From Phycisphaerae bacterium (GTDB taxonomy: Bacteria > Planctomycetota > Phycisphaerae > FEN-1346 > JAACEH01), in NCBI GenBank assembly GCA_041690105.1, contig JAWLHX010000005.1:1551-65550 (forward strand): a stretch of 64,000 nucleotides of DNA, in the 5' to 3' direction. This document shows positions 1 to 64,000 of the stretch, piece after piece (within the stretch, counting starts at the first letter, position 1; the number at the start of each line of letters is the position of its first letter). The position numbers and the translations under genes are program-made. The notes beneath the pieces are model-generated. The model did no database searches and was not told where the DNA came from. It saw only the letters and a program-made list of their open reading frames with translations.

Positions 1-519
1 ATTGCGATATGCTGCGATGGCCGCGGGCAAGGCTTCCTTGGCCCTTGGGGCCATGGCTTCGTTGCGGGCCAGGCGCAAGACTTCGGCGTGCAGAATGGCG
101 TCGGGCGACTTCTGGCCGGCAATAACGCCCAGCACGGCCAGTTGCACCTCTGGCCGATCGGTTCGCTGCAGGGCGGCCGAGAGAATGGCCCGGGCGGCAT
201 CGCTGTTGCGATTCATAAGCAGCACGGCCGCATCCTGCCGATTAGCCGGCGTCGATTCGGGCCGCGTAAGTATGGCCTCAACCAGGCGCAATTCGTTTTC
301 GGCACTGTCGTCAGTAACTGGTTCCTGGGTGGGAGTTTCAACCGGGACTTCGGTGGAATTGTCGGCCGCAGCACTGCCAGCGGGCTCCGATGGCGCCCCA
401 ACCTGCTCCGACGGCACCACAACCTGCCCCGAAAGCGGCACCGCGGCACAGCCAAAGAGCACCATCAGGGTGAACGATGCCAGAGCGACCAGATTGAATG
501 TTCTGTGCTTACTCAGCAT
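1..519 (-). CDS. Putative lipoprotein with helical (HEAT-like) region; runs off the window edge
   Basis: Not in the ORF track. Manual translation from ATG at 519: MLSKHRTFNLVALASFTLMVLFGCAAVP...ELRLVEAILTRPESTPANRQDAAVLLMNR..., open to base 1. Lipobox-like LFGC followed by a Pro/Glu/Thr-rich linker. Confidence 0.7.
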   Translation of the reverse strand, partial: MLSKHRTFNLVALASFTLMVLFGCAAVPLSGQVVVPSEQVGAPSEPAGSAAADNSTEVPVETPTQEPVTDDSAENELRLVEAILTRPESTPANRQDAAVLLMNRNSDAARAILSAALQRTDRPEVQLAVLGVIAGQKSPDAILHAEVLRLARNEAMAPRAKEALPAAIAAYRN

Positions 520-670
520 GTATCAGGACCCGTTGGTTCATTTTGAACTGCGATTGCCGATTCCCTGTTTATTCCAGACGTCCACCTGCTGCTATTATTC
601 GGCCATATCCTGGCTATGGCACCCGCAAAAGTCTGTTGCAGAACATCCGGCGGCAAGCCAGCGGCCACAA

Positions 671-2959
671 TTATTCCGCCGGCGGCAACTTCTGCGAGCT
701 GAAGCTGTCCACCTTGACTTCATCGGCATCCGAGCGCGAAACAAGATAATAAAGCAGATCCACCGTCTGTTCGCCCTGCAGGATGACCCGTGGCGGTATC
801 GATTTCTCGAAAACTTCCTGGCCTTTCAGCCTGACCGAGAGCGGCGCTATGGCGTTGGCCGACTTACCCTCGGCCAGCACCTTTACCTGTCCCGGCTCCA
901 CGTAATAATAGCTACGATCATCGGACTTCGAAGGGCTAAATAATAATTGCACTAAAACGTATTGGCCGCCAACGCCGGCATCGGTCTTCATTACGCGGGT
1001 GCCAATGGTGACCTCCGGCAGAACCTGCACTTTGCTGACCCGCAGCCCGTGGCTGCTGGAGCGGGCCTGGCGACTATCGAGCTGCAGATACCACTCGGGA
1101 GCGGTCTCGGGCAGGTCGCCGGCCAAGGACCAGGCAACATCGCGGAAGTTCGTGCCGCGCTTCACCTGAGACACAAACTGTACCTTGGCGGTAGCCCCCT
1201 TTGTAAGCACCATCTGCCAGTCGGCGCTCAGCAGGGCCATCTTCTTCTTGTCCTTATCGTGCTTTGCTTCAATCTCCTGGCCGAGCCGGACAAATTGCCG
1301 TTTCGATGAATCGTGGTAGACGTAACCTTTAAGGGCGTCAGCATCGTCGGTAAAGTCAAGCTCATCGTTGAGCAACGACACCCGGAAGGCATCGCCCTGC
1401 CCCTTGGCTTTCAGTTGCAGATCTTCGCTTCCAAGGCCTATCGGAGCGTTACCCTTATTCTCAATTCGGGCTTCGACTACGAAGAATTCCTCGTCGCTCC
1501 CGCTGCTCAGGTCAAACTGATTCAGCCGCGGCATGCGGTCGGCCTTATCCACCGTCAGCTCGAGCTGGCCAAGCGTCGCCACGGCCTTGGGCATAAGCCC
1601 CTGCGGCGGCTCGCTGGAGGAGGTCCCCGCGACTACATCGTCCGAAGAGTAGCGCAAGGCATAATTCCACGGTTGGCTCAGGTGCGGAACCAGAAAAACC
1701 AGCGTCGTCCGGACCTGCGAGCGATCGCTCGCCGGAGGGAAGCGCCAGACGGCGCTGTCGGCAACAAAAAACAGCTCTTGACCATCGCGCAGCCCGCTGA
1801 AATCCTCCGGGCGCTGGTACGTAACCGAACCATCAATAACATGCTCGCCCACCGTCGGCGGAAGCTGGAAGCGGCTCTCCAAGTTGCTCCACGTGCCAAC
1901 GCCAATCAGCTTGGGCCGGGCATGTTCGAAGAAGTACCTTTGCTCGCGGCGGGCGGTCGGCTCGGGTTTCACCAGGTTGGACGACAGCTTGAAGTTGGCA
2001 AGTGGCACATCCATCGAAGCATCCGTCTCAGGCTGGAAGGTGACATCGACCAGCAGCAAATCGTGCCGCTCGGCCTCTGCCTCCATCTGCCCGCCACTCT
2101 GGTCCAGCCATTTCAGGTCGGCAGGCGATATGGCCGTACGCTCGTCGCGATCGATTTGCGGCGAGATAATCGCCGGCACAATCCGTGCACCTTCAATTTT
2201 AATTCGCAGGTTATCCTGAACCGACTGGCCGGCAATAAGGGCGGCGCCGATTCCGGCGCTGGAGGACATCGGCCCCTTGCCCTCCTGATCCAGGAAGGTC
2301 AGGGCAACGCGACGCCGGAAGTACTCGTAAAGAATGTCGTCACTGTTGCGGCCGCGATAGGGGTTGTCTCGCACGGCAGTGCTGGCAACGGCCAGAGCAT
2401 TTTCGGGGTAACGGTTCGGGTAGCGCCCCGGCAGGCCGGCTTCGTCGGTCGACAAGGCTCCACGGCTGAGCCCGCTGTACATGCCGAGCACCGCATCATC
2501 GTACCGCAGGCTCATGCGCTGCTCGCGGTCGCGACCATCGAAGCCGAATGGCTGATAACCCAGGACCGAGGGCGGCATGGGCATCATCTGGGCCACGACA
2601 ACCACAACGCCGGCGGCAAAATATCCGGCTACCACACCACCAACCGCCCCCAACGCTCCATCAATAAGGTCCGGCAGACTCATCCGGCGACGCAGTTGGG
2701 CGCCCATCAGCAGTCGTAGCAACCCCAAGCTTACGATAAACAGAATAAGCAAAGCCAGCCCATCGGCCCAATAGTACGATTTGGACACTGGGTCGGGGTT
2801 GCTGACCATCAGCCTGGATACCGGCAGATAAAAGCCGAAGGCCACTGCCCCGCTGACAATCACCGTCCACAGGCTCATTACGCCTGCCCAGGCGCCAGCT
2901 TTGAAATGAAGCAGAGCGCTGGCCAGCACTATTACTATGGCCAAAATCTCAAGGAACAC
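671..2959 (-). CDS. CvpA (colicin V production)-like membrane domain fused to a large soluble beta-rich region, 762 aa
   Basis: Four N-terminal hydrophobic helices with a CvpA-like pattern (D..LGAVGGVVAGY). About 600 aa soluble C-terminus with DUF4352-like segments (FFVVEARIENKGNAPI; YVLVQLLF). GTG start, TAA at 671. Confidence 0.65.
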   Translation of the reverse strand: MFLEILAIVIVLASALLHFKAGAWAGVMSLWTVIVSGAVAFGFYLPVSRLMVSNPDPVSKSYYWADGLALLILFIVSLGLLRLLMGAQLRRRMSLPDLIDGALGAVGGVVAGYFAAGVVVVVAQMMPMPPSVLGYQPFGFDGRDREQRMSLRYDDAVLGMYSGLSRGALSTDEAGLPGRYPNRYPENALAVASTAVRDNPYRGRNSDDILYEYFRRRVALTFLDQEGKGPMSSSAGIGAALIAGQSVQDNLRIKIEGARIVPAIISPQIDRDERTAISPADLKWLDQSGGQMEAEAERHDLLLVDVTFQPETDASMDVPLANFKLSSNLVKPEPTARREQRYFFEHARPKLIGVGTWSNLESRFQLPPTVGEHVIDGSVTYQRPEDFSGLRDGQELFFVADSAVWRFPPASDRSQVRTTLVFLVPHLSQPWNYALRYSSDDVVAGTSSSEPPQGLMPKAVATLGQLELTVDKADRMPRLNQFDLSSGSDEEFFVVEARIENKGNAPIGLGSEDLQLKAKGQGDAFRVSLLNDELDFTDDADALKGYVYHDSSKRQFVRLGQEIEAKHDKDKKKMALLSADWQMVLTKGATAKVQFVSQVKRGTNFRDVAWSLAGDLPETAPEWYLQLDSRQARSSSHGLRVSKVQVLPEVTIGTRVMKTDAGVGGQYVLVQLLFSPSKSDDRSYYYVEPGQVKVLAEGKSANAIAPLSVRLKGQEVFEKSIPPRVILQGEQTVDLLYYLVSRSDADEVKVDSFSSQKLPPAE

Positions 2960-2971
2960 GCCGCACCCTCC

Positions 2972-4756
2972 CTACTTTGCCGGCTTCAGCACGCGAAGCA
3001 GTTCTGTCACGCTGGTTTCGCCGCTGACGACTTTTCGCAATCCCTCTTCCTGCAGGAAGTCCTGCCCCTGCTTGCGAAGATGAGAACGTACTTCGGTCAG
3101 CGATTTGCCCGACGACAGTTGACGCCGGGCCTCGTCATCAAAAACAACTACTTCGTAAATGAATGTCCGACCGTGATAGCCTTCGTTGTTGCACAGCGGG
3201 CAGACAATAACCTCGCCCTTTTTGTCCACTGGTCGGCTTTTCGGCTCACGGTACAGGACCTCGACCTGCGAAGCCTGCAGATTGGCCTTGCGCAGAAAAT
3301 CAGGATTCGGACGATAGCCCTCGCGACAACCCGGGCACAGCTTGCGCATCATCCGCTGATTGGTGGCCGCACGAAGCAGGCTTGCTGCACTGCGGACATC
3401 GCCGCTGGCCTGCAGAAACTTTTCGATCGCATCGGCCGCATCGTTGGCGTTAAGTCCGGCAACCATCATCTTGCCTGCCGCCGCCCCGTTTATCAGCACC
3501 TTGGCCGCGGCCGCTTCTTCAAGCGTCTCGAGCATGACCACGTCCGGGTCGGCTCGCAAGGCAGCCTGCATCGTCTGGGCCACAACGTCGCCGCCCTGGC
3601 GACCGGCTTCCAACTGCTGAATGTCGGGGTATTCGATGCTGATTTGCGTCGTCACAGCCATTACGTTCTTACTGAACAGGTCGAACTCGCGCATGGCGGC
3701 GTACATGCTGATGAGCCGCCGGTTGTAATTCGGTGAGCCCATCAGCACCATTCCGCCTTGCGGACTGTTGAGGGCCTCGCGCAGGGCGGCCACCTGCTCC
3801 GGCCGCATACCCGAATCTTCCAGCCTCATCTCAATCAGCTCGCGCGGATGCAGCCGCATCAGCAACTGCTCGCCGCGGACGCTGCCGGCGGCCTCAACCG
3901 TGATGAAGGTGCTGCGTTCGCCTTCCAGCACAATGAGGCGGCCATTCTGCGGCTTTCGATGCTCCTTCACATCCAGATCGGCCAGCCGCTTGAAGAAAGC
4001 CGTCACGCCAGCCGCCTGGGCCGGCTCGACAGTGCCGCCGTCTCGCAGAATACCGTCGCCACGGTAGCGCACCTGCAACTGCTGGCCCTGCGGAATCAGG
4101 TAAAGCTCCTCGGCATCCAGGCGCAGGGCCTCGTGCAGCAAACGTTCTGCCTGCGAAAATTCCGCCTCCTGCTGCTCGTTTTCCGGGCGCAGGCGGATGG
4201 GGAAATCGTTCGTCTTCATGTAAACCAGTTTGAGCTGCTCGGTGAGCTGCGACCTGGCCGCTACATGCACGGCCCGTTCGGCGGCCGACTCACCCTCCTG
4301 CTCGCGACGGAGCAGCCGATTTTTGACCCGTTCGGCATGGGCGGCAGTGAAAATGCGAACCCGGGCCGGCACCAGTGGGTTGCGCCACGAGGCATACCAG
4401 GCCATCACACCGCCCACCATGGCCAAGGCCAGCAGCAGGCCGACAATCAGCCAGGGCACGACCAGCACGATGATCAGGGCCAAGGCCGCCACGGCCAGCA
4501 TGGTCGAAAGCCACTGCACGACATTCTTCTGCAGCAGAACCACGTCGCCCGCCAACCAGTTGCCGGTAGCCCCGACAACCATCATAAGCAGCACCAGGGC
4601 GATTATTTTCCACATGCTCAGTGCTGCGCCCTGGGCCAGGTCTTCCGTTGGCTCGACCGGCGAAGCGGCCGCCATGGCAGCAGGGGCGAAAACTGCCGCC
4701 ACCAAGAGGGCCAAGGTCACCATCAGCAGAACCGATGCAGCGCGACTTCGTATCAT
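2972..4756 (-). CDS. GspE/PilB-like protein with N-terminal TM helices and degenerate ATPase motifs
   Basis: PilB-type segments are recognisable (VRYRGDGIL, EHRKPQNGRL, ALRADPDVVM, QRMMRKLCPGC, CPLCNNEGYHGRTFIYEV, EGLRKVVSGETSVTELLRV). The Walker A position reads GSPNYNRR. Confidence 0.85.
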   Translation of the reverse strand: MIRSRAASVLLMVTLALLVAAVFAPAAMAAASPVEPTEDLAQGAALSMWKIIALVLLMMVVGATGNWLAGDVVLLQKNVVQWLSTMLAVAALALIIVLVVPWLIVGLLLALAMVGGVMAWYASWRNPLVPARVRIFTAAHAERVKNRLLRREQEGESAAERAVHVAARSQLTEQLKLVYMKTNDFPIRLRPENEQQEAEFSQAERLLHEALRLDAEELYLIPQGQQLQVRYRGDGILRDGGTVEPAQAAGVTAFFKRLADLDVKEHRKPQNGRLIVLEGERSTFITVEAAGSVRGEQLLMRLHPRELIEMRLEDSGMRPEQVAALREALNSPQGGMVLMGSPNYNRRLISMYAAMREFDLFSKNVMAVTTQISIEYPDIQQLEAGRQGGDVVAQTMQAALRADPDVVMLETLEEAAAAKVLINGAAAGKMMVAGLNANDAADAIEKFLQASGDVRSAASLLRAATNQRMMRKLCPGCREGYRPNPDFLRKANLQASQVEVLYREPKSRPVDKKGEVIVCPLCNNEGYHGRTFIYEVVVFDDEARRQLSSGKSLTEVRSHLRKQGQDFLQEEGLRKVVSGETSVTELLRVLKPAK

Positions 4757-4782
4757 GTGCCTGTCTCTCCCGCCTTCTGGCC

Positions 4783-5907
4783 TCAGCGGATAATTCCTTG
4801 CTTCACCGCAATGCCCTTCAGGGCCATTCGCAGCGCGTCCTGGTTGGGCGCATATTCGTAAGCCGTCTGATGATTAATCCAGCCCTTGCTGACAAGTTCG
4901 GCAAAGCTGGTGGTGAAGTCGATCATGCCCTCATTTACTCCGGCGGCTATCACTTCGCCAAGCTTATCGTCTTCGCTGTCGCGAATAAGCCGCCTGGCCA
5001 TGCCGGTGCCCATCAATATTTCCAGGGCCGGAACCCGCTTGGCCTCGGGCATCTCGCTCGGCACCAGAATCTGCACGATAATACCGGCCAGACTGAAGGC
5101 CAGGCTCTGCCGCACAGCCTTCTGCTGATCGTCCGGATAAAGGTCCAGAATGCGACCAATGGCCGACCCGGCGCTGGAGGCGTGCAGGGTGGCAAACACC
5201 AGGTGACCGGTCTCGGCGGCCTGAATTGCCGCCTCGAAGGTATCGCGGTCGCGCATTTCGCCAATCAGCACAACGTCGGGGTCCTCGCGCATCAGGTACT
5301 TCAGGGCCAACTCCATGCTCTCGACATCGGTACCGACCTCGCGCTGGCTGACAAAGGCCCGCTTGTCCTCGTAGAGGAATTCGATCGGATCCTCGATCGT
5401 CACAATGTGGCACGAGCGAGTCTGGTTGATGTGTTCCAGCATACTGGCGATACTGGTGCTTTTGCCGCTGCCCGTCTGGCCGGCAAAAATTATCAGCCCC
5501 TGGTGCATTTTGGCAAGCCTCTGCAGCGGGGCCTCGGGCAGATGCAGCTCGGAAAATGTGGGTATGCGACGTTCGACCCGGCGGCAACTGACGCTGGTGA
5601 AGCCGCGTTGCCGGAATACGTTGATGCGGAAGCGGTCGCCGTTTTCGGCCGTGTGAGCAAAATCGGTGCTGCCGATGCGCTCGTAGTCGGACTTCAGGCG
5701 GTCATCCATGACGGCCAGCACAAGTTGCTCGATCTCCGGGCTTTCGAGAGCCCGCACGCTTGTCTGCTTAATCTGCCCCTCGACCCTCAGGGCCGGAGCC
5801 ATGCCATGCTTCAGATGCAGATCGCTGGCCTTGAATTGCACGGCTATGCTGAGCAGGCGATCAATCGTCAACTCGACCGAGCGACCGTTAATCTCCACCT
5901 GCACCAT
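4783..5907 (-). CDS. pilT: PilT/PilU-family type IV pilus retraction ATPase
   Basis: ASDLHLK, Walker A GQTGSGKST, TIEDPIEF, Walker B DPDVVLIGEMRD, His box GHLVFATLH. Start reassigned to ATG 5907 because the longer ORF overlaps hisF. Confidence 0.92.
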   Translation of the reverse strand: MVQVEINGRSVELTIDRLLSIAVQFKASDLHLKHGMAPALRVEGQIKQTSVRALESPEIEQLVLAVMDDRLKSDYERIGSTDFAHTAENGDRFRINVFRQRGFTSVSCRRVERRIPTFSELHLPEAPLQRLAKMHQGLIIFAGQTGSGKSTSIASMLEHINQTRSCHIVTIEDPIEFLYEDKRAFVSQREVGTDVESMELALKYLMREDPDVVLIGEMRDRDTFEAAIQAAETGHLVFATLHASSAGSAIGRILDLYPDDQQKAVRQSLAFSLAGIIVQILVPSEMPEAKRVPALEILMGTGMARRLIRDSEDDKLGEVIAAGVNEGMIDFTTSFAELVSKGWINHQTAYEYAPNQDALRMALKGIAVKQGIIR

Positions 5908-5962
5908 CAGGAAAATCCCTTCCGTCGTCAGACGCCAGCGGCCGAGGAGGCCTCTGCCAAAG

Positions 5963-6742
5963 CTAGACCGCCTCCCGGTGTCGCACCGGAACTCCGCGGC
6001 CCTGAAGATAACCTTTGACCTCGGCAATGCTGAACTGCCGGTAATGGAAAATGCTGGCCGCCAGGGCGGCATCGGCCCCGCCCTCAACCAGCGCTGCCCG
6101 CATGTGCTCCGGACTGCCACAACCGCCGCTGGCAATAACCGGCACGCTTACGGCCTCGGCCACTGCCCGGGTCATTTCAAGATCGTAGCCATCCTGCGTG
6201 CCGTCGGCATCCATGCTTGTCAGCAGAATTTCGCCCGCCCCAAGGGCAACCACCTGCTCGGCCCAGCTTACGGCCTCCAAGCCGGTCGGCAGACGCCCGC
6301 CGTCAATATGAACTTCCCAGAAGTCGCGGCCCTCGCGCTGCACCCGTTTCGGATCGATTGCCACCACTATGCACTGCGACCCGAACCGGCTGGCAGCCTG
6401 GCGAACGAAATCCGGATTGCGCACGGCCGGCGAATTGATTGAAACCTTATCGGCACCGGCCTTCAGAATTTCGCGAATGTCGTCCAGCGTCCTTATGCCG
6501 CCGCCAACCGTCAGCGGCATGAAGCATCGATCGGCCGTACGGCGGACCACATCCAGTATAATGGGCCGCTTCTCGTGGCTTGCGGTAATGTCCAGAAAAA
6601 CAAGCTCGTCGGCCTCTTCCTGCTCGTAACGCTCGGCCACCTCGACGGGGTCACCGGCGTCGCGCAACTCAAGGAATCGCGTCCCTTTAACGACGCGGCC
6701 TTCCTTGATGTCCAGACAGGGTATTATCCGCCTCTTGAGCAT
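5963..6742 (-). CDS. hisF: Imidazole glycerol phosphate synthase cyclase subunit
   Basis: [67 protein letters not shown]. Confidence 0.98.
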
Positions 6743-6886
6743 TAAGACATTCCCGAAAAGAGTCGATTATATCTGTCGCAAAAGGGATTGCAAGCTTCCG
6801 GCACGGCAAAGACGGCCCTCGGGTGATATTATTCCTGCCGCGACACATGTCCGCCGCGCCACCCGGGGCCCAGCGGCCACCGCTTT

Positions 6887-7765
6887 TCAGCTCCTGACCC
6901 TGTTGCGGATTCGGCCAAGGCCGCTTATTTCGCACTCCACCACGTCGCCCGGCTGAAGGTAAATCGGCGGCTCTCGATAGTGCCCGACGCCCGATGGCGT
7001 GCCCAGCGAAATGCAATCGCCGGCCTCAAGAGTCATAAACTGGCTGATGTAACTGATGGTCGCCTCGGGGGTGAAGATTATGTCCTCGCCGGCATTGGCC
7101 TGCTGCACGACCTGGCCGGCGTCGCTCCCGGCCTCACCGTGATACAGTCGGCAGGTCAGGTCCATCTTCTGCCATGGGCCGGCTTCGTCAATGGTCACCA
7201 GCGCGGGGCCCATCGGGGCGAAGGTGTCCGGGCTTTTACCCCGGTGCCACTGGCTGGCGGCAAACTGCCAGTCGCGGGCCGATACGTCATTCATCACCGT
7301 ATAGCCGGCCACATACGACAGGGCCTCGCCTTCGGAGACCTTCTTGCACGTGCGGCCAATCACCACGCACAGTTCCACCTCCCAGTCGACCTTATCGGTG
7401 CCCTGGGGGATGACAATGTCGCCGGTCGGGCCGTTAAGGGCCGTGACTGCCTTTGAGAACAGCAGCGGGGCCGTGGGCAGCGGCTTGTCGTTTTCTTCGG
7501 CGTGGCTGTGAAAGTTGAGGCCAAGGCAGACGATTTTGCCCGGCCTGTCCACGGGCGCCCATAGCGTTACATCGGCAGGCAGCAGGGCCTCGGCCGGTAC
7601 GCTCTTGGCACTGATTTCACGCAATTCTTCCAGCCGCCCCTGGGCCAGAATATCCACCACTCGCCGCGGACCGGCAGGCCAGGCAATCGACAGATCGACT
7701 ATTGCGCCATCGGTCTGCAGCCCTGCCCGGCGGCCCTTCGAATCGTTAATGGTCACAAGACGCAT
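6887..7765 (-). CDS. Fumarylacetoacetate hydrolase family protein
   Basis: KIVCLGLNF, PLLFSK, DWEVEL, GYTVMNDVSARD, GKSPDTFAPMGP, GTPSGVG. Start set at ATG 7765 (MRLVT), which has a GGAG upstream. Confidence 0.93.
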   Translation of the reverse strand: MRLVTINDSKGRRAGLQTDGAIVDLSIAWPAGPRRVVDILAQGRLEELREISAKSVPAEALLPADVTLWAPVDRPGKIVCLGLNFHSHAEENDKPLPTAPLLFSKAVTALNGPTGDIVIPQGTDKVDWEVELCVVIGRTCKKVSEGEALSYVAGYTVMNDVSARDWQFAASQWHRGKSPDTFAPMGPALVTIDEAGPWQKMDLTCRLYHGEAGSDAGQVVQQANAGEDIIFTPEATISYISQFMTLEAGDCISLGTPSGVGHYREPPIYLQPGDVVECEISGLGRIRNRVRS

Positions 7766-7907
7766 AGCAAGCTCCTTTTCATGGGCCTCACCAGTCGCCA
7801 CTGCATCGCCGCAGATGGCCGGCATAAGGTGGTCAGCATACCATGAAGCCAACCGAGCCGCAAAAAAAACGTGCCCGTCCGCGAGGACTCAACTTATAAT
7901 GTGCCAG

Positions 7908-8372
7908 ATGGATCATCTTGATGAGAAGATTCTCGACGTCATTCAGCGCGGCTTTCCCATCGATCCGCAGCCCTACGCACGCATAGCCGAAACCGTAGGC
8001 GCGGACGAGCAGGAGGTCTATCAGCGCGTCATGGCTCTGCTCGATTGCGGCGTGCTGCGCAGGCTGGGGGCCAGTTTTAACAGTCGGCGTTTGGGCTTTA
8101 CCAGCACGCTGGTTGCCCTCCGCCTGCCGGAGGTAGAGGTAGCACGCGTGGCCGGCATGGTAAACCGCTATGCCCAGGTGACGCACAACTATCAGCGCGG
8201 CGGGCAGTGGAATCTCTGGTTCACGCTGATTTCTCGCAGTCGGCAGGAAATTCAGCAGATTCTCTCCGAGATCAGGCAACAGGCCGCCTTGGACCAGGCC
8301 GACATGATGGAACTGCCAGTGCAGCGGATGTTCAAGATCGACGTTCAGTTCCGACCATCCTGCAGCAACTGA
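7908..8372 (+). CDS. ahbA: Lrp/AsnC-like siroheme decarboxylase subunit (AhbA/NirD type)
   Basis: ILDVIQRGFPIDPQPYARIA, LRRLGASFNSRRLGFTSTLVA, VTHNYQR, NLWFTLI, LPVQRMFKIDVQF are typical of the AhbA/NirDL family. Confidence 0.8.
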   Translation: MDHLDEKILDVIQRGFPIDPQPYARIAETVGADEQEVYQRVMALLDCGVLRRLGASFNSRRLGFTSTLVALRLPEVEVARVAGMVNRYAQVTHNYQRGGQWNLWFTLISRSRQEIQQILSEIRQQAALDQADMMELPVQRMFKIDVQFRPSCSN

Positions 8373-8430
8373 TAATCCGCCGCCCAGGCGCCGTTGCAGC
8401 CGGTGCCGCATCCGGAGGAGGTATTGAACT

Positions 8431-9003
8431 GTGAAACCCGCACTTCCGCCACGCTCGACAGCGCTAATATCGGCCGCTGCGGCTCTTGTGCTCGTGTGTG
8501 CGGCCGGTTGCGATAATGCCCTCTCCTCACTCGACTACGTCAACCAGCCAACCGGTGTGCGCAAGGTTTCCAGCAAAGAGTCGGCCTGGCGATATGCCGA
8601 CGGCGGCCGCATCGAGGTGGTTGTCAACGAGCAATGGGAGATGCCTGGCGGCGAGGCCGTGCCCGATATTGATTACATCTATTTGCTGCTGCCCGACCAG
8701 CCGGGCCAGTATGTACTGGAAAGCGACCCGATAATTTTTTATCGTCTTGTTCGCCGCAACCGGGAGGAGTTGGTTTACACGCCGCAAAGCGCGACGGTGA
8801 CGCTGGAGCACCGCAGCAACGGCCGCATTGCAGTGCACTTTTCGGGCCTTCTTTTTGCCATCGGCCGGCCTGTGGCGCTGGACGGTACAGCCAAACACCT
8901 GGAATTCTGGCAGACGATCAAGCAGGATGACAACCTGGTCCGCCGGCTTCTGATACGTCATCACGAGCGTCTTCGCACGCTTAAACAAGAGATTCAGGAC
9001 TGA
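8431..9003 (+). CDS. Hypothetical lipoprotein
   Basis: Signal peptide ending in AAGC; follows ahbA-like gene on the same strand; no family recognised. Confidence 0.7.
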   Translation: MKPALPPRSTALISAAAALVLVCAAGCDNALSSLDYVNQPTGVRKVSSKESAWRYADGGRIEVVVNEQWEMPGGEAVPDIDYIYLLLPDQPGQYVLESDPIIFYRLVRRNREELVYTPQSATVTLEHRSNGRIAVHFSGLLFAIGRPVALDGTAKHLEFWQTIKQDDNLVRRLLIRHHERLRTLKQEIQD

Positions 9004-9032
9004 TCTATTGCAGACAGGAAAGGACAATCAGT

Positions 9033-10124
9033 ATGAGTAACATGCTTCGCGTTGGCATCATCGGCAGTGGGAGTTGGGCCCGGTTCCATGCCCGCTGCCT
9101 GCAGGAAATCGAAAACGTTTCGCTGATCGCCTGCTGCGACGTGCACGACGAAACCTGCCAGTCGTTCGCCAAGGATTTCAAAATCGAGTCGACCTACAGC
9201 GATTACCGCGAAATGCTGGAAAAGGAAGATCTGGACGCCGTCAGCATTGTGGCCAGCGACGTGGTGCACTGCCCGGCTGCCCTGGCCGCACTCGACCGCG
9301 GGTTGCACGTCATGTGTGAGAAGCCCATGGCCGTCACGCTCGATGAAGCCGAGCAGATGTATGCCGCCGCCACAAAGGCCGGCACCATGAACATGATCCA
9401 GTTCAGCTATCGCTCGGCCCCCGCACTTGAACAGGCGCGTCAACTGGTGGCCGAGGGACGGCTCGGGCGCATAATGCACGTTGAGGCCTCGTACCTGCAG
9501 TCGTGGCTGGTCTCTAACGCCTGGGGCGATTGGCGGAAAAGCTCGGCCTGGCTCTGGCGCCAGAGCAAAGCCCACCACGGCGGGACGCTGGTGGACATCG
9601 GTTGCCACATTTTCGACTTCGCCGCATACGTTGCCGGAGACATTACCGAGGTCTCCTGCTCGATGAAGAACTTCGAGAAGACGCCCGGCAACATCCACGG
9701 TGAATGGACCCTTGATGCCGATGACAGCTTCGTCTGCCGGACAGGTTTTGCCAACGGCGCAATCGGTGTCGTGCACAGCTCGCGATGGGCCACCGGCCAT
9801 CTCAACTCGCTCCGCCTGAGGGTCTTCGGCGACAAGGGCGGCTTGGCGATCGATACCGACCGTGGCAATGATAAGCTCAGCGTATGCGTGGACGATTTCC
9901 ACACCCAGAACGCTCTCTGGACCGAGATGCCGGTCAAACTGACCGTGCCCAACAACTTTGTCCGCTTCATCCGCAGCATTCGTTCGGGCAAGGCCGAGGG
10001 TGCGACTTTTGAGGATGGCCTGAAGATTCAGCGCGTGCTGGACGCCTGCGTACGCTCCAGCAAAGAGGGCCGCTGCGTAAGCCTCCCGGCCAACGCCGAA
10101 GAGACCGCCGCCGCCAGCGTCTGA
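9033..10124 (+). CDS. Gfo/Idh/MocA family oxidoreductase
   Basis: VGIIGSGSWA Rossmann motif, HVMCEKPMA, GTLVDIGCHIFD, HSSRWATG. Confidence 0.93.
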   Translation: MSNMLRVGIIGSGSWARFHARCLQEIENVSLIACCDVHDETCQSFAKDFKIESTYSDYREMLEKEDLDAVSIVASDVVHCPAALAALDRGLHVMCEKPMAVTLDEAEQMYAAATKAGTMNMIQFSYRSAPALEQARQLVAEGRLGRIMHVEASYLQSWLVSNAWGDWRKSSAWLWRQSKAHHGGTLVDIGCHIFDFAAYVAGDITEVSCSMKNFEKTPGNIHGEWTLDADDSFVCRTGFANGAIGVVHSSRWATGHLNSLRLRVFGDKGGLAIDTDRGNDKLSVCVDDFHTQNALWTEMPVKLTVPNNFVRFIRSIRSGKAEGATFEDGLKIQRVLDACVRSSKEGRCVSLPANAEETAAASV

Positions 10125-10158
10125 TGCGCAAGGCTTGATGCCTCAGTGAAGAAACAAT

Positions 10159-10208
10159 AAAAAGGTGCCGCGAGCTGGAACAATCAGCCGCGACACCTTT
10201 TTGTTTTT
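10159..10208. terminator. Bidirectional intrinsic terminator
   Basis: AAAAAGGTG-CCGCG...CGCGA-CACCTTTTTG hairpin with A and T tracts, between convergent genes. Confidence 0.7.
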
Positions 10209-10236
10209 GAGATTTTCCGCTACCCGTCATCCCGTC

Positions 10237-10267
10237 GGGTGCCACCCACAAACTCGTTTGTGGGTGC
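10237..10267. repeat. REP-like palindrome, copy 1
   Basis: GGGTGCCACCCACAAAC-TC-GTTTGTGGGTG; a related copy lies inverted at 27086-27121. Confidence 0.65.
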
Positions 10268-10329
10268 TCTACCTCAACCGTGACTAATTCAGCATATAAC
10301 AACATGAACCACAGCCAACTAGACCTGCA

Positions 10330-11010
10330 TCAACCTTGCAACAACGGATCAACAATACCGGCCTCGGCAAAGGCACTGCTTCGCAATTCGCAGCTCGAGC
10401 AATCCTGGCAAGGCACATCTTCCTGCCTGTAGCACGACCAGGTCAGCTCGAAGGGGGCATTAAGCCGGTCGCCCAGGCGGACAATCTCCGGCTTGCTCAA
10501 CTTTATCAGCGGCCCCTCCACCCGGATATTTGTCTCGGGACGGGTGCCCTGGCGAATCAGGGCGTTCATGGACTCAAGGTACTCGGCCCGGCAATCGGGG
10601 TAGCCGGGAGCATCCTCCTCCACCACGCCGATGAAAATCTTCTCGGCACCAAGCACTTCGCCCCAGCTCACAGCAATGCTGATCAGGTGCGTGTTGCGGA
10701 AAGGCACGTACGAGGCCGGCACGCCCCCACTGTGCTGCCCCTTGCGCGGGACCTCGATGCGACTATCAGTCAGGGCGCTGCCGCCAATCTCGGCCAGGTA
10801 TCGCACGTCGGCCACCAGGCGGTGCTTTACATCGTAATAGCCGGCAATCTGGTAAAAGCTGATGAGCTCGCGGGCCTCGGTCCGCTGGCCGTAATTAACG
10901 TGCAGCAAGGCCAGCTCGTAGCCCTCATCGGCGGCCACGGCGGCGGTGACGCAGGAATCCATGCCCCCGCTCAGCAGCACGATGGCCAGCTTATTGTCGC
11001 CCTTGTCCAT
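10330..11010 (-). CDS. queC: 7-cyano-7-deazaguanine synthase
   Basis: LLSGGMDS, YGQR, YVPFRN, YPDCR, TWSCY, CQDCSSCELR. Confidence 0.96.
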   Translation of the reverse strand: MDKGDNKLAIVLLSGGMDSCVTAAVAADEGYELALLHVNYGQRTEARELISFYQIAGYYDVKHRLVADVRYLAEIGGSALTDSRIEVPRKGQHSGGVPASYVPFRNTHLISIAVSWGEVLGAEKIFIGVVEEDAPGYPDCRAEYLESMNALIRQGTRPETNIRVEGPLIKLSKPEIVRLGDRLNAPFELTWSCYRQEDVPCQDCSSCELRSSAFAEAGIVDPLLQG

Positions 11011-11889
11011 CTATCCGCCTTTCCGGTTGCCTATCAGCATAGCCTGCCGACCGGCCCTGCCGCCGTCGCGCCTGTAACTGTGCAGACGGCTGTCGCAATG
11101 CGTGCAGTGGCCACTCAACATAATATTTTCTGATAACAGCCCCAGCGACACCAGTTGATAACATAGCACCGCCTCCAGATCAAGATGCAGTCCACCGTCC
11201 AGCGGCACAAAATGTTCCGGCAGTGCCCGGCCATCCGGCAGCAACTGGCCCTTTAGATCGGCCCCGACCTGGTAGCAGCACGGGCCGATGCTCGGGCCGA
11301 CCAAAGCCCGCAAGCTATTCACCCGCGCTCCGCGGGAGATCATCAGCTCGACAGTAGCCTGCAGCACACCCGCCGCCAACCCACGCCAGCCGGCATGGGC
11401 CACGGCCACCAGCGGCTTGCGGTGGGCGGCATCATTATCACGACCATGCCCCTGCTCTTCCCACAGCGCCACCAGCGGACAATCGGCCGATAGCGCAACC
11501 AGGGCCACCTGCTGGTCGTCGGTAACCAGGGCGTCGGCCCCGGCGATTGCGCCACTGCGCTCTGACAGACCGGCCCCGGCGTCGGCCGAATCCACCCATG
11601 ACGCCCGCCCGGCATGTACCTGCTCCATGAAGACAAGTTGCTGCCCGGCGAGTCCCGCCAGTTCAGCCAGGCGCTCGCGATCGGCCGGAGATGCTGCCCG
11701 ACCGTCGGCCGCGTAGCCAAGATCAGGCCGATGCTGCGACCCGCCTATTGTGAAGGCGATAAAGGGGCCGTCGGGCGAGCACACATCCGGAGCGGGACGC
11801 AAGTGTGGCAGATTATCCGCCCCCTGCCCGTCGGCCGAAACCATTGCCCAGGGACTGCCCGATGCTCGTGTTGGAGTGCTGGAGCTCAT
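11011..11889 (-). CDS. pgeF: YfiH/PgeF (laccase-domain, purine nucleoside phosphorylase-like) protein
   Basis: EQVH, ADALVT, SADCPLV, AHAGWRG, GPSIGPCCYQVG, HCT...SYRRDG. ATGA overlap with the upstream ADH stop. Confidence 0.9.
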   Translation of the reverse strand: MSSSTPTRASGSPWAMVSADGQGADNLPHLRPAPDVCSPDGPFIAFTIGGSQHRPDLGYAADGRAASPADRERLAELAGLAGQQLVFMEQVHAGRASWVDSADAGAGLSERSGAIAGADALVTDDQQVALVALSADCPLVALWEEQGHGRDNDAAHRKPLVAVAHAGWRGLAAGVLQATVELMISRGARVNSLRALVGPSIGPCCYQVGADLKGQLLPDGRALPEHFVPLDGGLHLDLEAVLCYQLVSLGLLSENIMLSGHCTHCDSRLHSYRRDGGRAGRQAMLIGNRKGG

Positions 11890-12860
11890 TTGCCGCCACT
11901 GTTGCGCAGGACGATTTTCAGATTCTCGGGCCGCTGGGCCGCCTCGAAGGCCTCCGCGGCCTTTTCCAGCGGAAAGCTGCCGCTAATAAGCCCGTCCAGG
12001 TTGATGCTGCCTTCATTCAGGGCGGCAATGGCCTGCGGAAATGGTCCGCAGCGCGAGCCAAGTACCGTTATCTCGTTAACCACCACTGGAGCCAGGTTGA
12101 TTCCACTATCGGCGGCAATGGTGCTTTTGAGCACAATTGTGCCGCGCGAGCGGACGTAATCCATAGCCATCCTGAAACCGTCGGCGCTGCCACTGGCCTC
12201 AACCACCAGGTGGGCATCGTTGCGCGGGCGAGCCTCGTCGACCGTCAGGCAACTTATGCCCATACGCTCCAGCCGGCGGAGTTTCTCGGCGTGTTTGCCG
12301 ATAACCAGCGGGCGCACACCGTGCGACTGCATTACCTGGGCAATAAGCTGACCGAGTCGCCCATCGCCAATTACCACGCTCTGCTGCCGGGGGTTAAGCT
12401 TAACCTGCTGGGCCACCTGGAAGGCGGCCGCCAGAGGTTCCACCAGCACGGCCTCCTCGTCCGACACGCCGTCGGCAATGCGATGCACATTATCAACCGG
12501 GATGGCCACCCGCTGCGCCATGCAGCCATCGCGCCCGCTGATGCCCAGAACAGTACGCCGCTGGCAATGAGTGCTGAGGCCCATGCGGCACATTTCGCAC
12601 TGCCCGCACACGCAGTTGATTTCGCCCACCACGCGTCGGCCAACCAAGGGCCGGCCTTCGTGCCCGCCGCAGGAGCGTACCGTGCCCACGAACTCGTGCC
12701 CCAGAACGCCCCGGAAGTCCATGTAGCCGCGCGTAATTTCAATGTCGGTCTGGCAGATGCCCGCCAGGTGCACGTCGACGATGACCTCCTGGGCCGCGGC
12801 CACAGGCTCCGGATAATCGTCGACCACTCGAAGTTTCCCATCAAAGACGACAGCCTTCAC
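11886..12860 (-). CDS. Zn-dependent medium-chain alcohol dehydrogenase family protein
   Basis: GICQTD, GHEFVG, CGQCEMC...HC structural Zn site, EPLAAA, IGDGRLG. Confidence 0.93.
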   Translation of the reverse strand: MKAVVFDGKLRVVDDYPEPVAAAQEVIVDVHLAGICQTDIEITRGYMDFRGVLGHEFVGTVRSCGGHEGRPLVGRRVVGEINCVCGQCEMCRMGLSTHCQRRTVLGISGRDGCMAQRVAIPVDNVHRIADGVSDEEAVLVEPLAAAFQVAQQVKLNPRQQSVVIGDGRLGQLIAQVMQSHGVRPLVIGKHAEKLRRLERMGISCLTVDEARPRNDAHLVVEASGSADGFRMAMDYVRSRGTIVLKSTIAADSGINLAPVVVNEITVLGSRCGPFPQAIAALNEGSINLDGLISGSFPLEKAAEAFEAAQRPENLKIVLRNSGGK

Positions 12861-12891
12861 TCGATCCTCTCCATTTCGGCCGAAACGCTGC

Positions 12892-13704
12892 TCAGTCGAA
12901 CGGACCTTCTTCGCGCTCCAGCGGGAAAAGGTCGCCGAGTATCTGCCGCGTCTTCTGCTGACGTTCTTCGGTCATGCCCAGGGTCGGCTCGGCCGCTTTG
13001 CGCTGCTTGGGCGGATTACCGTAATCGGCCAGCGGATTTTCAGTTTCCTGCAGATAGCTCGCCCAGGCCTCGCGATCGTAGCCGAAATCGTGCCCGGTCA
13101 TGTATCGCAGGCTATCGGCCGCATAATAGCGGACGGCCGGGTCGTCTTCGCTCGGCTCCAGGGCTACCAGCAGAGCCTCGGCCGACTGCCCGTCACGATG
13201 CTGGCGAAGGGACTGCGCCGCTGCCAGGCGCACATCGGAACGCGGGTCGCCACGCAGTGCACCGGCCAGGGCAGCCTGGGCCTCGTTGCTTTCGATCTCA
13301 CCCAAAGCTTGGGCACATTCGCTGCGGACATGAACATCGGGGTCTTTCTCCAGGCACAGTCGCAGCTCTTCGACACTGCTCTGCCGCCCCCAGATGCCCA
13401 GCGTCCGGGCCACCTGGGCCCGCACCAGCGGATCGGTCTCGCCCAGCAGGCTCAGTTCGACCAGGTCGACCAGTTCTTCGCCCGGATCGCTCCACCTGCT
13501 CATCTCGTAGAAGGCTTTGCGCCGGGCGTCGGCATCGTCCTGATCGACCGAAGCCTCGATAACCGCCGCTCGCTTGCTGCCGGATGTCCCGAAAGGCGAG
13601 CCCAGTTCGTATTCCTGACCGTCGTAACAGCCTGCCAGCGTCGCCACCAACAGTGTGGCCGCCAACAGCATCTGTGCCCCGGGGCGCCTGCCGCTTGTGA
13701 TCAT
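12892..13704 (-). CDS. HEAT-repeat lipoprotein
   Basis: Lipobox LAGC; repeated DPxVRxxAAxxL units (DPLVRAQVARTL, DVHVRSECAQAL, DVRLAAAQSL, DPAVRYYAADSL). Confidence 0.85.
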   Translation of the reverse strand: MITSGRRPGAQMLLAATLLVATLAGCYDGQEYELGSPFGTSGSKRAAVIEASVDQDDADARRKAFYEMSRWSDPGEELVDLVELSLLGETDPLVRAQVARTLGIWGRQSSVEELRLCLEKDPDVHVRSECAQALGEIESNEAQAALAGALRGDPRSDVRLAAAQSLRQHRDGQSAEALLVALEPSEDDPAVRYYAADSLRYMTGHDFGYDREAWASYLQETENPLADYGNPPKQRKAAEPTLGMTEERQQKTRQILGDLFPLEREEGPFD

Positions 13705-13713
13705 CTTCTCACC

Positions 13714-14577
13714 TCAACTGGTAGTGTTTAACTGCTCCGTCCGGCAAATGGCCGGATGCTCATTCAGGAAGAAGTCATCCGGCTCAACCAGTGTAACATC
13801 GCGCAGGGTCTCGCCCTGCATGAATCGTTCGCCAATGGCCCGGAACCGGTCCGGATTATCGCTGACATAACAGCGCAGGCCGCCGGCAGAACCATCTGGA
13901 GCCATAAGTTGCTGACGCTCCAGCATTTGCAGAACATCGCTGGCAACCTCTTCGGCCGAATCGACCAGGCTGACCTGCGGCCCCATGAAGTCGGCCAGGG
14001 CCTCCTTCAGCAACGGATAATGCGTGCAGCCGAGCACCAGGGACGATATCCGCCCCTTAACCGGTTCGAGGTACTCGCCCACAGCGGCCCGCACAATGGG
14101 GTCGGCAACGCTGCGACCTTCCTCCACCAGGGGCACCAGCAGGGGACAGGCACGTTCCCATATCTCATTGCGGCAACCAAGGTTACGAATTGCACGATAA
14201 TAGCTGCGAGAGGCTATGGTCGATTCCGTGCCGACAATGCCTATGGCCCCATCGGCCGGGCAGTCGGCCACCGCCCGGCGGGCGCCGGGTTCAATAACTC
14301 CAACCACCGGCAGCGAAGCGGCTTGCGATACGACATCCAAGCCCGCCGCCGTGGCCGTGTTGCAGGCCACGACAATCATCTTCAGGTCGAATCGCATCAG
14401 GAACTGCGTGTTCTGCAGGCTGTATCGGCGGACGGTGATAGGGCTTTTTGTGCCGTAAGGCACGCGGGCTGTGTCGCCAAAGTAGATGAATCGCTCTTTT
14501 GGCAACTTTCGGCGCAGGGCGGCCAGCACTGTCAAGCCGCCTATGCCGCTGTCAAATACACCAATAGCCCGGTGCAT
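13714..14577 (-). CDS. murI: Glutamate racemase
   Basis: IGVFDSGIGGLTV, GDTARVPYGTKS, VVACNTAT, VLGCTHYPLL. Start at ATG 14577. Confidence 0.97.
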   Translation of the reverse strand: MHRAIGVFDSGIGGLTVLAALRRKLPKERFIYFGDTARVPYGTKSPITVRRYSLQNTQFLMRFDLKMIVVACNTATAAGLDVVSQAASLPVVGVIEPGARRAVADCPADGAIGIVGTESTIASRSYYRAIRNLGCRNEIWERACPLLVPLVEEGRSVADPIVRAAVGEYLEPVKGRISSLVLGCTHYPLLKEALADFMGPQVSLVDSAEEVASDVLQMLERQQLMAPDGSAGGLRCYVSDNPDRFRAIGERFMQGETLRDVTLVEPDDFFLNEHPAICRTEQLNTTS

Positions 14578-14737
14578 GGCCCGCCTCTCGTGAGAAATTC
14601 CGGATAAAAATCTTTGCCGTCGCAGAAGATTTACCGGAGGCATCATAAGTGGGCAAAAGGCTTAATGCAAGCGATTAAGAGGCCATCGGGGGAGACCTGC
14701 GTCCGATAACTCTGCTCTATCTGCCATTATGCCACTC

Positions 14738-14767
14738 TTGACATTTAGTCTTCCCAAATGCTATATT
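14738..14767 (+). promoter_or_regulatory. Putative sigma70 promoter of dksA-lspA-ribD
   Basis: TTGACA (14738), 18 bp spacer, extended -10 TGcTATATT. Confidence 0.55.
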
Positions 14768-14822
14768 GTAAGGCTCAAGTGCCCTGCTGTCCTTTGTCGG
14801 GAGAGAACAAGGAGCTTTTGGA

Positions 14823-15194
14823 ATGCGCAAAGAAGAGTTGCAACGTTTCCGCAAGCTGCTGCTGGCCAAACGGGCCCTGATTTCCGGAGACGTAAGTACT
14901 TTACAGCGTGAGGCTTTGCGTCAGGGACGCGGAGACTCGGGAACATCCAGTATGCCTATTCACATGGCAGACCTGGGAAGCGATAACTTTGAACAGGAAT
15001 TCGCTCTCGGATTGATCGAAAACGAAGAGATTACTCTTCGTGAAATCGACATCGCACTGGCTGCCATTGACGACGGAACATACGGCATCTGCTCAGCTTG
15101 CTCAAAGAAGATCCCGGTTGCCCGCCTGAAGGCTAAGCCACAGGCCAAGTTATGCATCGATTGCAGAAGACTGGAAGAGAAGGGCCTGCTCTAA
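14823..15194 (+). CDS. TraR/DksA family C4 zinc-finger regulator
   Basis: Coiled-coil N-terminus, HMADLGSD, GTYGICSAC...RL.A.P.A.LCIDC. Confidence 0.93.
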   Translation: MRKEELQRFRKLLLAKRALISGDVSTLQREALRQGRGDSGTSSMPIHMADLGSDNFEQEFALGLIENEEITLREIDIALAAIDDGTYGICSACSKKIPVARLKAKPQAKLCIDCRRLEEKGLL

Positions 15195-15805
15195 AATCGG
15201 CTGCCGCATGGATCCGTTTCGCGGTCATTGTAATTGCCGCGTCGGCTGCCGATCTGTGGACCAAGGCCTGGGCTCAGCACTGGCTTGAAACCGGCAACCG
15301 GTATGCCGATGCTCAGGGTGCGCCCCGGCACAGCCTGCCACTGCTCGATCTGCTATGGCAGGCAAACCACGGGGCCGTCTTCGGCATTGGCCAGCACCGG
15401 ACGGGCCTCTTCATCGTCTTTACGCTGGCCGCCCTCGGCCTGCTCGCCTGGCTTTACGCCCAGAGCCGACGCCGGGCATTTATCATGCAGATTATGCTGT
15501 CGCTGATTGTAGCCGGAGCCCTGGGCAACCTCTACGACCGGGTCACCTTTGGCTTTGTGCGGGATTTTCTGCGACTTAAAGCCACGGCCGACTGGGCCTT
15601 CTGGGGCGGGCCGGAAGGTTACCTCTGGCCCTACGTCTTCAATGTGGCCGACGTCTGGATCAGCATTGGCGTAGTCGGCCTGGCCATCCTCTGGCTGCTG
15701 GGCGAACCCGTTTGCGGGCAAAAGTGCGCCGGCGGCAAGGAGCAGAGCGAGGCCGAGACGCAAAAGAAGCCCTCCCCTTCATCACCATCAGACAAAGCGA
15801 GCTAG
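15152..15805 (+). CDS. lspA: Lipoprotein signal peptidase II (start uncertain)
   Basis: DLWTK, NHGAVFG, GALGNLYDR, VRDFL, VFNVAD. Confidence 0.93.
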   Translation: MHRLQKTGREGPALKSAAAWIRFAVIVIAASAADLWTKAWAQHWLETGNRYADAQGAPRHSLPLLDLLWQANHGAVFGIGQHRTGLFIVFTLAALGLLAWLYAQSRRRAFIMQIMLSLIVAGALGNLYDRVTFGFVRDFLRLKATADWAFWGGPEGYLWPYVFNVADVWISIGVVGLAILWLLGEPVCGQKCAGGKEQSEAETQKKPSPSSPSDKAS

Positions 15806-15811
15806 GTTGCC

Positions 15812-16972
15812 ATGGACCCACGCGACACCCAGAGCCAGACAGATCTGCGGTGGATGCGGCAAGCCCTCGAGATTTCCCGCCGGGGCCTTGGCGGGGTCGA
15901 ACCGAACCCGAAGGTCGGGGCGGTTGTGGCCGATGGCGAGCAGTTCATCTCCGAGGGCTGGCACCAGCGTTTTGGCGGTCCGCATGCCGAGGTAATGGCC
16001 CTGGAAGCCGCCGGCGAGCGTGCCCGCGGGGCAACTATCTACGTTACCCTTGAGCCCTGCTGCCATCACGGCAAAACGCCCCCCTGCAGTGATCGAGTGT
16101 TGGCCAGTGGAGTTCGCCGAGTGGTGGTTGCTATGTGCGACCCATTCGGCAAAGTTTGCGGCCAGGGCATTGCCATGCTGCAGGCGGCCGGGCTTGAAGT
16201 TGTGCTCGGAGTGCTGGAAGACGAGGCCCGCCTGCTGAACCAACCGTTCATCAAGTACGTGACAACCAGCCGTCCTTACGTTACGGCCAAGTGGGCCATG
16301 ACACTCGATGGTCGCCTGGCCAGCAGCACGGGCGACTCCCGGTGGATCAGCGGCCCGGCCAGTCGCCAGTGGGTCCACAGTCTGCGCAGTCGCATGGACG
16401 CCATAATTGTTGGTGCCGGCACGGCCCTGGCCGATGATCCGATGCTGAATGTCAGGCTGGCCCCACAGGCAGCCGAAGCCGAAGCCGCATACCCTGATTA
16501 CGGTCGTCGTCCGCTGCGCGTGGTGCTCGATGAGGGGCTGGAACTTTCGCCCCAAAGCAAACTGGTCGGCAGCGCCCGGGAGATTCCGCTGCTGCTGGTT
16601 ACCGTGGATGAAAGCCTGCTTGCCAGCGATGCCGCCCAAGCCCTTAGAGCGGCCGGGGCCGAAATCATCGCCCTGCCGGCCTCAGCTTCGCGAATATCGA
16701 TTGATGGCTTGCTGGCCGAGCTTGGCCGTCGCGGCTTGACGAATGTATTGGTTGAAGGTGGACGCGCAACGCTGGACAGCTTTTTTGCAGCCGAGGTCAT
16801 CGACAGCCTGGCCGTGTTTATTGCACCAAAGTTGATTGGCGGCGAGCCCTGTCATGTCGCCCCCGGCCCGCTTGGGCTCAGCCAGATGTCAAGCGCCCTC
16901 AGCATTATCAATCCAGCCTATTCGCCCATCGGCGATGATCTGCTGGTGACCGGCCTGCTGCGCCAGTACTGA
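15812..16972 (+). CDS. ribD: Bifunctional riboflavin biosynthesis deaminase/reductase
   Basis: PNPKVGAV, PHAEV, VTLEPCCHHGKTPPC, KWAMTLDG, DAIIVGAGT, VLVEGG. Confidence 0.97.
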   Translation: MDPRDTQSQTDLRWMRQALEISRRGLGGVEPNPKVGAVVADGEQFISEGWHQRFGGPHAEVMALEAAGERARGATIYVTLEPCCHHGKTPPCSDRVLASGVRRVVVAMCDPFGKVCGQGIAMLQAAGLEVVLGVLEDEARLLNQPFIKYVTTSRPYVTAKWAMTLDGRLASSTGDSRWISGPASRQWVHSLRSRMDAIIVGAGTALADDPMLNVRLAPQAAEAEAAYPDYGRRPLRVVLDEGLELSPQSKLVGSAREIPLLLVTVDESLLASDAAQALRAAGAEIIALPASASRISIDGLLAELGRRGLTNVLVEGGRATLDSFFAAEVIDSLAVFIAPKLIGGEPCHVAPGPLGLSQMSSALSIINPAYSPIGDDLLVTGLLRQY

Positions 16973-17044
16973 ACAACTTGCGGCGGTGGTCAGGCCCGGG
17001 CACAACTAACGCATCCGTGGGCACTATCTCAACCACACGCACAA

Positions 17045-18904
17045 TCAGTTGGACATAGAGTTGTTCAGACGGCGGCGGAGGAGGCGGACGTCGTTGCCGG
17101 TGACGCTGCCCGAAGAGTCGATGTCGCAGCGAGCGGCCAGGCCCGTAGTTGCGTCTGCTCCGGCCTGCTGTCGCACCAGTAACATGTCGCTGGTGGCGAC
17201 AACTCCATCGCTATCGCAGTCGCCCGTCAGCGTCCGAAGCTCCACCTGCACTACACCGCCAACCGAGGCCCCGTCATCTCCGGCAATGGCCGTGTTTATG
17301 GCAAGCTGGTAGTGACCGGCGTCGGGCAGACGCGCGGGCAAGACGAATGTGAGCGTTGTGCGCGGGCCGTCAAGCGTGTGCGTGGCGCCCGATGTATCGA
17401 CCGGCACAGGCTCCGGCCCGCCAAGCTGATGAATGACCAGGGCCCCCTCGGCCGGAATTGTCGAGGCATCAATGGGCAGACTGAAGACGAGTTGCACGGT
17501 GCGGGCGCCATCCAGTCGAGGCTCGATAAAACCATCGACAACGTCGAGCCCCACCGCGCCTGCCCCGGCCTGCCCCGCCAGCGATTTCCAGCCTGTAACC
17601 TGCGGGCCATTGCCGCCGACCGTGCCAACGGGTGGGCCGAAAGCATGAAGCCCCGTTGCGCCGATTGTGTACAGGTTGCCGTTGGCGTAAGCCGGGCTGG
17701 AGCCGGCACCCACGAAGTGCCCTTTGACGAACCCCTCGTCAGCCGGAGTTTTGCTGAGGTCGAGGGCGTAAAGATTGCCGGCCGGCGTGGTCGGATTTGC
17801 GCTTGCCCCGTCGCCCACGTAGAGCGTCTGGCCCACGAGCACAGGCTGCATGGTCCAGCCTCCGGCAGTCGTCCACTGCCACAGCTTGACTCCGTCGGAG
17901 CGGCGGAAGGCCTCGATTTTGGGCTGGCTGCCGTAGCCGACTACTCCACCCGAAAGGTAGACCGTATCGGCCGTGACGATTGGCTGGGTATCGGTGCGCT
18001 CGCACAGCGAGCTCCAGACCTGCTCTCCGCTGGCGGCATTGATGCAGACGAGGATGGCCGCGCCGTAAAAGTTGTATGTGGCCGCAAATGCCTGTTCGCC
18101 GGCCACCGCTAATCCGCCATTAAAGCCGCCATTTGGCAGAAAACTGCCTGCCCCGGGCAAAGCGAATACCCAGCCGGCCGATCCCGTGGGCGTAAACTGG
18201 CGGATATAGCCGGCCATGTCGGTGGACAGAATGTGGCTTCCGGAGGAGGTCTCCGCAACAGCCGCCTCCGAGCCCACGCTGCGCATCAGCGGCTGCGACC
18301 AGACCATTGCCCCATCAGCGTACTGCTGGTCATCCGGGTCGAGGTTCAGACAATACAGTTTTGCGCCAGTGCTCATGGGGCGATGATCGGCGACATAGGC
18401 CCGGGCACCATGCACCAGCACCGTACCATTGACTATCGGGCTGATGCCGAGAGTCGTCTGCCATGCCCTCTGCCCCGTTGCAGCACTGATGGCCGTCACC
18501 TTGTTGCCCGATGGCATAAGCACCAGGCCACGCTGCTCGGCGATGGTGGGGGCGCTCCAACTGTCGCCCTCCCGGGAGGCGACATCAGCCGTCCAGAGAT
18601 GCGCACCGTCGGCCTCGCTGAAGGCGATTACATGGCTGGTGGTAACAGTGTCGACCGTGCGAATGGCATAGACGAAGATGCGTCCATCGTGCACCACCGG
18701 AGCGCTCTGGCCGACAAGCTGATAGCCATCCGGGGCCGCGGCGACAAAGCGAGGCTCGGCAATCTCAGGGGCGACGGCTCCGGCAGCAGCCATCGAATTG
18801 CGGGCCTGTGTAGCCCCGCGATGCGTCCAGGCGTCATCGGCCAGCGCCGTGTGCGGCACAAGCAGAGCGACGGTCACGATTATCATCAGGCGAAGGTAAA
18901 GCAT
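17045..18904 (-). CDS. Secreted PQQ-like beta-propeller protein with C-terminal dockerin-like domain
   Basis: Signal peptide MLYLRL...ALA; repeated (A/S)xDGxxLW / GxxxW blades; C-terminal GDCDSDGVVATSD...DIDSSGSVTGND duplicated EF-hand-like dockerin motif. Confidence 0.8.
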   Translation of the reverse strand: MLYLRLMIIVTVALLVPHTALADDAWTHRGATQARNSMAAAGAVAPEIAEPRFVAAAPDGYQLVGQSAPVVHDGRIFVYAIRTVDTVTTSHVIAFSEADGAHLWTADVASREGDSWSAPTIAEQRGLVLMPSGNKVTAISAATGQRAWQTTLGISPIVNGTVLVHGARAYVADHRPMSTGAKLYCLNLDPDDQQYADGAMVWSQPLMRSVGSEAAVAETSSGSHILSTDMAGYIRQFTPTGSAGWVFALPGAGSFLPNGGFNGGLAVAGEQAFAATYNFYGAAILVCINAASGEQVWSSLCERTDTQPIVTADTVYLSGGVVGYGSQPKIEAFRRSDGVKLWQWTTAGGWTMQPVLVGQTLYVGDGASANPTTPAGNLYALDLSKTPADEGFVKGHFVGAGSSPAYANGNLYTIGATGLHAFGPPVGTVGGNGPQVTGWKSLAGQAGAGAVGLDVVDGFIEPRLDGARTVQLVFSLPIDASTIPAEGALVIHQLGGPEPVPVDTSGATHTLDGPRTTLTFVLPARLPDAGHYQLAINTAIAGDDGASVGGVVQVELRTLTGDCDSDGVVATSDMLLVRQQAGADATTGLAARCDIDSSGSVTGNDVRLLRRRLNNSMSN

Positions 18905-19034
18905 GTTGTTTGCTCCGGGCGAGGCCATGCGTACAGAAAAGGTAAGACATAACGCAAGAAAAGACGTGCACGGCGGGGCAAGCGTCCCGCCGTGCCACAT
19001 CAGCTTAATGCGACTGTGCCACGTACAATTACAG

Positions 19035-19925
19035 TTACTTCTGCCGCTGCAGGCGGCCACGTTTGCGGGCGCCGATGACGGCCCCGGCACCAATAAGGAG
19101 CATGGTCATTGTGGCCGGCTCGGGCACGGCTGCCACATCCGAGAAACCATGCAAGGCGTTTGTCTCGCCCTGCACGCGGACGTAACGAATCCAGTCCAGG
19201 CTGGCGGCATTCTGGTTCTCGTCCAGCAAGTTGGACAGATCGATGCCCAGACCGCCACCGCTGCCATCGTAGAGATCAATGGCATCGGCAACGCTGATGT
19301 TGGCAAAGTCGGCCCAGGTGAGACTCGGGTTGACCGGCCTGGTGTAGTCGCTGGGCGTGGCCCCGTTAGCATAGGCGTCGCGGGTGTAATCCAGGTAGCC
19401 CTGCATGGGGAAGATGGGGCTGGCCAGCACGGCCGTGTACCAGTTCAGGTCATCCTGGCTGACGCTGATTGTACCGATGTTGCCGCCAAAGTATCCGTAA
19501 AACCCGTTCGGGTCGGCAATGTTGTCGTTGGCCGGATAATCGCTGGAGCCGAAACCGAGGTTCGTGAACACCAGCAGGTCGACGCCGTAAGGGTTGAGCG
19601 AGTCGTTCTGCACGTTCTGGCTGAAGCTGACGACCAGTTCACCTGTCTGGCCGATGGTCAGCAACTGCTCGGCCAGCCAGACCGGTTCGGTCAGGCGCGC
19701 GCTCACGGTCTCGCCTGTGCTGGGATAGTTGACGGATTCGTGCGTAGTGCGGTCGGGCTGTCCCAGGACGACATTGGCATCGTTGAAAGAGGTGGCGCCA
19801 CCGGCATTGTAGCGGACCACGCTGTCGGCCCACGGATGATCGGCCCGGGCCGAGGCAGCGGTTACCGCCAGCAGTGTGGCGGTAGCGACAAAAAGGTACA
19901 GGGCGAACTTAACGAGCGGTTTCAT
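19035..19925 (-). CDS. PEP-CTERM surface protein
   Basis: Signal peptide; C-terminal VPEPATMTMLLIGAGAVIGARKRGR. GGAGG RBS before ATG 19925. Confidence 0.92.
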   Translation of the reverse strand: MKPLVKFALYLFVATATLLAVTAASARADHPWADSVVRYNAGGATSFNDANVVLGQPDRTTHESVNYPSTGETVSARLTEPVWLAEQLLTIGQTGELVVSFSQNVQNDSLNPYGVDLLVFTNLGFGSSDYPANDNIADPNGFYGYFGGNIGTISVSQDDLNWYTAVLASPIFPMQGYLDYTRDAYANGATPSDYTRPVNPSLTWADFANISVADAIDLYDGSGGGLGIDLSNLLDENQNAASLDWIRYVRVQGETNALHGFSDVAAVPEPATMTMLLIGAGAVIGARKRGRLQRQK

Positions 19926-20106
19926 CAGCAAGCAACCTCCATGTTGTGGACAGCCCGGCACCCTGCCTGGCCGACCGCGGGGTGTGCGCTGCATGCCGAT
20001 CCGCGCGGACCGGTCATCGCGATGCAGAACACATTCTGACAGTTGCGTGCAGTGGGAGGTCTTCAGACTAAGCTGCAGGCGGGCGGCGTTTGTCGGCGGG
20101 TGGCCG

Positions 20107-20144
20107 AAAAAGCAAAAAGCCCGCCTTCGCCATGGAAGGAGGGC
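20107..20144 (-). terminator. Intrinsic terminator in the riboswitch expression platform
   Basis: Minus strand GCCCTCCTTC-CATGGC-GAAGGCGGGC (9 of 10 bp paired) followed by TTTTTGCTTTTT, about 90 nt downstream of the aptamer. Confidence 0.7.
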
Positions 20145-20232
20145 CGCAGCCTGATGTCGGCTGCCCCAACTCTGGAGCGGTCGACAGAAGGACGTGAGGG
20201 TCTTTTCCGCGAAGACGTTCTGCACACTTTTT

Positions 20233-20440
20233 GTCACAGGCAGGTCTTCTGACTCGGGCTCACCTCCCGGCACCTTCCCATCCGCTGGCTCTTGATCAAA
20301 GAGCGGACAGTGGTTATTTGCCGGGAAAACAGGCCCATCACAGCGGCGCGTCCGTGCCGGATTCTCACCGGCTTCCCTCTTCGCCCGTTCCGGCCGATGG
20401 CACTGCGCCCACCATCCGCCACAACAGGAACCCGCGACAG
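20233..20440 (-). ncRNA. Cobalamin (AdoCbl-type) riboswitch
   Basis: Minus strand AAGAGGGAAGCCGGTGAGAATCCGGCACGGACGCGCCGCTGTGA, CCACTG...GGGAAGG, and B12 box GAGTCAGAAGACCTGCC; P1 GCGGGTT/GACCTGC. Confidence 0.93.
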
Positions 20441-20636
20441 CTTCACTTGTCAATCCTCACTTTATAACCTATGGTGGCCGGAAAGTCAAATTGTCGTTCT
20501 TTCTGTATTCAGCATGGGTGCGGCCGTTTTTCAGTGGGCACGGACTCGTGATGGTTGACCTTGCGTGGTTATGGATTGAGCGGCATTTGGGCCGTCAGGG
20601 TCTGGGGCAGACCACGGCGCCGATAAAGAAAATGCA

Positions 20637-20967
20637 CAGAAACGGGCCGAGGGGCAAGATGCCCCCCGGCACTCACGGCCAGGATGGCCGTGCCACGGTA
20701 AAGATGCCCCCTGCAACGTGTTGTTAAAGCCCCCGGCACTGCCGGGGGATGCTGTTGCTGCTGTTGTTTTGCGCCTTGAGGTTAAGAGAAGTTCGATCCC
20801 CCGGCAATGCCGGGGGCTTCAAAAGCAACGGCAAAAGCAAAAGCAACGGCAGAAGCAAAGGCAAAGGCAAAAGCAAAGGCAAAGGCAGCGGCAACGGCAA
20901 CAGAAACGGGCCGAGGGGCAAGATGCCCCCGGCACTCACGGCCAGGATGGCCGTGCCACGGTAAAGA
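20637..20967. repeat. REP/BIME-like composite repeat
   Basis: Direct repeat of 68/67 bp (20637-20704, 20901-20967). An inverted pair of 24-bp palindromes (20727-20750, 20796-20819). GCAAAA/GGCAAA/GCAACG hexamer tract (about 20821-20900). Confidence 0.85.
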
Positions 20968-21179
20968 AGCCCACGGAGCATGCCACTTAAAATCGGCCGC
21001 ACACCCTCGCCGATCAACATTATGCCGTTCTTGCATTTCCGGGTACGAATTCTACAATGAACCAGGCCAGCCGACGCCGTCCGCTCATCTGCCGCATACC
21101 TGCTTCGGCCCTGGCAATGACCGGCCTGTAATCCTTACCCCCGGCGGCTGACCGGAGGGCCTTGGGAGGCACGCTACTG

Positions 21180-22766
21180 GTGATTCTTCATCCGCGATGG
21201 ATATTGCTGTTGTTTGTTGCCGTGGGTCTGGCGGCACTGGCCGTGTCGATGGGCGGCGGCTGCGCCGACGATGCAGGCGACGCCCCTGCCGGCCACACCG
21301 ACCATGGCGACGCCAATTGCCCGGAGCATCAGGATTCCGCTGCCGGCGAGGTTCGACAGGATGATGACGATTGGCTTGCGGCGCAATTGGCTCGGGCCGC
21401 TAACGTCAATGCCCCCCTGTTGCCGGGCGAGCGTCGGGCAGACATCATCTACTCCGGCGGCCTGTACGGCATGATTGAATCCTGCGGCTGCGCCGGCAAC
21501 CCCAATGGCGGCATGGCCAAGGAGTTGACAGTTGTCGAGCATCGGCGGAATTCGGGCATCCCCACCATATACGTTCAGCCAGGCAAACTGTTTTCGTTTG
21601 AGCCTCGCCCGCTGAAGCGGCCCTTTGTGGCTCGGGCCGCCAGGCGCATGGGCTGGGACGCTATTGGCCTTGGCAGCCACGAACTGGTGGCAGGTGTTGA
21701 GCCGCTGCAGAAGCTTGCCGACCGTCACAATCTGCCGCTGGTAAGTGCCAATGTTCTCGACCTTCAGGGCCGCCCGGTTGCCAAGCCTTATATTATTCGC
21801 GATCTTGACGGCATCCGCGTGGGCATCTTCAGCCTGCTGGGCGACGAGCAGTACCTTTTTGTGCAGCGCGAATTTCTGGATCATGTGCAGGTGGTACCCC
21901 CGCTTGAGGCGGCGGGCCAGGTGCTCGGGGAGTTGAGCGGCAAGGTCGATTACATTATTGTGCTCAGCCAGCAGGCCCCGCACCTGGACCGGCAACTGGC
22001 CCTTAAGTTCCCGCAGATCAACCTGATCGTCGGTGGTAACGAGTCCAGGATGATTAACATTCCCGTGCGTGAAGGCAGCACACTGATTGTCAATGCCGGC
22101 GTCAATGGCTCGTTCAGCGGGGTTGTGCGGCTGGCAATCGACCCTTCGCGTCATGTGCGGGTTCTGGGGCACGAATTTTTGAACGCCGCGGCGGCCGTGC
22201 CGCGACATCCGGAGATGCAGGCCATCTACAAGGCTTACCTCAAGGAGAGCAAGGAGAAGCCGCTGGACGAAGGCGGGCAGGATCCGCTGCCACCAATCTA
22301 CCAGCCAAGTTCGGCCTGCCAGCCATGCCATCGGGAGATTTACGCCCAATACCAGAAGACCGCTCATGCCTCGGCCTGGCAGACCCTGGTCAAGGCGGGC
22401 CGGGCCGACAATCCGGAATGCTCGTACTGCCACGCCATGGGCCTTGGCCGCAAATCGGGCTTTCAGAGCATCGAGAAGACGCCCGAACTGGCCAACGTAT
22501 CGTGCCAGGCGTGTCACCTTGTGGCCAGCGACCATAACCTGCGCGGCATCAAGCCCGACCTGGAGTACGCCACCAGCCAGCGCACCTGTGAGCATTGCCA
22601 TACGCCGGTGACCAGCCCCAATTTCGACTTCTGGGGCGGAGCGGCCAAAGTCGATCACAGTGACGTAAAACAGAAGTCGAACGATCCGCCGCCCGGTTAC
22701 GAGCCGCGACTTATTGAGCCGGTCGTGCCGCCAAAGCCGGCCCCGCAGGCACCGGCAGAAAATTGA
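21180..22766 (+). CDS. 5'-nucleotidase/UshA-like domain fused to a tetraheme cytochrome c domain
   Basis: YGMIESCGC...GGMAK, DAIGLGSHE, LVSANV, INLIVGG, IVNAG. Four CxxCH (CQPCH, CSYCH, CQACH, CEHCH). GTG 21180 has GGAGG upstream. Confidence 0.85.
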   Translation: MILHPRWILLLFVAVGLAALAVSMGGGCADDAGDAPAGHTDHGDANCPEHQDSAAGEVRQDDDDWLAAQLARAANVNAPLLPGERRADIIYSGGLYGMIESCGCAGNPNGGMAKELTVVEHRRNSGIPTIYVQPGKLFSFEPRPLKRPFVARAARRMGWDAIGLGSHELVAGVEPLQKLADRHNLPLVSANVLDLQGRPVAKPYIIRDLDGIRVGIFSLLGDEQYLFVQREFLDHVQVVPPLEAAGQVLGELSGKVDYIIVLSQQAPHLDRQLALKFPQINLIVGGNESRMINIPVREGSTLIVNAGVNGSFSGVVRLAIDPSRHVRVLGHEFLNAAAAVPRHPEMQAIYKAYLKESKEKPLDEGGQDPLPPIYQPSSACQPCHREIYAQYQKTAHASAWQTLVKAGRADNPECSYCHAMGLGRKSGFQSIEKTPELANVSCQACHLVASDHNLRGIKPDLEYATSQRTCEHCHTPVTSPNFDFWGGAAKVDHSDVKQKSNDPPPGYEPRLIEPVVPPKPAPQAPAEN

Positions 22767-22806
22767 GTTATCCAAGCATCCAAGCGGCATACAGGAGAGC
22801 ACGATC

Positions 22807-24981
22807 ATGCAACAAGTTCAGACGAATCGGCAATCGCGGCGGACGGCTTCGGTTTTCACTGCGGCCCTGCCCTTTGTTCTTCTGGTACTGTTTTGCCCCG
22901 CGGTCGCCCTGGCCGACGAGCCACAGGCCGGTGCGGACCCGAGTCGCCCCAAAGCCGTTTCGTCCGATGGAGTGGCTATTGCCGCAACTTTGGCCGAACA
23001 GCTTAAGACCACTCGCGTTCCGCTGTTGGAAGATTACGCAGAGGCGCGTCCGCGGCTGCTTTTTGGTCCTGCCGACCGTGAGCGTCTGGCAGCCAAGGCC
23101 GAAAAGCAAAAGGACATGTGGGCCGAAGTGTTGAAGAAAGCTGCCACGGCCGGCGCGTCAAATGTGCCCACCGACGATGTAATCGAGGGCGGTAAAACCT
23201 ACTGGCGGATTGAGCGTGTGCAGTCGGCCGCCCTAACTCATTTTGTCACAGGCCAGCAGCGTTACGCCAGCGGCGCCGCCGTCTGGATGCTGGCTCATGG
23301 CAAGGTTGATACCTGGGGCACGGGTTACCGGCCGAATGTCGATCTGGCCGCCTCCTGGTACCTGTATCACATTGCCATTGCGTACGATGCCCTGCACAGC
23401 TCGTTGTCGGAAGCCGACCGGGCGGTCATTCGCAAGGGTCTGGCCGATCATGCGGCGGCCATTGCCGTGGGTCTGCGCGAAGGCGAGGACCGGGGCATAC
23501 GCTACGAGCAGAATCATACCTACATACCGGCCACAGCCCTGACGGCAGCCGCCCTGGCACTGAAGGGCGAGGTGGCCGAGGCAGACGACTGGCTCAACCT
23601 GAGTTGGGCCATAATGATGCGCTCGCGCTACGCCCTTGGCGAAGACGGCTACTATTACGAGGGAACGGGCTATTGGGCCTATGCTCTGCACTGGCATGTC
23701 CGCTGGGCCGAGATGATGTCGAGGGCCACCGGCCGCAAGCTGATGGAACTGCCGGCCCTGAGCGAGAACTGGCGATACGCCCTGCTGATGACCCTGCCGG
23801 GAGCCCCCGGTGTCTTCGACATTGGCGACACCAGCATGTGGCGCGATGGCGTCAGGCCGACAATATCGCTGCCCAACACATCGATGCTCCGAGCCGTGGC
23901 CGGCCAGCTCAAACGCCCCGAGCAACAGACGGCAGGCGACCTGATGTACCAACGTCAGCCCGAAACCGATTACCCTGCCGCGGCTTTCCTCTGGCACGAT
24001 GAGACGGTCGAAGCGGCACCACTGGCGAAGATCGACCCCTGGCACCATTTTAAGGACCACGACGTGGTAGCCTGGCGCAGCGGCTGGGACAGCCGGGACA
24101 GCGCTTTTGTCTTCCGCTGTGGTCCGCCGCAAGGACATGCGGCCACCGAGAAGCTGGAAATTATGAAAGACTGGACCATGAATTCCGGCCACGTGCATCC
24201 GGACATAGGCGCCTTCTGGATTTACGCCCGCAGCAACTACCTGGCCGTCGACACCGGATACCTGGATCAGAAGTGGACGCGGAATCACAACACCCTGCTG
24301 GTGGGCGGCAAAGGCCAGGGCATCGATGGCTCGTACTGGAACGACCGCGGCTGGCCCTACCGGAAATTCGATCAGGCCCGCATCACTGTAAGTCGTCTGC
24401 AAAAAGATTACGGCTATGCCTCAGGCGAGTTCTCATCAATCTACCCGGAAGAGCTTGGCCTGAAAAATTTGCGCCGCAGCGTAGTCATGACTGCCAACTG
24501 GATGATAGTCATCGACGACATGCAGGCCGACCAGCCGCAAACGCTGACCTGGCTCTGCCACAGCGATTCGCCGTTCGAGCAGGTGGCCGGGGGCGATGGC
24601 GCTTCGGCAGTTTTCCTCAGCCGCACCAACCAGGCTGGCCTGGCGGTACTGCCCCTGGGGCCAACCGCCGCAAAAGGCAAAAACGAACGCACAGTGGTGA
24701 TTGCCGGCACCTCACCGGGCCGCGGCAAGGAGATGGAGCTCAATCATCACCTGCGGCTCGATACCGAGGCGGCGACCAGGCAGCGGCTGGTTACTGTGGT
24801 GGCCATACTTGCTGATGGCCAGGCGCCGCCGGCGGCCCGGCTGGTCAAGTCGGACGACAAGCAGGTGACGGTTGAAATCAGCCGCTCGGTTGAGGGACAA
24901 CCGGCGGTCGCAACGACTGTATCTATTGACTTGGCAACCGGCGAACTTAAACACCACGATCAATCGAATCCGTCGAGGTAA
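22807..24981 (+). CDS. Secreted DUF4962 / heparinase II-III-like (oligo-alginate lyase-like) protein
   Basis: Signal peptide; helical toroid with QNHTY and YYEGTGYWAY; FDIGD; C-terminal beta-sandwich with GHVHPD, VDTGY, TRNHNTLLVGG. Confidence 0.75.
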   Translation: MQQVQTNRQSRRTASVFTAALPFVLLVLFCPAVALADEPQAGADPSRPKAVSSDGVAIAATLAEQLKTTRVPLLEDYAEARPRLLFGPADRERLAAKAEKQKDMWAEVLKKAATAGASNVPTDDVIEGGKTYWRIERVQSAALTHFVTGQQRYASGAAVWMLAHGKVDTWGTGYRPNVDLAASWYLYHIAIAYDALHSSLSEADRAVIRKGLADHAAAIAVGLREGEDRGIRYEQNHTYIPATALTAAALALKGEVAEADDWLNLSWAIMMRSRYALGEDGYYYEGTGYWAYALHWHVRWAEMMSRATGRKLMELPALSENWRYALLMTLPGAPGVFDIGDTSMWRDGVRPTISLPNTSMLRAVAGQLKRPEQQTAGDLMYQRQPETDYPAAAFLWHDETVEAAPLAKIDPWHHFKDHDVVAWRSGWDSRDSAFVFRCGPPQGHAATEKLEIMKDWTMNSGHVHPDIGAFWIYARSNYLAVDTGYLDQKWTRNHNTLLVGGKGQGIDGSYWNDRGWPYRKFDQARITVSRLQKDYGYASGEFSSIYPEELGLKNLRRSVVMTANWMIVIDDMQADQPQTLTWLCHSDSPFEQVAGGDGASAVFLSRTNQAGLAVLPLGPTAAKGKNERTVVIAGTSPGRGKEMELNHHLRLDTEAATRQRLVTVVAILADGQAPPAARLVKSDDKQVTVEISRSVEGQPAVATTVSIDLATGELKHHDQSNPSR

Positions 24982-25108
24982 TCGCTGCTTGTGCGACAAG
25001 CGTGGCATCGTATAATGTGCCGCGACAGATTTTGTCCGCCGTAGTTTTTCGTTATTTTTCAGCAACGGCTTTACCTGACCGGCATAGCTGGCAGGGCAGA
25101 AATGGAGA

Positions 25109-26119
25109 TTGATGCCGATGAACGTTCGTGACCGTTTCTGGGCGGCGATGCGACGTCAGCCCTGCGACAGGCTTCCTCTGGTGGAGTGGGCGCCGTGGTG
25201 GAAGGATGCCACGATTGCCCGCTGGTATGGTGAAGGCCTGCCGCGGGAGTTGAGCGACGACGTGTCGCTAAGGGCTTACTTCGGCCTGGACGATTGGCGT
25301 CAGTGCTGGTTGCGGGCCATCTCCCCCGACGCTCCCGAACCCGAAAGCCATGGCGCTCCGATCATCTCCAACAAGGCCGACTACGATCGATTCCAGCGAT
25401 ACCTGTGGCCCGACCCGCAGCCCTGGCTCGAGGAGTTGCAGCAATGGGCCGACTTGCACGCCAGGGGCGACTGCGTGGTCTGGATTACGCTGGAGGGCTT
25501 CTTCTGGCTGCCGCGGCGATTGCTGGGCATCGAAAATCACATGTACGCCTTTTACGATCAGCCGGACCTGATGAAGGAGATTAACGCGCGGCTGACGGAA
25601 TACCACCTGCAATGTCTGCAAAGCGTCAGTCAGATACTGCGTCCGGACTTCATGACCTTTGCCGAAGATATGTCCTACAACCTCGGGCCCATGCTGTCGC
25701 GCGATACGTTCGATGAGTTCGTCGCCCCCTATTACCGCCAGCTCATTCCGGAGATCAAGGCCCTGGGCATGGTGCCGATTATTGACAGCGATGGCCAGGT
25801 GGAGCCGATGATTGACTGGCTGGTCGATTCGGGCATAGAGGGCGTGCTGCCGCTGGAGCGACAAGCTGGCGTCGATGTGGCGGCCATACGGCAGAAGAGC
25901 GCCGACTTCAAGATGATTGGGGCCTACGACAAGATGGTGATGAACAAGGGCGAAGCGGCCATGCGGGCCGAATTCGAGCGTCTCTTGCCCACCATGGCCA
26001 GCGGCGGATTTATCCCCAGTTGCGACCACCAGACACCACCTGGCGTCTCGCTCGAACAGTACCGCACATATATTTCGCTGCTGGAGGAATACGCCACACG
26101 AGCCGTGGCCGACTGGTAA
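25109..26119 (+). CDS. Uroporphyrinogen decarboxylase-like (URO-D/MtaA family) protein
   Basis: RLLGIENHM, FAEDMSYNLGPMLS, IDSDG, GGFIPSCDHQTP. Confidence 0.8.
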   Translation: MMPMNVRDRFWAAMRRQPCDRLPLVEWAPWWKDATIARWYGEGLPRELSDDVSLRAYFGLDDWRQCWLRAISPDAPEPESHGAPIISNKADYDRFQRYLWPDPQPWLEELQQWADLHARGDCVVWITLEGFFWLPRRLLGIENHMYAFYDQPDLMKEINARLTEYHLQCLQSVSQILRPDFMTFAEDMSYNLGPMLSRDTFDEFVAPYYRQLIPEIKALGMVPIIDSDGQVEPMIDWLVDSGIEGVLPLERQAGVDVAAIRQKSADFKMIGAYDKMVMNKGEAAMRAEFERLLPTMASGGFIPSCDHQTPPGVSLEQYRTYISLLEEYATRAVADW

Positions 26120-26164
26120 GGCGGCGACCGAACGTGGGCGGCATCGGCCGCGCGGGGCCCGATT

Positions 26165-26839
26165 TTAAAGACGGCGGTAAAGGTCGTTAATGTCGAATTG
26201 CTTACCGGGGCAATCGGTGGCTTTCAGGCTGCCATGTCCGTGTATGCGGCTCTTGGGAATGCTGTAACGCCCCTGGAGTTGCTGAATCAGGGCCGCCAGG
26301 CTTCGCATCTGGGCTTCGCTCGGCTTGCCATTATTGAAGTTTCCGACCAGGCAGATGCCGATGCCTACCTCGTTGAATTCCGGCCTTCCGCGCACCCTGC
26401 AATGGGCGCCGGTATTCTGCTCGCGCCACCGCGGGCCAAGCTCTATCTGCCCATCGGCTACACCCATGGTGCCATTGCCAATTGTAAAGTGGTATCCCAA
26501 CCCACCAGTCCAGCCCTGGCTGCGATGCACGCGGTCGAAAAAAGCGGCACTGCCCTTGTCGGTCGCCGAGTGGTGCACGACGATAAACCGCCACTTACGC
26601 TCTTTGACGCCGGGCAGCCAATTGGGCACACGGGTTGAAGCGGCCCTGGCAACAACCAGTTGTTCGGGGGCCGGCTTGTAGGTTGCCTGAGGACGGTAGT
26701 AACTCGATTGCCGCTGCGGGCCGCTGGGTGGAGCAGGCAGGTTGCGCACCAGGGCCGTCCCGTCGCCGCACCCGACGAGCATCGACATAATGAGTGAACA
26801 GAGCAGGAAGCTTTTTCTAAAGCCCGTTGGCGTCAACAT
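26165..26839 (-). CDS. Lipoprotein N-acetylmuramoyl-L-alanine amidase (Amidase_2/PGRP type), copy A
   Basis: LVGC lipobox; IVVHHSA, GLGYHF, GAH, IGICLVGNF, GH...TDCPG Zn ligands. Start ATG 26839 with AAGGTG upstream. Confidence 0.9.
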   Translation of the reverse strand: MLTPTGFRKSFLLCSLIMSMLVGCGDGTALVRNLPAPPSGPQRQSSYYRPQATYKPAPEQLVVARAASTRVPNWLPGVKERKWRFIVVHHSATDKGSAAFFDRVHRSQGWTGGLGYHFTIGNGTMGVADGQIELGPRWREQNTGAHCRVRGRPEFNEVGIGICLVGNFNNGKPSEAQMRSLAALIQQLQGRYSIPKSRIHGHGSLKATDCPGKQFDINDLYRRL

Positions 26840-27085
26840 CGTCACCTTTCGCTTCTGATCAGGTGTGGCGCGACGCACGAGTGTCCCATGTCCGGACAAC
26901 ATCGGGGCAGCAACCATCCGGGTGATGAGCCATGAGGCGCATTCTGCGCGAACTCTCGGCGCTTCGTTAATATCGACCGGTCAGTACCCGCTCATGCAGA
27001 AAAACTCTCGACACATGCTGAAGACGGGTGGGGGTGACGCTGCTGCACTGTCGCGAGTTACCTGATGGATGGGGTGCTTCGTCGA

Positions 27086-27121
27086 CACCCACAAGCAAAC
27101 AGCCGCTTGTGGGTGGCACCC
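27086..27121. repeat. REP-like palindrome, copy 2
   Basis: CACCCACAAGC-AAACAGCC-GCTTGTGGGTG-GCACCC; its reverse complement starts GGGTGCCACCCACAA like the 10237 copy. Confidence 0.65.
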
Positions 27122-27188
27122 AACAAATTATGAGCAATGGAGCACCAGCCTGCGGAAGCTGTCGGCCTCCTGCCCGACCAAAGCCTCA

Positions 27189-27260
27189 CCCTCATCCGGC
27201 CCCACGGGCCACCTTCTCCCGTCAAGCCCTTCGACGGGGCTCAGGGTGGGATGAGAAGGG
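27189..27260. repeat. Second palindromic intergenic element
   Basis: CCCTCATCCGGCCCCACGGGCCACCTTCTCCC...GGGATGAGAAGGG: self-complementary ends with an internal GGCCC/GGGCC hairpin. Confidence 0.45.
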
Positions 27261-27282
27261 TAACGGAAGAAACAGATGCCCT

Positions 27283-28038
27283 TCAGCGTCTAGCCATGTT
27301 CGGGCGACGGATTTCGTGCACGCGGGACATCAGGGTCTGGTACGGAAACAGCCGACCGGGACAATCGGTCTTGGCGCCTTGCACCTGGTTGTGCCCAATC
27401 ACCTTTTCGTCCGGAATGTTGTACTGCTGCTGGAGGTAAGCCACCAGCCTGGCCGCATTTTCGAGCTGCTGGCGGGTCGGTCGCGCGAGATTGAAATCGC
27501 CCACCAGACAAATGCCTATTCCATAGCGGTTCCAGTAATTGTCATCGGTCTTGCTGACGCGGACATGGGCTCCGTGCTTTTGCACCGGCCAACGCGGACC
27601 GACGGTCACTTTGCCGTCCACTCCGCCATTGCCGTTGGTTATCACAAAATGGTAGCCAAGCTCATCCCAGCCATTGTTTACGCGGTGATCTCGATCGATC
27701 ATGGCTGCATTGCCGCGGTCGGCAGCGCTGTGGTGGAGGATGATGTGCGTCCAGCGGTGGCCATCAGTCACCGCCCAATCAGCTGCGAGCGGCTGGACAC
27801 GATTCTGAACAGGAGTTGGCTGCGGGCGCGGCGACGGCGCTTCGCTGTGGTCAACCACCGGCCGCTGAACGACCCGCAATTCCTGCGGCAGCTGCCGATA
27901 AACAATGGGCGGCGGCGGAGTTATCTCAGGTTTGGGCACAGCCCCCACTCGCGCTCCATTGGGAGGCACTGTGCAGCCAGCCGCAATTGCCGTCACACTC
28001 AGAAGCAATAGTAACGTCAGCCACCTGCTGATGCTCAT
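27283..28038 (-). CDS. Lipoprotein N-acetylmuramoyl-L-alanine amidase (Amidase_2/PGRP type), copy B
   Basis: AAGC lipobox; Pro-rich linker; IILHHSA, ELGYHF, GAH, IGICLVGDF, IGH...TDCPG. Confidence 0.92.
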   Translation of the reverse strand: MSISRWLTLLLLLSVTAIAAGCTVPPNGARVGAVPKPEITPPPPIVYRQLPQELRVVQRPVVDHSEAPSPRPQPTPVQNRVQPLAADWAVTDGHRWTHIILHHSAADRGNAAMIDRDHRVNNGWDELGYHFVITNGNGGVDGKVTVGPRWPVQKHGAHVRVSKTDDNYWNRYGIGICLVGDFNLARPTRQQLENAARLVAYLQQQYNIPDEKVIGHNQVQGAKTDCPGRLFPYQTLMSRVHEIRRPNMARR

Positions 28039-28144
28039 GCCCGCCCTGCCCTTCGCTGTTATGCCCGATTCATCGCCCAGGCTTGCAACGCCGGGGCGGC
28101 AAAAAAGCTGGTATTTGAGAAATTGAACTATCGCGGAAACCGAT

Positions 28145-28332
28145 CCGGATAAAAAGGAGAAAGCACTGGGTCAGAAAACCCGTCCATGGAGTCACAATTG
28201 CGTCTGATGATAGCTGTGGAGGCAGGCAACCGATTTCTTTGGCTAATCAGTTGAACAAATCACGGGAAAATCTGCACCAGAAGACCACTTTCCGTCCGCT
28301 TCGCTCCGCCCCGCTTCAGGCCCCTTTTCCGG
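28145..28332 (-). ncRNA. Candidate 6S RNA-like rod-shaped ncRNA
   Basis: 188-nt span with three nested helices symmetric about ~28240, directly downstream of a TTGACA-16-TATGAT promoter; no ORF. Identity as 6S is inferred only. Confidence 0.4.
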
Positions 28333-28350
28333 CGACCACCATAGTAGCCG

Positions 28351-28378
28351 ATCATAATGGGTTTTCGGTCACTGTCAA
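28351..28378 (-). promoter_or_regulatory. Near-consensus sigma70 promoter
   Basis: Minus strand TTGACA (28378-28373), 16 bp spacer, TATGAT (28356-28351). Confidence 0.65.
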
Positions 28379-28490
28379 GCCGCGATGTCAGCTATTGCCC
28401 AGGGCGGTTTGACTAAACCTTAACCCACTTACCGGCCGACTGTTGTAAGTAACTGCGCCTCTTAGACAAAATGCGCAAAATGGGAGAAAC

Positions 28491-29942
28491 ATGACAACCC
28501 GAGTAGAACCAATTCAACTGAGAATCGCCGGCGATGGCATGAAGCTCAGCGTCACGGTGCATGGGCCGCTGGATGCCGAGACGGCCATCGATCAGCAGTA
28601 CCTGCTGGACCGTCTGGAGGAGATGGAAATCGAGCTTACGCCCTCCCTGCGGCAGAAGACGGCCGAGTTGGCTGCTCGCCTGGCCGCCGGAGAGCTTCCC
28701 GCCGAACCAGTTCTGCTGGCCGAGGGCATTGCCCCGGAGCATGGCCGCGATGGCTGCATAGAATGGCAAGAGCAGTTTTCGCCCGACCGGCTGCAGGCGC
28801 AAGCGCAGCAACAGGATGACGACGATCAGGCGGCGGTCGACCATTATTCCCGCACCAACGTCATCAGTGTGAAGGAAGCCGACCTGCTCTGCACCATTGT
28901 GCCGCCCACCGCAGGACGGTCCGGGCGTAATCTCCTCGGAGCGGAAGTTGCCGCGCGCAAGGGGAAGTCGGCCGGTTTTCATTTCGGCCAGGGGACGGTT
29001 GTGCTGGATGATGGCCGGGTGGTGGCCACCATGGGCGGACGCCTGCACGTGGTTGGCCAGAACGTCTGGGTAAACCCGCTGCTGGTTGTGCAGGGCAATG
29101 TCGATTTCGAGTCAGGCAACGTGGACTTCGACGGAGATGTCCTTATCGAGGGCAACGTGCTGGACCTGTTCAGCGTTCGCTGCTCGAAAAATGCGGTTAT
29201 TCGCGGCATTGTTGAGGCCGCCCGAATCAGTTGCGCTGGCGACCTGGAGGTGCTTGGCGGCATCAACGGTAAGCAGAAAGCACAGATCGAAGTCGGAGGC
29301 CGGCTTAAAGCCCGCTTTCTGGACAACACCACCATCAGCGCCGGTGGCGATGTGCTCATCCAGAGCGAGATGGTCAACAGCAATCTCACCACGTCCCGCA
29401 GGGTCAGGGTGCTGGGGGACATAAAGGCCAGCCGCATCGAGGCTGCCGGCGGCGTGGAAGCTGGCAACATCGGCTCCGAGAGCGGAGTGCGGGCCACCAT
29501 TGTCGTGGGCAACGATCGGCTGGCAGCCGAGCGGCTGTCGCAGGTCGAACGCGAACTGGAATCGCTCGATCAGCAGGTCCGCCTGGATCAGGCCAAAGCC
29601 GCCCCGCTGGTGCAGCGTCAGCATGCCATGGTCGAGCTACAAAAGGTCCGGCTCATCAAACTTCTGACCGGCCTGAAAGAGGCCATGCACAGGATGGAAC
29701 AGTTGAAGAAGGAACGCGAGGCATTGTCGGTCGCTGCGCGGGTCAATCGGCAGGCCAACGTCAAGGTGCGCGAACTGATCCGCGACGGTACGAGCGTACA
29801 GATTGGCGTTGTCTGCACTACGCTGCGGGAATCGCTCCGCGGTCCGCTGACGATGAGCTTCTCGATGATCGATAACCAGCCCCGCATTGTCGTCGGCAGC
29901 GGACAGGGCGGCATGCTGGTTCTGGACAGTCACGAAAAATGA
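28491..29942 (+). CDS. FapA (DUF342) family protein
   Basis: GIAPEHGRDG, IVPPTAG..G.NLLG, GNVDFESGNVDFDGDVLIEGNV beta-helix, C-terminal coiled coil. Confidence 0.9.
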   Translation: MTTRVEPIQLRIAGDGMKLSVTVHGPLDAETAIDQQYLLDRLEEMEIELTPSLRQKTAELAARLAAGELPAEPVLLAEGIAPEHGRDGCIEWQEQFSPDRLQAQAQQQDDDDQAAVDHYSRTNVISVKEADLLCTIVPPTAGRSGRNLLGAEVAARKGKSAGFHFGQGTVVLDDGRVVATMGGRLHVVGQNVWVNPLLVVQGNVDFESGNVDFDGDVLIEGNVLDLFSVRCSKNAVIRGIVEAARISCAGDLEVLGGINGKQKAQIEVGGRLKARFLDNTTISAGGDVLIQSEMVNSNLTTSRRVRVLGDIKASRIEAAGGVEAGNIGSESGVRATIVVGNDRLAAERLSQVERELESLDQQVRLDQAKAAPLVQRQHAMVELQKVRLIKLLTGLKEAMHRMEQLKKEREALSVAARVNRQANVKVRELIRDGTSVQIGVVCTTLRESLRGPLTMSFSMIDNQPRIVVGSGQGGMLVLDSHEK

Positions 29943-30183
29943 CCTGTTCCGCGGCTGCCCAAGAGCGTAGAATTCCAGGAATGGCCGTCCGTCATCGCCC
30001 GGAGACGTACCCGCCAATACTGCCCTGCTTGACATGAGATACCGGCGGATTTACCGCCTGCTTTGGTTGTGCTGATTTTGCTGCCATTGGCCCCGCCGGC
30101 CATGGCCGGTGTGTAATTGTCTGCAACGAGGGGGCGATGCGCTATCGTCGCCAATCCGGGTTTAACTGGGGGAGCACTGAAAT

Positions 30184-32013
30184 ATGTGCGGAATAATCGC
30201 TTACCTTGGACAGCGTCAGGCCGAGCCCATACTTATTGAAGGTCTGAAGCGACTGGAGTACCGCGGCTACGATTCGGCCGGCGTCGCTCTGCGCTGCGCC
30301 GACGCCTTGCGTACGGTCAAATCGGTTGGCCGCATCCTTAATCTGGAAAACCGGCTGAGCGAGGAGCCTTGCCAGGAGGGCCACCTGGGCATTGCCCACA
30401 CCCGTTGGGCGACTCACGGCGGCCCCACCGAGATTAACGCCCATCCGCACACCGATACCGCCGGCAAGATTGCAGTGGTGCATAACGGCATCATCGAAAA
30501 CCACGGCGCACTGCGCAAACTGCTGGAACAGGAGGGCGTAACCTTCCGGAGCGAAACCGACAGCGAAGTGCTCCCGCACCTGTTCGCCAAGTATTATCGG
30601 GGAGACCTGGCCGAGGCCGTCAGACGCGGACTGAAGGACGTGCGCGGCACATACGGCATTGCCGTCATTCACTATGATCAGCCCGGCGTTCTGGTTGCAG
30701 CACGTAACGGCAGCCCCCTGATCGTCGGCGTGGGCAGCGGCGAGTTCGTGGTAGCCAGCGACGCCTCGGCTATCATCTCGCACACCACCAGCGTTATTTA
30801 CCTGGCCGACCGTGAGATTATTTCGATCAGCTGCGACGGCTTCCAGACTACTACCATCGATGCAGTGCCCACCACCAAGGAGGTTCAGCAGGTGGAGTGG
30901 GATCTGGAACAGATTGAGCGCAAGGGCTTTGCCCACTTCATGCTGAAGGAAATATGCGAGCAGCCCGAGAGCCTGAGCGACACCATGCGCGGCCGCATCG
31001 ATCTGGAGGATGCACAGGCCGTGCTCGGCGGTGTGCGCAATTTTGCCAAGGAACTGACCCGGGCCCGCAGAATTATCCTCACCGGTTGCGGCACGGCCTG
31101 GCATGCCGGGCTGATTGGCGAGTATCTGCTGGAAGACCTGGCCCGAGTGCCGGCCGAGGTCGAGTACGCCAGCGAGTTCCGCTATCGCAATCCGATAATT
31201 GAAGATGGCACCGTGGTCATTGCCATCAGCCAGAGCGGCGAGACAGCCGACACCCTGGCCGCCATTCGCGAGGCAAAAAACAAGGGTGCCCTGACCCTGG
31301 GCATTGTCAACACGGTGGGCTCGACCATCGCCCGCGAAACCGATGCCGGAGTGTACCTGCACGCCGGTCCGGAAATCGGCGTGGCCAGCACCAAGGCCTT
31401 CACCAGTCAACTGGCCGTCCTCTTCCTGATGACGCTGTTTATTGGCCGGCGGCGACACATGGCTCATCATCATGCCACCGACATCATCCACGCCCTGTCG
31501 CGAATTCCGGGACAGGTGCGGGAGATTGTCGAGCGGGCCCCGCAGATTGAAGAGATTGCCGCCTGCTATAAGGATCGGGAAAACTGGCTTTACCTGGGCC
31601 GCGGCTACAACTTCCCGGTGGCCCTGGAGGGAGCCCTGAAGCTGAAGGAAATCAGCTACGTACATGCCGAAGGCCTGCCTGCGGCCGAGATGAAGCACGG
31701 CCCCATTGCCCTCATAACCAAGGGTATGCCGGTGGTCTTCCTGGCCAACCGCGGCCTGCAGTACGAGAAAATTCTGAGCAATATCGAGGAGGTCCGCAGC
31801 CGCGGCGGAGTGGTCATCGCCATTGCCACCGAGGGCGACGAGGAGATAGCCGAGAAGGCCAACCACGTCTTCTATGTGCCCGACGTGGACGAACCGCTGC
31901 AGCCGCTGGTTAACGTCATCCCGCTGCAAATGCTGGCCTATCATGTAGCCGTCATGCGTGGCTGCGAGGTCGACAAGCCCCGCAACCTGGCCAAAAGCGT
32001 AACCGTTGAATGA
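30184..32013 (+). CDS. glmS: Glutamine-fructose-6-phosphate aminotransferase
   Basis: MCGII, RLEYRGYDSAG, HTRWATHG, SQSGETADT, VASTKAF, EGALKLKEISY, PRNLAKSVTVE. Confidence 0.99.
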   Translation: MCGIIAYLGQRQAEPILIEGLKRLEYRGYDSAGVALRCADALRTVKSVGRILNLENRLSEEPCQEGHLGIAHTRWATHGGPTEINAHPHTDTAGKIAVVHNGIIENHGALRKLLEQEGVTFRSETDSEVLPHLFAKYYRGDLAEAVRRGLKDVRGTYGIAVIHYDQPGVLVAARNGSPLIVGVGSGEFVVASDASAIISHTTSVIYLADREIISISCDGFQTTTIDAVPTTKEVQQVEWDLEQIERKGFAHFMLKEICEQPESLSDTMRGRIDLEDAQAVLGGVRNFAKELTRARRIILTGCGTAWHAGLIGEYLLEDLARVPAEVEYASEFRYRNPIIEDGTVVIAISQSGETADTLAAIREAKNKGALTLGIVNTVGSTIARETDAGVYLHAGPEIGVASTKAFTSQLAVLFLMTLFIGRRRHMAHHHATDIIHALSRIPGQVREIVERAPQIEEIAACYKDRENWLYLGRGYNFPVALEGALKLKEISYVHAEGLPAAEMKHGPIALITKGMPVVFLANRGLQYEKILSNIEEVRSRGGVVIAIATEGDEEIAEKANHVFYVPDVDEPLQPLVNVIPLQMLAYHVAVMRGCEVDKPRNLAKSVTVE

Positions 32014-32165
32014 TTGCGGCAGGGCCAGGCTGCGAATGATCTGTCAGGGCCCAGACTGTGCGGCGGGCCTCAGACTGCGCGGCGGTTCCGACTTTCGGGC
32101 TGCAAGCAGTGTGGCCGGTTCGCGGAAGTACAATTGGCTGATTATCAATTGGCCAACCAGCAGCC

Positions 32166-32194
32166 TTGAAAAGCATTGAAGTGCAGAGTATGAT
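32166..32194 (+). promoter_or_regulatory. sigma70 promoter of tRNA-Pro
   Basis: TTGAAA, 17 bp spacer, TATGAT, 21 bp upstream of the tRNA. Confidence 0.65.
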
Positions 32195-32215
32195 GTCTCA
32201 GATAATTAACGTACT

Positions 32216-32290
32216 CGGGGTGTAGCTCAGCTTGGCTAGAGCGCCTGCTTTGGGAGCAGGAGGTCACAGGTTCGAATCCTGCCACCCCGA
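32216..32290 (+). tRNA. tRNA-Pro (anticodon TGG)
   Basis: Acceptor CGGGGTG/CACCCCG, D arm GCTC/GAGC, anticodon arm CCTGC-TTTGGGA-GCAGG, T loop GGTTCGAATCC. CCA not encoded. Confidence 0.97.
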
Positions 32291-32304
32291 CTTTTCCTCA
32301 CGAC

Positions 32305-32340
32305 AAAGCCTTCCGCCAGAAACGGAGGGCTTTCTTCTTG
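32305..32340 (+). terminator. Intrinsic terminator after tRNA-Pro
   Basis: AAAGCCTTCCG-CCAGAAA-CGGAGGGCTTT followed by CTTCTTG. Confidence 0.6.
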
Positions 32341-32450
32341 CGCAGGTTTAATTTATAATCGCCCTCATAATCGCTCGGTTCGAACTCGCCGGGGAGGCGA
32401 CTGGATTTACGAACCCGGAGGGTGGAGCTGCACAGAGAAGGCTGACCCGG

Positions 32451-32723
32451 ATGGCCAACAGGGACATCATTCTTCGGATGCACCAACTGCTCGACGCCTA
32501 CGAGGCTGGCGAAATGAGTCCGGAGCAGGTCGAGAAATCAGTCCAGTTCCACATGGAAGCGCTGGAGCGTCTTCCCTACAAGCGAATCAAGGAGGCAGAT
32601 AGCTTGTGTCACCGGCTCGTGACTGTCCACATGTTAATGGGTGAGGAGGAGTTCATCAGCCCTGAAGAGGTCCGGGACGTCCTGAAGCAGTTTCGAGCAT
32701 TCCTGTCCGCGTTGCCATCCTGA
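32451..32723 (+). CDS. Small hypothetical helical protein (90 aa)
   Basis: Clean ATG-TGA ORF with natural amphipathic composition, alone in an intergenic gap; no family recognised. Confidence 0.6.
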   Translation: MANRDIILRMHQLLDAYEAGEMSPEQVEKSVQFHMEALERLPYKRIKEADSLCHRLVTVHMLMGEEEFISPEEVRDVLKQFRAFLSALPS

Positions 32724-33087
32724 TCCATTGCGGAAGTGGCTGCTGGATGAACACCGCCACGTACGGCTGTACTCCCTCCCGCGGTTTGAAGTTCGGCCAG
32801 TCGCCCCGACCATATTCAAAGAAGCCGCGCGGCGGATATGCTGGGCGGCTTTTTCCTTGTTTTCATGGGGCTGGCGGCGGTACCATCGCCATGGCTCGTT
32901 CGAATTTCAAGTGCTTTGAGCCGCTCGCGTTCGAACCGTGCAAAGGTGCGGGGGTACGCCTGCTCTGTGCGCTCTGCCGTTGCCGTTCGGCGGAGGCATG
33001 GCCGCAAGCGGCTATGGCACCCGGCAGCTGCCCCAGCAGCAACCCAACCGACCCGGCCTAGCCGGAAGCGCATTGAGGAGAGCGACG

Positions 33088-34191
33088 ATGACTTGTGCGG
33101 CACAGCGATGGTTGACGGTTCCATTCATACTTCTGGCCGCCATGGCGCTTGGCTGTGTTGCCGCGGCAGACGTCTCGCCGGCGAAGAATCCCGCTGCCGC
33201 TGACACGCCACAAACCATTTCGCCGGAGACTCCCGCGTCTGAGACTCCAGCGTCTGAAGACCCGGCTACGCCGTGGTCCCCCGCACCAGCCTCACCGCTG
33301 ACGCAGGAAGAATTCCCGCTGCCACGTCACGATCCGCGCCCGCTGATGCAGAAGCTTATCGAGCGAAAGGAGCCCACCGCCAGCACGCCTTTCACCTTTG
33401 TGGTCCTCGCCGACTGGCATGCCCGCGCGGATGCCCCGGGCATCTTCAATCTCACCGACAAACTCCAGCCCGATTTCATCCTGACGCTTGGCGACATGGT
33501 CAATACCGCAGGGCCAGGTCTTGATGACTGGCGGACGCTGGAGCGTGTTGCAGGGGACCTGTTTCGCAAGTATCCAACCTGGTCGGTAATGGGCAATCAC
33601 GATGGCGGCTCGCACCGGCAACAGCGCGGTCGCCAGTACCACTCAGCCTATTGGGCACAACCGCATAACGACATTTTTCATTTCACCTATGCCAACGCCA
33701 CGTTCATCGGCCTGCCGTGGTATTGGTCGCCGGAGTTTGAAAACGTGCCGAAGAAGTTGGAGCAGGCCCTGGCCGCGGCCCAGGGCACGCATATCTTCGT
33801 CTTCAGCCACTATGTTCCCTGGGCCATGGGCCTGCATCCCCGCGAGCAGCACATTCACCTGCTTGCCAAGTACAACGTGCTGGCGGTACTGGACGCCCAC
33901 ATCCATACCTACCGGCGGGGCCAGCGATATGGCGTCCAGCACATCTCCGCCGGGATCAACGGCCCGCGAAGACCTCCAGACGAGGGCAACAAACAGTTTC
34001 TCATACAGTTCACCGTGGACGGCGAGCGCGTCACGCTTCGCCTTCTGGATGCCGAGGGTAAGGAGTGGGACCGGGCCACGCTGGCAGGGCCGCAGGCCCC
34101 TGCGGCGGCAGAAGCCGATCGGCAATCGGCCGATCCACCGTTGGCCCCCGCCCCTGCCGCCGAAGAGACACCTACCCCGACCAGCAACTGA
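33088..34191 (+). CDS. Exported calcineurin-like metallophosphoesterase
   Basis: GAGGAG RBS; signal/lipo peptide (ALGC); motifs ADWH, LGDMV, GNHD, SH, AHIH. Confidence 0.88.
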   Translation: MTCAAQRWLTVPFILLAAMALGCVAAADVSPAKNPAAADTPQTISPETPASETPASEDPATPWSPAPASPLTQEEFPLPRHDPRPLMQKLIERKEPTASTPFTFVVLADWHARADAPGIFNLTDKLQPDFILTLGDMVNTAGPGLDDWRTLERVAGDLFRKYPTWSVMGNHDGGSHRQQRGRQYHSAYWAQPHNDIFHFTYANATFIGLPWYWSPEFENVPKKLEQALAAAQGTHIFVFSHYVPWAMGLHPREQHIHLLAKYNVLAVLDAHIHTYRRGQRYGVQHISAGINGPRRPPDEGNKQFLIQFTVDGERVTLRLLDAEGKEWDRATLAGPQAPAAAEADRQSADPPLAPAPAAEETPTPTSN

Positions 34192-34424
34192 AGAAAGCCG
34201 TTCGGCGATACCGTCGAATGGCTCTCTTTATAAGACAAACACTTGTGTCGCTCTCCGTGCGGTTCAAACTCACCGCTTCTAATGACCTCCCGTCTCCGGG
34301 CCTTGTTTGAACCGCGCCGGAGGCCATTCTTGACACCTGCCGCCCATACCATATAATCCACGCTTTCGGCCTCATCAAGGGGCGCCGGTTACGGTTGCCA
34401 GGTCCAGGCAAAGGTGAATAGACA

Positions 34425-36452
34425 ATGAATGTTCTGTGGAAATGGCTGCTGGAATATGTACGGTACGATGGCCCGCGCGATATGGCAATTCAGCGCATGA
34501 CCATGGCCGGCCTGAACGTCGACGACGTGCAGGAACTCACGCAGGGCGATGCCCTGCTCGACGTCGAAGTCACCAGCAACCGCCCCGACTGCCTGGGCTA
34601 CATGGGCATTGCGCGCGAACTTGCAGCCCTGACCGACAGCGAGTTCGTTACGCCGGATGCTGCTATCGACCAGGCCGCTGGCCAGCAGTCGCCAGCTACC
34701 GTCGAAGTGACAGATGCCTCCGGCTGCCCACGCTACACGGCCCGACTGATTCGCGGCGTCCGCATCGGTCCGAGCCCCGCCTGGCTTGCCGCCCGACTCG
34801 AAGCCATAGGCTTGCGTTCGGTAAATAACGTGGTTGATGTTACAAACTATGTCATGTACGAGTGCGGCCAACCTCTGCACGCTTTTGATTACAATCTGCT
34901 GGACGAAGGACGAATTATTGTCCGGCGGGCCAGCGAGGGTGAAGCCTTCGAGGCCATTGACCATTCCCAGCACAAGCTAAAGTCGAACGATCTGGTTATT
35001 GCCGATGCCTCGGGGCCGGTTGCCCTGGCCGGCATTATGGGCGGAGTGCGGAGCGAAGTTTCGGAGCAGACGGTTGACGTCCTGCTCGAAGCGGCCATTT
35101 TCGACCCCCTCAGCGTGCGCACCACCAGCCGTCGCGTGCAGCTTATGAGCGACAGCAGCTACCGATTTGAGCGGCGCGTTGATTACGATGGCGTGGCCTG
35201 GGCCAGCCAGCGGGCCTGCAGCCTGATTCAGCAGGTGGCGGGCGGCCAGGTTGTGGGCGAGTTGGTGGATGTTGCCGAGCCCCAGTCGCAGGTCGAGTCG
35301 ATCAGCTTCCGCTTCGGCCAGTTGCCGCGAGTGCTGGGCATCGAGGTTCCCGAGGACGAGGTGCTCCGCATTCTGTCGGCCCTGGGCTGCCAGGTGCAGA
35401 TGCACGACGCCGGATTCATCACGGTTGTGCCGCCCACTTTCCGCCGCGACCTTTCGCGCGAGATCGACCTGCTGGAAGAAGTGGCCCGCATCTACGGCTA
35501 CGATAAGATTCCTTATCTCTCGACAATCCCCAGCACCGCGCCGGTGGCTAATCAGCAGGAGACCATCACCCGGCTCATTCAGGATACAATGGTTGCCGCC
35601 GGATACCACGAGGCCTTGTCGCACACGCTGGTCGACGCCGAAAGTGCGGCCATGTTCGGGGCCGGTCGCGCCTCCGCCCCGCTGGTCACCCGGCTCACCC
35701 TGCAGGGCGTGGCCTATATCCGCAAGAGCGTGCTGAGCGGACTGCTGCAGGCCAAGCGCGTCAATCAGGACATCGGTCACGGCAAGGTTGACTTCTTCGA
35801 AATTGCCCGCGCCTTCCGCGACAATGACCGCAACGAGGGCGACAGCGACTTGCCGCACGAGGAGATGCACCTGGCCTTGGTGACCGATGAGGAGCCGCTG
35901 CTTGGCAAGGGCACGCTCGAGCTTCTGCTTGAGCGCCTTGGCCTGGCCGAACGGTTGACCCTGAAGACTACCGAACGAGTTGAGGAACTGGACCCGCAGT
36001 GGCAGGCCGATGTTCTACTGGATGGCCAGGTAATCGGCTTCTGCGGTTTGCTGAACAAGGCCACCGCCGAGAAGTTCAAGTTCCGCCGCAGCCCATGGGT
36101 TGCCGAGATTGACATTCTCCCGCTCATCGACAAGGCACAGTTGTCGCGGCGATTCGAGGACCTTCCACAATACCCGGCCATGGAGCGCGACCTGGCCTTG
36201 GTGGTGGACGAGGCGGTGAGCTGGGACCAGGTGGCCGAATGCGTGCAAAGTGCCGGTCTGGATCAGTTGGAGGCGGTGGAATTCTTGAGCTTGTACCGTG
36301 GCGAACAGATTCCGCCCGAGCGCAAGTGTCTGGCACTGCGAATGCGGTTCCGCAGCGCCGATCGGACGCTCACGCACGAAGAAGCCGATCGTTTCCAGCA
36401 GCAGGTGCTGCAATGCGCGGGCGGCAAGCTCGGGGCCACGCTTCGCACATGA
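34425..36452 (+). CDS. pheT: Phenylalanine-tRNA ligase beta subunit, short form
   Basis: DVEVTSNRPDCLG, CPRYTAR, INNVVD-like VNNVVDVTN, GQPLHAFD, SSYRFER, RRDLSREIDLLEEVARIYGY, C-terminal FDX-ACB domain. Confidence 0.97.
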   Translation: MNVLWKWLLEYVRYDGPRDMAIQRMTMAGLNVDDVQELTQGDALLDVEVTSNRPDCLGYMGIARELAALTDSEFVTPDAAIDQAAGQQSPATVEVTDASGCPRYTARLIRGVRIGPSPAWLAARLEAIGLRSVNNVVDVTNYVMYECGQPLHAFDYNLLDEGRIIVRRASEGEAFEAIDHSQHKLKSNDLVIADASGPVALAGIMGGVRSEVSEQTVDVLLEAAIFDPLSVRTTSRRVQLMSDSSYRFERRVDYDGVAWASQRACSLIQQVAGGQVVGELVDVAEPQSQVESISFRFGQLPRVLGIEVPEDEVLRILSALGCQVQMHDAGFITVVPPTFRRDLSREIDLLEEVARIYGYDKIPYLSTIPSTAPVANQQETITRLIQDTMVAAGYHEALSHTLVDAESAAMFGAGRASAPLVTRLTLQGVAYIRKSVLSGLLQAKRVNQDIGHGKVDFFEIARAFRDNDRNEGDSDLPHEEMHLALVTDEEPLLGKGTLELLLERLGLAERLTLKTTERVEELDPQWQADVLLDGQVIGFCGLLNKATAEKFKFRRSPWVAEIDILPLIDKAQLSRRFEDLPQYPAMERDLALVVDEAVSWDQVAECVQSAGLDQLEAVEFLSLYRGEQIPPERKCLALRMRFRSADRTLTHEEADRFQQQVLQCAGGKLGATLRT

Positions 36453-36613
36453 CAAAAGCAGCCTCTGCCACCGATTGCAATGAAGCGTCTGGGGCGGCTC
36501 TTTTTCCTGATGCAAACAGCCCTTCAGTGGGTTAGAATGCCCCGGCCGGGGGACCATCGACGTCGGTGTGCTTCCTGCGGCTTCCCTTTAATCGACAACA
36601 TGACGGCATATCC

Positions 36614-38926
36614 ATGATCCGACACAGACTGCTGCTAATCGAACTCCTGATCATCGCCGCCCTTGCCGGCATCCTGTTTGTGCAGCCAACGGTTGCCCAG
36701 GAGGCTGCCCAGCCAGAGGTTGTGAGCGAGGTCATCATCGAGGGCAATGAGCGGGTCGACGCCCACCGCATTCTGTCGCAGATGCGGCTGCGGCCCGGGG
36801 CCACCTTTTCGCCCGAAGCCCTGAACGATGACTATTACCGCATCTTCGCTTTGCGCGAATTTGACAATGTTCGAATTCAACCTGAACCTGGAGATGATGG
36901 AATTCTGCTGCGGGTAATGGTCGACGAGTTGCCACTGCTTAACGATGTCGTCTTCGAGGGTAATGAAAAGCTGTCCGACAAGCGGCTTCAGGAACTTACC
37001 GGCCTGAGTGCCGGAGTGCCGCTGGACCGCAATCGCCTGGTGCAGGCACCGCGGCTCATCGAGGATGAATATCGCGACAAAGGCTATTACTTTGCCAGCG
37101 TGTCGCTCGACCGCCAGGCAGTGGAAGAGACGGGCGTGGCTCGCTTTCAGGTGCGTGAAGGGCCGCGAGTACTGGTCAGGGGCATCGAGTTCAAGGGCAA
37201 TGCCTCCATTCCCGACAGTCGCCTGAAGGAGCAGATTGAAACCAAGAAGCGTTTCTGGCCATTTATCACCGGAGCCTACAGTGAAGAGCAGTTGCAGCGC
37301 GACGTCCAGAAGCTCCGGGCTTATTATGTCGGCCAGGGTTTTCTCGATGTGGAAGTAAGCCGGGCGGTCAGCTTTGATGATCGGCGAGAGCGGGCTTATG
37401 TTGAATTCATCGTCAGCGAGGGCATTCGCTATCGGGTCGCCTCGGTCACCATACGCGATCCGCGCAGCATTCTTTCGGCCGCCTATCTGGCCGAGCAGAT
37501 GCGCCTGCAGCCGGGCGGCTTCCTTACTACCGATGACCTGCAGGGTGATGCCCGCGACATTGCCGAAGCCTATGGGCGCATCGGCTATGTTCATTCCGAG
37601 GTCGCCCCGCGGACGGAATACACGGCCGAGCCCGGGACAGTTGACGTGATGATCCAGATTGATGCCGGCCCCAAGGTGCGCATTGGCGAAATCATGGTTC
37701 GCGGCAACGAGCAGACGCTGGACAAAGTTGTACTGCGCGAGCTCAGGTTCTTCCCGGAGGAGATTGCCGACTCGCGGGAGATTAACGACGGTCGCCGCAG
37801 GCTGAACCAGTCGAGATTGTTCAGCAATGCCCAGGTCAGCCTGCTTCCGACAGAAGATCCGAACGTGGACGATGTGCTGGTGACGGTCGAAGAGGCTCAG
37901 ACGGGCAGTTTTATTATCGGTGCAGGCGTTAACTCGAACAGCGGCCTGGTGGGTAACGTGATGCTGGAACAGAATAATTTCGACATCACCCGTCTGCCCC
38001 GCTACTGGGGCGACGACATGGCCTTCCGCGGCGCCGGCCAGCGAGCGTATCTGTCGCTGGAACCCGGTACCGAAATGCAGCAATATCGTGTCGGCTTCAT
38101 GGAGCCCTATCTTTTCGACCGTTCCATCCGGATGCACACCTCGGCCCATTACTACGAGCGCGACCGGCACATTTATGATGAGCGCAGGCTTGGCGGCCAG
38201 CTTTCTCTAGGGCACGAGATTCGCCGCGATGTGATGGCCACGGTGGGCTTCAGGGCCGACCAGATAGAAATTGACGATGTCGACTTTGATGCCCCGACCG
38301 ACGTCTTCGACGTGGAAGGCCGCAGCATCCTGACCAGCATCAGCCTGGCCCTGACGCGCGACAAGACCGACAACATCTGGCAACCCACCACCGGCAGCCG
38401 CGTTACCGGCGAAATTGAGCAGGCCGGAGCTATGGGCGGCGATTACACCTTCACAAAGTTCTACCTGGACGCCCGACGCTATTGGACCATTACCGAGGAC
38501 GACCTCGGCAGGCGCAGCGTTTTCAATCTGCGAGGCCGGGCCGGCTATGCCGCGGGCGACCCACCCATCTTCGAGCGATTCTACGCCGGAGGCCAGGGCT
38601 CAATTCGAGGCTTCCGGTATCGCGGCGTCGGGCCGTTTGAACGCGACGAACCTATCGGCGGCGACTTCCTGTTGCTGGCCGGCGGAGAATACGAATTCCC
38701 GCTGTACGGAAAAAATCTCCGCGGTGTACTATTCCTCGATACCGGTACTGTCGAATCTTCGACTACAATATCTACCTACAGGGCGGCTGCAGGTTTCGGC
38801 TTCAGGCTGACACTGGACGTGTTCGGCCAGCCACTGCCGTTCATGTTCGATTTCGGCTTCCCGATTTCAAAGGCCGACGACGACGAAACGCAGATTTTCA
38901 GCTTCAATATCGCCTGGAACTTCTGA
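36614..38926 (+). CDS. bamA: Outer membrane protein assembly factor BamA
   Basis: Repeated POTRA domains (FEGNEKLSD, FKGNASIPD, RGNEQTLDKVVLREL), FYAGGQGSIRGF, C-terminal FNIAWNF. Confidence 0.95.
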   Translation: MIRHRLLLIELLIIAALAGILFVQPTVAQEAAQPEVVSEVIIEGNERVDAHRILSQMRLRPGATFSPEALNDDYYRIFALREFDNVRIQPEPGDDGILLRVMVDELPLLNDVVFEGNEKLSDKRLQELTGLSAGVPLDRNRLVQAPRLIEDEYRDKGYYFASVSLDRQAVEETGVARFQVREGPRVLVRGIEFKGNASIPDSRLKEQIETKKRFWPFITGAYSEEQLQRDVQKLRAYYVGQGFLDVEVSRAVSFDDRRERAYVEFIVSEGIRYRVASVTIRDPRSILSAAYLAEQMRLQPGGFLTTDDLQGDARDIAEAYGRIGYVHSEVAPRTEYTAEPGTVDVMIQIDAGPKVRIGEIMVRGNEQTLDKVVLRELRFFPEEIADSREINDGRRRLNQSRLFSNAQVSLLPTEDPNVDDVLVTVEEAQTGSFIIGAGVNSNSGLVGNVMLEQNNFDITRLPRYWGDDMAFRGAGQRAYLSLEPGTEMQQYRVGFMEPYLFDRSIRMHTSAHYYERDRHIYDERRLGGQLSLGHEIRRDVMATVGFRADQIEIDDVDFDAPTDVFDVEGRSILTSISLALTRDKTDNIWQPTTGSRVTGEIEQAGAMGGDYTFTKFYLDARRYWTITEDDLGRRSVFNLRGRAGYAAGDPPIFERFYAGGQGSIRGFRYRGVGPFERDEPIGGDFLLLAGGEYEFPLYGKNLRGVLFLDTGTVESSTTISTYRAAAGFGFRLTLDVFGQPLPFMFDFGFPISKADDDETQIFSFNIAWNF

Positions 38927-38978
38927 TTCGTACCAGGACGGTCCCGGGGGGACAGGCAATGGTGTTAACGACAAGGGG

Positions 38979-39602
38979 ATGAAAATGAAGAAGTATGTCT
39001 TGATCGCTGCAGTTGCCTCCATGCTGTTCGGCGGAGCTTTCCTGATGGGACAGGCTCGCTCCGAACCGCCTGTCGCTCAGCCCTCGCGCGTAGCCGTGTT
39101 GCGGCTGGCCGATGTGCTGAATTCCTACAAGAAACTGCAGGCCCGCCGGGCTCGCTTTTCTTCAGACCAGAAACTTTACAAGAGCGAGTTTGATGCCCGC
39201 CGGGCGACTGTCGAGCAGCTCAAGCAGCAGTTGGACGAACTGCAGCGTGGCACGCCCGCCTACCAGCAGCACGAGGAACGCTGGTGGAAAGAGGGACTGG
39301 AAGCCAAGGCCTACATGGAGGTAATGCAGAACAAGCTGGAACGCGGGGCCATGGAAAGCCTGATCGAGTCCTACAAGGACATTATCGATGAAGTGAAGCT
39401 GTTCAGCCAGGAGAGCGGCATCGACCTGGTGCAGATTCAGGGCGAGGTTCCGCTGGAGAACGCTCGCAACATTCAGGAACTAGAGCAGATCATCAACGGC
39501 AAGCGCATCATCCATCACAGCAAGTCGATCGACATAAGCGACAGCATCATCAACCGGCTCAACCGCAAGTTTGATGAGCTGACCGGCCGCACCGCGCCCT
39601 AG
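38979..39602 (+). CDS. skp: OmpH/Skp periplasmic chaperone
   Basis: Signal peptide, RVAVLRLADV, long coiled coil, IDISDSIINRLN; directly after bamA. Confidence 0.85.
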   Translation: MKMKKYVLIAAVASMLFGGAFLMGQARSEPPVAQPSRVAVLRLADVLNSYKKLQARRARFSSDQKLYKSEFDARRATVEQLKQQLDELQRGTPAYQQHEERWWKEGLEAKAYMEVMQNKLERGAMESLIESYKDIIDEVKLFSQESGIDLVQIQGEVPLENARNIQELEQIINGKRIIHHSKSIDISDSIINRLNRKFDELTGRTAP

Positions 39603-39682
39603 GCCGTAGCGGCTTGCTCCGCCGCACGCCGGCGCAAGAATCTGTCAGGTGGCAGGACAAGCTGTTACAGAAGTCGCTCCAT

Positions 39683-39730
39683 AAAAGAAGGCACGGCAGG
39701 TAGATGATTACCCGCCGTGCCTTCTTTTTT
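39683..39730. terminator. Bidirectional intrinsic terminator
   Basis: AAAAGAAGGCACGGCAGGTA-GATGAT-TACCCGCCGTGCCTTCTTTTTT between convergent operons. Confidence 0.85.
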
Positions 39731-39798
39731 CTTGGTCGCTCCAACCAACTTACGGTCGAAGCCCATGTGCCGAGTGGCTCATTCTGCCGCCGCGCCTG

Positions 39799-40806
39799 TT
39801 ATGCCTGGGCCTGCATCTGGCGAATCTGCTCAACAATACGTTCGGCCAGGCCTACGGCATTCATACCGTCGCGTCCGGTAACCGTAACCGACGACTCGCC
39901 GCGAATTGCCCTGACGAAGTGCTTCAACTGCTCGCCCAGAGCATCATGCTCATTAATTGTAATCTGCTGGCTGTCCAGCATCTGCTCGTATTCGGCCCCC
40001 TGCACCAGATCGCTGTTAAAGCGGCCGGTCCGCATGGCATCGGCCTTAATGGCCTGCATGGTTTCGCTCGGCCTGATAAGCGTCGCCCGTTTGGCGTTAA
40101 AATCCACAGCAACGTAGCCTTCGTTACTGTAGATGCGAATGCGCCGCTCAACCTTCAGCGCCGCCCGACTGGCTATCATGTCGGCCACGCAACCGTTGGC
40201 AAAGCGCACCCGCACGTTAGCCATGTCTTCGACCGCCCCCAGCACATTCACGCCCACGGCATCTACGCCGGTGACCTCGCTGCGAGCCAGGCTCAGCACC
40301 AGATCGATGTCGTGAATCATCAGATCCATGACCACGCCGACATCCATGCTGCGGAACCGGCACGGGCTGATCCGCTCGGTCTCGATGAATCGTGGAGTCA
40401 GCCCGAGCGGCCCGAGAGCCATGAAAGCCGGGTTGAAACGCTCCACGTGCCCGACCTGCAACACCGCCCTGCTCTGCTCGGCGGCATCAACCAGGCGGGC
40501 GGCCTCAACCGAATCCATAGCCAGAGGCTTCTCGATCAGGCAGGCCAGGCCGGCCTTCAGCAACGGTTCGGCCACGGCCAGGTGGGCCTCGGTCGGAACC
40601 GCCACCACGGCGGCGTCAATCCTGCCGTCAAGCTGATCAACTGTCATAACCTGCGAGCCGTACTGGCCGGCCACTTCCTGGGCCCGGACGGCATCGGCAT
40701 CAACCACAGCCACCAGTTCAACATCATCGTTTGCAGCACAGGCCCGGGCGTGGTAACCGCCCATGCGTCCGGTGCCAATAACCGCCATGCGGATTTTCTC
40801 GGCCAT
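39799..40806 (-). CDS. Gfo/Idh/MocA oxidoreductase, GnnA-like
   Basis: AVIGTGRMG, LIEKPLA, GHVERFNPA, DLMIHDID; immediately downstream of lpxA. Confidence 0.85.
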   Translation of the reverse strand: MAEKIRMAVIGTGRMGGYHARACAANDDVELVAVVDADAVRAQEVAGQYGSQVMTVDQLDGRIDAAVVAVPTEAHLAVAEPLLKAGLACLIEKPLAMDSVEAARLVDAAEQSRAVLQVGHVERFNPAFMALGPLGLTPRFIETERISPCRFRSMDVGVVMDLMIHDIDLVLSLARSEVTGVDAVGVNVLGAVEDMANVRVRFANGCVADMIASRAALKVERRIRIYSNEGYVAVDFNAKRATLIRPSETMQAIKADAMRTGRFNSDLVQGAEYEQMLDSQQITINEHDALGEQLKHFVRAIRGESSVTVTGRDGMNAVGLAERIVEQIRQMQAQA

Positions 40807-40825
40807 CGTAGTCCCCGTCTCAAAT

Positions 40826-41623
40826 TTACTTGCGCAACGATTCGCGATGCCGGCCGTGCTTGCCGGAGGCGCTGCGTTTGAGGCTGTCAATCAGGTGCCT
40901 GATCTCCGGCACCAGGTTCGGCCGCGCCTCCAGTTGCGGCAACACAACGCTGCGCGGCTGACCATAGCAATAGATCCAGCGGTAGGCCTCTTCCAGGGCC
41001 TCGATGGATTTCTCATCGGCCCCGCTTCGCCGCAGGCCCACAACGTTTACGCCGCGAATGCGGGCCGGATGACCTTCAACAATCATGTAGGGCGGAATGT
41101 CATGCACAATGCGGGTCAGCCCGCCAACAAAGCTGAAGCAGCCGACGGTAGTGAAATGATGCATGGCCGCCCCACCGCTCACCACGGCATGGTGTTCAAC
41201 GTGAATATGGCCAGCCAGCAGCACATTGTTTTCCAGCAGAACATGGTCCTCAATCGTGCAGTCGTGAGCCACGTGGGCCATGGCCATCAGGAAGTTGCTG
41301 TTACCGATGGTCGTCACTCCATCGCTCTTGGTGGTACCGCGATGGACGGTCACGCATTCCCGGAACAAGTTGCCATTGCCGATGCGCACCAGAGTTGGCT
41401 CGTCATGATATTTGACGTCCTGTGGCGGCAGGCCGATGCACGTGCCGGGAAAAAACATATTATCGCTGCCCATTTCGACCCGGCCCCACAGACTGACTCG
41501 CTCAAACAGCCTGCAGTTTGGACCAATGCGGGCTCCGGCGCCGATGTAGCAGAATGGGCCTATCTCGACGCTGGGGTCGATTTCGGCACCGGGTTCGATA
41601 ATTGCTGTGGGATGTATTGCCAT
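40826..41623 (-). CDS. lpxA: UDP-N-acetylglucosamine acyltransferase
   Basis: IHPTAII, PQDVKY, RECVTVHRGT, AHVAHDC, HHF, hexapeptide repeats. Confidence 0.96.
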   Translation of the reverse strand: MAIHPTAIIEPGAEIDPSVEIGPFCYIGAGARIGPNCRLFERVSLWGRVEMGSDNMFFPGTCIGLPPQDVKYHDEPTLVRIGNGNLFRECVTVHRGTTKSDGVTTIGNSNFLMAMAHVAHDCTIEDHVLLENNVLLAGHIHVEHHAVVSGGAAMHHFTTVGCFSFVGGLTRIVHDIPPYMIVEGHPARIRGVNVVGLRRSGADEKSIEALEEAYRWIYCYGQPRSVVLPQLEARPNLVPEIRHLIDSLKRSASGKHGRHRESLRK

Positions 41624-41651
41624 TTCACTATTCTCCTGCCAAGCGATTTGC

Positions 41652-42968
41652 TCAGCTTTCAGCCTCAATCAACATGAATCGCAGGTCAGCCTCGGCAGCC
41701 TGATCGCTGCTGACCGTAGCCCGGCAGCGTACGTGTGCCCGCCGGGCCTGGGCCTTGACCACCTCGGCCTCGAGCTGAAGCTGATCGCCCGGCACCACAG
41801 GACGGCGCAGGCGCACCTTGTCAATGCTGATCAGCACCGCAACCTGACCGGTATGCTCCAGCTTGCGAAGCAGAAGCACCCCGGCCAACTGGGCCATGGC
41901 CTCCACAATCAGCACGCCCGGCATGATCGGCGTGCCCGGGTAGTGCCCCTGGAAGAACTGCTCGTTTATTGTTACATTCTTAATGCCTGTCACACGATCA
42001 TCGCCGGTTATCTCGACAATGCGGTCAACCATCAACATGGGGTAACGGTGCGGCAGAACCTTCTGAATCTGCCTGATGTCCATCAGCGTCTGGGCCTCGG
42101 CAATCTGCCGCCGGTTTTCGCTGAGCATCATCTTGCGCAGCCTGCGCACAAGCTCCTGGTTCAGTCTATGGCCACTGCGAACGGCCACAATGCGGCCGCG
42201 GATGTCGCTGTTGAGCAGCATCAGGTCGCCAATCAGGTCCAGCACCTTGTGCCGCACAGGCTCATCCGGAAAGCGCAGAGTGTTCTGAATAACGCCCTGC
42301 GGCCCGAAGACCAGTATGTCCTCGTAGGTCAGCAGTTTGCCGAAGCCCATCTCCCGGAGCTTATCGGCCTCGTTCTCCAGAATAAAGGTGCGGCTGGCGG
42401 CAATCTCCCGGGCGAAGCTGTCGCGGTTCAGGGTGATGGAAAAAGTTTGCGGCCGCACGGGGCTGCCACTGCCGTAATCGAGCTGGTAGATGATTGACAG
42501 CGAATCTTCGTCGCTGGGCAGAGCGGCAACCATGGCTCCGCCATCCTCCACCGTAACCGGCTCTTTAATGACCAGCGTGCGCCGCGTGGCGTCGAGCGTC
42601 TTGATGCCGGCCTGCTGAAAAAGCCGCACATAGCTGGCCGAGCTGCCATCGCAAGCCGGCAACTCTTCGCCATAAAGCTCTACAATCAGGTTATCGATAC
42701 CCAGCCCCGCCACCGCCCCCAGCAAATGTTCGACCGTGTGCACCTGCAGCGATCCATTGCCCAGGCTGGTCCGCTGGAAGGCCGGCACTACGCTGTCGAT
42801 GGTGGCCGGAATGCGCAAGCCGGGATCGACATCGGGCCGACAGAGAATTATGCCGGTATTCGCCGGTGCGGGCTTGAAGCGGACAGTGACCGGCTCGCTT
42901 GAAAAGAGCCCATGCCCCTCCATCTCCGCCTCGCGCTCAATTGTCTGTTGCATACGAGGTTCGGCCAA
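41652..42968 (-). CDS. lpxC-fabZ: Bifunctional LpxC deacetylase / FabZ dehydratase
   Basis: Lpx[21 protein letters not shown]; Fab[31 protein letters not shown]. Confidence 0.96.
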
Positions 42969-42971
42969 CGC

Positions 42972-44018
42972 TCAGCCTCCCGTAAAACGTTCTGCAATTT
43001 CGGCCAGCCGTCTTTCCAGACGCTCCAGCCGTCGCGACGCCCCAATCAGGTTACGCATCTCGGCCCGCATTCGCAAATCATCCTTCTGCAATTGAGCCGG
43101 AAAACCTCCGATTACACTGTTATCGGCGACATCCTTTGTAACTCCACTTTTTGCGGCAATACGAACATTGTTGCCAATCTTCAGATGACCATCGACCGCC
43201 ACCTGGCCGCCAAGCATGCAGTTTCGCCCCAGCGTGGTGCTGCCGGCAATGGCGCAAAGGGCAACAATAATGCAGTTTTCGCCGATACGCACATTATGAG
43301 CAATCTGTACCAGATTGTCTATTTTCACGTTGCGACCAATGACCGTGGCATCAAAACGGGCCCGGTCGATGGTCACATTGGCCCCGATTTCGGCATCATC
43401 TTCTATGACCACGCGGCCAATCTGCGGAATCTTGACCGGGCGACCAGTCTCAAACGTGTAGCCGAAACCGTCTGAGCCGACCACCGTGCCGCTATGTATG
43501 ATGACCCGGTCACCAATCAGGCAATGCTCCCGAATGGTTACCCGGGGGTAAACAAGGCAACCGCGGCCCAGCCTGGCACCCCGCCCGACGTAACTTCCGG
43601 GGCGCAAAACAGTTCCGTCGCCTATGACGGCATCCTGTTCGACGACCGCACCGGCCTGTATGCTGACCCCCCGCCCCAACTGGGCAGTCTCGTGCACAAT
43701 TGCTGCCGGATGACACCCGGCCGGGTCTTCGGGTGCGGGCGGAGCGAAAACTGCAGCCGCCCGGGCGAAGGCGGCATCGGCATTATCAACCCGGATAAGC
43801 GCCGCCGATGAGGGAACACGGCCCTTGTAAGCATGCCCTATGACCACGGCCGCAGCTTGCGTCGTGGCCACCAGCTCTGTGTACTTCGCATTGGCCAGAA
43901 AAGTGACATCGGCCGGCCCGGCCTCCTGCAGACTGCTGATGCCTGTAACGAGCCGACTGCCGTCTCCCTCGATCTGCCCGCCGATTTTTTCAGCCAGTTC
44001 GTCTATGGTAATTGACAC
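42972..44018 (-). CDS. lpxD: UDP-3-O-acyl-glucosamine N-acyltransferase
   Basis: DVTFLANAKY, VGSDGFGY, KIPQIGRV, IGANVTIDR, KIDNLVQIAHNV. Confidence 0.97.
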   Translation of the reverse strand: MSITIDELAEKIGGQIEGDGSRLVTGISSLQEAGPADVTFLANAKYTELVATTQAAAVVIGHAYKGRVPSSAALIRVDNADAAFARAAAVFAPPAPEDPAGCHPAAIVHETAQLGRGVSIQAGAVVEQDAVIGDGTVLRPGSYVGRGARLGRGCLVYPRVTIREHCLIGDRVIIHSGTVVGSDGFGYTFETGRPVKIPQIGRVVIEDDAEIGANVTIDRARFDATVIGRNVKIDNLVQIAHNVRIGENCIIVALCAIAGSTTLGRNCMLGGQVAVDGHLKIGNNVRIAAKSGVTKDVADNSVIGGFPAQLQKDDLRMRAEMRNLIGASRRLERLERRLAEIAERFTGG

Positions 44019-44254
44019 TGCTTATTGCCCTTATCCCCGAAAAACGTCGGCAAGCACACTCGCCGCCACGGCCTGCAACACCACCGGATGCAACTGCAGC
44101 AGCCGCGGCAAGATGCACATTATAAAGCCGGCGGCCCCTAAAGCAACCCATTTGACCGGGCCGACCCCACAGCACGTTTTCCTCTTGCACCGGTTTTGCA
44201 TTAGACTGGAGCTTGCAGCCCACTGACAGCCGACAGGCAGAGGAGCAGGCGACA

Positions 44255-45070
44255 ATGCCAGGACGCGCCATCTGGAAGGGCATAATCACCTTCGGGCCAA
44301 TCTCGGTCCCGGTAAAGCTTTACAGCGTGCTGGAGAGCGCCAGGGTCAACTTCCACCTGCTGCACGACCAGGACCGCCAGCGTCTGCGCCAGCAGATGGT
44401 CTGCCCTCTGGAGGAGCGGCCGGTGGAGCGGGAGGAGACGGTAAAGGGCTATGAGGTGGAAAAAGGCCTCTACGTCATTGTTGAACCGTCGGAGTTGGAG
44501 GAGGCGCAACCGCCATCGGGCCGCGCCGTCGAGGTGCGACAGTTTGTTGCGGCCGATTCCATCGACCCGCGCTACTACGACCGGCCCTATTACCTTGGCC
44601 CTGATGAAAATGAGCGGGCCTTTGCCGCCCTGGCCGAGTGCCTCTCAAAGGAAGGCGTGGCGGGAATCTGCAACTGGGTCATGCGGAAAAAGTCGTACCT
44701 GGGAGCCCTGCGCCTGGTCGACAGAACGCTGTGCCTGATCAGCATGCATTACCACAGCGAGATAACGCCGGTGCAGGAGTTGGAGTTGCCACAGGCCAAG
44801 CTGGATAAACGCGAGCTCGAGGTGGCCAATTATCTTATCGAGACCCTGGCGGCCGACTGGAACCCGGATGCTTATCATAATGAATACGATGACCAGGTGC
44901 GCGAGCTGATCGAGCGTAAGTCGCGCGGCGAGCCCGTGCCGATCAAGCGGCGACGGCGCCCGCGGTCAACACGTCCAGACCGCCTGCTGGAGACACTGGA
45001 GGCCAGTGTGCGGGCCGCCGGCAAGAAGCGGAAGTCGAAGAAGGAATCTCATGCCAAAACCGGAAAATAA
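44255..45070 (+). CDS. ku: Ku protein, copy 1
   Basis: RAIWKGIITFGPISVPVKLY, FHLLH, KGYEVEKG, IDPRYYDRPYYLGP; GGAG RBS. Confidence 0.95.
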   Translation: MPGRAIWKGIITFGPISVPVKLYSVLESARVNFHLLHDQDRQRLRQQMVCPLEERPVEREETVKGYEVEKGLYVIVEPSELEEAQPPSGRAVEVRQFVAADSIDPRYYDRPYYLGPDENERAFAALAECLSKEGVAGICNWVMRKKSYLGALRLVDRTLCLISMHYHSEITPVQELELPQAKLDKRELEVANYLIETLAADWNPDAYHNEYDDQVRELIERKSRGEPVPIKRRRRPRSTRPDRLLETLEASVRAAGKKRKSKKESHAKTGK

Positions 45071-46307
45071 GCCCCGCCGGCGCAAGGGCGGAGAGCCGTC
45101 TGTGGCCCAGATTCGATCACCAGCCGGCACCAGAGGTGGCAAAGCACGGCCCGCGGCCAGCCTAGGACGGAACACCCGCGCCGGCGTTGACGCAGCTTCG
45201 GGCGAGATGGTATGTCCTTTCTGCGCCACCGGTTACCATTATGCTCAGGAGCGACGCTGCTGGGAGTGCGATGGCCCATCCTGCCCCCAGTGCGTCTCGC
45301 CCGACAACCACCCGCTCTGCCCCGAATGCGTCCAGAATCTGTCGCTGCCGCGCCACATACAGCCCATGCTGGCCACCCTCAGCAAATTGCCCGCCAGCCA
45401 GAGCGGCTGGGCCTACGAGTTCAAGTGGGACGGAGTCCGGGCCTTGTGCTACTGGGATGGCAAACGATTGCTGCTGGAGAGCCGCAATCTGCTCAACATC
45501 ACCTTTCGCTATCCCGAGTTTCACGATCTGGCCCTGCAACTGGGAGATCGCCCGGTAGTGCTGGACGGCGAAATTGTGGCCCTGGACCGACAAGGGAGTC
45601 CCAGTTTTCCGCTCCTTCAGCAAAGGATGCACATCAGCCCCGACCGGGTTGCCGAACGGGCCAGGCAGGTGCCCGCCCATTATTTCGTCTTCGATATTCT
45701 GCACCTTGGCCGTAAGTCGCTGATGCAGGAACCGTATCTGGCGCGTCGCAAAGCACTTGAATCGCTGGGAATCGATCATCCGCAGGTCAAGGTGCCTCCG
45801 CATGAGCTTGAAGATGGCGAAGCCATGCTTCAGACGGCTCGCGACCATCGGCTCGAAGGTATTGTGGCCAAGCGTACCGACAGCCCTTACGAGCCCGGTC
45901 GCCGCAGTCGGCAGTGGCTGAAAATCAAGATTGTGCAGGCCCAGGAACTGGTCATTGGCGGATGGACGCCCGAAATCAACAATGCCGGCCGCATTGGGTC
46001 GCTGCTGGTAGGCTATTACGAAGACAGCCCCCACGGCCCACGCTTGCGCTATGCCGGCAGTGTAGGCACGGGGTTTACCGATGCCGAAAACAAACTGCTG
46101 GTGCCCAGGCTGAAGCAACTGGAGCGCTCGGCCAGTCCGTTCGCCGATACTCCCCGCCGCAAGAACATGCGCCCGGTTGCGCCGCAACTGGTGGCCCACG
46201 TGGCCTACCGCCGCTGGCCCGCCGGCGGGCAGATACATCAGGCCTCGTACAAGGGACTGCGTGCCGATAAGCCTCCGCACGAAGTAGTCCGCGAAAGGCC
46301 ACGGTGA
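45051..46307 (+). CDS. ligD: LigD-type ATP-dependent DNA ligase domain with N-terminal 8-Cys domain
   Basis: QPMLAT, YEFKWDGVR, LDGEIV, FVFDIL, EGIVAK, WLKIK, OB domain YAGSVGTGF. AAGGA RBS before ATG 45051. Confidence 0.93.
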   Translation: MPKPENKPRRRKGGEPSVAQIRSPAGTRGGKARPAASLGRNTRAGVDAASGEMVCPFCATGYHYAQERRCWECDGPSCPQCVSPDNHPLCPECVQNLSLPRHIQPMLATLSKLPASQSGWAYEFKWDGVRALCYWDGKRLLLESRNLLNITFRYPEFHDLALQLGDRPVVLDGEIVALDRQGSPSFPLLQQRMHISPDRVAERARQVPAHYFVFDILHLGRKSLMQEPYLARRKALESLGIDHPQVKVPPHELEDGEAMLQTARDHRLEGIVAKRTDSPYEPGRRSRQWLKIKIVQAQELVIGGWTPEINNAGRIGSLLVGYYEDSPHGPRLRYAGSVGTGFTDAENKLLVPRLKQLERSASPFADTPRRKNMRPVAPQLVAHVAYRRWPAGGQIHQASYKGLRADKPPHEVVRERPR

Positions 46308-47128
46308 CCGCCATGCCTCCACGCAGCCTATGGAGTGGAACAATCAGCTTTGGACTGGTGAGTATTCCGGTCAACATGGTGCCGGCAGTGCGAGCGCAAC
46401 GGCTGCAGTTCCACATGCTGCACCGCAAGGACAACGCCCGGCTGCATCGCCGCATGTACTGCCCCGAGCACAACACCGTGGTGCATCCCGAGCACATCGT
46501 TCGGGGTTACGAGGTGGAGCCCGAGCAGTGGGTAACGGTGACCGAGGAGGAGCTTGACTCGCTGGAGCCTAAGCGTAGCCGCAGCATAGAGATAACCGAT
46601 TTCGTGCAGCTCGACGACATCCCGGCCCTGTACTACGATCGGCCATATTACCTGTTGCCCGACGGCGCCGGCAAGCCCTACAACCTGCTGGTCGAGGCCC
46701 TGTCGCGCAGCAAACGTGCAGGCCTTGCCCGCTTTGTGATGCATGGCCGTGAGCACCTGGTGGCCGTGCGGGCGATTGAGTCGGCCCTGTGCCTGATAAT
46801 GCTGCATTACCCGAGCGAAATCCGACCGGCCGACGACCTGCAGACGGACGCATCGCAGGCCGACAAAGATGCCGTCAAGACATTCCGCCGGGCGGCCAGC
46901 GGGCTGAAGTGGGATTTCGACCCGCAGGCTCATGAAAACCAATCGCTCGTGCGCCTGCAGCAGATAATCGAGAAGAAGCGGAAAAAGGTCGGCACGGTCG
47001 AAGCACCCGAGTCGTCCGAAGCGGAGACACAGGAAGAGGAGGCCGAGGAAGAGACCGGCGAATCGGTCGACCTGGTGGCCGCACTGGAAGCAAGCCTGGC
47101 CCGGGCCAAAAACAAGCGCCGCAAGTAA
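46304..47128 (+). CDS. ku: Ku protein, copy 2
   Basis: RSLWSGTISFGLVSIPV, IVRGYEV, IEITDFV, YYDRPYYLLP, DLVAALEASL. GTGA overlap with the ligase stop. Confidence 0.95.
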   Translation: MTAMPPRSLWSGTISFGLVSIPVNMVPAVRAQRLQFHMLHRKDNARLHRRMYCPEHNTVVHPEHIVRGYEVEPEQWVTVTEEELDSLEPKRSRSIEITDFVQLDDIPALYYDRPYYLLPDGAGKPYNLLVEALSRSKRAGLARFVMHGREHLVAVRAIESALCLIMLHYPSEIRPADDLQTDASQADKDAVKTFRRAASGLKWDFDPQAHENQSLVRLQQIIEKKRKKVGTVEAPESSEAETQEEEAEEETGESVDLVAALEASLARAKNKRRK

Positions 47129-47177
47129 GGCATTTGACCGAACCTCAAGTGCAGCAAGCAGATTGGAAGAGAACCGG

Positions 47178-48086
47178 ATGGCCAAACAGAAGACCACTGT
47201 GGAAGTTGCCGGAAAGAAGCTCGAACTGTCCAACCTGGACAAGGTTCTGTACCCAGAGACCGGCTTCACCAAAGGGCAGACCATCGACTATTACCGCCGC
47301 ATGGCCCCGCTCATATTGCCTCACCTTGAGGGCCACCCACTCACGCTGAAGCGCTACCCGCACGGTGTGGCGGAAGATTTCTTCTACGAGAAGCGTTGCC
47401 CAAGTTACCGGCCCGAGTGGATGGAAACCCGGCAGGTTGACACGCGCAGCGACAAGCCGCTCAAATATTGCGTGGTGAACGATGAGCCGGGCCTCGTCTG
47501 GGTGGCGAACCTGGCCAGCATCGAGCTTCACTCTCTGCTGTATCGCAAGGAGCATCTGGACAGGCCTACAGCTCTGGTCTTCGACCTGGACCCGGGTCCG
47601 CCCGCCGGACTGCTGCAATGCGCGGAGGTTGCCCTGGCAATGCGCGACATGCTGGGCGAACTGGGCCTGGAGAGTTTCCCCAAGTCCAGTGGCGGCAACG
47701 GCCTGCACTTTTACGTGCCGCTGAACACGCCGGTCACCTTCGACGACACGAAAGGCTTTGCCCGAGCCGTGGCCCGTACTTTCGAGAAGCATCAGGGTGA
47801 CCAGGTGACAAGCGTGATGAAAAAATCGGAACGCACCGGAAAGGTCTTCATCGACTGGAGCCAGAACGACCAGCACAAGACGACTGTTTGCGTCTATTCG
47901 CTGCGGGCTCGCCAAAGGCCGACGGTATCGGCGCCATTGGAATGGAAGGAAGTTGAGCAGGCGGTTAAGCGCGAAGATGCATCAGGGCTTATTTTTGAAG
48001 CCGAGCAGATGCTGCAGCGGGCCGACAAAAAGGGCGACCTGTTCGCGCCGGTGCTTACGCTCAAGCAGAAGCTCCCAGCAATCTGA
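47178..48086 (+). CDS. ligD: Stand-alone LigD primase-polymerase domain
   Basis: LSNLDKVLYP, LTLKRYPHG, FDLDPG, KSSGGNGLH, VFIDWSQN, VYSLRAR..PTVSAPLEW. Confidence 0.95.
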   Translation: MAKQKTTVEVAGKKLELSNLDKVLYPETGFTKGQTIDYYRRMAPLILPHLEGHPLTLKRYPHGVAEDFFYEKRCPSYRPEWMETRQVDTRSDKPLKYCVVNDEPGLVWVANLASIELHSLLYRKEHLDRPTALVFDLDPGPPAGLLQCAEVALAMRDMLGELGLESFPKSSGGNGLHFYVPLNTPVTFDDTKGFARAVARTFEKHQGDQVTSVMKKSERTGKVFIDWSQNDQHKTTVCVYSLRARQRPTVSAPLEWKEVEQAVKREDASGLIFEAEQMLQRADKKGDLFAPVLTLKQKLPAI

Positions 48087-48147
48087 GAGATTGGTCAACA
48101 GCGGGCCCATTGAGCATGGCGCCCGCCATTGAAGCAGCGCCCTTCGA

Positions 48148-48501
48148 TCACATCCAGTACGGGTCAACGCCGTAGAAATCGTGCACCTGCATGGCCCAGC
48201 GCTGATTAGCCATGTCGGGCCAATGGTCTTTGTCGAAACCCGGCGCATCCTTCAGCACTGCCTTATCGACATTGAGCACAAAATGCTTCTTCTCCCGGTC
48301 CAGCGACAGCGCCCCCCAGGGCACGGCAAAATACTTGTCGCCCATGCCTAGAAAACCGCCGAAGCTCAGCACCACGTAGGCGATGCATCCCCGCTCGATG
48401 TCGATGGCCATATCCTGGATCTCGCCGAGCTTTTCGCCCTGCATGTTCACAACGTCTTCCCGGGTTACAGCGCTGACAGCTATTATCTTTGCACCAGACA
48501 T
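48148..48501 (-). CDS. PRC-barrel domain protein
   Basis: DVVN..GEKLGEIQD, IAYVVLSFGGFLGMGDKYFAVPW, LKDAPGFD..HWP. Confidence 0.92.
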   Translation of the reverse strand: MSGAKIIAVSAVTREDVVNMQGEKLGEIQDMAIDIERGCIAYVVLSFGGFLGMGDKYFAVPWGALSLDREKKHFVLNVDKAVLKDAPGFDKDHWPDMANQRWAMQVHDFYGVDPYWM

Positions 48502-48546
48502 CTTCCTGCCCTCCGAATGTATATCGCGTCCAATAACGCGACTTAG

Positions 48547-48708
48547 CTAATAAGGAAACCGTCCTGCCAGTATAAGAAGCAGCAGAACTATGAGCAGCAG
48601 AGCCAGAATGCCGCTCGGAAAGTAGCCCCAGGTGCGGCTATAGGGCCAGTTTGGCAGCAGGCCGATCAGCATGATGATCAGGATTATAAGCAGAAGCCAG
48701 CGTATCAT
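48547..48708 (-). CDS. DUF3309 family small membrane protein (53 aa)
   Basis: Below the ORF-track cutoff. Manual translation MIRWLLLIILIIMLIGLLPNWPYSRTWGYFPSGILALLLIVLLLLILAGRFPY; the LP.WPYSR.WGY.PSG motif. Confidence 0.88.
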   Translation of the reverse strand: MIRWLLLIILIIMLIGLLPNWPYSRTWGYFPSGILALLLIVLLLLILAGRFPY

Positions 48709-48774
48709 GTTTTTCCCCCAATTGAGTAGCTGGAGACGCCAAGGTAAGCCGCCCGTACCCCCTCGCGCCAGGGG

Positions 48775-49248
48775 CTAATGCAGATCCGCCGCCTCCGTCG
48801 CCTTGGCCGCCTTTTCCAGCGAGTCGCCCTGCTCCTGCTCTTCGCCCAGACCTTCAAAATCTCCTCGCAAGGCCTTCAGGGCGTAGCGCTCCTTGTTGAT
48901 CTCGTGCATGGTCCTGATGCCCAACCGCCGCATGATTGGCAGTGGCGGGCACCAGCCCTGAATCGCGTGCTGGAGCAGAAAGGCAGTCACCACCATGGGC
49001 AGCACCAGGGCTTTCTTCCAGAAAATCCCGAGGCCGAGGCCGAACAGAGCCAGAATGCTGGCATTGGTCTCCAGCGAGCGTTCAACGTCCCATTCCTGAT
49101 CCAACTCCTCCAACCTCTCTTCAATCTGGTCCAGACGCTGAGCAAAATAGGCCACGTTGGCCTCGATCTGGCGCCGGTTTCGGGCGTTCACCATCTGCTC
49201 GCTGTTGGACTCGACTCGCCTTGCAGTTTCGGATGCTTCCATGCTCAT
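48775..49248 (-). CDS. DUF2892 (YgaP-like) membrane protein
   Basis: RLEELDQEWDVER.LE.NA, FLLQHAIQGWCPPLP..RRLG.RT..EI..ERYALKALRGDF. Confidence 0.85.
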   Translation of the reverse strand: MSMEASETARRVESNSEQMVNARNRRQIEANVAYFAQRLDQIEERLEELDQEWDVERSLETNASILALFGLGLGIFWKKALVLPMVVTAFLLQHAIQGWCPPLPIMRRLGIRTMHEINKERYALKALRGDFEGLGEEQEQGDSLEKAAKATEAADLH

Positions 49249-49601
49249 CCTCCCCTCTTATGGGCTGGTTACTTGATCGGCACCCCCTCTAGCGGTGCGA
49301 AGATTGCCCTCCCCATCCGCTGCAAATGGCTGAGAAGAGGTGGCCAAGCTTCAATCTAAACCCATTTCAGTTTCAGAACAATACCCGTGCACGGGACCGT
49401 CACCATGTCACAATGCACGTAACGCCACCCCTGTCGCATGAAAAATGCATCGCCTGACGACATCCGCGGCCGGTGGCTGCACAGAGCGGGCAACATCTGT
49501 CGCGGAGCGGCGCAATCTGCTTGACTGCAGCAGCTTCGGCATCTACCATCCCAAGGAATATTGCTCTGATTGGTCGGGCGATTGTTGAAAAAGGATTGGC
49601 T

Positions 49602-49859
49602 ATGAGGTATTTCTGCCTGATACTGCTGCTTATGGTCGCCGGCTGCACTGCCGAGCAGGCCCGGGGGATATCGCGCCTGCAGGAACTGGAAAAGGATTTT
49701 GAGCGCGGCCAGCCCAACTACTACTCTGAAGAAGAGATGGCCCGTATGAAGGCCGACTACCCGCAAATACTGGACGAAAGGCGTCCGGCCAACCCAGAGG
49801 GACAGGCCGCTTCGGCTGCTGTTTGCCATGAATCGCCCGACGCTACTACCGGGAATTAG
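49602..49859 (+). CDS. Small hypothetical lipoprotein
   Basis: MRYFCLILLLMVAGC lipobox; AAGGA RBS. Confidence 0.6.
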   Translation: MRYFCLILLLMVAGCTAEQARGISRLQELEKDFERGQPNYYSEEEMARMKADYPQILDERRPANPEGQAASAAVCHESPDATTGN

Positions 49860-49904
49860 AGTGAAGCCACACGGAAGATGCAGCAGGCAGCCATAACGGC
49901 CCCT

Positions 49905-50381
49905 CTACTTGACCAGCACCTCGCGCATAAACTGTTCGATCTGCGGCTCTACGCTCTGCAGCGCCTCGCGCGGGCCACCCGCCTCCACAACTGTCACCCG
50001 GTCATCGTGAACCCAGACGGCCAGCCTGTAGGCCATGTCAGCATTATTCTGCCGGACCACAAAATCGAGACGCCGGCCGGGCACACTGTCGGCGCTGTTA
50101 AGCTGGCTTTCGGATTCCAGGGCATAGCCGCGATTGTTGGTCAACTCGTTGCCAATGGCTTTTGACCAGAAGTCGAGATTGCCACCGGCGGCGTCTTGCG
50201 AGATACGGCGGCCAAGGTATACACCATCAGCCGAAACCGCCCGATCTGAATAAAGATAGCCCGGGCGATCGAGTTTAACGAAGCCTTCCGGCGGCTCGAA
50301 GCCTGGCCTGCAGCCTACCGCAACGATCATCAAACCAATCATACAAACCATGCACGCCGCCACTGCTGCCCTGCCGCTCAT
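49905..50381 (-). CDS. Hypothetical lipoprotein
   Basis: AVGC lipobox; AGGAG RBS before ATG 50381; same strand directly after the DUF4349 gene. Confidence 0.7.
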   Translation of the reverse strand: MSGRAAVAACMVCMIGLMIVAVGCRPGFEPPEGFVKLDRPGYLYSDRAVSADGVYLGRRISQDAAGGNLDFWSKAIGNELTNNRGYALESESQLNSADSVPGRRLDFVVRQNNADMAYRLAVWVHDDRVTVVEAGGPREALQSVEPQIEQFMREVLVK

Positions 50382-50447
50382 ATTCTGCTCCTTCTGATGA
50401 TTCAAGTGATCATCCTTTTTTGTTGTCAACGAGATCGAGGGAGTCTC

Positions 50448-51197
50448 TCAGTATGTGGATCCGGCAGTCAGATCCTCTAAACCAAGGCGGTAGAGCCACC
50501 AGAACGGCAAACGGGGCATTAAGTGGCGATGAGCAACTTCGGTTGACGGAACCACCTCAAGGTCGATTCGGCTGAAGACCACCTGGTTGGCCAAGTTCCT
50601 CAATTGAGCCTGCAACTGTTCGATCTCGACTTCCAGTTCAACAATAGCCTTTTCAAGTTTAAGCATGTCATCCATACCTTCGGCCCGGGCCAGCATCTGA
50701 CGATAGCGTTCCAGCATGGCCTGCCTGGACTTCAGCCGCAGTTCCAGATCGGCGTAGGCCTCGGTCACGTCCTGGGCCTTGACGCTGCGATCAATCACGG
50801 TACCAAGCTGCGCCAACTGATCGAGAGTCTCCTCAAAGCGGTCGCCGGGCACACGCAGGGTAATGCTGTTCAGGGTCATCTCCTGCGCATACCCGCCAAG
50901 TCGTTGGGCTATACTGCGCGCCTGGACAACGGCCTCCTCGGGTTGAGTTGCGCCGATGGTGAGCGCGCCATTATGAATGAGTTTGCGTCCGGCCAAAGGA
51001 GACTGGCCATCGGCCACCTGGCCGGACATATCGGCCGGCGGCTCAGAGCCTTCTCTGACGGTCTCAGCAGCAGCCGGCCTTGACATGGGAAGCACTGAGG
51101 AATCCTGCCGGAATACAGTGGAACTGTCACCACAGCCGGTCAGCAGCGGGAGAGCGAGCAGTAGCAGCGGCAGACACCTGAAGCATTTTGCATTCAT
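50448..51197 (-). CDS. DUF4349 domain lipoprotein
   Basis: LTGC lipobox; RKLIHNGAL, ITLRVP..RF, QDVTEAYADLE.RL, EIEQLQAQLRNL.NQV.FSRI. Confidence 0.85.
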   Translation of the reverse strand: MNAKCFRCLPLLLLALPLLTGCGDSSTVFRQDSSVLPMSRPAAAETVREGSEPPADMSGQVADGQSPLAGRKLIHNGALTIGATQPEEAVVQARSIAQRLGGYAQEMTLNSITLRVPGDRFEETLDQLAQLGTVIDRSVKAQDVTEAYADLELRLKSRQAMLERYRQMLARAEGMDDMLKLEKAIVELEVEIEQLQAQLRNLANQVVFSRIDLEVVPSTEVAHRHLMPRLPFWWLYRLGLEDLTAGSTY

Positions 51198-51600
51198 CTG
51201 GTTCTCTCCTCTTACAGGCGCGGCGCTTAGGCTATGTGCGCGCAGCCTGCCGCTCAAATTCGTGACTCATACCAATGACTCGCCAGTCACATCACACTGA
51301 AACATTCACACTGATTTAACTTCTGCAGACACCTTTGTCAAGGCATATTAAGTCATTGACTTCATCGGTCAGCTCAGCGGTATGGTTGCGCATGCCTTTA
51401 TGTTTACAGCAGTCGGCGTGCGGCGACAGTTTTTTGATTTTGTCATGCCCGACAGCTTGTGCGATACTTCAGCCGGCACAATGGGTTAATCTATGCCAGT
51501 GGCGTAGGGGTCGTTTTTTATGACGCTGGCAACCGGCTTGCGAAAGAATTGCAGATTAAAGGGAGATGAGATGATTGTAAGACGCGGTTATAGGGAATTG

Positions 51601-53277
51601 ATGCGTAAGGTGGTGGTGATGCTGGCACTGACTTGGATATTGGCAATATCGACCACGGCGATGGCAAACGAGGTTACCGCCGCCGGTACCCCCGTCATGG
51701 TCAAAGAAGTCCGTCAGCACGACGTTACCTGGACCTTTGCCGAGCCGGTGCGGGCCGGCCAGTTCGTCAACGGCGACTGGTGGATATGCCCCGCCGAGGG
51801 CAGCGAGAGCGTGAAGGTAGTCAGTGTTGATCCAGCTCCCGCCAAAACAGCCGATGGCAAGCTGATGAACGGTTCGATGATCAACCCGATGCCCGGCGGC
51901 CATGGTTTCGATGAGCGGGCCTCGCAGTGGAAGGCCGAGGTCACGGTCTCCTATCCGCTGGAATTGAAGGTCAACCAGTCGCTGGTCTCGGCCGTCTGCC
52001 ATGGCGAGGGCGAGGGTAAGACCCGCTGGGGCACACGGCCGATGAAGTACATTGCCGTGCTGACCTGCCTGGCCGAGCCGGCCGCGCCAACCGATTTCCG
52101 CCCGCCGTACGTCGGCGTCGACAAGCCGCTCTACAGCAGCCTGAATCTGCGGCGCGATTTGCTGCCAAAGCTCAAGCCGGTGCAGGATACGCCGAACCTG
52201 GCCCAGGTGGCCAATGCTCGTTTCAGCAGGCCCTGGATCGAATTCCCGGTGGGCTGGTCGGCCGGGGCCATTCGCGGGCAGTGGGAATCGGGCTATGGTC
52301 GCGAAAAGGCGGTGGATGTCGGCGGGGCCGGGTTGCTGTTGTGTTTGGACCCGGAGGAAGTTGGCGACAAGGAGCTGCTGATTATCGGCATGGTCCAGAC
52401 CGGCATCGACCTCTACCATAATCTGGAAAGTGGCGGCCGCTGGCCCTGCGATGGTGGCCATGCCATGGGCCGCAAGTTGCCCATCCTCATCGCCGGCCTG
52501 CTGCTCGATGACAAGGATATGCTGGGCATTGGCAAAAAGTACGGCCCTAAGGACAACCGCTTCCAGGAAGACGTGATGGCCTTCATTGTGACGAAGGACG
52601 ATGTCGGCCGCAAACTGAAAGTGACCATCGATGGTCCGGTGCTGGCCGCCACGGAAGATACGGTAGGCGTGGCCGGTGGCTCGGCCGGGCCGCACGGACT
52701 GCCGGGCTACACGCGACTGAAGGGCAATCAGATCAAGATAACCGAGGGCCCCGGCGCCGGGCAGGTGCGTTACATCAAGAATGATAACGCCGGCTGGAAG
52801 CGCACCGGCGACATTGCCGCCGTGGTCACCTGCACGGTCGAGCCAGCCTGGGAGGTGACGCCGGTCGTGGGTGAATCCAAATACCAGGTGCTCGGCTACC
52901 AGGAGCAGCACATAGGCAAAGCCGAGTGGGGCGGCGGGCACGCCATCCGCCCCGAAGGCGATAATCCCAGCTACTTCCAGCAGTACCGGCATCTCAACAA
53001 GTACGCCTGGCCGGGACAGGTGCTGGCCGCCCAGCTTCTGGGCCTGAAGGACGCCTGGAATCAGCCGGCCGTGTTCAAGCTGATGGACGAATGGATGGCC
53101 GAGACCGCACCCGGCGGCAGGTATCACGAGCAGTTCGGCAACTCGCGCACCTGGAGTTCCGGCGGCAGCAATCCGGACTACAAAATCAGCGGTTCGTTCA
53201 TCAGCAGAATGTGGGATACCTACCGGAAGGAAGTGAAGGACACGCCGGCGGCGGCCGAGGCGACGAGGGAGAAGTAA
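51601..53277 (+). CDS. Large secreted protein of unknown function
   Basis: Signal peptide MRKVVVMLAL...AMA; VRQHDVTWTF..PV..GQFVNGDWW; NGSMINP; helical core GGHAMGRKLPIL.AG.LL. Confidence 0.75.
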   Translation: MRKVVVMLALTWILAISTTAMANEVTAAGTPVMVKEVRQHDVTWTFAEPVRAGQFVNGDWWICPAEGSESVKVVSVDPAPAKTADGKLMNGSMINPMPGGHGFDERASQWKAEVTVSYPLELKVNQSLVSAVCHGEGEGKTRWGTRPMKYIAVLTCLAEPAAPTDFRPPYVGVDKPLYSSLNLRRDLLPKLKPVQDTPNLAQVANARFSRPWIEFPVGWSAGAIRGQWESGYGREKAVDVGGAGLLLCLDPEEVGDKELLIIGMVQTGIDLYHNLESGGRWPCDGGHAMGRKLPILIAGLLLDDKDMLGIGKKYGPKDNRFQEDVMAFIVTKDDVGRKLKVTIDGPVLAATEDTVGVAGGSAGPHGLPGYTRLKGNQIKITEGPGAGQVRYIKNDNAGWKRTGDIAAVVTCTVEPAWEVTPVVGESKYQVLGYQEQHIGKAEWGGGHAIRPEGDNPSYFQQYRHLNKYAWPGQVLAAQLLGLKDAWNQPAVFKLMDEWMAETAPGGRYHEQFGNSRTWSSGGSNPDYKISGSFISRMWDTYRKEVKDTPAAAEATREK

Positions 53278-53322
53278 CAGCCTCCAGGGCAGCTAACGCC
53301 GGAACGGCCGGATTACATCATG

Positions 53323-53365
53323 AAAGGGGCCATAGCTGTGAACGCAGCCATGGCCCCTGTTTTTT
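53323..53365. terminator. Intrinsic terminator between convergent genes
   Basis: AAAGGGGCCATAGCTG...CAGCCATGGCCCCT followed by GTTTTTT. Confidence 0.7.
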
Positions 53366-53371
53366 GCTGGG

Positions 53372-54430
53372 CTAGATGATTTCCAAGTAATCCTTGTCCG
53401 GCAGCTTCGGGAAGGGCTGCGTCGGAAGCGTCTGATACCAGTAGGCGACCGATGCAATGTCGTCCTGCAGGGGCAGATATCGCCGTCCGCTGCGCCAGCC
53501 AAGGGCCTGAATCGTAACGCGAAGATCCTTCTGGAAGCGTACCGGATCGGTCAGGTGCCAGCGATAGAGCCCGAAGCGCGTCTGCGAGTTGTAGACGCCA
53601 TCGGGCCGAATAACCTGTGGCATTCCGGCGTAGGGCGTGCTGAATTCCTGGTACTGCTTCGTCTCCTTGTTCTCGAAATTATAGGAGCCGCAGAAGTAGT
53701 CTTCCGTCCCCGTCCCGCAGATTGTCGGGAACTCGCGGTCGCCGTCCATGTAGAACTTGATCTCGCCTTCGCCCCACCAGCCGGAATTATTGACCCCCCA
53801 GGCCATATAGGTGCCCACGTACCTGCCCTGCCCCTGCAGGCCGTCGAGAATGGTGTAGACCTCCTTGTACGGCAACGGGTTTACGCGGCGGAACTGGGCA
53901 TGGAAGTAGCCCGCCTGCTCCTGGACCGGCCCCAGGCTGTAATTAATCTGATAGTAGAGGATCATGTCTTCCGCGGCGATATTCTCCAGCGTCACGCGGC
54001 ACCTTTTGCGGAAAGGCATGGGCCAGTAGCAGTTGAAGGCGCTGCCGGGATTCACGCAGACGGCCAGCGACGAGAGCGGGGCGAACTTGCCCCAGCCGCA
54101 GGCGAAGAAGTCGCCCACCGGACACTCCACCGACGGCTGCTCCTGGTCGTCCCAGTAGATTCGCAGAATCGAAAAGCGCCAGTTGCCCGTCGGCGTCATC
54201 CATATCTGCTCCACCTGCCCCGGCCCGCTCACGTCGGCCAGGGTAAAGGTGGACCCCGCAGCAACCTTTACACTGGGAGAAACCTTCCAGCCCAGCCCCA
54301 GGTCGCGGGCGCACTCGGCCCCCGTGCCCTCGGTCGCCGCCCCGCCGCGGCCCTTTTCGCCGCTGAAATTCTCCGGGCTGACAGATCGCGATTGGCGGCT
54401 ATCGAGAATGCTCAGGTCGTTCAGGTTCAT
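53372..54430 (-). CDS. DUF2961 / glycoside hydrolase family 172-like protein
   Basis: SRSVSPENFSGEKGRGG, GWKVSP, LRIYWDD, CPVGDFF, NCYWPMPF, WWGEGEIKFYMDGD, GTGTEDYF, YRWHLTDPVRF. Confidence 0.9.
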   Translation of the reverse strand: MNLNDLSILDSRQSRSVSPENFSGEKGRGGAATEGTGAECARDLGLGWKVSPSVKVAAGSTFTLADVSGPGQVEQIWMTPTGNWRFSILRIYWDDQEQPSVECPVGDFFACGWGKFAPLSSLAVCVNPGSAFNCYWPMPFRKRCRVTLENIAAEDMILYYQINYSLGPVQEQAGYFHAQFRRVNPLPYKEVYTILDGLQGQGRYVGTYMAWGVNNSGWWGEGEIKFYMDGDREFPTICGTGTEDYFCGSYNFENKETKQYQEFSTPYAGMPQVIRPDGVYNSQTRFGLYRWHLTDPVRFQKDLRVTIQALGWRSGRRYLPLQDDIASVAYWYQTLPTQPFPKLPDKDYLEII

Positions 54431-54543
54431 TGTGCTTGGTTCCCATTATTCAATTATTCATTTCCTCGTTCACGGCAGCATTGTTGTCGTGAAGCAATCG
54501 GGCAGAGGCCTGCCACTGAAGTAGCGACCAGACGCAGGGCTCC

Positions 54544-54571
54544 AGTGTACCGCCGGCCACAGGGCTGTCAA
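54544..54571 (-). promoter_or_regulatory. Putative sigma70 promoter of the GH172-like gene
   Basis: Minus strand TTGACA, 16 bp spacer, TACACT. Confidence 0.5.
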
Positions 54572-54677
54572 TTCCCCGCAGTATATATAATGAACAGACG
54601 CGATGCGTGCGATGCCAACGACGTGCTGGGGCTAAAGCGTGCGGCCGGCCTGAGTCAAATTGTCGTGGCAAGCACGC

Positions 54678-54706
54678 TTGACGTCGACTGAATCGGCCGA
54701 TACATT
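54678..54706 (+). promoter_or_regulatory. Putative sigma70 promoter of tRNA-Ser
   Basis: TTGACG, 17 bp spacer, TACATT. Confidence 0.55.
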
Positions 54707-54810
54707 AGGTCGCTACCATCAGGCGGATACGCGGCGACCCACGCGCCAGAACGGGCGGGCCGAGATTTTTACTGCCGAATTCGCGAATTTGTACCATGTC
54801 TGACTCAGGC

Positions 54811-54898
54811 GGAGGGGTGGCCGAGTGGTCTAAGGCGGCGGTCTTGAAAACCGCTGTGCGGTTATACCGCACCGGGGGTTCGAATCCCTTCCCCTCCG
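54811..54898 (+). tRNA. tRNA-Ser (anticodon TGA)
   Basis: Acceptor GGAGGGG/CCCCTCC, anticodon arm GCGGT-CTTGAAA-ACCGC, long variable arm GTGCGG-TTATA-CCGCAC, T loop GGTTCGAATCC. CCA not encoded. Confidence 0.97.
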
Positions 54899-55007
54899 CT
54901 CTTTTTTCTGCCTTCGCACGCCCGTTGCCGGATAGGCGACAGATTGTCTCAAGTCCACCTAATAACCAGAACGCGCGGAGGCATGGGGGCGGGTCTGTTG
55001 GGGGGTC

Positions 55008-55739
55008 TTAGATGCCGGGGATGATTGAGACTCCATAGATGTTCTTCAGGATGTAATAAATGCCGGCCAGGAGGAAGACAATTCCGGTAGTGCGACGGAA
55101 CCACATTTCCACCTTGGCCAGGCTGTTGAACGATTTGCCGAGATACTGCCCTCCAAAGGCGATGACAAATGCGAAGCCGATGACGGGCACGGCGGTGCCG
55201 ATGCCGTAGATGATGGGCGGCAGGATAAGAGAACCATGCTTTAGTGAGATACCCAGGGCGCTGAGGAACATGGCGATGGACGGCGGGCAGAAGGCCAGGG
55301 CAAAAAGGCTGCCCAGCGGGAGGGCCCAGATGGCGCCGCCGCGGGCGATGCGATCCTGAAGCCGGGTGCCGCCGACGCTGAGCGATAGATTGATTTCCAG
55401 CAGATTCAGCAGAACGAGACCCACCAGCAGCAGCGCCGGCCCCAGAACCAGTTTGCCGTATCGCTGAAAGGCCCTTGACATGGGGCTGGCGAATTGGTCG
55501 AGGGCATCCTGTTCTCCGGCCATCGCCCTAAAGGCCCAGAGAAGGGCCACGCCCAGCACGACATAGACCAGTGTGCGGCCCAGGGTGTAGAGCAGCGCCG
55601 CCAGCATCACGCGGCGCGTGTCGCCAACATTGCGGCTGAGGAACGAGATGGCGGCGATGTTGGTGGTGAGCGGACAGGGGCTGATGGCCGTGCCCAGCCC
55701 CAGCAGAAAGACGAATCCCATGGCGGCCAGCAGGGTCAT
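55008..55739 (-). CDS. CcdA/DsbD-like membrane protein (ArsG-type)
   Basis: TAISPCPLTTNIAAIS and LFALAFCPPS paired Cys motifs within multiple TM helices. Confidence 0.85.
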   Translation of the reverse strand: MTLLAAMGFVFLLGLGTAISPCPLTTNIAAISFLSRNVGDTRRVMLAALLYTLGRTLVYVVLGVALLWAFRAMAGEQDALDQFASPMSRAFQRYGKLVLGPALLLVGLVLLNLLEINLSLSVGGTRLQDRIARGGAIWALPLGSLFALAFCPPSIAMFLSALGISLKHGSLILPPIIYGIGTAVPVIGFAFVIAFGGQYLGKSFNSLAKVEMWFRRTTGIVFLLAGIYYILKNIYGVSIIPGI

Positions 55740-56344
55740 TCGTTGCTGCCCTCCAGCGTTGAACGGATGCCCTGGCGGATGTAGCCGGGCAGATCGGCGG
55801 GGGCCTGCGCAGCCAGCTCCATGACTCTGTCCAACCGCACGCGCTGGACTTCCTGACCGTTAAGGAAGCGGACCACGATGACCGTATTGGTGCCCACCTT
55901 GTACTTGTCGGCCAGGGGCTCGTTCTGCTTCTCCAGGTAGTTGAGCGAGGCGTAGATCATGCGACCGGACTTCACTTGGTCGGCAAACTCGTCGCGGACA
56001 ATTGCCGCCGCGGTGCTGTCGATTCTGGTGCAGGTAACGCATGGAATGCCATGCATGTAGTAGACGATGATCTTCTCTTCAGAGGGGATTGCGGCAGGCA
56101 GTGTGGCTGCAGAATCGGCAGAATTATCGGCAACCTGGTCCGGATCAGATGTTGCGGTAGCAGCGTCCTGTTCCTGTGGCTGCTCGACTGCCTTGCTGTT
56201 CTGGCCCGAGCCATCTGCCGATCTGCGCAGCAAATCCTGTTCAACATCTGTGACCACAGGTGCCGTCTCGCGGCCAATTGCGAAACCAACGCTGACCAGC
56301 ATAAAGGCCAGCAGCAGGTATCCTATAACCTTCTTTGCCTTCAT
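55736..56344 (-). CDS. Exported thioredoxin-like CxxC protein (ArsF-type), copy 2
   Basis: N-terminal anchor; IIVYYMHGIPCVTC..ID; ATGA overlap with the CcdA-like gene. Confidence 0.8.
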   Translation of the reverse strand: MKAKKVIGYLLLAFMLVSVGFAIGRETAPVVTDVEQDLLRRSADGSGQNSKAVEQPQEQDAATATSDPDQVADNSADSAATLPAAIPSEEKIIVYYMHGIPCVTCTRIDSTAAAIVRDEFADQVKSGRMIYASLNYLEKQNEPLADKYKVGTNTVIVVRFLNGQEVQRVRLDRVMELAAQAPADLPGYIRQGIRSTLEGSNE

Positions 56345-56378
56345 GGCATCCTCCGTAGTCCGGGCCCGCTGCGGTGGG

Positions 56379-56876
56379 TTATTCGCCTCGGCCTCTGAGA
56401 CGATCCAGGCGCAGTGCAGTCAGCTCCTTGCGGATGGCCCCGGCAACATACTCCTGGAACAAAGCAGGCTGCCCGTAGAGCGACCACGTTCCCTCCAGCA
56501 CCTGGTGCGATACTTCCCGCTCATCGCGATACGAGACCAGCACCAGCGAGCTGGTGTTCAGGCCGTAGCGCTCGGCCATGTCTTCGTGCAACTGATAGTT
56601 CAGGGTCTGCCATTGGATAGTTCCGGCAGACATTTCCTCGGCGAAAGTGTTTTCAACCAATTCGCGCGACATCTGTTCGATCTTCAGGCACGTTGGACAG
56701 CGGAATTCCCGGTGCATGTAGTAGACCACGACCCCGTCCTGCAAAGGGCTGTCCTGCTCCGATGCCGACACGTCTCCGGCGGCCGAGGTCTGTTCCGGAT
56801 CGACTTGCGTAGACTGGCATCCGAACAGCGCAATGCCGGCCAGACTTGCCACTAATGCTATCGCGAATAAGCGCAT
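56379..56876 (-). CDS. Lipoprotein thioredoxin-like CxxC protein (ArsF-type), copy 1
   Basis: LFGC lipobox; VVVYYMHREFRCPTCLKIE. Confidence 0.85.
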   Translation of the reverse strand: MRLFAIALVASLAGIALFGCQSTQVDPEQTSAAGDVSASEQDSPLQDGVVVYYMHREFRCPTCLKIEQMSRELVENTFAEEMSAGTIQWQTLNYQLHEDMAERYGLNTSSLVLVSYRDEREVSHQVLEGTWSLYGQPALFQEYVAGAIRKELTALRLDRLRGRGE

Positions 56877-56903
56877 ATCAGCTCTCCCTGATGACGGCGT
56901 CGG

Positions 56904-58178
56904 TTACTTTGGGGCACACTGGCCCAGCTTGCAGGCCTTGGCAATTTGTGCAGGCGACATCCTCATTTTATCGGCAATGGCCTGATCGATGGTGATCATG
57001 TGGCCGACTTCGGTCGGGTTCTGATCGGCCCACGTCTTAAGATTATCGAGGCTGGTAAAGAAGCCCTGGTGGAAGCAGCCGGCCGATACGTACTTGCCGT
57101 CGGCGGTCTTCTTCTTGCCATACCAGGCGACAGCCGTGGCCGGCTCCAGCGATTTCACGTATCCGTCCATGGTCTTGACGACGACCATCTCGCCTGTCAG
57201 CCGGTCGGGCTGATGGACTTCAATGTCCTTGCCCGTACGCGAAGCCACGCCCAGGGCACAATGCGAGCAGCAGCCCCAACTGTAAACACCGTCGATCTTG
57301 ACCAGGGCCGCATCTTCCGGGTAGACGGAACGGTCGCAGAAGCCGCAACGGGTGGCAAGCTCCTTGCGCTTGAGCATCTCGTAGCCGACCAGATTGCCGC
57401 CAGTGGCCTTGCGTTCGGCCTCCGCGGCGTCGCGGCTGGCGAAGGCTTTGATTGTCGGGCGACCACTTTCGGCCAGGCCATACAAGTATACGGCGTCGAC
57501 CATCGGAGTCATCCTGCCCGTGGCCCAATCGGCCACCGAGGCACGGGCGTCGAAGCCGGTCTTATCCTCGGTGAGGCAGGAATACATGATGAAATAGCAG
57601 TGCGGGTCGCAGACGCGGACGTCGCCCTTGTCGCTCTTGACGACGACGGTCGTCTTGGGATTCACGTCGCCATCGCAGAAGTAGCAGATTTCGTCCTTGG
57701 CCCGCTCATCGGGTTTGGCGTCCAGGCGGCTATAGGCCGGCTTGAGGGCTTCCTCGGCGAAAGCATAGCCCAAGTCGCGGAACTTCTCGAGCATGGCATG
57801 GCGAGAGATGAAGCCCTCGTGACGCCAGAGTTCCTTGCCATCGGCATCCAGGAAGACCTGCGTCGGAATCATCTTCACGCTGTATTGGCGGGCAAGAGCG
57901 GCATTCTCGCGCTTACCGACATCGACGAACTCGACGGTCAGCTTGCCGGTGAACTCTTCCTTCATCTTCTCCAGAGCTGGCCACATGAGCTTGCAGGGAA
58001 CGCATTCGGTGGAACCAAGGTCAATCAGCTTTGGCACACCCGTGCGCACCACGGCCGGGGCGGAGGCGGGCGGCGGATCGGCCGCGGCGCCGGGCATTGC
58101 CAGCAGACTAAGGCATGCCATTGCCGTCAGCGCCACAAATGCAAAGAGACTTACGCCTTTCATCGCTGCCCTGTTCAT
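56904..58178 (-). CDS. Exported thioredoxin + NosL-like + MerB-like multidomain protein
   Basis: Signal peptide; DLGSTECVPC and IPTQVF (Trx); CYFC...VCDPHC...VADWATG..AF; CGFC...WGCCSHC...DRLTG...CFHQGFFTS. Confidence 0.75.
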   Translation of the reverse strand: MNRAAMKGVSLFAFVALTAMACLSLLAMPGAAADPPPASAPAVVRTGVPKLIDLGSTECVPCKLMWPALEKMKEEFTGKLTVEFVDVGKRENAALARQYSVKMIPTQVFLDADGKELWRHEGFISRHAMLEKFRDLGYAFAEEALKPAYSRLDAKPDERAKDEICYFCDGDVNPKTTVVVKSDKGDVRVCDPHCYFIMYSCLTEDKTGFDARASVADWATGRMTPMVDAVYLYGLAESGRPTIKAFASRDAAEAERKATGGNLVGYEMLKRKELATRCGFCDRSVYPEDAALVKIDGVYSWGCCSHCALGVASRTGKDIEVHQPDRLTGEMVVVKTMDGYVKSLEPATAVAWYGKKKTADGKYVSAGCFHQGFFTSLDNLKTWADQNPTEVGHMITIDQAIADKMRMSPAQIAKACKLGQCAPK

Positions 58179-58295
58179 GCTCGTGCTCCTTGAGGTTCAG
58201 TTTGTCTTGACGTACCAAATTGAAAACGCCGGACTACTGCTCTCCTGTGGCCCTGGCGATGTTGCCAGGCACAAACCACCTTTGCCACAAGCGGT

Positions 58296-58529
58296 TTACT
58301 GAAGCATAGGCTTGATAGCCTCGGCGTCAGGCACCTTGCCTACGACCTTGATCTGGCCGTCCACGGCCAGGGCCGGCGTCATCATTACGCCGAACTTCAT
58401 AATCTCGTTAATGTCCGTGACCTTCTCCAACTCGTACTCGATGCCCAGCGCCTTGGCGGCGGCTTCGGTGTTCTCGGCCAGCTTTTTGCACTTGGGGCAC
58501 CCGGTGCCCAGAATCTGCAGCTTCTTCAT
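58296..58529 (-). CDS. Small redox-active disulfide protein (thioredoxin family)
   Basis: MKKLQILGTGCPKC, GVMMTPALAVDG, 77 aa. Confidence 0.92.
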   Translation of the reverse strand: MKKLQILGTGCPKCKKLAENTEAAAKALGIEYELEKVTDINEIMKFGVMMTPALAVDGQIKVVGKVPDAEAIKPMLQ

Positions 58530-58557
58530 GAGCGTTGTCCTTTCAAACTTTTGCACG

Positions 58558-58983
58558 CTAAACGGTCTGTTCCATCAGCTTCTCGCGGGCGACGGTCGCG
58601 ACCTGCTCGACCTGTTCGGCTGTGCAGCGGACGCCCTTGACCTTCTCGATGCCCAGGTCAGTTACCTTAATCTGCGTGTAATTGGTGATGCCGTGGCGGT
58701 CGAAGGCCTTCTTTGCGCAGTCCATCGGGCAGCCGTCAATCACCAGATTCACGTCGGCATCGCGGGCGGTCTGGATCATGCCCTGAATGTCGCCGCCCAG
58801 GCCCGCCAGGCAGAACATCGTGCCCTTGCCCTCAAACATCAATTCGCGGGCGGCCCGGTCCGAAATCTCGCCCACGTTGGCCCCGCCGGAGCAGGCATAC
58901 AACAGCACGATCTTCTTTGCCTCGCTCCCGCAGTCGCAGGACTTGCTACTGGTTGTTTTCGGTGTTCCGCAGCATTCGCTCAT
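58558..58983 (-). CDS. DGC-domain putative zinc-binding protein
   Basis: YACSGGANVG, FCLAGLG, IDGCPMDCAKK; extra N-terminal CC/CDC. Confidence 0.88.
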   Translation of the reverse strand: MSECCGTPKTTSSKSCDCGSEAKKIVLLYACSGGANVGEISDRAARELMFEGKGTMFCLAGLGGDIQGMIQTARDADVNLVIDGCPMDCAKKAFDRHGITNYTQIKVTDLGIEKVKGVRCTAEQVEQVATVAREKLMEQTV

Positions 58984-59117
58984 TTGATTCTCCATCAGTT
59001 GGGCGAGATTCTTTTCGGATGGCGCTGCCGGCGCCCGTCCGGACAGCGCTATTGTCACCATACACACCTCGGGTAATATTCACTTTGCGCGGTAATAAGG
59101 CCAAGTCTCCTTTGCCG

Positions 59118-60731
59118 CTAGAAGAACGACCCATAAACTATCCCGCTGATGGTAGCCATGACGACCACCAGCGAACAGAAGACCACGGTCTTCTGCGTGC
59201 CCATGATGCTGCGGATTACCAGCATATTCGGCAGCGACAGCGCCGGGCCGGCCAGCAGCAGGGCCAGCGCCGGCCCCTTGCCCATGCCGGAGCCTATCAG
59301 GCCCTGCAAAATAGGCACCTCCGTCAGCGTGGCAAAATACATGAAGGCCCCGAAGACGCTGGCAAAGAGGTTGGTCCAGAGCGGCCAGACGGCCACCGCC
59401 AGACTCTCAAACGTGCCGCCGCCCCAGCCGGTCATGTCGAGCATCATTCGCGGACTGTCGCCAACCAGCATCTCAACGTATTTCTGCGGAATGAAGCCCT
59501 GGCTGCCCGGCCGGCCAAGCAGGAATCCCGCCACCAGCACGCCGAAGAACAAGAGCGGCAGTATCTGCTTGGCGAAAGTCCAGGTTGACGAGAACCATTC
59601 CTCGCCCTCGCCCTTGCTTCTGGCCAGGATGATCGACAGGCCGACAATGGCCGCCGAGAATGGCACCAGCACCCACAGATCGTGCATCGGCAGCACAATT
59701 GCCAGCAGCACCGGCGGCACGGCCACCAGCAGCACCTTCCAAGCTGGGATGCTGAACCAGAAGATAATGATGAGGCCGAAGATGGCGGCAAACAGGGCCG
59801 TCACCAGCCACTTGTTGCTCCACAGCGAAGCCCAGACGCCAGGGGTCGGGTCTCGCAACTGCTTGAATTTATTGGCCGCAATTTCAAAATCCTCCGAGCC
59901 GTCATCCGGCGCGCCCTCTGGACGCACGGTATAGGTGGCATCCGTTGCATCGGCATCAAATGGCGCTTTAACCACCTCGACACGCAGCGCGTTGTTGGCC
60001 TTGGCCGCTTCCTGCACCCGGCTTGATGCCGCATCAAGGTTTATTGTGGCATTACCGTCCGGCTGTTGCAGTGGCATATCCCAGGTGTTGGGCGAGCCCC
60101 AGTTGGCAAAAACCAGAATGGCCACCATGACGAAGAAAAAGGCAGCATTGTGCACCAGCGGGCGACTCACTTCAGGCTCGGGAGCGGCCATTTGTCCCTG
60201 GGCCCGGGCGGCCTCCTCCTTGCGGTAGACCAGGTGCATGATGACGCCGATGACAATCGAGAAGACCACCGCCCCGATGGCCCGGGCGATGCCAAGCTCA
60301 AAGCCGAGGATGCGGGCAGTTAGGATAATGGCCAGCACGTTAATGGCCGGCCCGCTGTAGAGAAATGCGCTGGCCGGCCCCAGACCCGCGCCCATCCGCC
60401 AGATGCCTGCAAAAAGCGGCAACACCGTGCACGAGCAGACCGCCAGCACCGACCCCGAGACGCTTGCCACGCCATAGGCCAGCACCTTGTTGGCCTTGGC
60501 CCCCAGATACTTCATGACCGAGGCCTGGCTGACAAAGACGCCGATGGCCCCGGCAATGAAGAATGCCGGCACCAGGCACAAGAGGACGTGTTCGCGGGCG
60601 TACCACTTGGCCAGGTGCAGCGACTCCGTGATGCCGTCCGTGAAACGTCCCCAGCCCACCGGCAGCCAGAAGAAAAGGAGAAAGATGGCTACGATCCAGA
60701 TGAGCTTTTTGCTTTCCTGCTTCCAGTCCAC
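59118..60731 (-). CDS. DUF318 (ArsP-like) permease
   Basis: EHVLLCLVPAFFIAGAI, VLAVCSCTVLPLF, FLYSGPAIN, FMYFATLTEVPI, LLLAGPALSLP. GTG start with GGGAG RBS. Confidence 0.92.
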   Translation of the reverse strand: MDWKQESKKLIWIVAIFLLFFWLPVGWGRFTDGITESLHLAKWYAREHVLLCLVPAFFIAGAIGVFVSQASVMKYLGAKANKVLAYGVASVSGSVLAVCSCTVLPLFAGIWRMGAGLGPASAFLYSGPAINVLAIILTARILGFELGIARAIGAVVFSIVIGVIMHLVYRKEEAARAQGQMAAPEPEVSRPLVHNAAFFFVMVAILVFANWGSPNTWDMPLQQPDGNATINLDAASSRVQEAAKANNALRVEVVKAPFDADATDATYTVRPEGAPDDGSEDFEIAANKFKQLRDPTPGVWASLWSNKWLVTALFAAIFGLIIIFWFSIPAWKVLLVAVPPVLLAIVLPMHDLWVLVPFSAAIVGLSIILARSKGEGEEWFSSTWTFAKQILPLLFFGVLVAGFLLGRPGSQGFIPQKYVEMLVGDSPRMMLDMTGWGGGTFESLAVAVWPLWTNLFASVFGAFMYFATLTEVPILQGLIGSGMGKGPALALLLAGPALSLPNMLVIRSIMGTQKTVVFCSLVVVMATISGIVYGSFF

Positions 60732-60826
60732 GTCATGCTCCCTGCTCTTCGGTCCAAATCGCCGGCTGTGGCAGCCACCCAAAAACGATACCAGCTGATT
60801 GAGTTCTCCCAGATACCTGCAAACAA

Positions 60827-61153
60827 TCAGCGCTTGCCCAGCACCACGGCCTCGCTTTCGAGCCTTTCTTTAAGCACCTGCGTCACACAATCAATAAACT
60901 TCATGATGCACGGCGTCCGAAGGCGGTACATGGCCCGCAGGCCGTCTTTGCGGAACTCGAGCACTCCGGATTTCAGCATCAGGTTAAGGTGCCGCGAGAC
61001 GTTACTGCGCTGGGCCACGATATGCTTGGCAATATCACAGACGCACTGCTCGCCGTCCTTCAGATAGTCGAGAATAGCCAGACGGATTGGATGCGCTGCC
61101 GCCTGGATGACTTCCGCCTGCAGATGATAAAGTCGCTGAAGTTCGTTGCTCAT
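60827..61153 (-). CDS. ArsR/SmtB family transcriptional repressor
   Basis: AHPIRLAIL, EQCVCDI, SNVSRHL HTH. Confidence 0.93.
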   Translation of the reverse strand: MSNELQRLYHLQAEVIQAAAHPIRLAILDYLKDGEQCVCDIAKHIVAQRSNVSRHLNLMLKSGVLEFRKDGLRAMYRLRTPCIMKFIDCVTQVLKERLESEAVVLGKR

Positions 61154-61184
61154 CGCCCTGCCCCATTGGTGAGTAATCAATCAC

Positions 61185-61212
61185 ATAATATCGTAGTCTC
61201 GGGCGTCGTCAA
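61185..61212 (-). promoter_or_regulatory. Putative promoter of the ArsR-family operon
   Basis: Minus strand TTGACG, 16 bp spacer, TATTAT; followed by GTGATTGAT, a possible operator half-site. Confidence 0.45.
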
Positions 61213-61423
61213 GAGGAATTCCCCTGGCATTTGGTCGGCCTGCTATCGCTACAGCGCTACTCTGGAAATTCATGGAACAGGCAGTTATAGTGGAGGCCCA
61301 TTGCTATGCAGGTTCGTTCGCTTTTTTGAGGAGGCCGGCCATGGCCAAGGACGATCTGGGCTTTGAGCGAACGCCGGCGATGTCCGCGCGGCGCAGAACG
61401 ACCATCACCCTGAGAGACGGAAC

Positions 61424-63283
61424 ATGATGACTATCGGAACAGACACCTTGGGGATAACAGCCGCGGCGGACGGTGCGGAGGTCCGCGTGACTGATGTGCT
61501 GCGCCACTGCCAGTGGGTGTGGCGCAGCGACGGGGCGACGTTCATGCAGGCAGGCGAGCAGGCCCCACGTCCGCTGGGCCGCCCGACCATCCTGATGAGC
61601 ACCGATACGATGGAAGTCGTCTTCACCGCCGGCGGCGGCACGGTTAGTTATGTGTGGTCGGTGGAAGGTGACTCCGTTGTCATTCGCCTGCGGTGTGACG
61701 CGCCGCAGATTGAATCAGTATGCCTGCCGGGGGCCTTTGCCCCGGCCGAGGGCACGGCCAGGGCGGCGGTGCCGGTGTACCAGGGACTGCTGCTGCGGGG
61801 CAGCGGCCACACGTGGCGGCGTCGCGTCGGCCATGGCGGCCACGAGGGATTCACCATGGCCATGGGCGCCATGCTGGGTGACCGTGGCGGATTGCTGGTC
61901 GTCCACGACAGCCCGTGCAACTGGATGGCCTGGTACGGCCAGAATGCCAGCGGTCCGGCATTTGGCTTTGAGCACCTGCGCTGTCCGGTTGAGGGCTGGG
62001 TGGATGCTTCGGTGCGGCTGTTCGCGGTCGATGCCGATGTCACCGCCGCCTGCAAGCGCTACCGCCGTCGCGTCATCGAGCAGGGCAACTTCGTGTCCTG
62101 GAGCGAGAAGATCGCACGCAAGCCGCTCGTCAAGGAACTCTTTGGAGCCCTGATTGCCTTCATCGGCTACAATCACGATGATTCGCTTGATTATGCCGCC
62201 TCAGCCGCTGCTCTGCATAGCCAGGGCTTTGAGTCGGTTTTCTACTACCCCGCCCGGATGTGCAGCTACACTCTGAACTTCCTCATGGGCGGGGATAAGC
62301 CGATCTGGCTGAGCGATGCACAGATCGAGGCGATGCGGGCGGTGCCCGGAGCGCACCTGTCGCCGTGGGGCTGGACGTTCGAGGGTCTGGACGATGGCTC
62401 GGAGGCCATGCGGTCGATCTTCCGCCATAACGAGTCGGGGCCTGCGGCCGGTTGGAAGATCGGCGAATTCCAATGGTACCAGGTCTGCACGCCATACCAG
62501 ATCGAGCACATCCGCAAACGGTTCGCCGGCGACATGGCGGCCATGGACTGGATCCACTATGACGTCAGCGCCAGTGTCGGCGGGCGTCCCTGCCTGACCT
62601 CCGGCCATGCCACTCACGGCAATGGGCCGCTTGGACGGCGGGGCGACACGCAGTGGATTCGCAGGCTGTTTGACCCCGAAACCGTGGGCAATCGTGTCGT
62701 CTCCAGCGAGGGCTTCGGCGATCATTTTGCGGGACACTACGACATTGGATCGACCAAGTGCATGCCTTTGTGGGGCGGTGCGGCCAACTGCGTGCCAATC
62801 CCGATGACCATGCTGGTCTTCCACGATTCCTGCATCCACGACTGGTGGGAACTGCACAACTACAACACCAACCCCGGATTCGGCCTGCAGCCGCTGCCGG
62901 AAGGCGTAGCACTGACTGGCGCGGGGCTGCCACAGCTCAAGGCGGCGATGGACGCCCTGTACGGTTGCCCGCCTAACGTGTTTCCCTTTGGCCGACAGTA
63001 CGCATGGGTGGACAAGTTCGGCGGCGACACCTTCGCCTTCACCATTCGCCCCGACGACCCATCTGTAGAGGAGGCCCTGGCTGCGGCATTGCCGGTGGCC
63101 CGGCTGCACGGGAAGATCGGGCAGTGCGAGATGACTTCGTGGGAGTCGCTCAGCGATGATGACGCCGTGCAGCGTACGGTCTTCGCCGACGGCACGGCCG
63201 TTGTCGCCAACCTCGGCGATGCTCCGTGCGAAATTGCCGGTTGCGAAAGGCTGATCGGCCATTCGTGGCGGCTGACGAATTGA
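61424..63283 (+). CDS. Putative glycoside hydrolase (DUF5696 / GH101-129-like barrel)
   Basis: WIHYDV and VVSSEG segments spaced like GH101/129-type barrel acidic residues; PMTMLVFHD; followed by a GH39-like gene. Confidence 0.5.
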   Translation: MMTIGTDTLGITAAADGAEVRVTDVLRHCQWVWRSDGATFMQAGEQAPRPLGRPTILMSTDTMEVVFTAGGGTVSYVWSVEGDSVVIRLRCDAPQIESVCLPGAFAPAEGTARAAVPVYQGLLLRGSGHTWRRRVGHGGHEGFTMAMGAMLGDRGGLLVVHDSPCNWMAWYGQNASGPAFGFEHLRCPVEGWVDASVRLFAVDADVTAACKRYRRRVIEQGNFVSWSEKIARKPLVKELFGALIAFIGYNHDDSLDYAASAAALHSQGFESVFYYPARMCSYTLNFLMGGDKPIWLSDAQIEAMRAVPGAHLSPWGWTFEGLDDGSEAMRSIFRHNESGPAAGWKIGEFQWYQVCTPYQIEHIRKRFAGDMAAMDWIHYDVSASVGGRPCLTSGHATHGNGPLGRRGDTQWIRRLFDPETVGNRVVSSEGFGDHFAGHYDIGSTKCMPLWGGAANCVPIPMTMLVFHDSCIHDWWELHNYNTNPGFGLQPLPEGVALTGAGLPQLKAAMDALYGCPPNVFPFGRQYAWVDKFGGDTFAFTIRPDDPSVEEALAAALPVARLHGKIGQCEMTSWESLSDDDAVQRTVFADGTAVVANLGDAPCEIAGCERLIGHSWRLTN

Positions 63284-63301
63284 CTTTCCTGGGAGAATGA
63301 G

Positions 63302-64000
63302 ATGAGCAGGCGCATTTCGACTTTGCCTGTTGCGAAAGTGCAGGTAAGCGCAGCGGAGGTTACAGGGCCGCTGGAAACCTGGCGTCATGCCCTCGGCCAC
63401 GGTGGAGTGAATTCCCATCCGCTGCCTGCCGGCGTTATCGACGGGGCCAAGCGGCTCCGGCCACGGCTGGTGCGGATATTCATCCAGGAGTTCTTCCGCC
63501 TCTATACTGCCACGGACCAATATGATTTTACGCGACTGGACCCGTACATGGAGGCGCTGGGGCGGACCGGCGCCAAGGTGGTCGCGGCCATCTGTGTCAA
63601 ACCGCCCCTGCTCTTTCCGCAGATTGACGAGACACAGTGGCGGCCCAACGACCCCGGGCAGTGGCACCGCTTAATTGTCGCCATGGTGCAGCGGTATACA
63701 GTTGAGCGGGCGCTGGTGACGCACTGGGAGGTGGGCAACGAGGTGGACATTGGTGAGGGGGGCGGCTGCCCGTACCTGATCCGCGACGGCGACGACTACT
63801 TCGAGTATTACCGCATGACGGTCGCAGCCATTCGTGAAGCAGCACCGGAGGTTAAGGTCGGTGGGCCGGCTGTGGCCGCTCTGGCCAATCCACCGATGGC
63901 AGACTTCATCCGCCGCTGCCGCGAGACCGGCGAGCCGCTGGATTTCATCTCCTACCATTTGTACTCCGACGACCCGGAGTTGCACGGTCGCTTGGTCCAT
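63302..64000 (+). CDS. GH39-like glycoside hydrolase; runs off the window edge
   Basis: Not in the ORF track. Manual translation from ATG 63302, open to 64000: YDFTRLD, HWEVGNEVD, VKVGGPA, LDFISYHLY. Confidence 0.8.
   Translation, partial: MSRRISTLPVAKVQVSAAEVTGPLETWRHALGHGGVNSHPLPAGVIDGAKRLRPRLVRIFIQEFFRLYTATDQYDFTRLDPYMEALGRTGAKVVAAICVKPPLLFPQIDETQWRPNDPGQWHRLIVAMVQRYTVERALVTHWEVGNEVDIGEGGGCPYLIRDGDDYFEYYRMTVAAIREAAPEVKVGGPAVAALANPPMADFIRRCRETGEPLDFISYHLYSDDPELHGRLVH

What the first reader, a model, noticed from the sequence alone, without database searches (positions are those of the whole stretch)
45213..45329. 8-cysteine putative double zinc finger fused to the N-terminus of the NHEJ ligase
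Seen: CPFC-x11-CWEC-x4-CPQC-x8-CPEC, in frame between a basic N-terminal tail (KPRRRK) and the adenylation domain, with no stop or frameshift. Established: bacterial LigD ligase domains are normally fused to POL and/or PE domains; zinc fingers on ligases are known from eukaryotic Lig3 and NAD-dependent LigA, but those have different patterns. Inference: a two-Zn cross-brace module serving as break sensor or Ku-docking domain in place of the missing domains.
Basis: partly seen in the sequence, partly recalled or inferred. Interest (0 to 1): 0.72.

Follow-up and report, generated by a model that had tools for sequence, protein, structure and literature searches.

The report
Ku-linked zinc finger fused to ligase
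A conserved eight-cysteine, probably two-zinc mini-domain sits on the front of a bacterial DNA-break-repair ligase, and the same domain also exists as a tiny separate protein always encoded next to a pair of Ku genes, so it looks like an undescribed third part of bacterial end-joining repair.

Summary
Codons 45213-45329 encode CxxC-x11-CxxC-x4-CxxC-x8-CxxC, in frame with an intact LigD-type ligase core.

- **Conservation:** the fusion is not a singleton. 50 of the 120 best ligase homologues (46-75% identical) carry the module, and all eight Cys are invariant.
- **Fold:** AlphaFold gives a confident model (pLDDT 89). Its best structural matches are FYVE, PHD and RIM fingers, and the best sequence match is MID1 B-box1. 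All of these are cross-brace two-zinc folds. No Pfam or NCBIfam family covers the module.
- **Stand-alone relatives:** the same domain (hhalign 99.1%, E 1e-18) exists as a ~73-aa protein. That protein lies directly upstream of Ku in 29 of 30 loci; the 30th is cut at the locus edge. It is followed by two tandem Ku genes in 22 of 22 loci that reach far enough, across four phyla.
- **Ku pair:** the window's two Ku genes belong to the same two deep clades as those pairs.
- **Fused operon:** the order is KuA, ZnF-ligase, KuB, PrimPol in 5 of 5 loci.

I read the module as the NHEJ-specific partner of a KuA/KuB pair, here fused to the ligase to tether it to Ku. That function is inferred, not shown. 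The searched literature does not describe the module.

The parts
44255..45070 (+). KuA: the first Ku paralogue (271 aa, starts MPGRAIWKG)
   Evidence: Pfam Ku E 8e-42 and TIGR02772 at 255.9 bits. In the Ku tree it falls in the 100*-supported clade that also holds the upstream Ku of the fused operons and the FIRST Ku of the stand-alone ZnF-Ku-Ku operons.
45051..46307 (+). ZnF-ligase gene (418 aa from ATG 45051; 366 aa if it starts at ATG 45207)
   Evidence: The ORF is open from 45006. ATG 45051 overlaps the KuA stop (45068-45070) by 20 nt and has GAAGGA 5 nt upstream. In L001-L003 and L135 the ligase start likewise overlaps the Ku stop.
45051..45206 (+). Basic, low-complexity N-terminal tail (52 aa, net charge about +8); lineage-specific, and its translation is uncertain
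   Evidence: Only the two nearest relatives have a comparable tail, of 23 and 50 aa. Most family members have 7-14 residues before the first Cys. GC3 is 0.63 against 0.71-0.78 in the neighbouring genes. The residues 'GE' before Met53 are conserved in P0001-P0003.
45213..45329 (+). Eight-Cys module: CxxC-x11-CxxC-x4-CxxC-x8-CxxC (residues 55-93)
   Evidence: All eight Cys are invariant in 40 homologues. AF2 gives pLDDT 89. Foldseek's best matches are FYVE, PHD and RIM cross-brace fingers. hhalign to the stand-alone Ku-linked family gives 99.1%, E 1.3e-18.
45330..45362 (+). Short linker from the zinc finger to the ligase core (VQNLSLPRHIQ, leading into PMLA)
   Evidence: The distance from the last Cys to the PML motif is 9-13 residues in 48 of 50 fused proteins. 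One protein has 53 residues (Thiohalocapsa P0061).
45363..46304 (+). LigD-type ATP-dependent ligase core (nucleotidyltransferase plus OB domains)
   Evidence: Pfam DNA_ligase_A_M at 105-293 and DNA_ligase_A_C at 312-407; TIGR02779 at 272.6 bits, above the 227.75 cut-off. Motifs I KWDG(125), III DGEIV(172), IIIa YFVFD(211), IV EGIVAK(269) and V WLKIK(289) are intact. The closest solved structure is the M. tuberculosis LigD ligase domain, 1vs0/6nhz.
46304..47128 (+). KuB: the second Ku paralogue (274 aa; its GTG start overlaps the ligase stop as GTGA)
   Evidence: Pfam Ku E 2.6e-46 and TIGR02772 at 256.1 bits. It groups with the downstream Ku of the fused operons and the SECOND Ku of the stand-alone operons.
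47163..48086 (+). Stand-alone LigD primase-polymerase
   Evidence: Pfam LigD_Prim-Pol E 8e-86; TIGR02778 at 283.3 bits, above the 214.7 cut-off.

Best explanation
Residues 55-93 of the ligase form a small, independently folding module. It probably binds two zinc ions in a cross-brace arrangement: Cys pairs 1+3 on one ion and pairs 2+4 on the other.

The module belongs to a previously unnamed domain family that is specific to bacterial non-homologous end joining. It occurs in two forms:
- as a ~73-aa stand-alone protein encoded directly upstream of a conserved pair of Ku paralogues (KuA, KuB);
- as here, fused by a short linker to the N-terminus of a ligase-only LigD homologue whose gene lies between KuA and KuB.

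I infer that the module is a protein-protein adaptor that docks on the KuA/KuB pair, which is probably a heterodimer. In this organism it would tether the separately encoded ligase to Ku-bound DNA ends.

Shown:
- the domain is real, conserved and in frame;
- it is homologous to the stand-alone family;
- the stand-alone family is strictly linked to KuA/KuB;
- the two Ku genes are orthologous across both architectures;
- the ligase catalytic motifs are intact.

Predicted: the cross-brace fold.

Inferred: zinc binding, Ku docking and ligase recruitment.
For: 1. **Conservation.** 50 of the top 120 ligase homologues carry the module. All eight Cys are invariant, while the rest of the domain is 31-71% identical. 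The x11 and x4 spacers are invariant; only the third spacer varies, as the variable loop does in cross-brace fingers.
2. **Fold.** The AF2 domain model has pLDDT 89. The top Foldseek PDB matches are all cross-brace two-zinc fingers: FYVE 2yw8, 1joc and 1dvp (probability 0.98-0.99, TMq 0.66-0.72), then PHD and RIM. The PDB profile search puts MID1 B-box1 first (E 4e-4), then the UHRF1 PHD, RNF4 RING and FYVE.
3. **Same family as the stand-alone proteins.** hhalign of the fused against the stand-alone alignment gives 99.1%, E 1.3e-18. The profile search over 1.84 billion representatives found about 10 ligases and about 95 small proteins.
4. **Ku linkage.** The stand-alone gene lies immediately upstream of a Ku ORF on the same strand, overlapping it or within 4 nt. 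This holds in 29 of 30 distinct loci; the 30th is cut at the locus edge. Two tandem Ku genes follow in 22 of 22 loci that extend far enough. Named hosts are Pseudomonadota, Acidobacteriota, Gemmatimonadota and Myxococcota.
5. **Fused operon.** The order is KuA, ZnF-ligase, KuB, PrimPol in 5 of 5 loci: the window, L001, L002, L003 and L135.
6. **Ku tree.** There are two deep clades. The window's Ku1 groups with the first Ku of the stand-alone operons (100*). Ku2 groups with the second Ku. The two subtrees mirror each other.
7. **Charge.** The finger core is acidic (mean net charge -2.65 fused, -1.95 stand-alone). KuA ends in a strongly basic arm (+10 over its last 70 residues).
8. **Motif lost on fusion.** The stand-alone proteins have a W-W/Y-W motif ('PWWL') before the first Cys in 50 of 55 cases. 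None of the 50 fused proteins has it. This fits a docking motif made redundant by covalent fusion.
9. **A relative with neither feature.** A close ligase relative without the finger sits in an operon with only one Ku (L132).
Against: - No experiment and no complex model supports contact with Ku. The link is genomic only.
- One relative, L133, has the order PE, KuA-type Ku, ligase, KuB-type Ku and no finger anywhere in 9.8 kb. A paired-Ku operon therefore does not require the module.
- In six loci the stand-alone finger sits directly downstream of a ligase gene, and five of those are a two-domain LigD (ligase plus polymerase). 'Compensating for a split-off polymerase' is therefore not a general rationale.
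- The acidic core is only suggestive. One or two Arg before the third Cys are well conserved and could contact phosphate.
- The AF2 model was built without metal and I could not read its coordinates. The 1+3 / 2+4 ligand pairing rests on fold matches and spacing, not on measured distances.
- All Foldseek E-values for the 45-residue model are above 0.08.
Confidence: 0.55

Rival explanations
1. DNA-break or nick sensor. The finger binds DNA ends or nicks directly, like the N-terminal zinc finger of eukaryotic DNA ligase III. Alternatively it supplies the DNA-binding surface that ligase-only LigD cores lack, since they have no Lig1-type DNA-binding domain.
For: - It sits at the N-terminus, just before the nucleotidyltransferase domain, where ligases I, III and IV carry DNA-binding domains. 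The linker is short and constrained: 9-13 residues in 48 of 50 proteins.
- Arg-Arg before the third Cys is conserved at 70% or more.
- In this lineage a very basic tail precedes the finger.
Against: - The finger core is acidic on average (-2.65, range -7 to +2).
- It shows no similarity to the PARP/Lig3-type or LigA-type fingers in the Pfam or PDB searches.
- The stand-alone form is tied to the Ku pair in every evaluable locus but has a ligase gene directly beside it in only 6 of 30 loci.
- The basic tail is absent from most family members.
Confidence: 0.2
2. Assembly or regulatory factor for the Ku pair. The module helps form, stabilise or gate the KuA/KuB heterodimer, for example by controlling loading or threading. 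It may also act as a zinc/redox switch that turns end joining on under stress. Its fusion to the ligase would then be only a convenient way to co-express it.
For: - The stand-alone gene is always first in the ZnF-KuA-KuB unit and is translationally coupled to KuA.
- Eight thiolates make a plausible redox-sensitive element.
- Paired-Ku NHEJ in S. meliloti is stress-induced (PMC6379672).
Against: - In the fused form the module is held on the ligase by a short, length-constrained linker across at least 50 clusters. That argues for a role within the ligase's own action rather than mere co-expression.
- L133 has a KuA/KuB-type pair without any finger.
Confidence: 0.15
3. Intramolecular structural cap. 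The finger packs on the ligase's own nucleotidyltransferase or OB domains and only stabilises or autoinhibits the enzyme. It has no external partner.
For: - The linker is short and conserved.
- In the full-length AF2 model the finger region keeps pLDDT 74-90 and pTM is 0.74.
Against: - The same domain works as a free 73-aa protein in operons that often have no ligase within 8 kb.
- In Thiohalocapsa the finger is separated from the core by a 53-residue flexible linker.
Confidence: 0.07
4. Annotation artefact. The true start is the Met of MLATL (ATG 45366, codon 106), and the Cys cluster is an untranslated or chance-open leader.
For: Many LigD-type ligase homologues start at or near the MLA motif.
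Against: - The eight Cys and two spacers are invariant across 50 proteins at 46-75% overall identity.
- GC3 of the segment is 0.75, like the coding genes around it.
- The domain is homologous to an independent protein family.
- There is no Shine-Dalgarno-like sequence before that ATG.
Confidence: 0.02

Closest known systems
Stand-alone eight-Cys protein of ZnF-KuA-KuB operons
   Same: It is the same domain family: hhalign 99.1%, E 1.3e-18. The CxxC-x11-CxxC-x4-CxxC core, the Asp after the fourth Cys and the Pro after the seventh Cys are shared. It has the same genomic partners, a KuA-type and a KuB-type Ku.
   Different: Here the domain is covalently fused to a ligase, and its gene sits between KuA and KuB rather than in front of them. 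The fused form lacks the N-terminal PWWL-type motif (0 of 50 against 50 of 55). Its third spacer is short and fixed (x8) rather than x7-16.
Mycobacterium tuberculosis LigD ligase domain (PDB 1vs0, 6nhx, 6nhz)
   Same: The ligase core is homologous: phmmer E 1e-54 over query residues 103-415, Foldseek E 1.6e-29, 39% identity. Motifs I-V are shared.
   Different: M. tuberculosis LigD carries its polymerase and phosphoesterase domains on the same chain as the ligase (PRK09632; domain order from memory) and has no zinc finger. Here the polymerase is a separate gene, no PE is found in the window, and residues 1-102 have no counterpart in any solved ligase.
Cross-brace two-zinc fingers: FYVE (e.g. 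2yw8, 1joc), MID1 B-box1 (2ffw), PHD, RING
   Same: The predicted fold matches best to these. The first six ligands have the same spacing as in B-box1 and FYVE (CxxC-x(n)-CxxC-x4-CxxC), and the loop before the last pair is variable.
   Different: All eight ligands are Cys; there is no His. The FYVE signatures (WxxD, R(R/K)HHCR, RVC) are absent. Pfam zf-B_box scores 16.2 against a 24.1 cut-off, and FYVE, RING and PHD are not significant. Those families are overwhelmingly eukaryotic and none is known on a DNA ligase (from my own knowledge).
N-terminal zinc finger of eukaryotic DNA ligase III (PARP-like) and the C4 finger of NAD+-dependent LigA
   Same: Both are zinc-binding modules attached to a DNA ligase. 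The Lig3 finger is also N-terminal (from my own knowledge; the LigA architecture is described in PMC7470946).
   Different: Those are single-zinc modules with a different ligand pattern and fold, and they bind DNA. No sequence or fold match to them appeared here. The LigA finger lies C-terminal to the OB and HhH domains.
Sinorhizobium meliloti Ku3-Ku4 putative heterodimer pathway (Dupuy et al., PMC6379672)
   Same: It has two adjacent, co-inherited, divergent Ku paralogues that are both required in one NHEJ pathway, and one of them lacks the Lys-rich tail. In the window, KuA has a basic linker and KuB an acidic linker before the shared C-terminal helix.
   Different: No zinc-finger partner is reported there. 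I did not locate the ku3-ku4 pair. The pSymA stretch I fetched held one Ku and no finger. Orthology of KuA/KuB to Ku3/Ku4 was not tested.
Eukaryotic NHEJ accessory factors that dock on Ku through short motifs (APLF, XLF, PAXX); APLF also carries PBZ zinc fingers
   Same: This is a functional analogy only: a small adaptor that links Ku to the ligation machinery. The basic-then-PWWL N-terminus of the stand-alone proteins recalls the basic-then-aromatic Ku-binding motif of APLF (from memory, not tested).
   Different: There is no sequence or fold relationship. PBZ fingers are C2H2 single-zinc modules that bind poly(ADP-ribose).

Membership tests
LigD-type NHEJ ligase domain (TIGR02779 / Pfam DNA_ligase_A_M + DNA_ligase_A_C) | Profile score above the curated cut-off | tested here: met
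   TIGR02779 scores 272.6 bits against a 227.75 cut-off over residues 105-413. PF01068 gives E 2e-37 and PF04679 gives E 6e-22.
LigD-type NHEJ ligase domain (TIGR02779 / Pfam DNA_ligase_A_M + DNA_ligase_A_C) | Catalytic nucleotidyltransferase motifs I, III, IIIa, IV and V, including the adenylated Lys | tested here: met
   KWDG at 125, DGEIV at 172, YFVFD at 211, EGIVAK at 269 and WLKIK at 289.
LigD-type NHEJ ligase domain (TIGR02779 / Pfam DNA_ligase_A_M + DNA_ligase_A_C) | Genomic association with Ku | tested here: met
   Ku genes flank it on both sides, with overlapping start and stop codons.
Multidomain LigD (TIGR02776 / PRK09632 / PRK05972) | Polymerase and/or phosphoesterase domain on the same polypeptide; full-length score above the cut-off | tested here: not met
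   TIGR02776 scores 238.7 against 373.2 and PRK09632 scores 287.7 against 989. PrimPol is a separate gene at 47163-48086. No PE was found in the window by tblastn.
Ku-linked eight-Cys zinc-finger family (stand-alone proteins, alignment A3) | CxxC-x11-CxxC-x4-CxxC-x(n)-CxxC core, with profile-profile homology | tested here: met
   hhalign A1 against A3 gives 99.1%, E 1.3e-18. The A3 HMM hits the window ORF at E 1.9e-14. Spacings are given.
Ku-linked eight-Cys zinc-finger family (stand-alone proteins, alignment A3) | Encoded beside one KuA-clade and one KuB-clade Ku gene | tested here: met
   The window's Ku1 falls in clade A (100*) and Ku2 in clade B.
Ku-linked eight-Cys zinc-finger family (stand-alone proteins, alignment A3) | N-terminal PWWL-type aromatic motif; small free protein of about 55-120 aa | tested here: not met
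   The motif is present in 50 of 55 stand-alone proteins and in 0 of 50 fused proteins. Here the domain is part of a 418-aa ligase.
B-box type 1 zinc finger (PF00643) | Pfam gathering score; last two ligands His (C-x2-C-x7-12-C-x2-C-x4-C-x2-[CH]-x3-4-H-x4-9-H, pattern from memory) | tested here: not met
   zf-B_box scores 16.2 bits against a 24.1 cut-off, E 0.012. The last pair is CxxC, not H...H. The best PDB sequence match is MID1 B-box1, but only over the first 34 positions.
FYVE domain (PF01363) | WxxD, R(R/K)HHCR and RVC signature motifs (from memory); Pfam score | tested here: not met
   There is no significant Pfam FYVE hit for the window's domain. The sequence reads ERRCWEC, with no His-His, WxxD or RVC. 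Only fold-level similarity is seen: Foldseek probability 0.99, TMq 0.72, E 0.08.
RING / PHD fingers | C3HC4 or C4HC3 ligand sets with a His ligand | tested here: not met
   All eight ligand positions are invariant Cys. There are no significant Pfam hits.
Two-zinc cross-brace (treble-clef) structural class | Ligand pairs 1+3 and 2+4 each bind one zinc | tested here: inconclusive
   The Foldseek top 50 are all FYVE, PHD, RIM or related cross-brace fingers. The DSSP pattern (knuckle, hairpin, knuckle, terminal helix starting at the last CxxC) fits. However, the model's coordinates were not readable, no metal was modelled, and the E-values are above 0.08.
Ligase III / PARP-type zinc finger; LigA C4 finger | Single zinc site with CCHC (PARP-like) or C4 ligands in the family's position and pattern | tested here: not met
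   No Pfam or PDB match to these families appeared at E up to 10. The pattern here has eight Cys.

The most novel reading that the evidence does not exclude
Many bacteria run a three-part Ku system. It would consist of a Ku70/80-like heterodimer of two ancient paralogues (KuA, KuB) plus a dedicated FYVE/B-box-like two-zinc subunit that bridges Ku to the ligase.

The ligase fusion in this window acts as the Rosetta stone. It implies that in the stand-alone systems the finger contacts the ligase. That contact would probably run through the PWWL motif, which disappears once the link is covalent. The zinc-finger body itself would dock on the Ku pair.
Probability: 0.35. Interest if true: 0.85.

Novelty: new variant of a known kind. 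Interest (0 to 1): 0.72.

Why it matters
Bacterial NHEJ is described in textbooks as a two-component system: a Ku homodimer plus LigD. This finding points to a conserved extra module found in at least five phyla. The module has no Pfam or NCBIfam family and was not mentioned in the papers I could search. It travels with a co-evolving pair of Ku paralogues, and in Planctomycetota and some Gammaproteobacteria it is fused to the ligase itself.

This gives a concrete handle on two open questions:
- Do bacterial Ku heterodimers exist, and what do they need?
- How is a ligase recruited to Ku when it is not part of a multidomain LigD?

A compact four-gene cassette (KuA, ZnF-ligase, KuB, PrimPol) is also directly testable by reconstitution. 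It could be a useful alternative NHEJ kit for genome editing in bacteria that lack end joining.

Tried and rejected
I replaced it with a degenerate DNA pattern scan of genome contigs. It also pulled in unrelated Cys-rich proteins.
- **tblastn** of a stand-alone finger against PLSDB plasmids gave no match.
- **S. meliloti Ku3-Ku4.** I tried to tie the module to the studied ku3-ku4 operon. I fetched pSymA 215-255 kb from my memory of the locus tags. It held one Ku, a ligase-only gene and a LigD, but no finger and no Ku pair. This is inconclusive, because I may have fetched the wrong stretch.
- **Region-restricted homology search** on residues 50-100 returned only the query and its nearest relative, because it relies on shared words.
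- **Pfam and NCBIfam scans** of the domain and of the stand-alone proteins gave only sub-threshold hits to assorted zinc fingers: B-box, DZR, FYVE, RING, ZZ and IBR.
- **Promoter and terminator scan** of the operon was uninformative.
- **Full-length AF2 model.** It matches DNA-bound, closed ligase I better than the open M. tuberculosis LigD crystal form. This reflects domain orientation only. I rejected it as evidence that the finger mimics a DNA-binding domain, because the aligned columns could not be inspected.
- **Model coordinates** are not exposed, so Cys-Cys distances could not be measured.
- **The genome search and the fetch from genomes** were shut, so the window's own genome and a systematic co-occurrence census could not be examined.
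- **'True start downstream'** was considered and rejected (see rival explanations).
Full report
**1. What is in the sequence**

The region holds four same-strand, tightly packed genes:
- a Ku gene (44255-45070);
- an ORF with a LigD-type ligase core (45006/45051-46307);
- a second Ku gene (46304-47128);
- a stand-alone LigD primase-polymerase (47163-48086).

The ligase ORF reads, from ATG 45051, a 52-residue basic low-complexity tail, then Met-Val, then CPFC-x11-CWEC-x4-CPQC-x8-CPEC. The first Cys codon is at 45213 and the last at 45327-45329, exactly the coordinates given. An 11-residue linker (VQNLSLPRHIQ) then leads into the PMLATL start of the nucleotidyltransferase domain.

Eight of the protein's nine Cys lie in residues 55-93, and ligase motifs I-V are intact. 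TIGR02779 (NHEJ ligase domain) is passed at 272.6 bits against a 227.75 cut-off. The full-length LigD models are not passed. No phosphoesterase domain was found in the window by tblastn.

**2. Is the Cys cluster translated and conserved?**

Yes. A homology search returned thousands of LigD-type ligases. Among the 120 best, 50 proteins (46-75% identical overall) carry the same eight-Cys pattern at their N-terminus, usually 7-14 residues after Met1.

In an alignment of 40 such domains all eight Cys are invariant, while the rest is only 31-71% identical. The first two spacers never vary: x11 and x4 in 50 of 50. Only the third spacer varies (x8 in 47, x7 in 2, x6 in 1). GC3 of this segment is 0.75, like the surrounding genes.

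The idea that translation starts at the MLATL Met is therefore rejected.

The tail is less certain.
- **For translation from 45051:** the ATG has GAAGGA five bases upstream. It overlaps the Ku stop by 20 nt, as in every relative I examined. The residues Gly-Glu before Met53 are conserved in the three nearest proteins.
- **Against:** the tail's GC3 is only 0.63, and most family members have no such tail.

Either start keeps the finger in the protein.

**3. Fold**

No Pfam or NCBIfam model covers the segment. The best sub-threshold hits are zf-B_box (E 0.012, 16.2 bits against a 24.1 cut-off) and double zinc ribbons.

A profile of the 40 domains against all PDB sequences puts MID1 B-box1 first (E 4e-4), followed by the UHRF1 PHD, RNF4 RING and FYVE domains.

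AlphaFold2 on the domain alignment gives pLDDT 89. The model contains two short hairpins and a terminal helix that begins at the last CxxC. Foldseek against the PDB returns FYVE domains first (2yw8, 1joc, 1dvp; probability 0.98-0.99, TMq up to 0.72), then PHD and RIM/rabphilin fingers. All of these are cross-brace two-zinc folds.

E-values are weak (at least 0.08) because the domain has only 45 residues. I could not read the coordinates, and no metal was modelled. The cross-brace assignment is therefore a well-supported prediction, not a measurement. The spacing logic agrees with it: the first six ligands are spaced as in B-box1 and FYVE, and the variable loop precedes the last pair.

The domain fails the defining signatures of FYVE, B-box, RING and PHD, because it has no His ligands and no FYVE motifs. 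It is best called a new family within that structural class.

The full-length model is confident (pLDDT 92.5). Its core matches the M. tuberculosis LigD ligase domain. Residues 1-102 have no counterpart in any solved ligase.

**4. The domain has stand-alone relatives tied to Ku**

A profile search with the 45-residue alignment over 1.84 billion representative proteins found 123 hits:
- about ten ligases with the finger at the N-terminus;
- a few unrelated repeat proteins;
- about 95 small proteins of 55-120 aa.

The small proteins share the consensus PWWL..G.E.C..C.Q.YAYE.E.RC..CD.P.CP.C(x7-16)CP.C.

Profile-profile comparison of the fused and free sets gives 99.1% probability, E 1.3e-18. They are one domain family. 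All sources call the free proteins hypothetical.

I looked up six of them on their contigs. Every one sits immediately upstream of a Ku gene. The three long contigs show ZnF-Ku-Ku, once preceded by a ligase gene.

I then ran local blastp and hmmsearch on the hits. This added 24 loci with a clear family member:
- 23 have a Ku ORF directly downstream on the same strand; the 24th is cut by the locus edge.
- Wherever the sequence extends far enough, two tandem Ku genes follow. Counting the contig look-ups too, that is 22 of 22 loci.
- Five have a LigD (ligase plus polymerase) directly upstream.

Named hosts include Steroidobacteraceae, Ramlibacter ginsenosidimutans, Alcanivorax, Aliidiomarina sedimenti, Billgrantia lactosivorans, Wenzhouxiangella, Chromatiaceae, Gemmatimonas, Longimicrobiales, Pyrinomonadaceae, Blastocatellia, Bryobacteraceae, Thermoanaerobaculia and Polyangiaceae.

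The named sources of fused proteins are Phycisphaerae and Planctomycetaceae MAGs and Thiohalocapsa sp. ML1.

**5. The Ku pair is the same pair in both architectures**

All five fused loci show the order Ku, ZnF-ligase, Ku, PrimPol. These are the window, L001, L002, L003 and L135. In L002 the polymerase also carries a PE domain.

A maximum-likelihood tree of 49 Ku proteins splits into two deep clades:
- The window's upstream Ku, the other fused-operon upstream Ku genes and the FIRST Ku of the stand-alone operons form one clade (SH-aLRT 100).
- The window's downstream Ku, the other downstream Ku genes and the SECOND Ku form the other.

The internal branching of the two stand-alone subclades mirrors each other lineage by lineage. 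This is what co-inherited partners look like.

It matches the genetic case for a bacterial Ku heterodimer in Sinorhizobium meliloti (Ku3-Ku4; PMC6379672). I could not place those proteins in this tree or find a finger near them (inconclusive).

Two finger-less relatives of the ligase are informative:
- One sits in a ligase, Ku, PrimPol operon with a single Ku (L132).
- The other sits between a KuA-type and a KuB-type Ku with no finger anywhere in 9.8 kb (L133).

So in my sample the finger always comes with the Ku pair, but the pair does not always come with the finger.

On a tree of the ligase cores, presence of the finger is strongly clustered: 14 changes against about 38 in shuffles. One large clade of 56 lacks it. 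Several apparent losses are truncated calls on short contigs.

**6. How it most likely works**

The facts to explain are these:
- The module folds on its own and works both free and fused.
- When free, it is welded to KuA/KuB far more consistently than to any ligase.
- When fused, it is held on the ligase by a short linker of constrained length: 9-13 residues in 48 of 50. Thiohalocapsa tolerates 53 residues.
- Its core is acidic (mean net charge -2.65 fused, -1.95 free). KuA ends in a strongly basic arm (+10 over the last 70 residues) and KuB has an acidic linker.
- The free proteins carry a basic-then-PWWL N-terminal motif in 50 of 55 cases. The motif is absent from all 50 fused proteins.

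The simplest model is that the finger is a protein-protein adaptor that docks on the KuA/KuB pair. In this organism it tethers the separately encoded ligase to Ku-bound ends.

The motif that disappears on fusion is a natural candidate for the contact that the fusion made covalent, that is, the contact with the ligase. This last step is inference.

I give the adaptor or tether model about 0.55. The rivals:
- direct DNA-end or nick sensor, about 0.2. It is favoured by the N-terminal position and the conserved Arg-Arg, and disfavoured by the acidic core and the Ku-centred linkage;
- assembly or redox-regulatory role for the Ku pair, about 0.15;
- purely intramolecular cap, about 0.07;
- annotation artefact, about 0.02.

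**7. Comparison with what is known, and novelty**

Zinc fingers on ligases are known from eukaryotic ligase III (PARP-like, N-terminal) and from NAD+-dependent LigA (C4) (PMC7470946). These are single-zinc, differently patterned DNA-binding modules, and no similarity to them appeared.

The following mention no zinc-finger component in bacterial NHEJ:
- reviews and surveys of bacterial ATP-dependent ligases and of Ku evolution (PMC7470946, PMC11936186);
- the S. meliloti study;
- four full-text searches.

Two earlier notes of this scan (e1-1253092, e1-4227167) describe the free ZnF-Ku-Ku operon in other genomes. I saw them only after reaching the same result here. They agree with it but are not independent evidence. 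The fused form has no look-alike elsewhere in the scan.

I therefore rate this a new variant of a known kind. Bacterial NHEJ and cross-brace zinc fingers are both known. This domain family, its strict Ku-pair linkage and its fusion to the ligase are not described.

**8. Verdict**

- 'In place of the missing domains' is not supported, and 'break sensor' is the weaker reading.
- Interest is 0.72. A specialist would be surprised by a conserved, unnamed third module in bacterial end joining, and the four-gene cassette makes the heterodimer and recruitment questions directly testable.

Noticed in passing
window 44255-45070 and 46304-47128: The two Ku genes belong to two deep, co-inherited clades (KuA, KuB) whose subtrees mirror each other across phyla. 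This is consistent with an obligate heterodimer. KuA has a basic linker and tail (+10 over its last 70 residues). KuB has an acidic linker (EAPESSEAETQEEEAEEETGE).
   Followed up: partly
window 48148-48501 (- strand); L133 4146-4505: A PRC-barrel protein (117 aa) lies next to the NHEJ operon here. A 55%-identical homologue lies next to the NHEJ genes in L133 (tblastn E 9e-45). This is a possible stress-linked neighbour.
   Followed up: partly
L017, L020, L026, L043, L060, L067, L074, L081, L089, L118, L122, L123 (Planctomycetota genome contigs): These loci hold an unrelated Cys-rich module (CYDCGY..DD.YYC..CD..FC..C..YC..CD...C..C). It has ten or more Cys and lies at the C-terminus of proteins of roughly 340-560 aa, sometimes as two adjacent pattern matches. 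It is not near Ku. It was picked up only by the DNA pattern scan.
   Followed up: no
P0061 / L003 6001-7314 (Thiohalocapsa sp. ML1): In this gammaproteobacterial member, a ~53-residue Asp/Ser/Gly-rich flexible linker separates the finger from the ligase core. In nearly all others the linker is 9-13 residues.
   Followed up: no
P0126 (410 aa) and P0121 (316 aa): P0126 reads as ZnF-ligase running into a PrimPol C-terminus. P0121 reads as a Ku C-terminus running into the finger and then out of frame. These are probably frameshifted or chimeric metagenome gene calls rather than real fusions.
   Followed up: no
L091 2550-3446 and L110 5142-5988 (Acidobacteriota): The KuA gene downstream of the stand-alone finger is split into two ORFs. 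This is either a sequencing error or a pseudogene.
   Followed up: no
L002 7884-9470; L133 4603-5217: The position of the phosphoesterase (LigD_N) varies between relatives. It is fused behind PrimPol in L002, is a separate gene in front of KuA in L133, and is absent from this window.
   Followed up: partly
L010 4680-5852: A ligase-only gene (390 aa, with a weak match to a histone-like basic repeat, HC2) lies directly upstream of a free finger gene and the Ku pair. The gene order is therefore Lig, ZnF, KuA, KuB, rather than the fused KuA, ZnF-Lig, KuB order.
   Followed up: no

Follow-up and report, generated by a model that had tools for sequence, protein, structure and literature searches.

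An eight-gene arsP/arsE/arsF/arsG-type operon in a Phycisphaerae bacterium and its candidate thiol relay to an exported Trx-NosL-MerB-like protein

The eight genes at positions 55008-61153 of the window, the 64,000-nt stretch of Phycisphaerae DNA that was analysed, form a genuine operon and belong to a type of arsenic-resistance cassette that already has a name, arsP/arsE/arsF/arsG. We lean, by a little, towards reading it as an ArsR-controlled arsenical-defence operon of two coupled modules, in which export by a permease and a DGC protein would be combined with a CcdA-type thiol relay that serves an arsenical-binding client. The end-point of the reducing chain is likely an exported and so far unstudied Trx-NosL-MerB-like fusion protein.

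Layout of the operon and its relatives

The eight reading frames all lie on one strand, as the preliminary description had it, namely the minus strand (Table 1), and an ORF check of the window confirmed their coordinates. In order, they encode ArsR, an ArsP_1/DUF318 permease, a DGC protein, a mini-thioredoxin, the Trx-NosL-MerB-like fusion, two exported CxxC proteins and a DsbD-clan membrane protein. The gaps from arsR through arsG are 44, 50, 1, 117, 27, 34 and −4 bp, the start of arsG overlapping the stop of arsF2 by 4 bp. The matches of ArsE (TIGR00412), ArsF (NF040494, twice) and ArsG (NF040495) all exceed their NCBIfam cut-offs; the earlier wording of a small thioredoxin, CxxC proteins and a "CcdA-like" protein was apt, but it missed that these families already carry the names ArsE, ArsF and ArsG. 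Topologies were assigned solely by hydropathy and the positive-inside rule.

Table 1. Features of the operon, listed in the direction of transcription (positions in the window)
Feature	Position	Strand	Basis or remark
Promoter-like site TTGACG-16-TATTAT	61185..61212	-	10/12 consensus matches only; directly 5' of arsR
arsR, ArsR/SmtB repressor, 108 aa from ATG	60827..61153	-	HTH_5; NF033788 72 bits vs cut-off 55
ArsP_1/DUF318-family permease, 554 aa	59118..60782	-	PF03773 (formerly DUF318), E 1e-63; hydropathy
DGC-domain protein, cytoplasmic	58558..59067	-	PF08859, E 8e-31
arsE, MTH895/ArsE mini-thioredoxin, CPKC	58296..58556	-	TIGR00412 108 bits vs cut-off 62; PF13192
Fusion, Sec-type signal peptide, residues 1 to ~33	58080..58178	-	Positive n-region, hydrophobic 9-27
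Fusion, Trx domain, residues 49-135, C59-V-P-C62	57774..58034	-	PF00085 (49-128)
Fusion, NosL-like domain, residues 150-272	57363..57731	-	PF05573 13.7 bits; predicted treble clef
Fusion, MerB-like domain, residues 273-412	56943..57362	-	PF03243 (293-401); Foldseek MerB2 5c17
Fusion, C-terminal tail, flexible, C416-K-x-G-x-C421-x-P	56907..56942	-	Invariant Cys pair
arsF1, exported lipoprotein, thioredoxin fold, CPTC at 60-63	56379..56876	-	NF040494 85.6 bits vs 60
arsF2, N-terminally anchored, exported, CVTC at 102-105	55736..56344	-	NF040494 63.4 bits vs 60
arsG, DsbD_2/CcdA-like membrane protein	55008..55739	-	PF13386 52.5 bits; NF040495 218 bits vs cut-off 200

The family of the 424-aa fusion is large and has no name; its members occur in at least 192 species genomes, mostly MAGs of anaerobic Planctomycetota and Lentisphaerota, whose hosts are uncultured anaerobes of sediments and digesters. 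The fusion gene is nearly always flanked by arsE and a DsbD-type gene, and metagenomic contigs (one NCBI MAG and two ENA assemblies) display the same neighbourhood. A survey of cassette variants, which had been proposed earlier, found the gene order again in about 80 independent loci, an arrangement that, on this evidence, lies far beyond chance; it also revealed the exchange of ArsG for CcdA and the frequent linkage of acr3, arsM and arsC.

Neither the cassette nor the whole window contains arsC, acr3, arsM or merA, and arsB is likewise missing from the cassette, in agreement with the preliminary description; an arsR-arsC-acr3-arsM set is located on another contig of the same genome (C30). 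As a defining trait of the cassette, the absence does not hold. Among 83 related loci, acr3 is a same-strand neighbour in 39, arsC in 24 and arsM in 22, and acr3 and arsM are often part of the same operon; the lack of ars genes is therefore only a local variant, since they are unlinked in this genome and often in-operon in relatives. Two loci, L031 and L066, have the order arsR-arsP-arsM-acr3-arsE-(DGC)-fusion-Trx-ccdA with ArsM and Acr3 above the NCBIfam cut-offs, and the gaps from arsM through ccdA in L031 measure −1 to 26 bp.

The regulator and the export genes

ArsR has a set of four cysteines, namely the CVC in helix 3 that had been described before (C46/C48 in the 117-aa frame) and a C-terminal Cx6C, which are kept in 38-39 of 39 cassette ArsRs. 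The ATG of arsR is at position 61153, the end coordinate of the cassette, and it is preferred over an alternative upstream TTG at 61180 because of the promoter-like site at 61212-61185. The nearest paralogue of this regulator (59% identity, contig C16) is found 5' of a gene for a UPF0016/GDT1-type transporter, so this ArsR clade may not be arsenic-specific.

The permease shares with ArsP of Campylobacter jejuni its Pfam family and a vicinal cysteine pair (here C116-S-C118) in a transmembrane segment, which is kept in 59 of 61 relatives. The C. jejuni protein is said, in work of Chen et al. from 2015, to be a methylarsenite efflux permease; its vicinal pair is reported to be essential. In contrast to it, the permease described here has a central insert of ~100 aa and a third conserved cysteine, C69, and the triad as a whole is kept in 58-59 of 61 relatives. 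Against the curated NCBIfam transporter models its scores all fall far short of the cut-offs, the nearest models being SO_0444 Cu/Zn efflux and SaoE. The DGC protein has a Cys-rich N-terminal stretch and four invariant cysteines (C59, C86, C113 and C117, in 47-48 of 48 relatives), and a PDB search returned no relative.

ArsE, ArsF and ArsG as a candidate reducing chain

In the CcdA-ResA, CcdA-CcsX and DsbD pathways, electrons pass from thioredoxin to CcdA or DsbD and from there to an exported thioredoxin-like protein. The operon offers comparable parts: a cytoplasmic thioredoxin, a two-cysteine membrane protein of the DsbD clan and exported CxxC proteins of thioredoxin fold. ArsE has the CPKC motif, as do 67 of 73 relatives, and a search by N-terminal sequence features found no signal peptide. 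Translation probably begins at the ATG at 58529, which would give a protein of 77 aa, the modal length among relatives. ArsF1 has the lipobox LFGC20, and its AF2 model (pLDDT 84.9) places the CPTC at the N-terminus of a helix; the top 50 Foldseek matches of the model are all thioredoxins or PDIs. Every ArsF-like protein examined contains a single CxxC together with an anchor or a lipobox.

ArsG has only two cysteines, each in a Pro-flanked transmembrane motif, C22 (SPCPL, TM1) and C151 (FCPPS, TM4), and both are kept in 23 of 23 relatives; the equivalent pair of the cassette CcdA proteins is kept in 53/53 and 50/53. Profile comparison by hhalign aligns ArsG with the cassette CcdA proteins (PF02683-type) over the whole length (203 columns, probability 94.6%, E 7e-8), with the first cysteine in register and the TM4 motif being FCP in ArsG versus GPC. 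The membrane partner 3' of the fusion gene is a canonical CcdA (PF02683) in 53 of the 83 loci, and thus in most related cassettes, and ArsG in 22, and at no locus of the 83 do the two occur together in the 3.5 kb 3' of the fusion gene. Since a housekeeping DsbD_TM gene exists separately (contig C38), arsG, which is single copy in the genome, represents a dedicated extra copy. Unlike the textbook pathways, the chain would run through a protein of the DsbD_2 branch, the cassette is under ArsR control, and the client would be a Cys-rich NosL/MerB-like protein rather than an apocytochrome c.

The closest named system is ArsEFG of Shewanella putrefaciens 200, which shares the three families, adjacent to each other, under ArsR and beside an ArsP-family permease. 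The names are said to come from Chen, Zhang and Rosen in 2019, who reportedly described nitroreduction and efflux of aromatic arsenicals. Applied to the present operon, that role would have ArsE and ArsF act together on trivalent roxarsone or nitarsone, whose nitro group they would reduce, and ArsG export the amino-aryl arsenical, the fusion being accessory. The scores of ArsE, both ArsFs and ArsG above the family cut-offs speak for this, and the ArsG cysteines would be equally suited to binding R-As(III) during transport, which matches the published "efflux permease" role. Still, we regard it as unlikely: a nitroreductase fold was rejected for ArsF1, whose predicted fold is that of an exported thioredoxin without a flavin domain, ArsE is a thioredoxin of 77-86 aa, canonical CcdA takes the place of ArsG in more than half of the related loci, and synthetic nitro-aromatic arsenicals would hardly be the main selective agent for anaerobes of sediments and digesters. 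Fold and topology alike point to a thiol relay rather than to a nitroreductase and a pump. Further differences from the Shewanella cassette are the duplication of arsF, the insertion of the DGC and fusion genes between arsP and arsF, and the uncultured anaerobic host.

The best-supported reading is a trans-envelope reducing chain that leads to an exported metal(loid)-handling protein, as was proposed in the preliminary description. It is based on the CPKC of ArsE, a protein without signal peptide, the two cysteines of ArsG, the CcdA swap and the thioredoxin fold of ArsF1.

The exported fusion protein

The signal peptide of the fusion has AAA before DPP, and the structure model has an N-terminal helix there, followed by a linker of low pLDDT. 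The Trx domain matches PDB thioredoxins at E 4e-15, and all 30 family members compared share C59, P61 and C62. Of the name Trx-NosL-MerB given earlier, the Trx and MerB parts stand, whereas NosL is weakly supported: the PF05573 match is nearly full-length but reaches 13.7 bits against a gathering score of 24, which one homologue (P0100, 25.8 bits) exceeds.

MerB acts through the catalytic triad Cys96, Asp99 and Cys159, with Asp99 as the proton donor. The MerB-like domain of the fusion has 60-63 bits to PF03243 (gathering score 27), its core fold is that of MerB, and MerB2 5c17 is the top Foldseek match (E 9e-8). In the alignment to 5C17 and 5C0T, C304 and C368 correspond to the Hg-binding C96 and C159, and C307 occupies the position of Asp99; the cysteines of the domain, this one included, are invariant in 30/30 family members. 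Other differences from MerB are that the fusion is exported rather than cytoplasmic and lacks the MerB N-terminal domain and a mer operon. The tail with its cysteine pair has pLDDT <50 at residues 418-424.

These features bear on the proposal that the MerB-like domain is a true periplasmic lyase for C-As (or C-Hg, C-Sn) bonds, whose thiols the relay would regenerate. The MerB Pfam domain and fold, the invariant equivalents of C96 and C159 and the linkage to arsP and arsM, genes dealing with methylarsenite, are in its favour. Against it, cysteine replaces the proton donor throughout the family, scores with the curated NCBIfam MerB models are 27.9 and 22.9 bits where the cut-offs are 200 and 193, a search of the genome returned neither a merA match above cut-off nor an hgcA motif, and we know of no precedent for enzymatic C-As protonolysis. 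A lyase is accordingly very unlikely, and the "enzyme" that the preliminary description placed at the end of the chain is unsupported because the catalytic Asp is replaced by Cys.

Both metal domains have a complete TRASH motif, defined as C-x2-C-x19-22-C-x3-C on a treble-clef element: C165-x2-C168-x21-C190-x3-C194 in the NosL-like domain, which also has H193 and C201, and C278-x2-C281-x21-C303-x3-C307 in the MerB-like domain, which thus retains all four Zn ligands. The structure model predicts a knuckle, hairpin and helix for the two sites. NosL and MerB originated from duplicated TRASH treble clefs (PMC4999995), and by analogy with NosL the four-Cys sites probably bind structural Zn. From the alignment to MerB and NosL, the cysteines of the fusion would cluster in space. 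NosL of Shewanella denitrificans, like the fusion an exported protein of the NosL/MerB fold, is a Cu(I) chaperone of the periplasm, and its Zn/Cu site, a CxxC...CxxxD, resembles the CxxC...Cxxx(C/D) of the fusion (PMC8457098). The fusion differs from NosL in its score below the Pfam threshold, in Cys rather than Asp as the fourth ligand and in the joining of the NosL-like domain to thioredoxin and MerB-like domains, and, of the Cu(I) ligands Cys62, Met64 and Met145 of NosL, the methionines are missing, with G170 or R283 standing two positions past the second cysteine of the knuckle.

Such a chaperone could also suggest that the cassette is not specific to arsenic but deals more generally, at the envelope, with thiol stress or with soft metals (Cu, Zn, Cd, Hg), a metal being delivered or sequestered by a NosL-type protein. 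This would be consistent with the periplasmic Cu(I) chaperone function and Zn/Cys site of NosL (PMC8457098), with the permease's nearest, though distant, curated models and with the different transporter that the closest ArsR paralogue regulates. We consider it quite unlikely because Met64 and Met145, the methionines that bind Cu in NosL, have no counterpart, because nos or cop genes are lacking near the cassette, and because the recurrent neighbours are acr3, arsC and arsM, in 47%, 29% and 27% of loci, compared with the ~0.5% that a rough estimate gives for a single-copy gene in the 10 kb to each side.

The gene content and families, the conserved Cys patterns, the predicted folds, the conservation of the operon, its linkage to acr3, arsM and arsC and the ArsG/CcdA swap are observed. 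For the arsenical-defence operon that we prefer, we infer which way the electrons would flow, which metalloid is handled and that it is bound rather than converted by catalysis. ArsR would provide arsenical-responsive control. The first module, cytoplasmic and membrane-bound, would consist of the ArsP-family permease with its Cys triad and the four-Cys DGC protein, which together may handle and export thiol-reactive trivalent metalloid species. In the second, cytoplasmic ArsE would reduce ArsG, which in turn would reduce the exported thioredoxin-fold CxxC modules, namely the lipoprotein ArsF1, the anchored ArsF2 and the CxPC Trx domain of the fusion. The terminal client would be the NosL-like and MerB-like part of the fusion, to which the MerB-like domain would contribute C304, C368 and the swinging C-terminal CxxxxC tail. 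In the periplasm, thiolates of the fusion may bind As(III), methyl/aryl-As(III) or other trivalent arsenicals, and the protein would serve as a trap or a hand-off chaperone, its cysteines being kept reduced or recycled by the relay.

Gene content and layout of the cassette

The genes of the cassette, assigned to families with Pfam and NCBIfam models, are separated by successive gaps of 44, 50, 1, 117, 27, 34 and -4 bp, and a promoter-like element is found immediately 5' of arsR. The position of this element favours ATG 61153, the coordinate also used in a preliminary description of this DNA, as the arsR start. ORF coordinates and family assignments bear out every item of the eight-gene cassette listed in that description except the NosL label, which is weak in this protein. 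The "CcdA-like", CxxC and small thioredoxin proteins that it mentioned are present, but they belong to the already named ArsG, ArsF and ArsE families, which it had not recognised. The finding is real. Being a variant of an ars module that already has a name, the cassette is not categorically new; what is new in it is an exported Trx-NosL-MerB-like protein (the fusion), widespread and uncharacterised, which is encoded between arsE and arsF1.

Features of the window, of other contigs of the same genome (C) and of related loci from other genomes (L)
Feature	Position	Strand	Description
Cassette	55008 to 61180	minus	Eight head-to-tail ORFs
Promoter-like element	61212-61185		TTGACG-16-TATTAT
arsR		minus	ArsR/SmtB repressor
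arsP		minus	ArsP_1 (formerly DUF318) permease, 554 aa
ArsP insert	59800-60100		Acidic, ~100 aa, residues ~227-325
DGC gene		minus	DGC-domain protein
arsE		minus	MTH895/ArsE mini-thioredoxin, CPKC
Stem in arsE-fusion spacer	58252-58269		Perfect 6-bp stem: CCTGGC, loop aacatc, GCCAGG
Fusion gene		minus	424 aa; thioredoxin domain residues 49-128, MerB domain residues 293-401
arsF1		minus	ArsF family, CPTC
arsF2		minus	ArsF family, CVTC
arsG		minus	DsbD_2 protein; passes NCBIfam ArsG equivalog model (218 bits, cut-off 200)
tRNA-Ser(TGA)	54811-54899	plus	Convergent with arsG, 108 bp past arsG stop; T-run after tRNA
Second arsenic operon	C30:5569-8657	minus	arsR-arsC(LMWP)-acr3-arsM
DGC paralogue	C12:6764-7240		Solitary
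ArsR paralogue	C16:4040-5400		Precedes UPF0016/GDT1-like gene
Excisionase-like and integrase genes	L001:12996-14539		HTH_17 and phage-type, respectively
FMN_red flavoprotein	L003:10184-10885		Example
FMN_red flavoprotein	L066:5385-6074		Example
FMN_red flavoprotein	L073:8797-9501		Example

The spacer between arsE and the fusion gene is unusually long (117 bp) and contains a stem, with no T-run downstream of it, that may serve in RNA processing or in attenuation; the fusion ATG is preceded by a strong AAGGAG ribosome-binding site. In ArsP, an acidic insert separates the two halves of the protein. As ArsP ranges from about 390 to 617 aa in related cassettes, this central loop is interpreted as a variable extra domain.

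A genomic island at the neighbouring tRNA-Ser gene was considered and rejected, because the 3' end of the tRNA has no att-like direct repeat in 54700-64000. Neither integrase- or excisionase-type genes nor att repeats were found in the flanks of the window cassette. In a close relative from a Phycisphaerae MAG, excisionase-like and integrase genes are located ~3.5 kb downstream of the cassette, which hints that it can be mobile.

Related loci and evidence for a thiol relay

Related loci, of which 80 were kept, all from MAGs, come mainly from Phycisphaerae, Sedimentisphaerales and Pirellulales, with a minor share from Victivallales, Armatimonadota, Riflebacteria and Aegiribacteria. Gene labels for 83 loci were assigned by phmmer, with seeds taken from the window and from three annotated contigs. 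In this survey of cassette variants, which the preliminary description had suggested, the order arsR - arsP - (DGC) - arsE - fusion recurs throughout. Two alternatives exist 3' of the fusion gene: an ArsF-like protein with ArsG (22 loci of 83), or a longer exported CxPC thioredoxin with a canonical CcdA (PF02683; 53 loci). In none of the 83 loci were ArsG and CcdA found together in the 3.5 kb that lie downstream of the fusion gene. Among the other 8 loci, most are truncated by the end of a contig near this gene, and one of the 8, L010, has ArsG on inspection. The replacement of ArsG by CcdA argues for electron transfer, and does not prove it.

In the textbook layout of such a pathway, thioredoxin is followed by CcdA and an exported thioredoxin-like protein, and the cassette has the same layout. 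ArsE has no export signal, ArsF1 is marked by a lipobox, and ArsF2 is anchored at its N-terminus. ArsG, whose profile found no matches in the PDB, contains only two cysteines, C22 in SPCPL (TM1) and C151 in FCPPS (TM4), which are invariant in 23/23 relatives, and the cassette CcdA proteins retain the equivalent SPC and GPC cysteines. The profiles of ArsG and cassette CcdA align over 203 columns with E 7e-8 (probability 94.6%); in this alignment, the first cysteine is in register and the second falls within two residues of a shared proline. A separate DsbD_TM gene elsewhere in the genome makes ArsG an extra copy, under ArsR control.

In Shewanella putrefaciens 200, as Chen, Zhang and Rosen reportedly described in 2019, ArsE and ArsF form a nitroreductase pair and ArsG is an efflux permease that exports aromatic arsenicals. 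The NCBIfam names agree with this description. As a caveat to the relay reading, the two membrane thiols of ArsG could also bind R-As(III) during transport. The ArsF1 model (pLDDT 84.9) is folded like a thioredoxin (beta-alpha-beta-alpha-beta-beta-alpha), its CPTC lying at the first helix, and its top 50 PDB matches are all thioredoxins or PDI domains, with no nitroreductase among them; we regard the published function as unlikely for this cassette. The evidence points to a thiol relay, and the mechanistic idea of the preliminary description is largely sound.

The exported Trx-NosL-MerB-like protein

The fusion family has more than 1500 matches in a metagenomic protein collection and relatives in at least 192 species-representative genomes. 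The only names attached to it are "thioredoxin 1", "hypothetical", "organomercurial lyase" or the like, and the first and the last of these are misleading. The window protein consists of a Sec-type signal peptide, a thioredoxin domain with an invariant C59-x-P-C62, a NosL-like domain with the array C165-x2-C168-x21-C190-x3-C194, a MerB-like domain with the array C278-x2-C281-x21-C303-x3-C307, and a C-terminal tail, predicted to be disordered, with an invariant C416-x4-C421. Both arrays fit the TRASH consensus C-x2-C-x19-22-C-x3-C and lie on a predicted knuckle, hairpin and helix, which is the layout of a treble clef. Comparison of the two domains (hhalign E 0.0016, probability 16%) lends only modest support to a putative internal duplication. 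In the alignment of homologues, ~40% (P0034, P0046, P0068, P0073 and others) have an N-terminal extension with AQCPCSGGGG, which adds a hydrophobic helix ahead of the usual signal or anchor and is not present in the window protein.

The NosL label given earlier to the middle domain is weak in the window protein, which at 13.7 bits is below the gathering score, and passes in one homologue at 25.8 bits; the copper-binding methionines of NosL are also lacking. Since a PDB profile search with the whole protein was swamped by thioredoxins, the C-terminal part was searched alone. The best Foldseek match of the MerB-like domain is MerB2 (5c17), and in the alignment with MerB structures, C304 corresponds to the catalytic Cys96, C368 to Cys159 and C307 to the position of Asp99, all three being invariant across 30 homologues. 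The two matching thiols speak for a genuine lyase; the fusion is nevertheless set apart from MerB by the missing Asp99, an NCBIfam MerB score of 27.9 bits (cut-off 200), its export and the lack of mer genes, and a lyase function seems very improbable. A mercury reading was downgraded, as the genome contains no MerA above cut-off, no MerB domain other than that of the fusion, and no hgcA cap-helix motif.

The NosL/MerB fold derives from duplicated TRASH treble clefs that subsequently lost zinc binding (PMC4999995), and the zinc site of NosL, CxxC...CxxxD, pre-forms a soft-metal site (PMC8457098). In light of this and of its TRASH-matching arrays, the fusion family looks like a NosL/MerB-fold protein retaining the full zinc-finger ligands plus two MerB thiols.

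Arsenic context and proposed role

The reported lack of arsC, acr3, arsM and merA holds for the cassette and the window but not for the genome, in which another contig carries a canonical operon with a Trx-type LMWP arsC, an acr3 (385.8 bits, cut-off 282.8) and an arsM (286 bits, cut-off 263). The arsenic genes of this genome are thus divided between two unlinked operons; no ArsB was found in it. Among the 83 loci, same-strand neighbours include acr3 (39/83), arsC (24/83) and arsM (22/83), compared with roughly 0.5% expected by chance, on our own estimate, for a single-copy gene within 10 kb either side, which makes the link to arsenic resistance strong. Between arsP and the fusion gene, acr3 is found in 10 loci and arsM in 8. 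In L031, the order is arsR-arsP-arsM-acr3-arsE-DGC-fusion-Trx-ccdA, with gaps of -1 to 25 bp from arsP through ccdA and with ArsM and Acr3 exceeding curated cut-offs. In text searches, published links of the DGC domain to arsenic, or of MerB to an ars operon, were not found beyond mentions in reference lists.

The cassette ArsR has its closest paralogue, with 59% identity and the same four cysteines, ahead of a UPF0016/GDT1-type transporter, a membrane protein that contains two ELGDKTQLAT repeats and ends in a Cys-rich C-terminal tail. This arrangement calls for caution, as it weighs against the arsenic reading; set beside the neighbour frequencies, a role with a non-arsenic soft metal appears quite unlikely. 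The DGC-domain paralogue (48% identity) lies apart from any ars-type genes. A FMN_red flavoprotein with a twin-arginine (Tat) signal, whose RR motif occurs in 33/36 copies, is encoded in 34/83 related loci, mostly right after CcdA and at times adjoining arsP, and is absent from the window.

The four cysteines of ArsR are conserved in 38-39/39 cassette ArsRs, a Cys triad is conserved in the permease, and four cysteines are invariant in the DGC protein, which gave no matches in a PDB sequence search. In the proposed mechanism, ArsR would respond to a thiol-reactive metalloid by releasing the operon from repression, while the permease and the DGC protein would handle export out of the cytoplasm. 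Reducing equivalents would pass through ArsE, ArsG and the exported thioredoxin modules to the NosL/MerB-like domains; these would bind trivalent arsenicals via thiolates, serving in the periplasm as a trap or a hand-off chaperone. We infer which way the electrons flow, which metalloid is involved, and that the domains bind it rather than act as a catalyst.

A bolder proposal, to which we give little chance, is that the fusion is a new ars product, an O2-independent periplasmic enzyme transforming or breaking organoarsenicals before they reach the cytoplasm, one example being the cleavage of the C-As bond in methyl- or aryl-As(III). Its MerB-derived, all-cysteine site would be recharged by ArsE-ArsG-ArsF, and it would represent both an anaerobic counterpart of ArsI, which is an O2-dependent lyase, and a living intermediate that links Zn-binding TRASH fingers to MerB.

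The arsP-arsE-arsF-arsG cassette is widespread, and a conserved, Cys-rich exported NosL/MerB-like protein is encoded at the very position expected for a relay client. The fusion thus offers a concrete handle on the purpose of the ArsE/F/G relay, whose physiological role could be tested through the client hypothesis if this reading holds; "ArsG" as an electron conduit, instead of or besides a pump, becomes testable as well. For the evolution of MerB, the fusion is a natural NosL/MerB fold with the full TRASH zinc-finger ligands still in place, and should it transform arsenicals in the absence of oxygen, a known gap in the cycling of arsenic under anoxic conditions would be filled.
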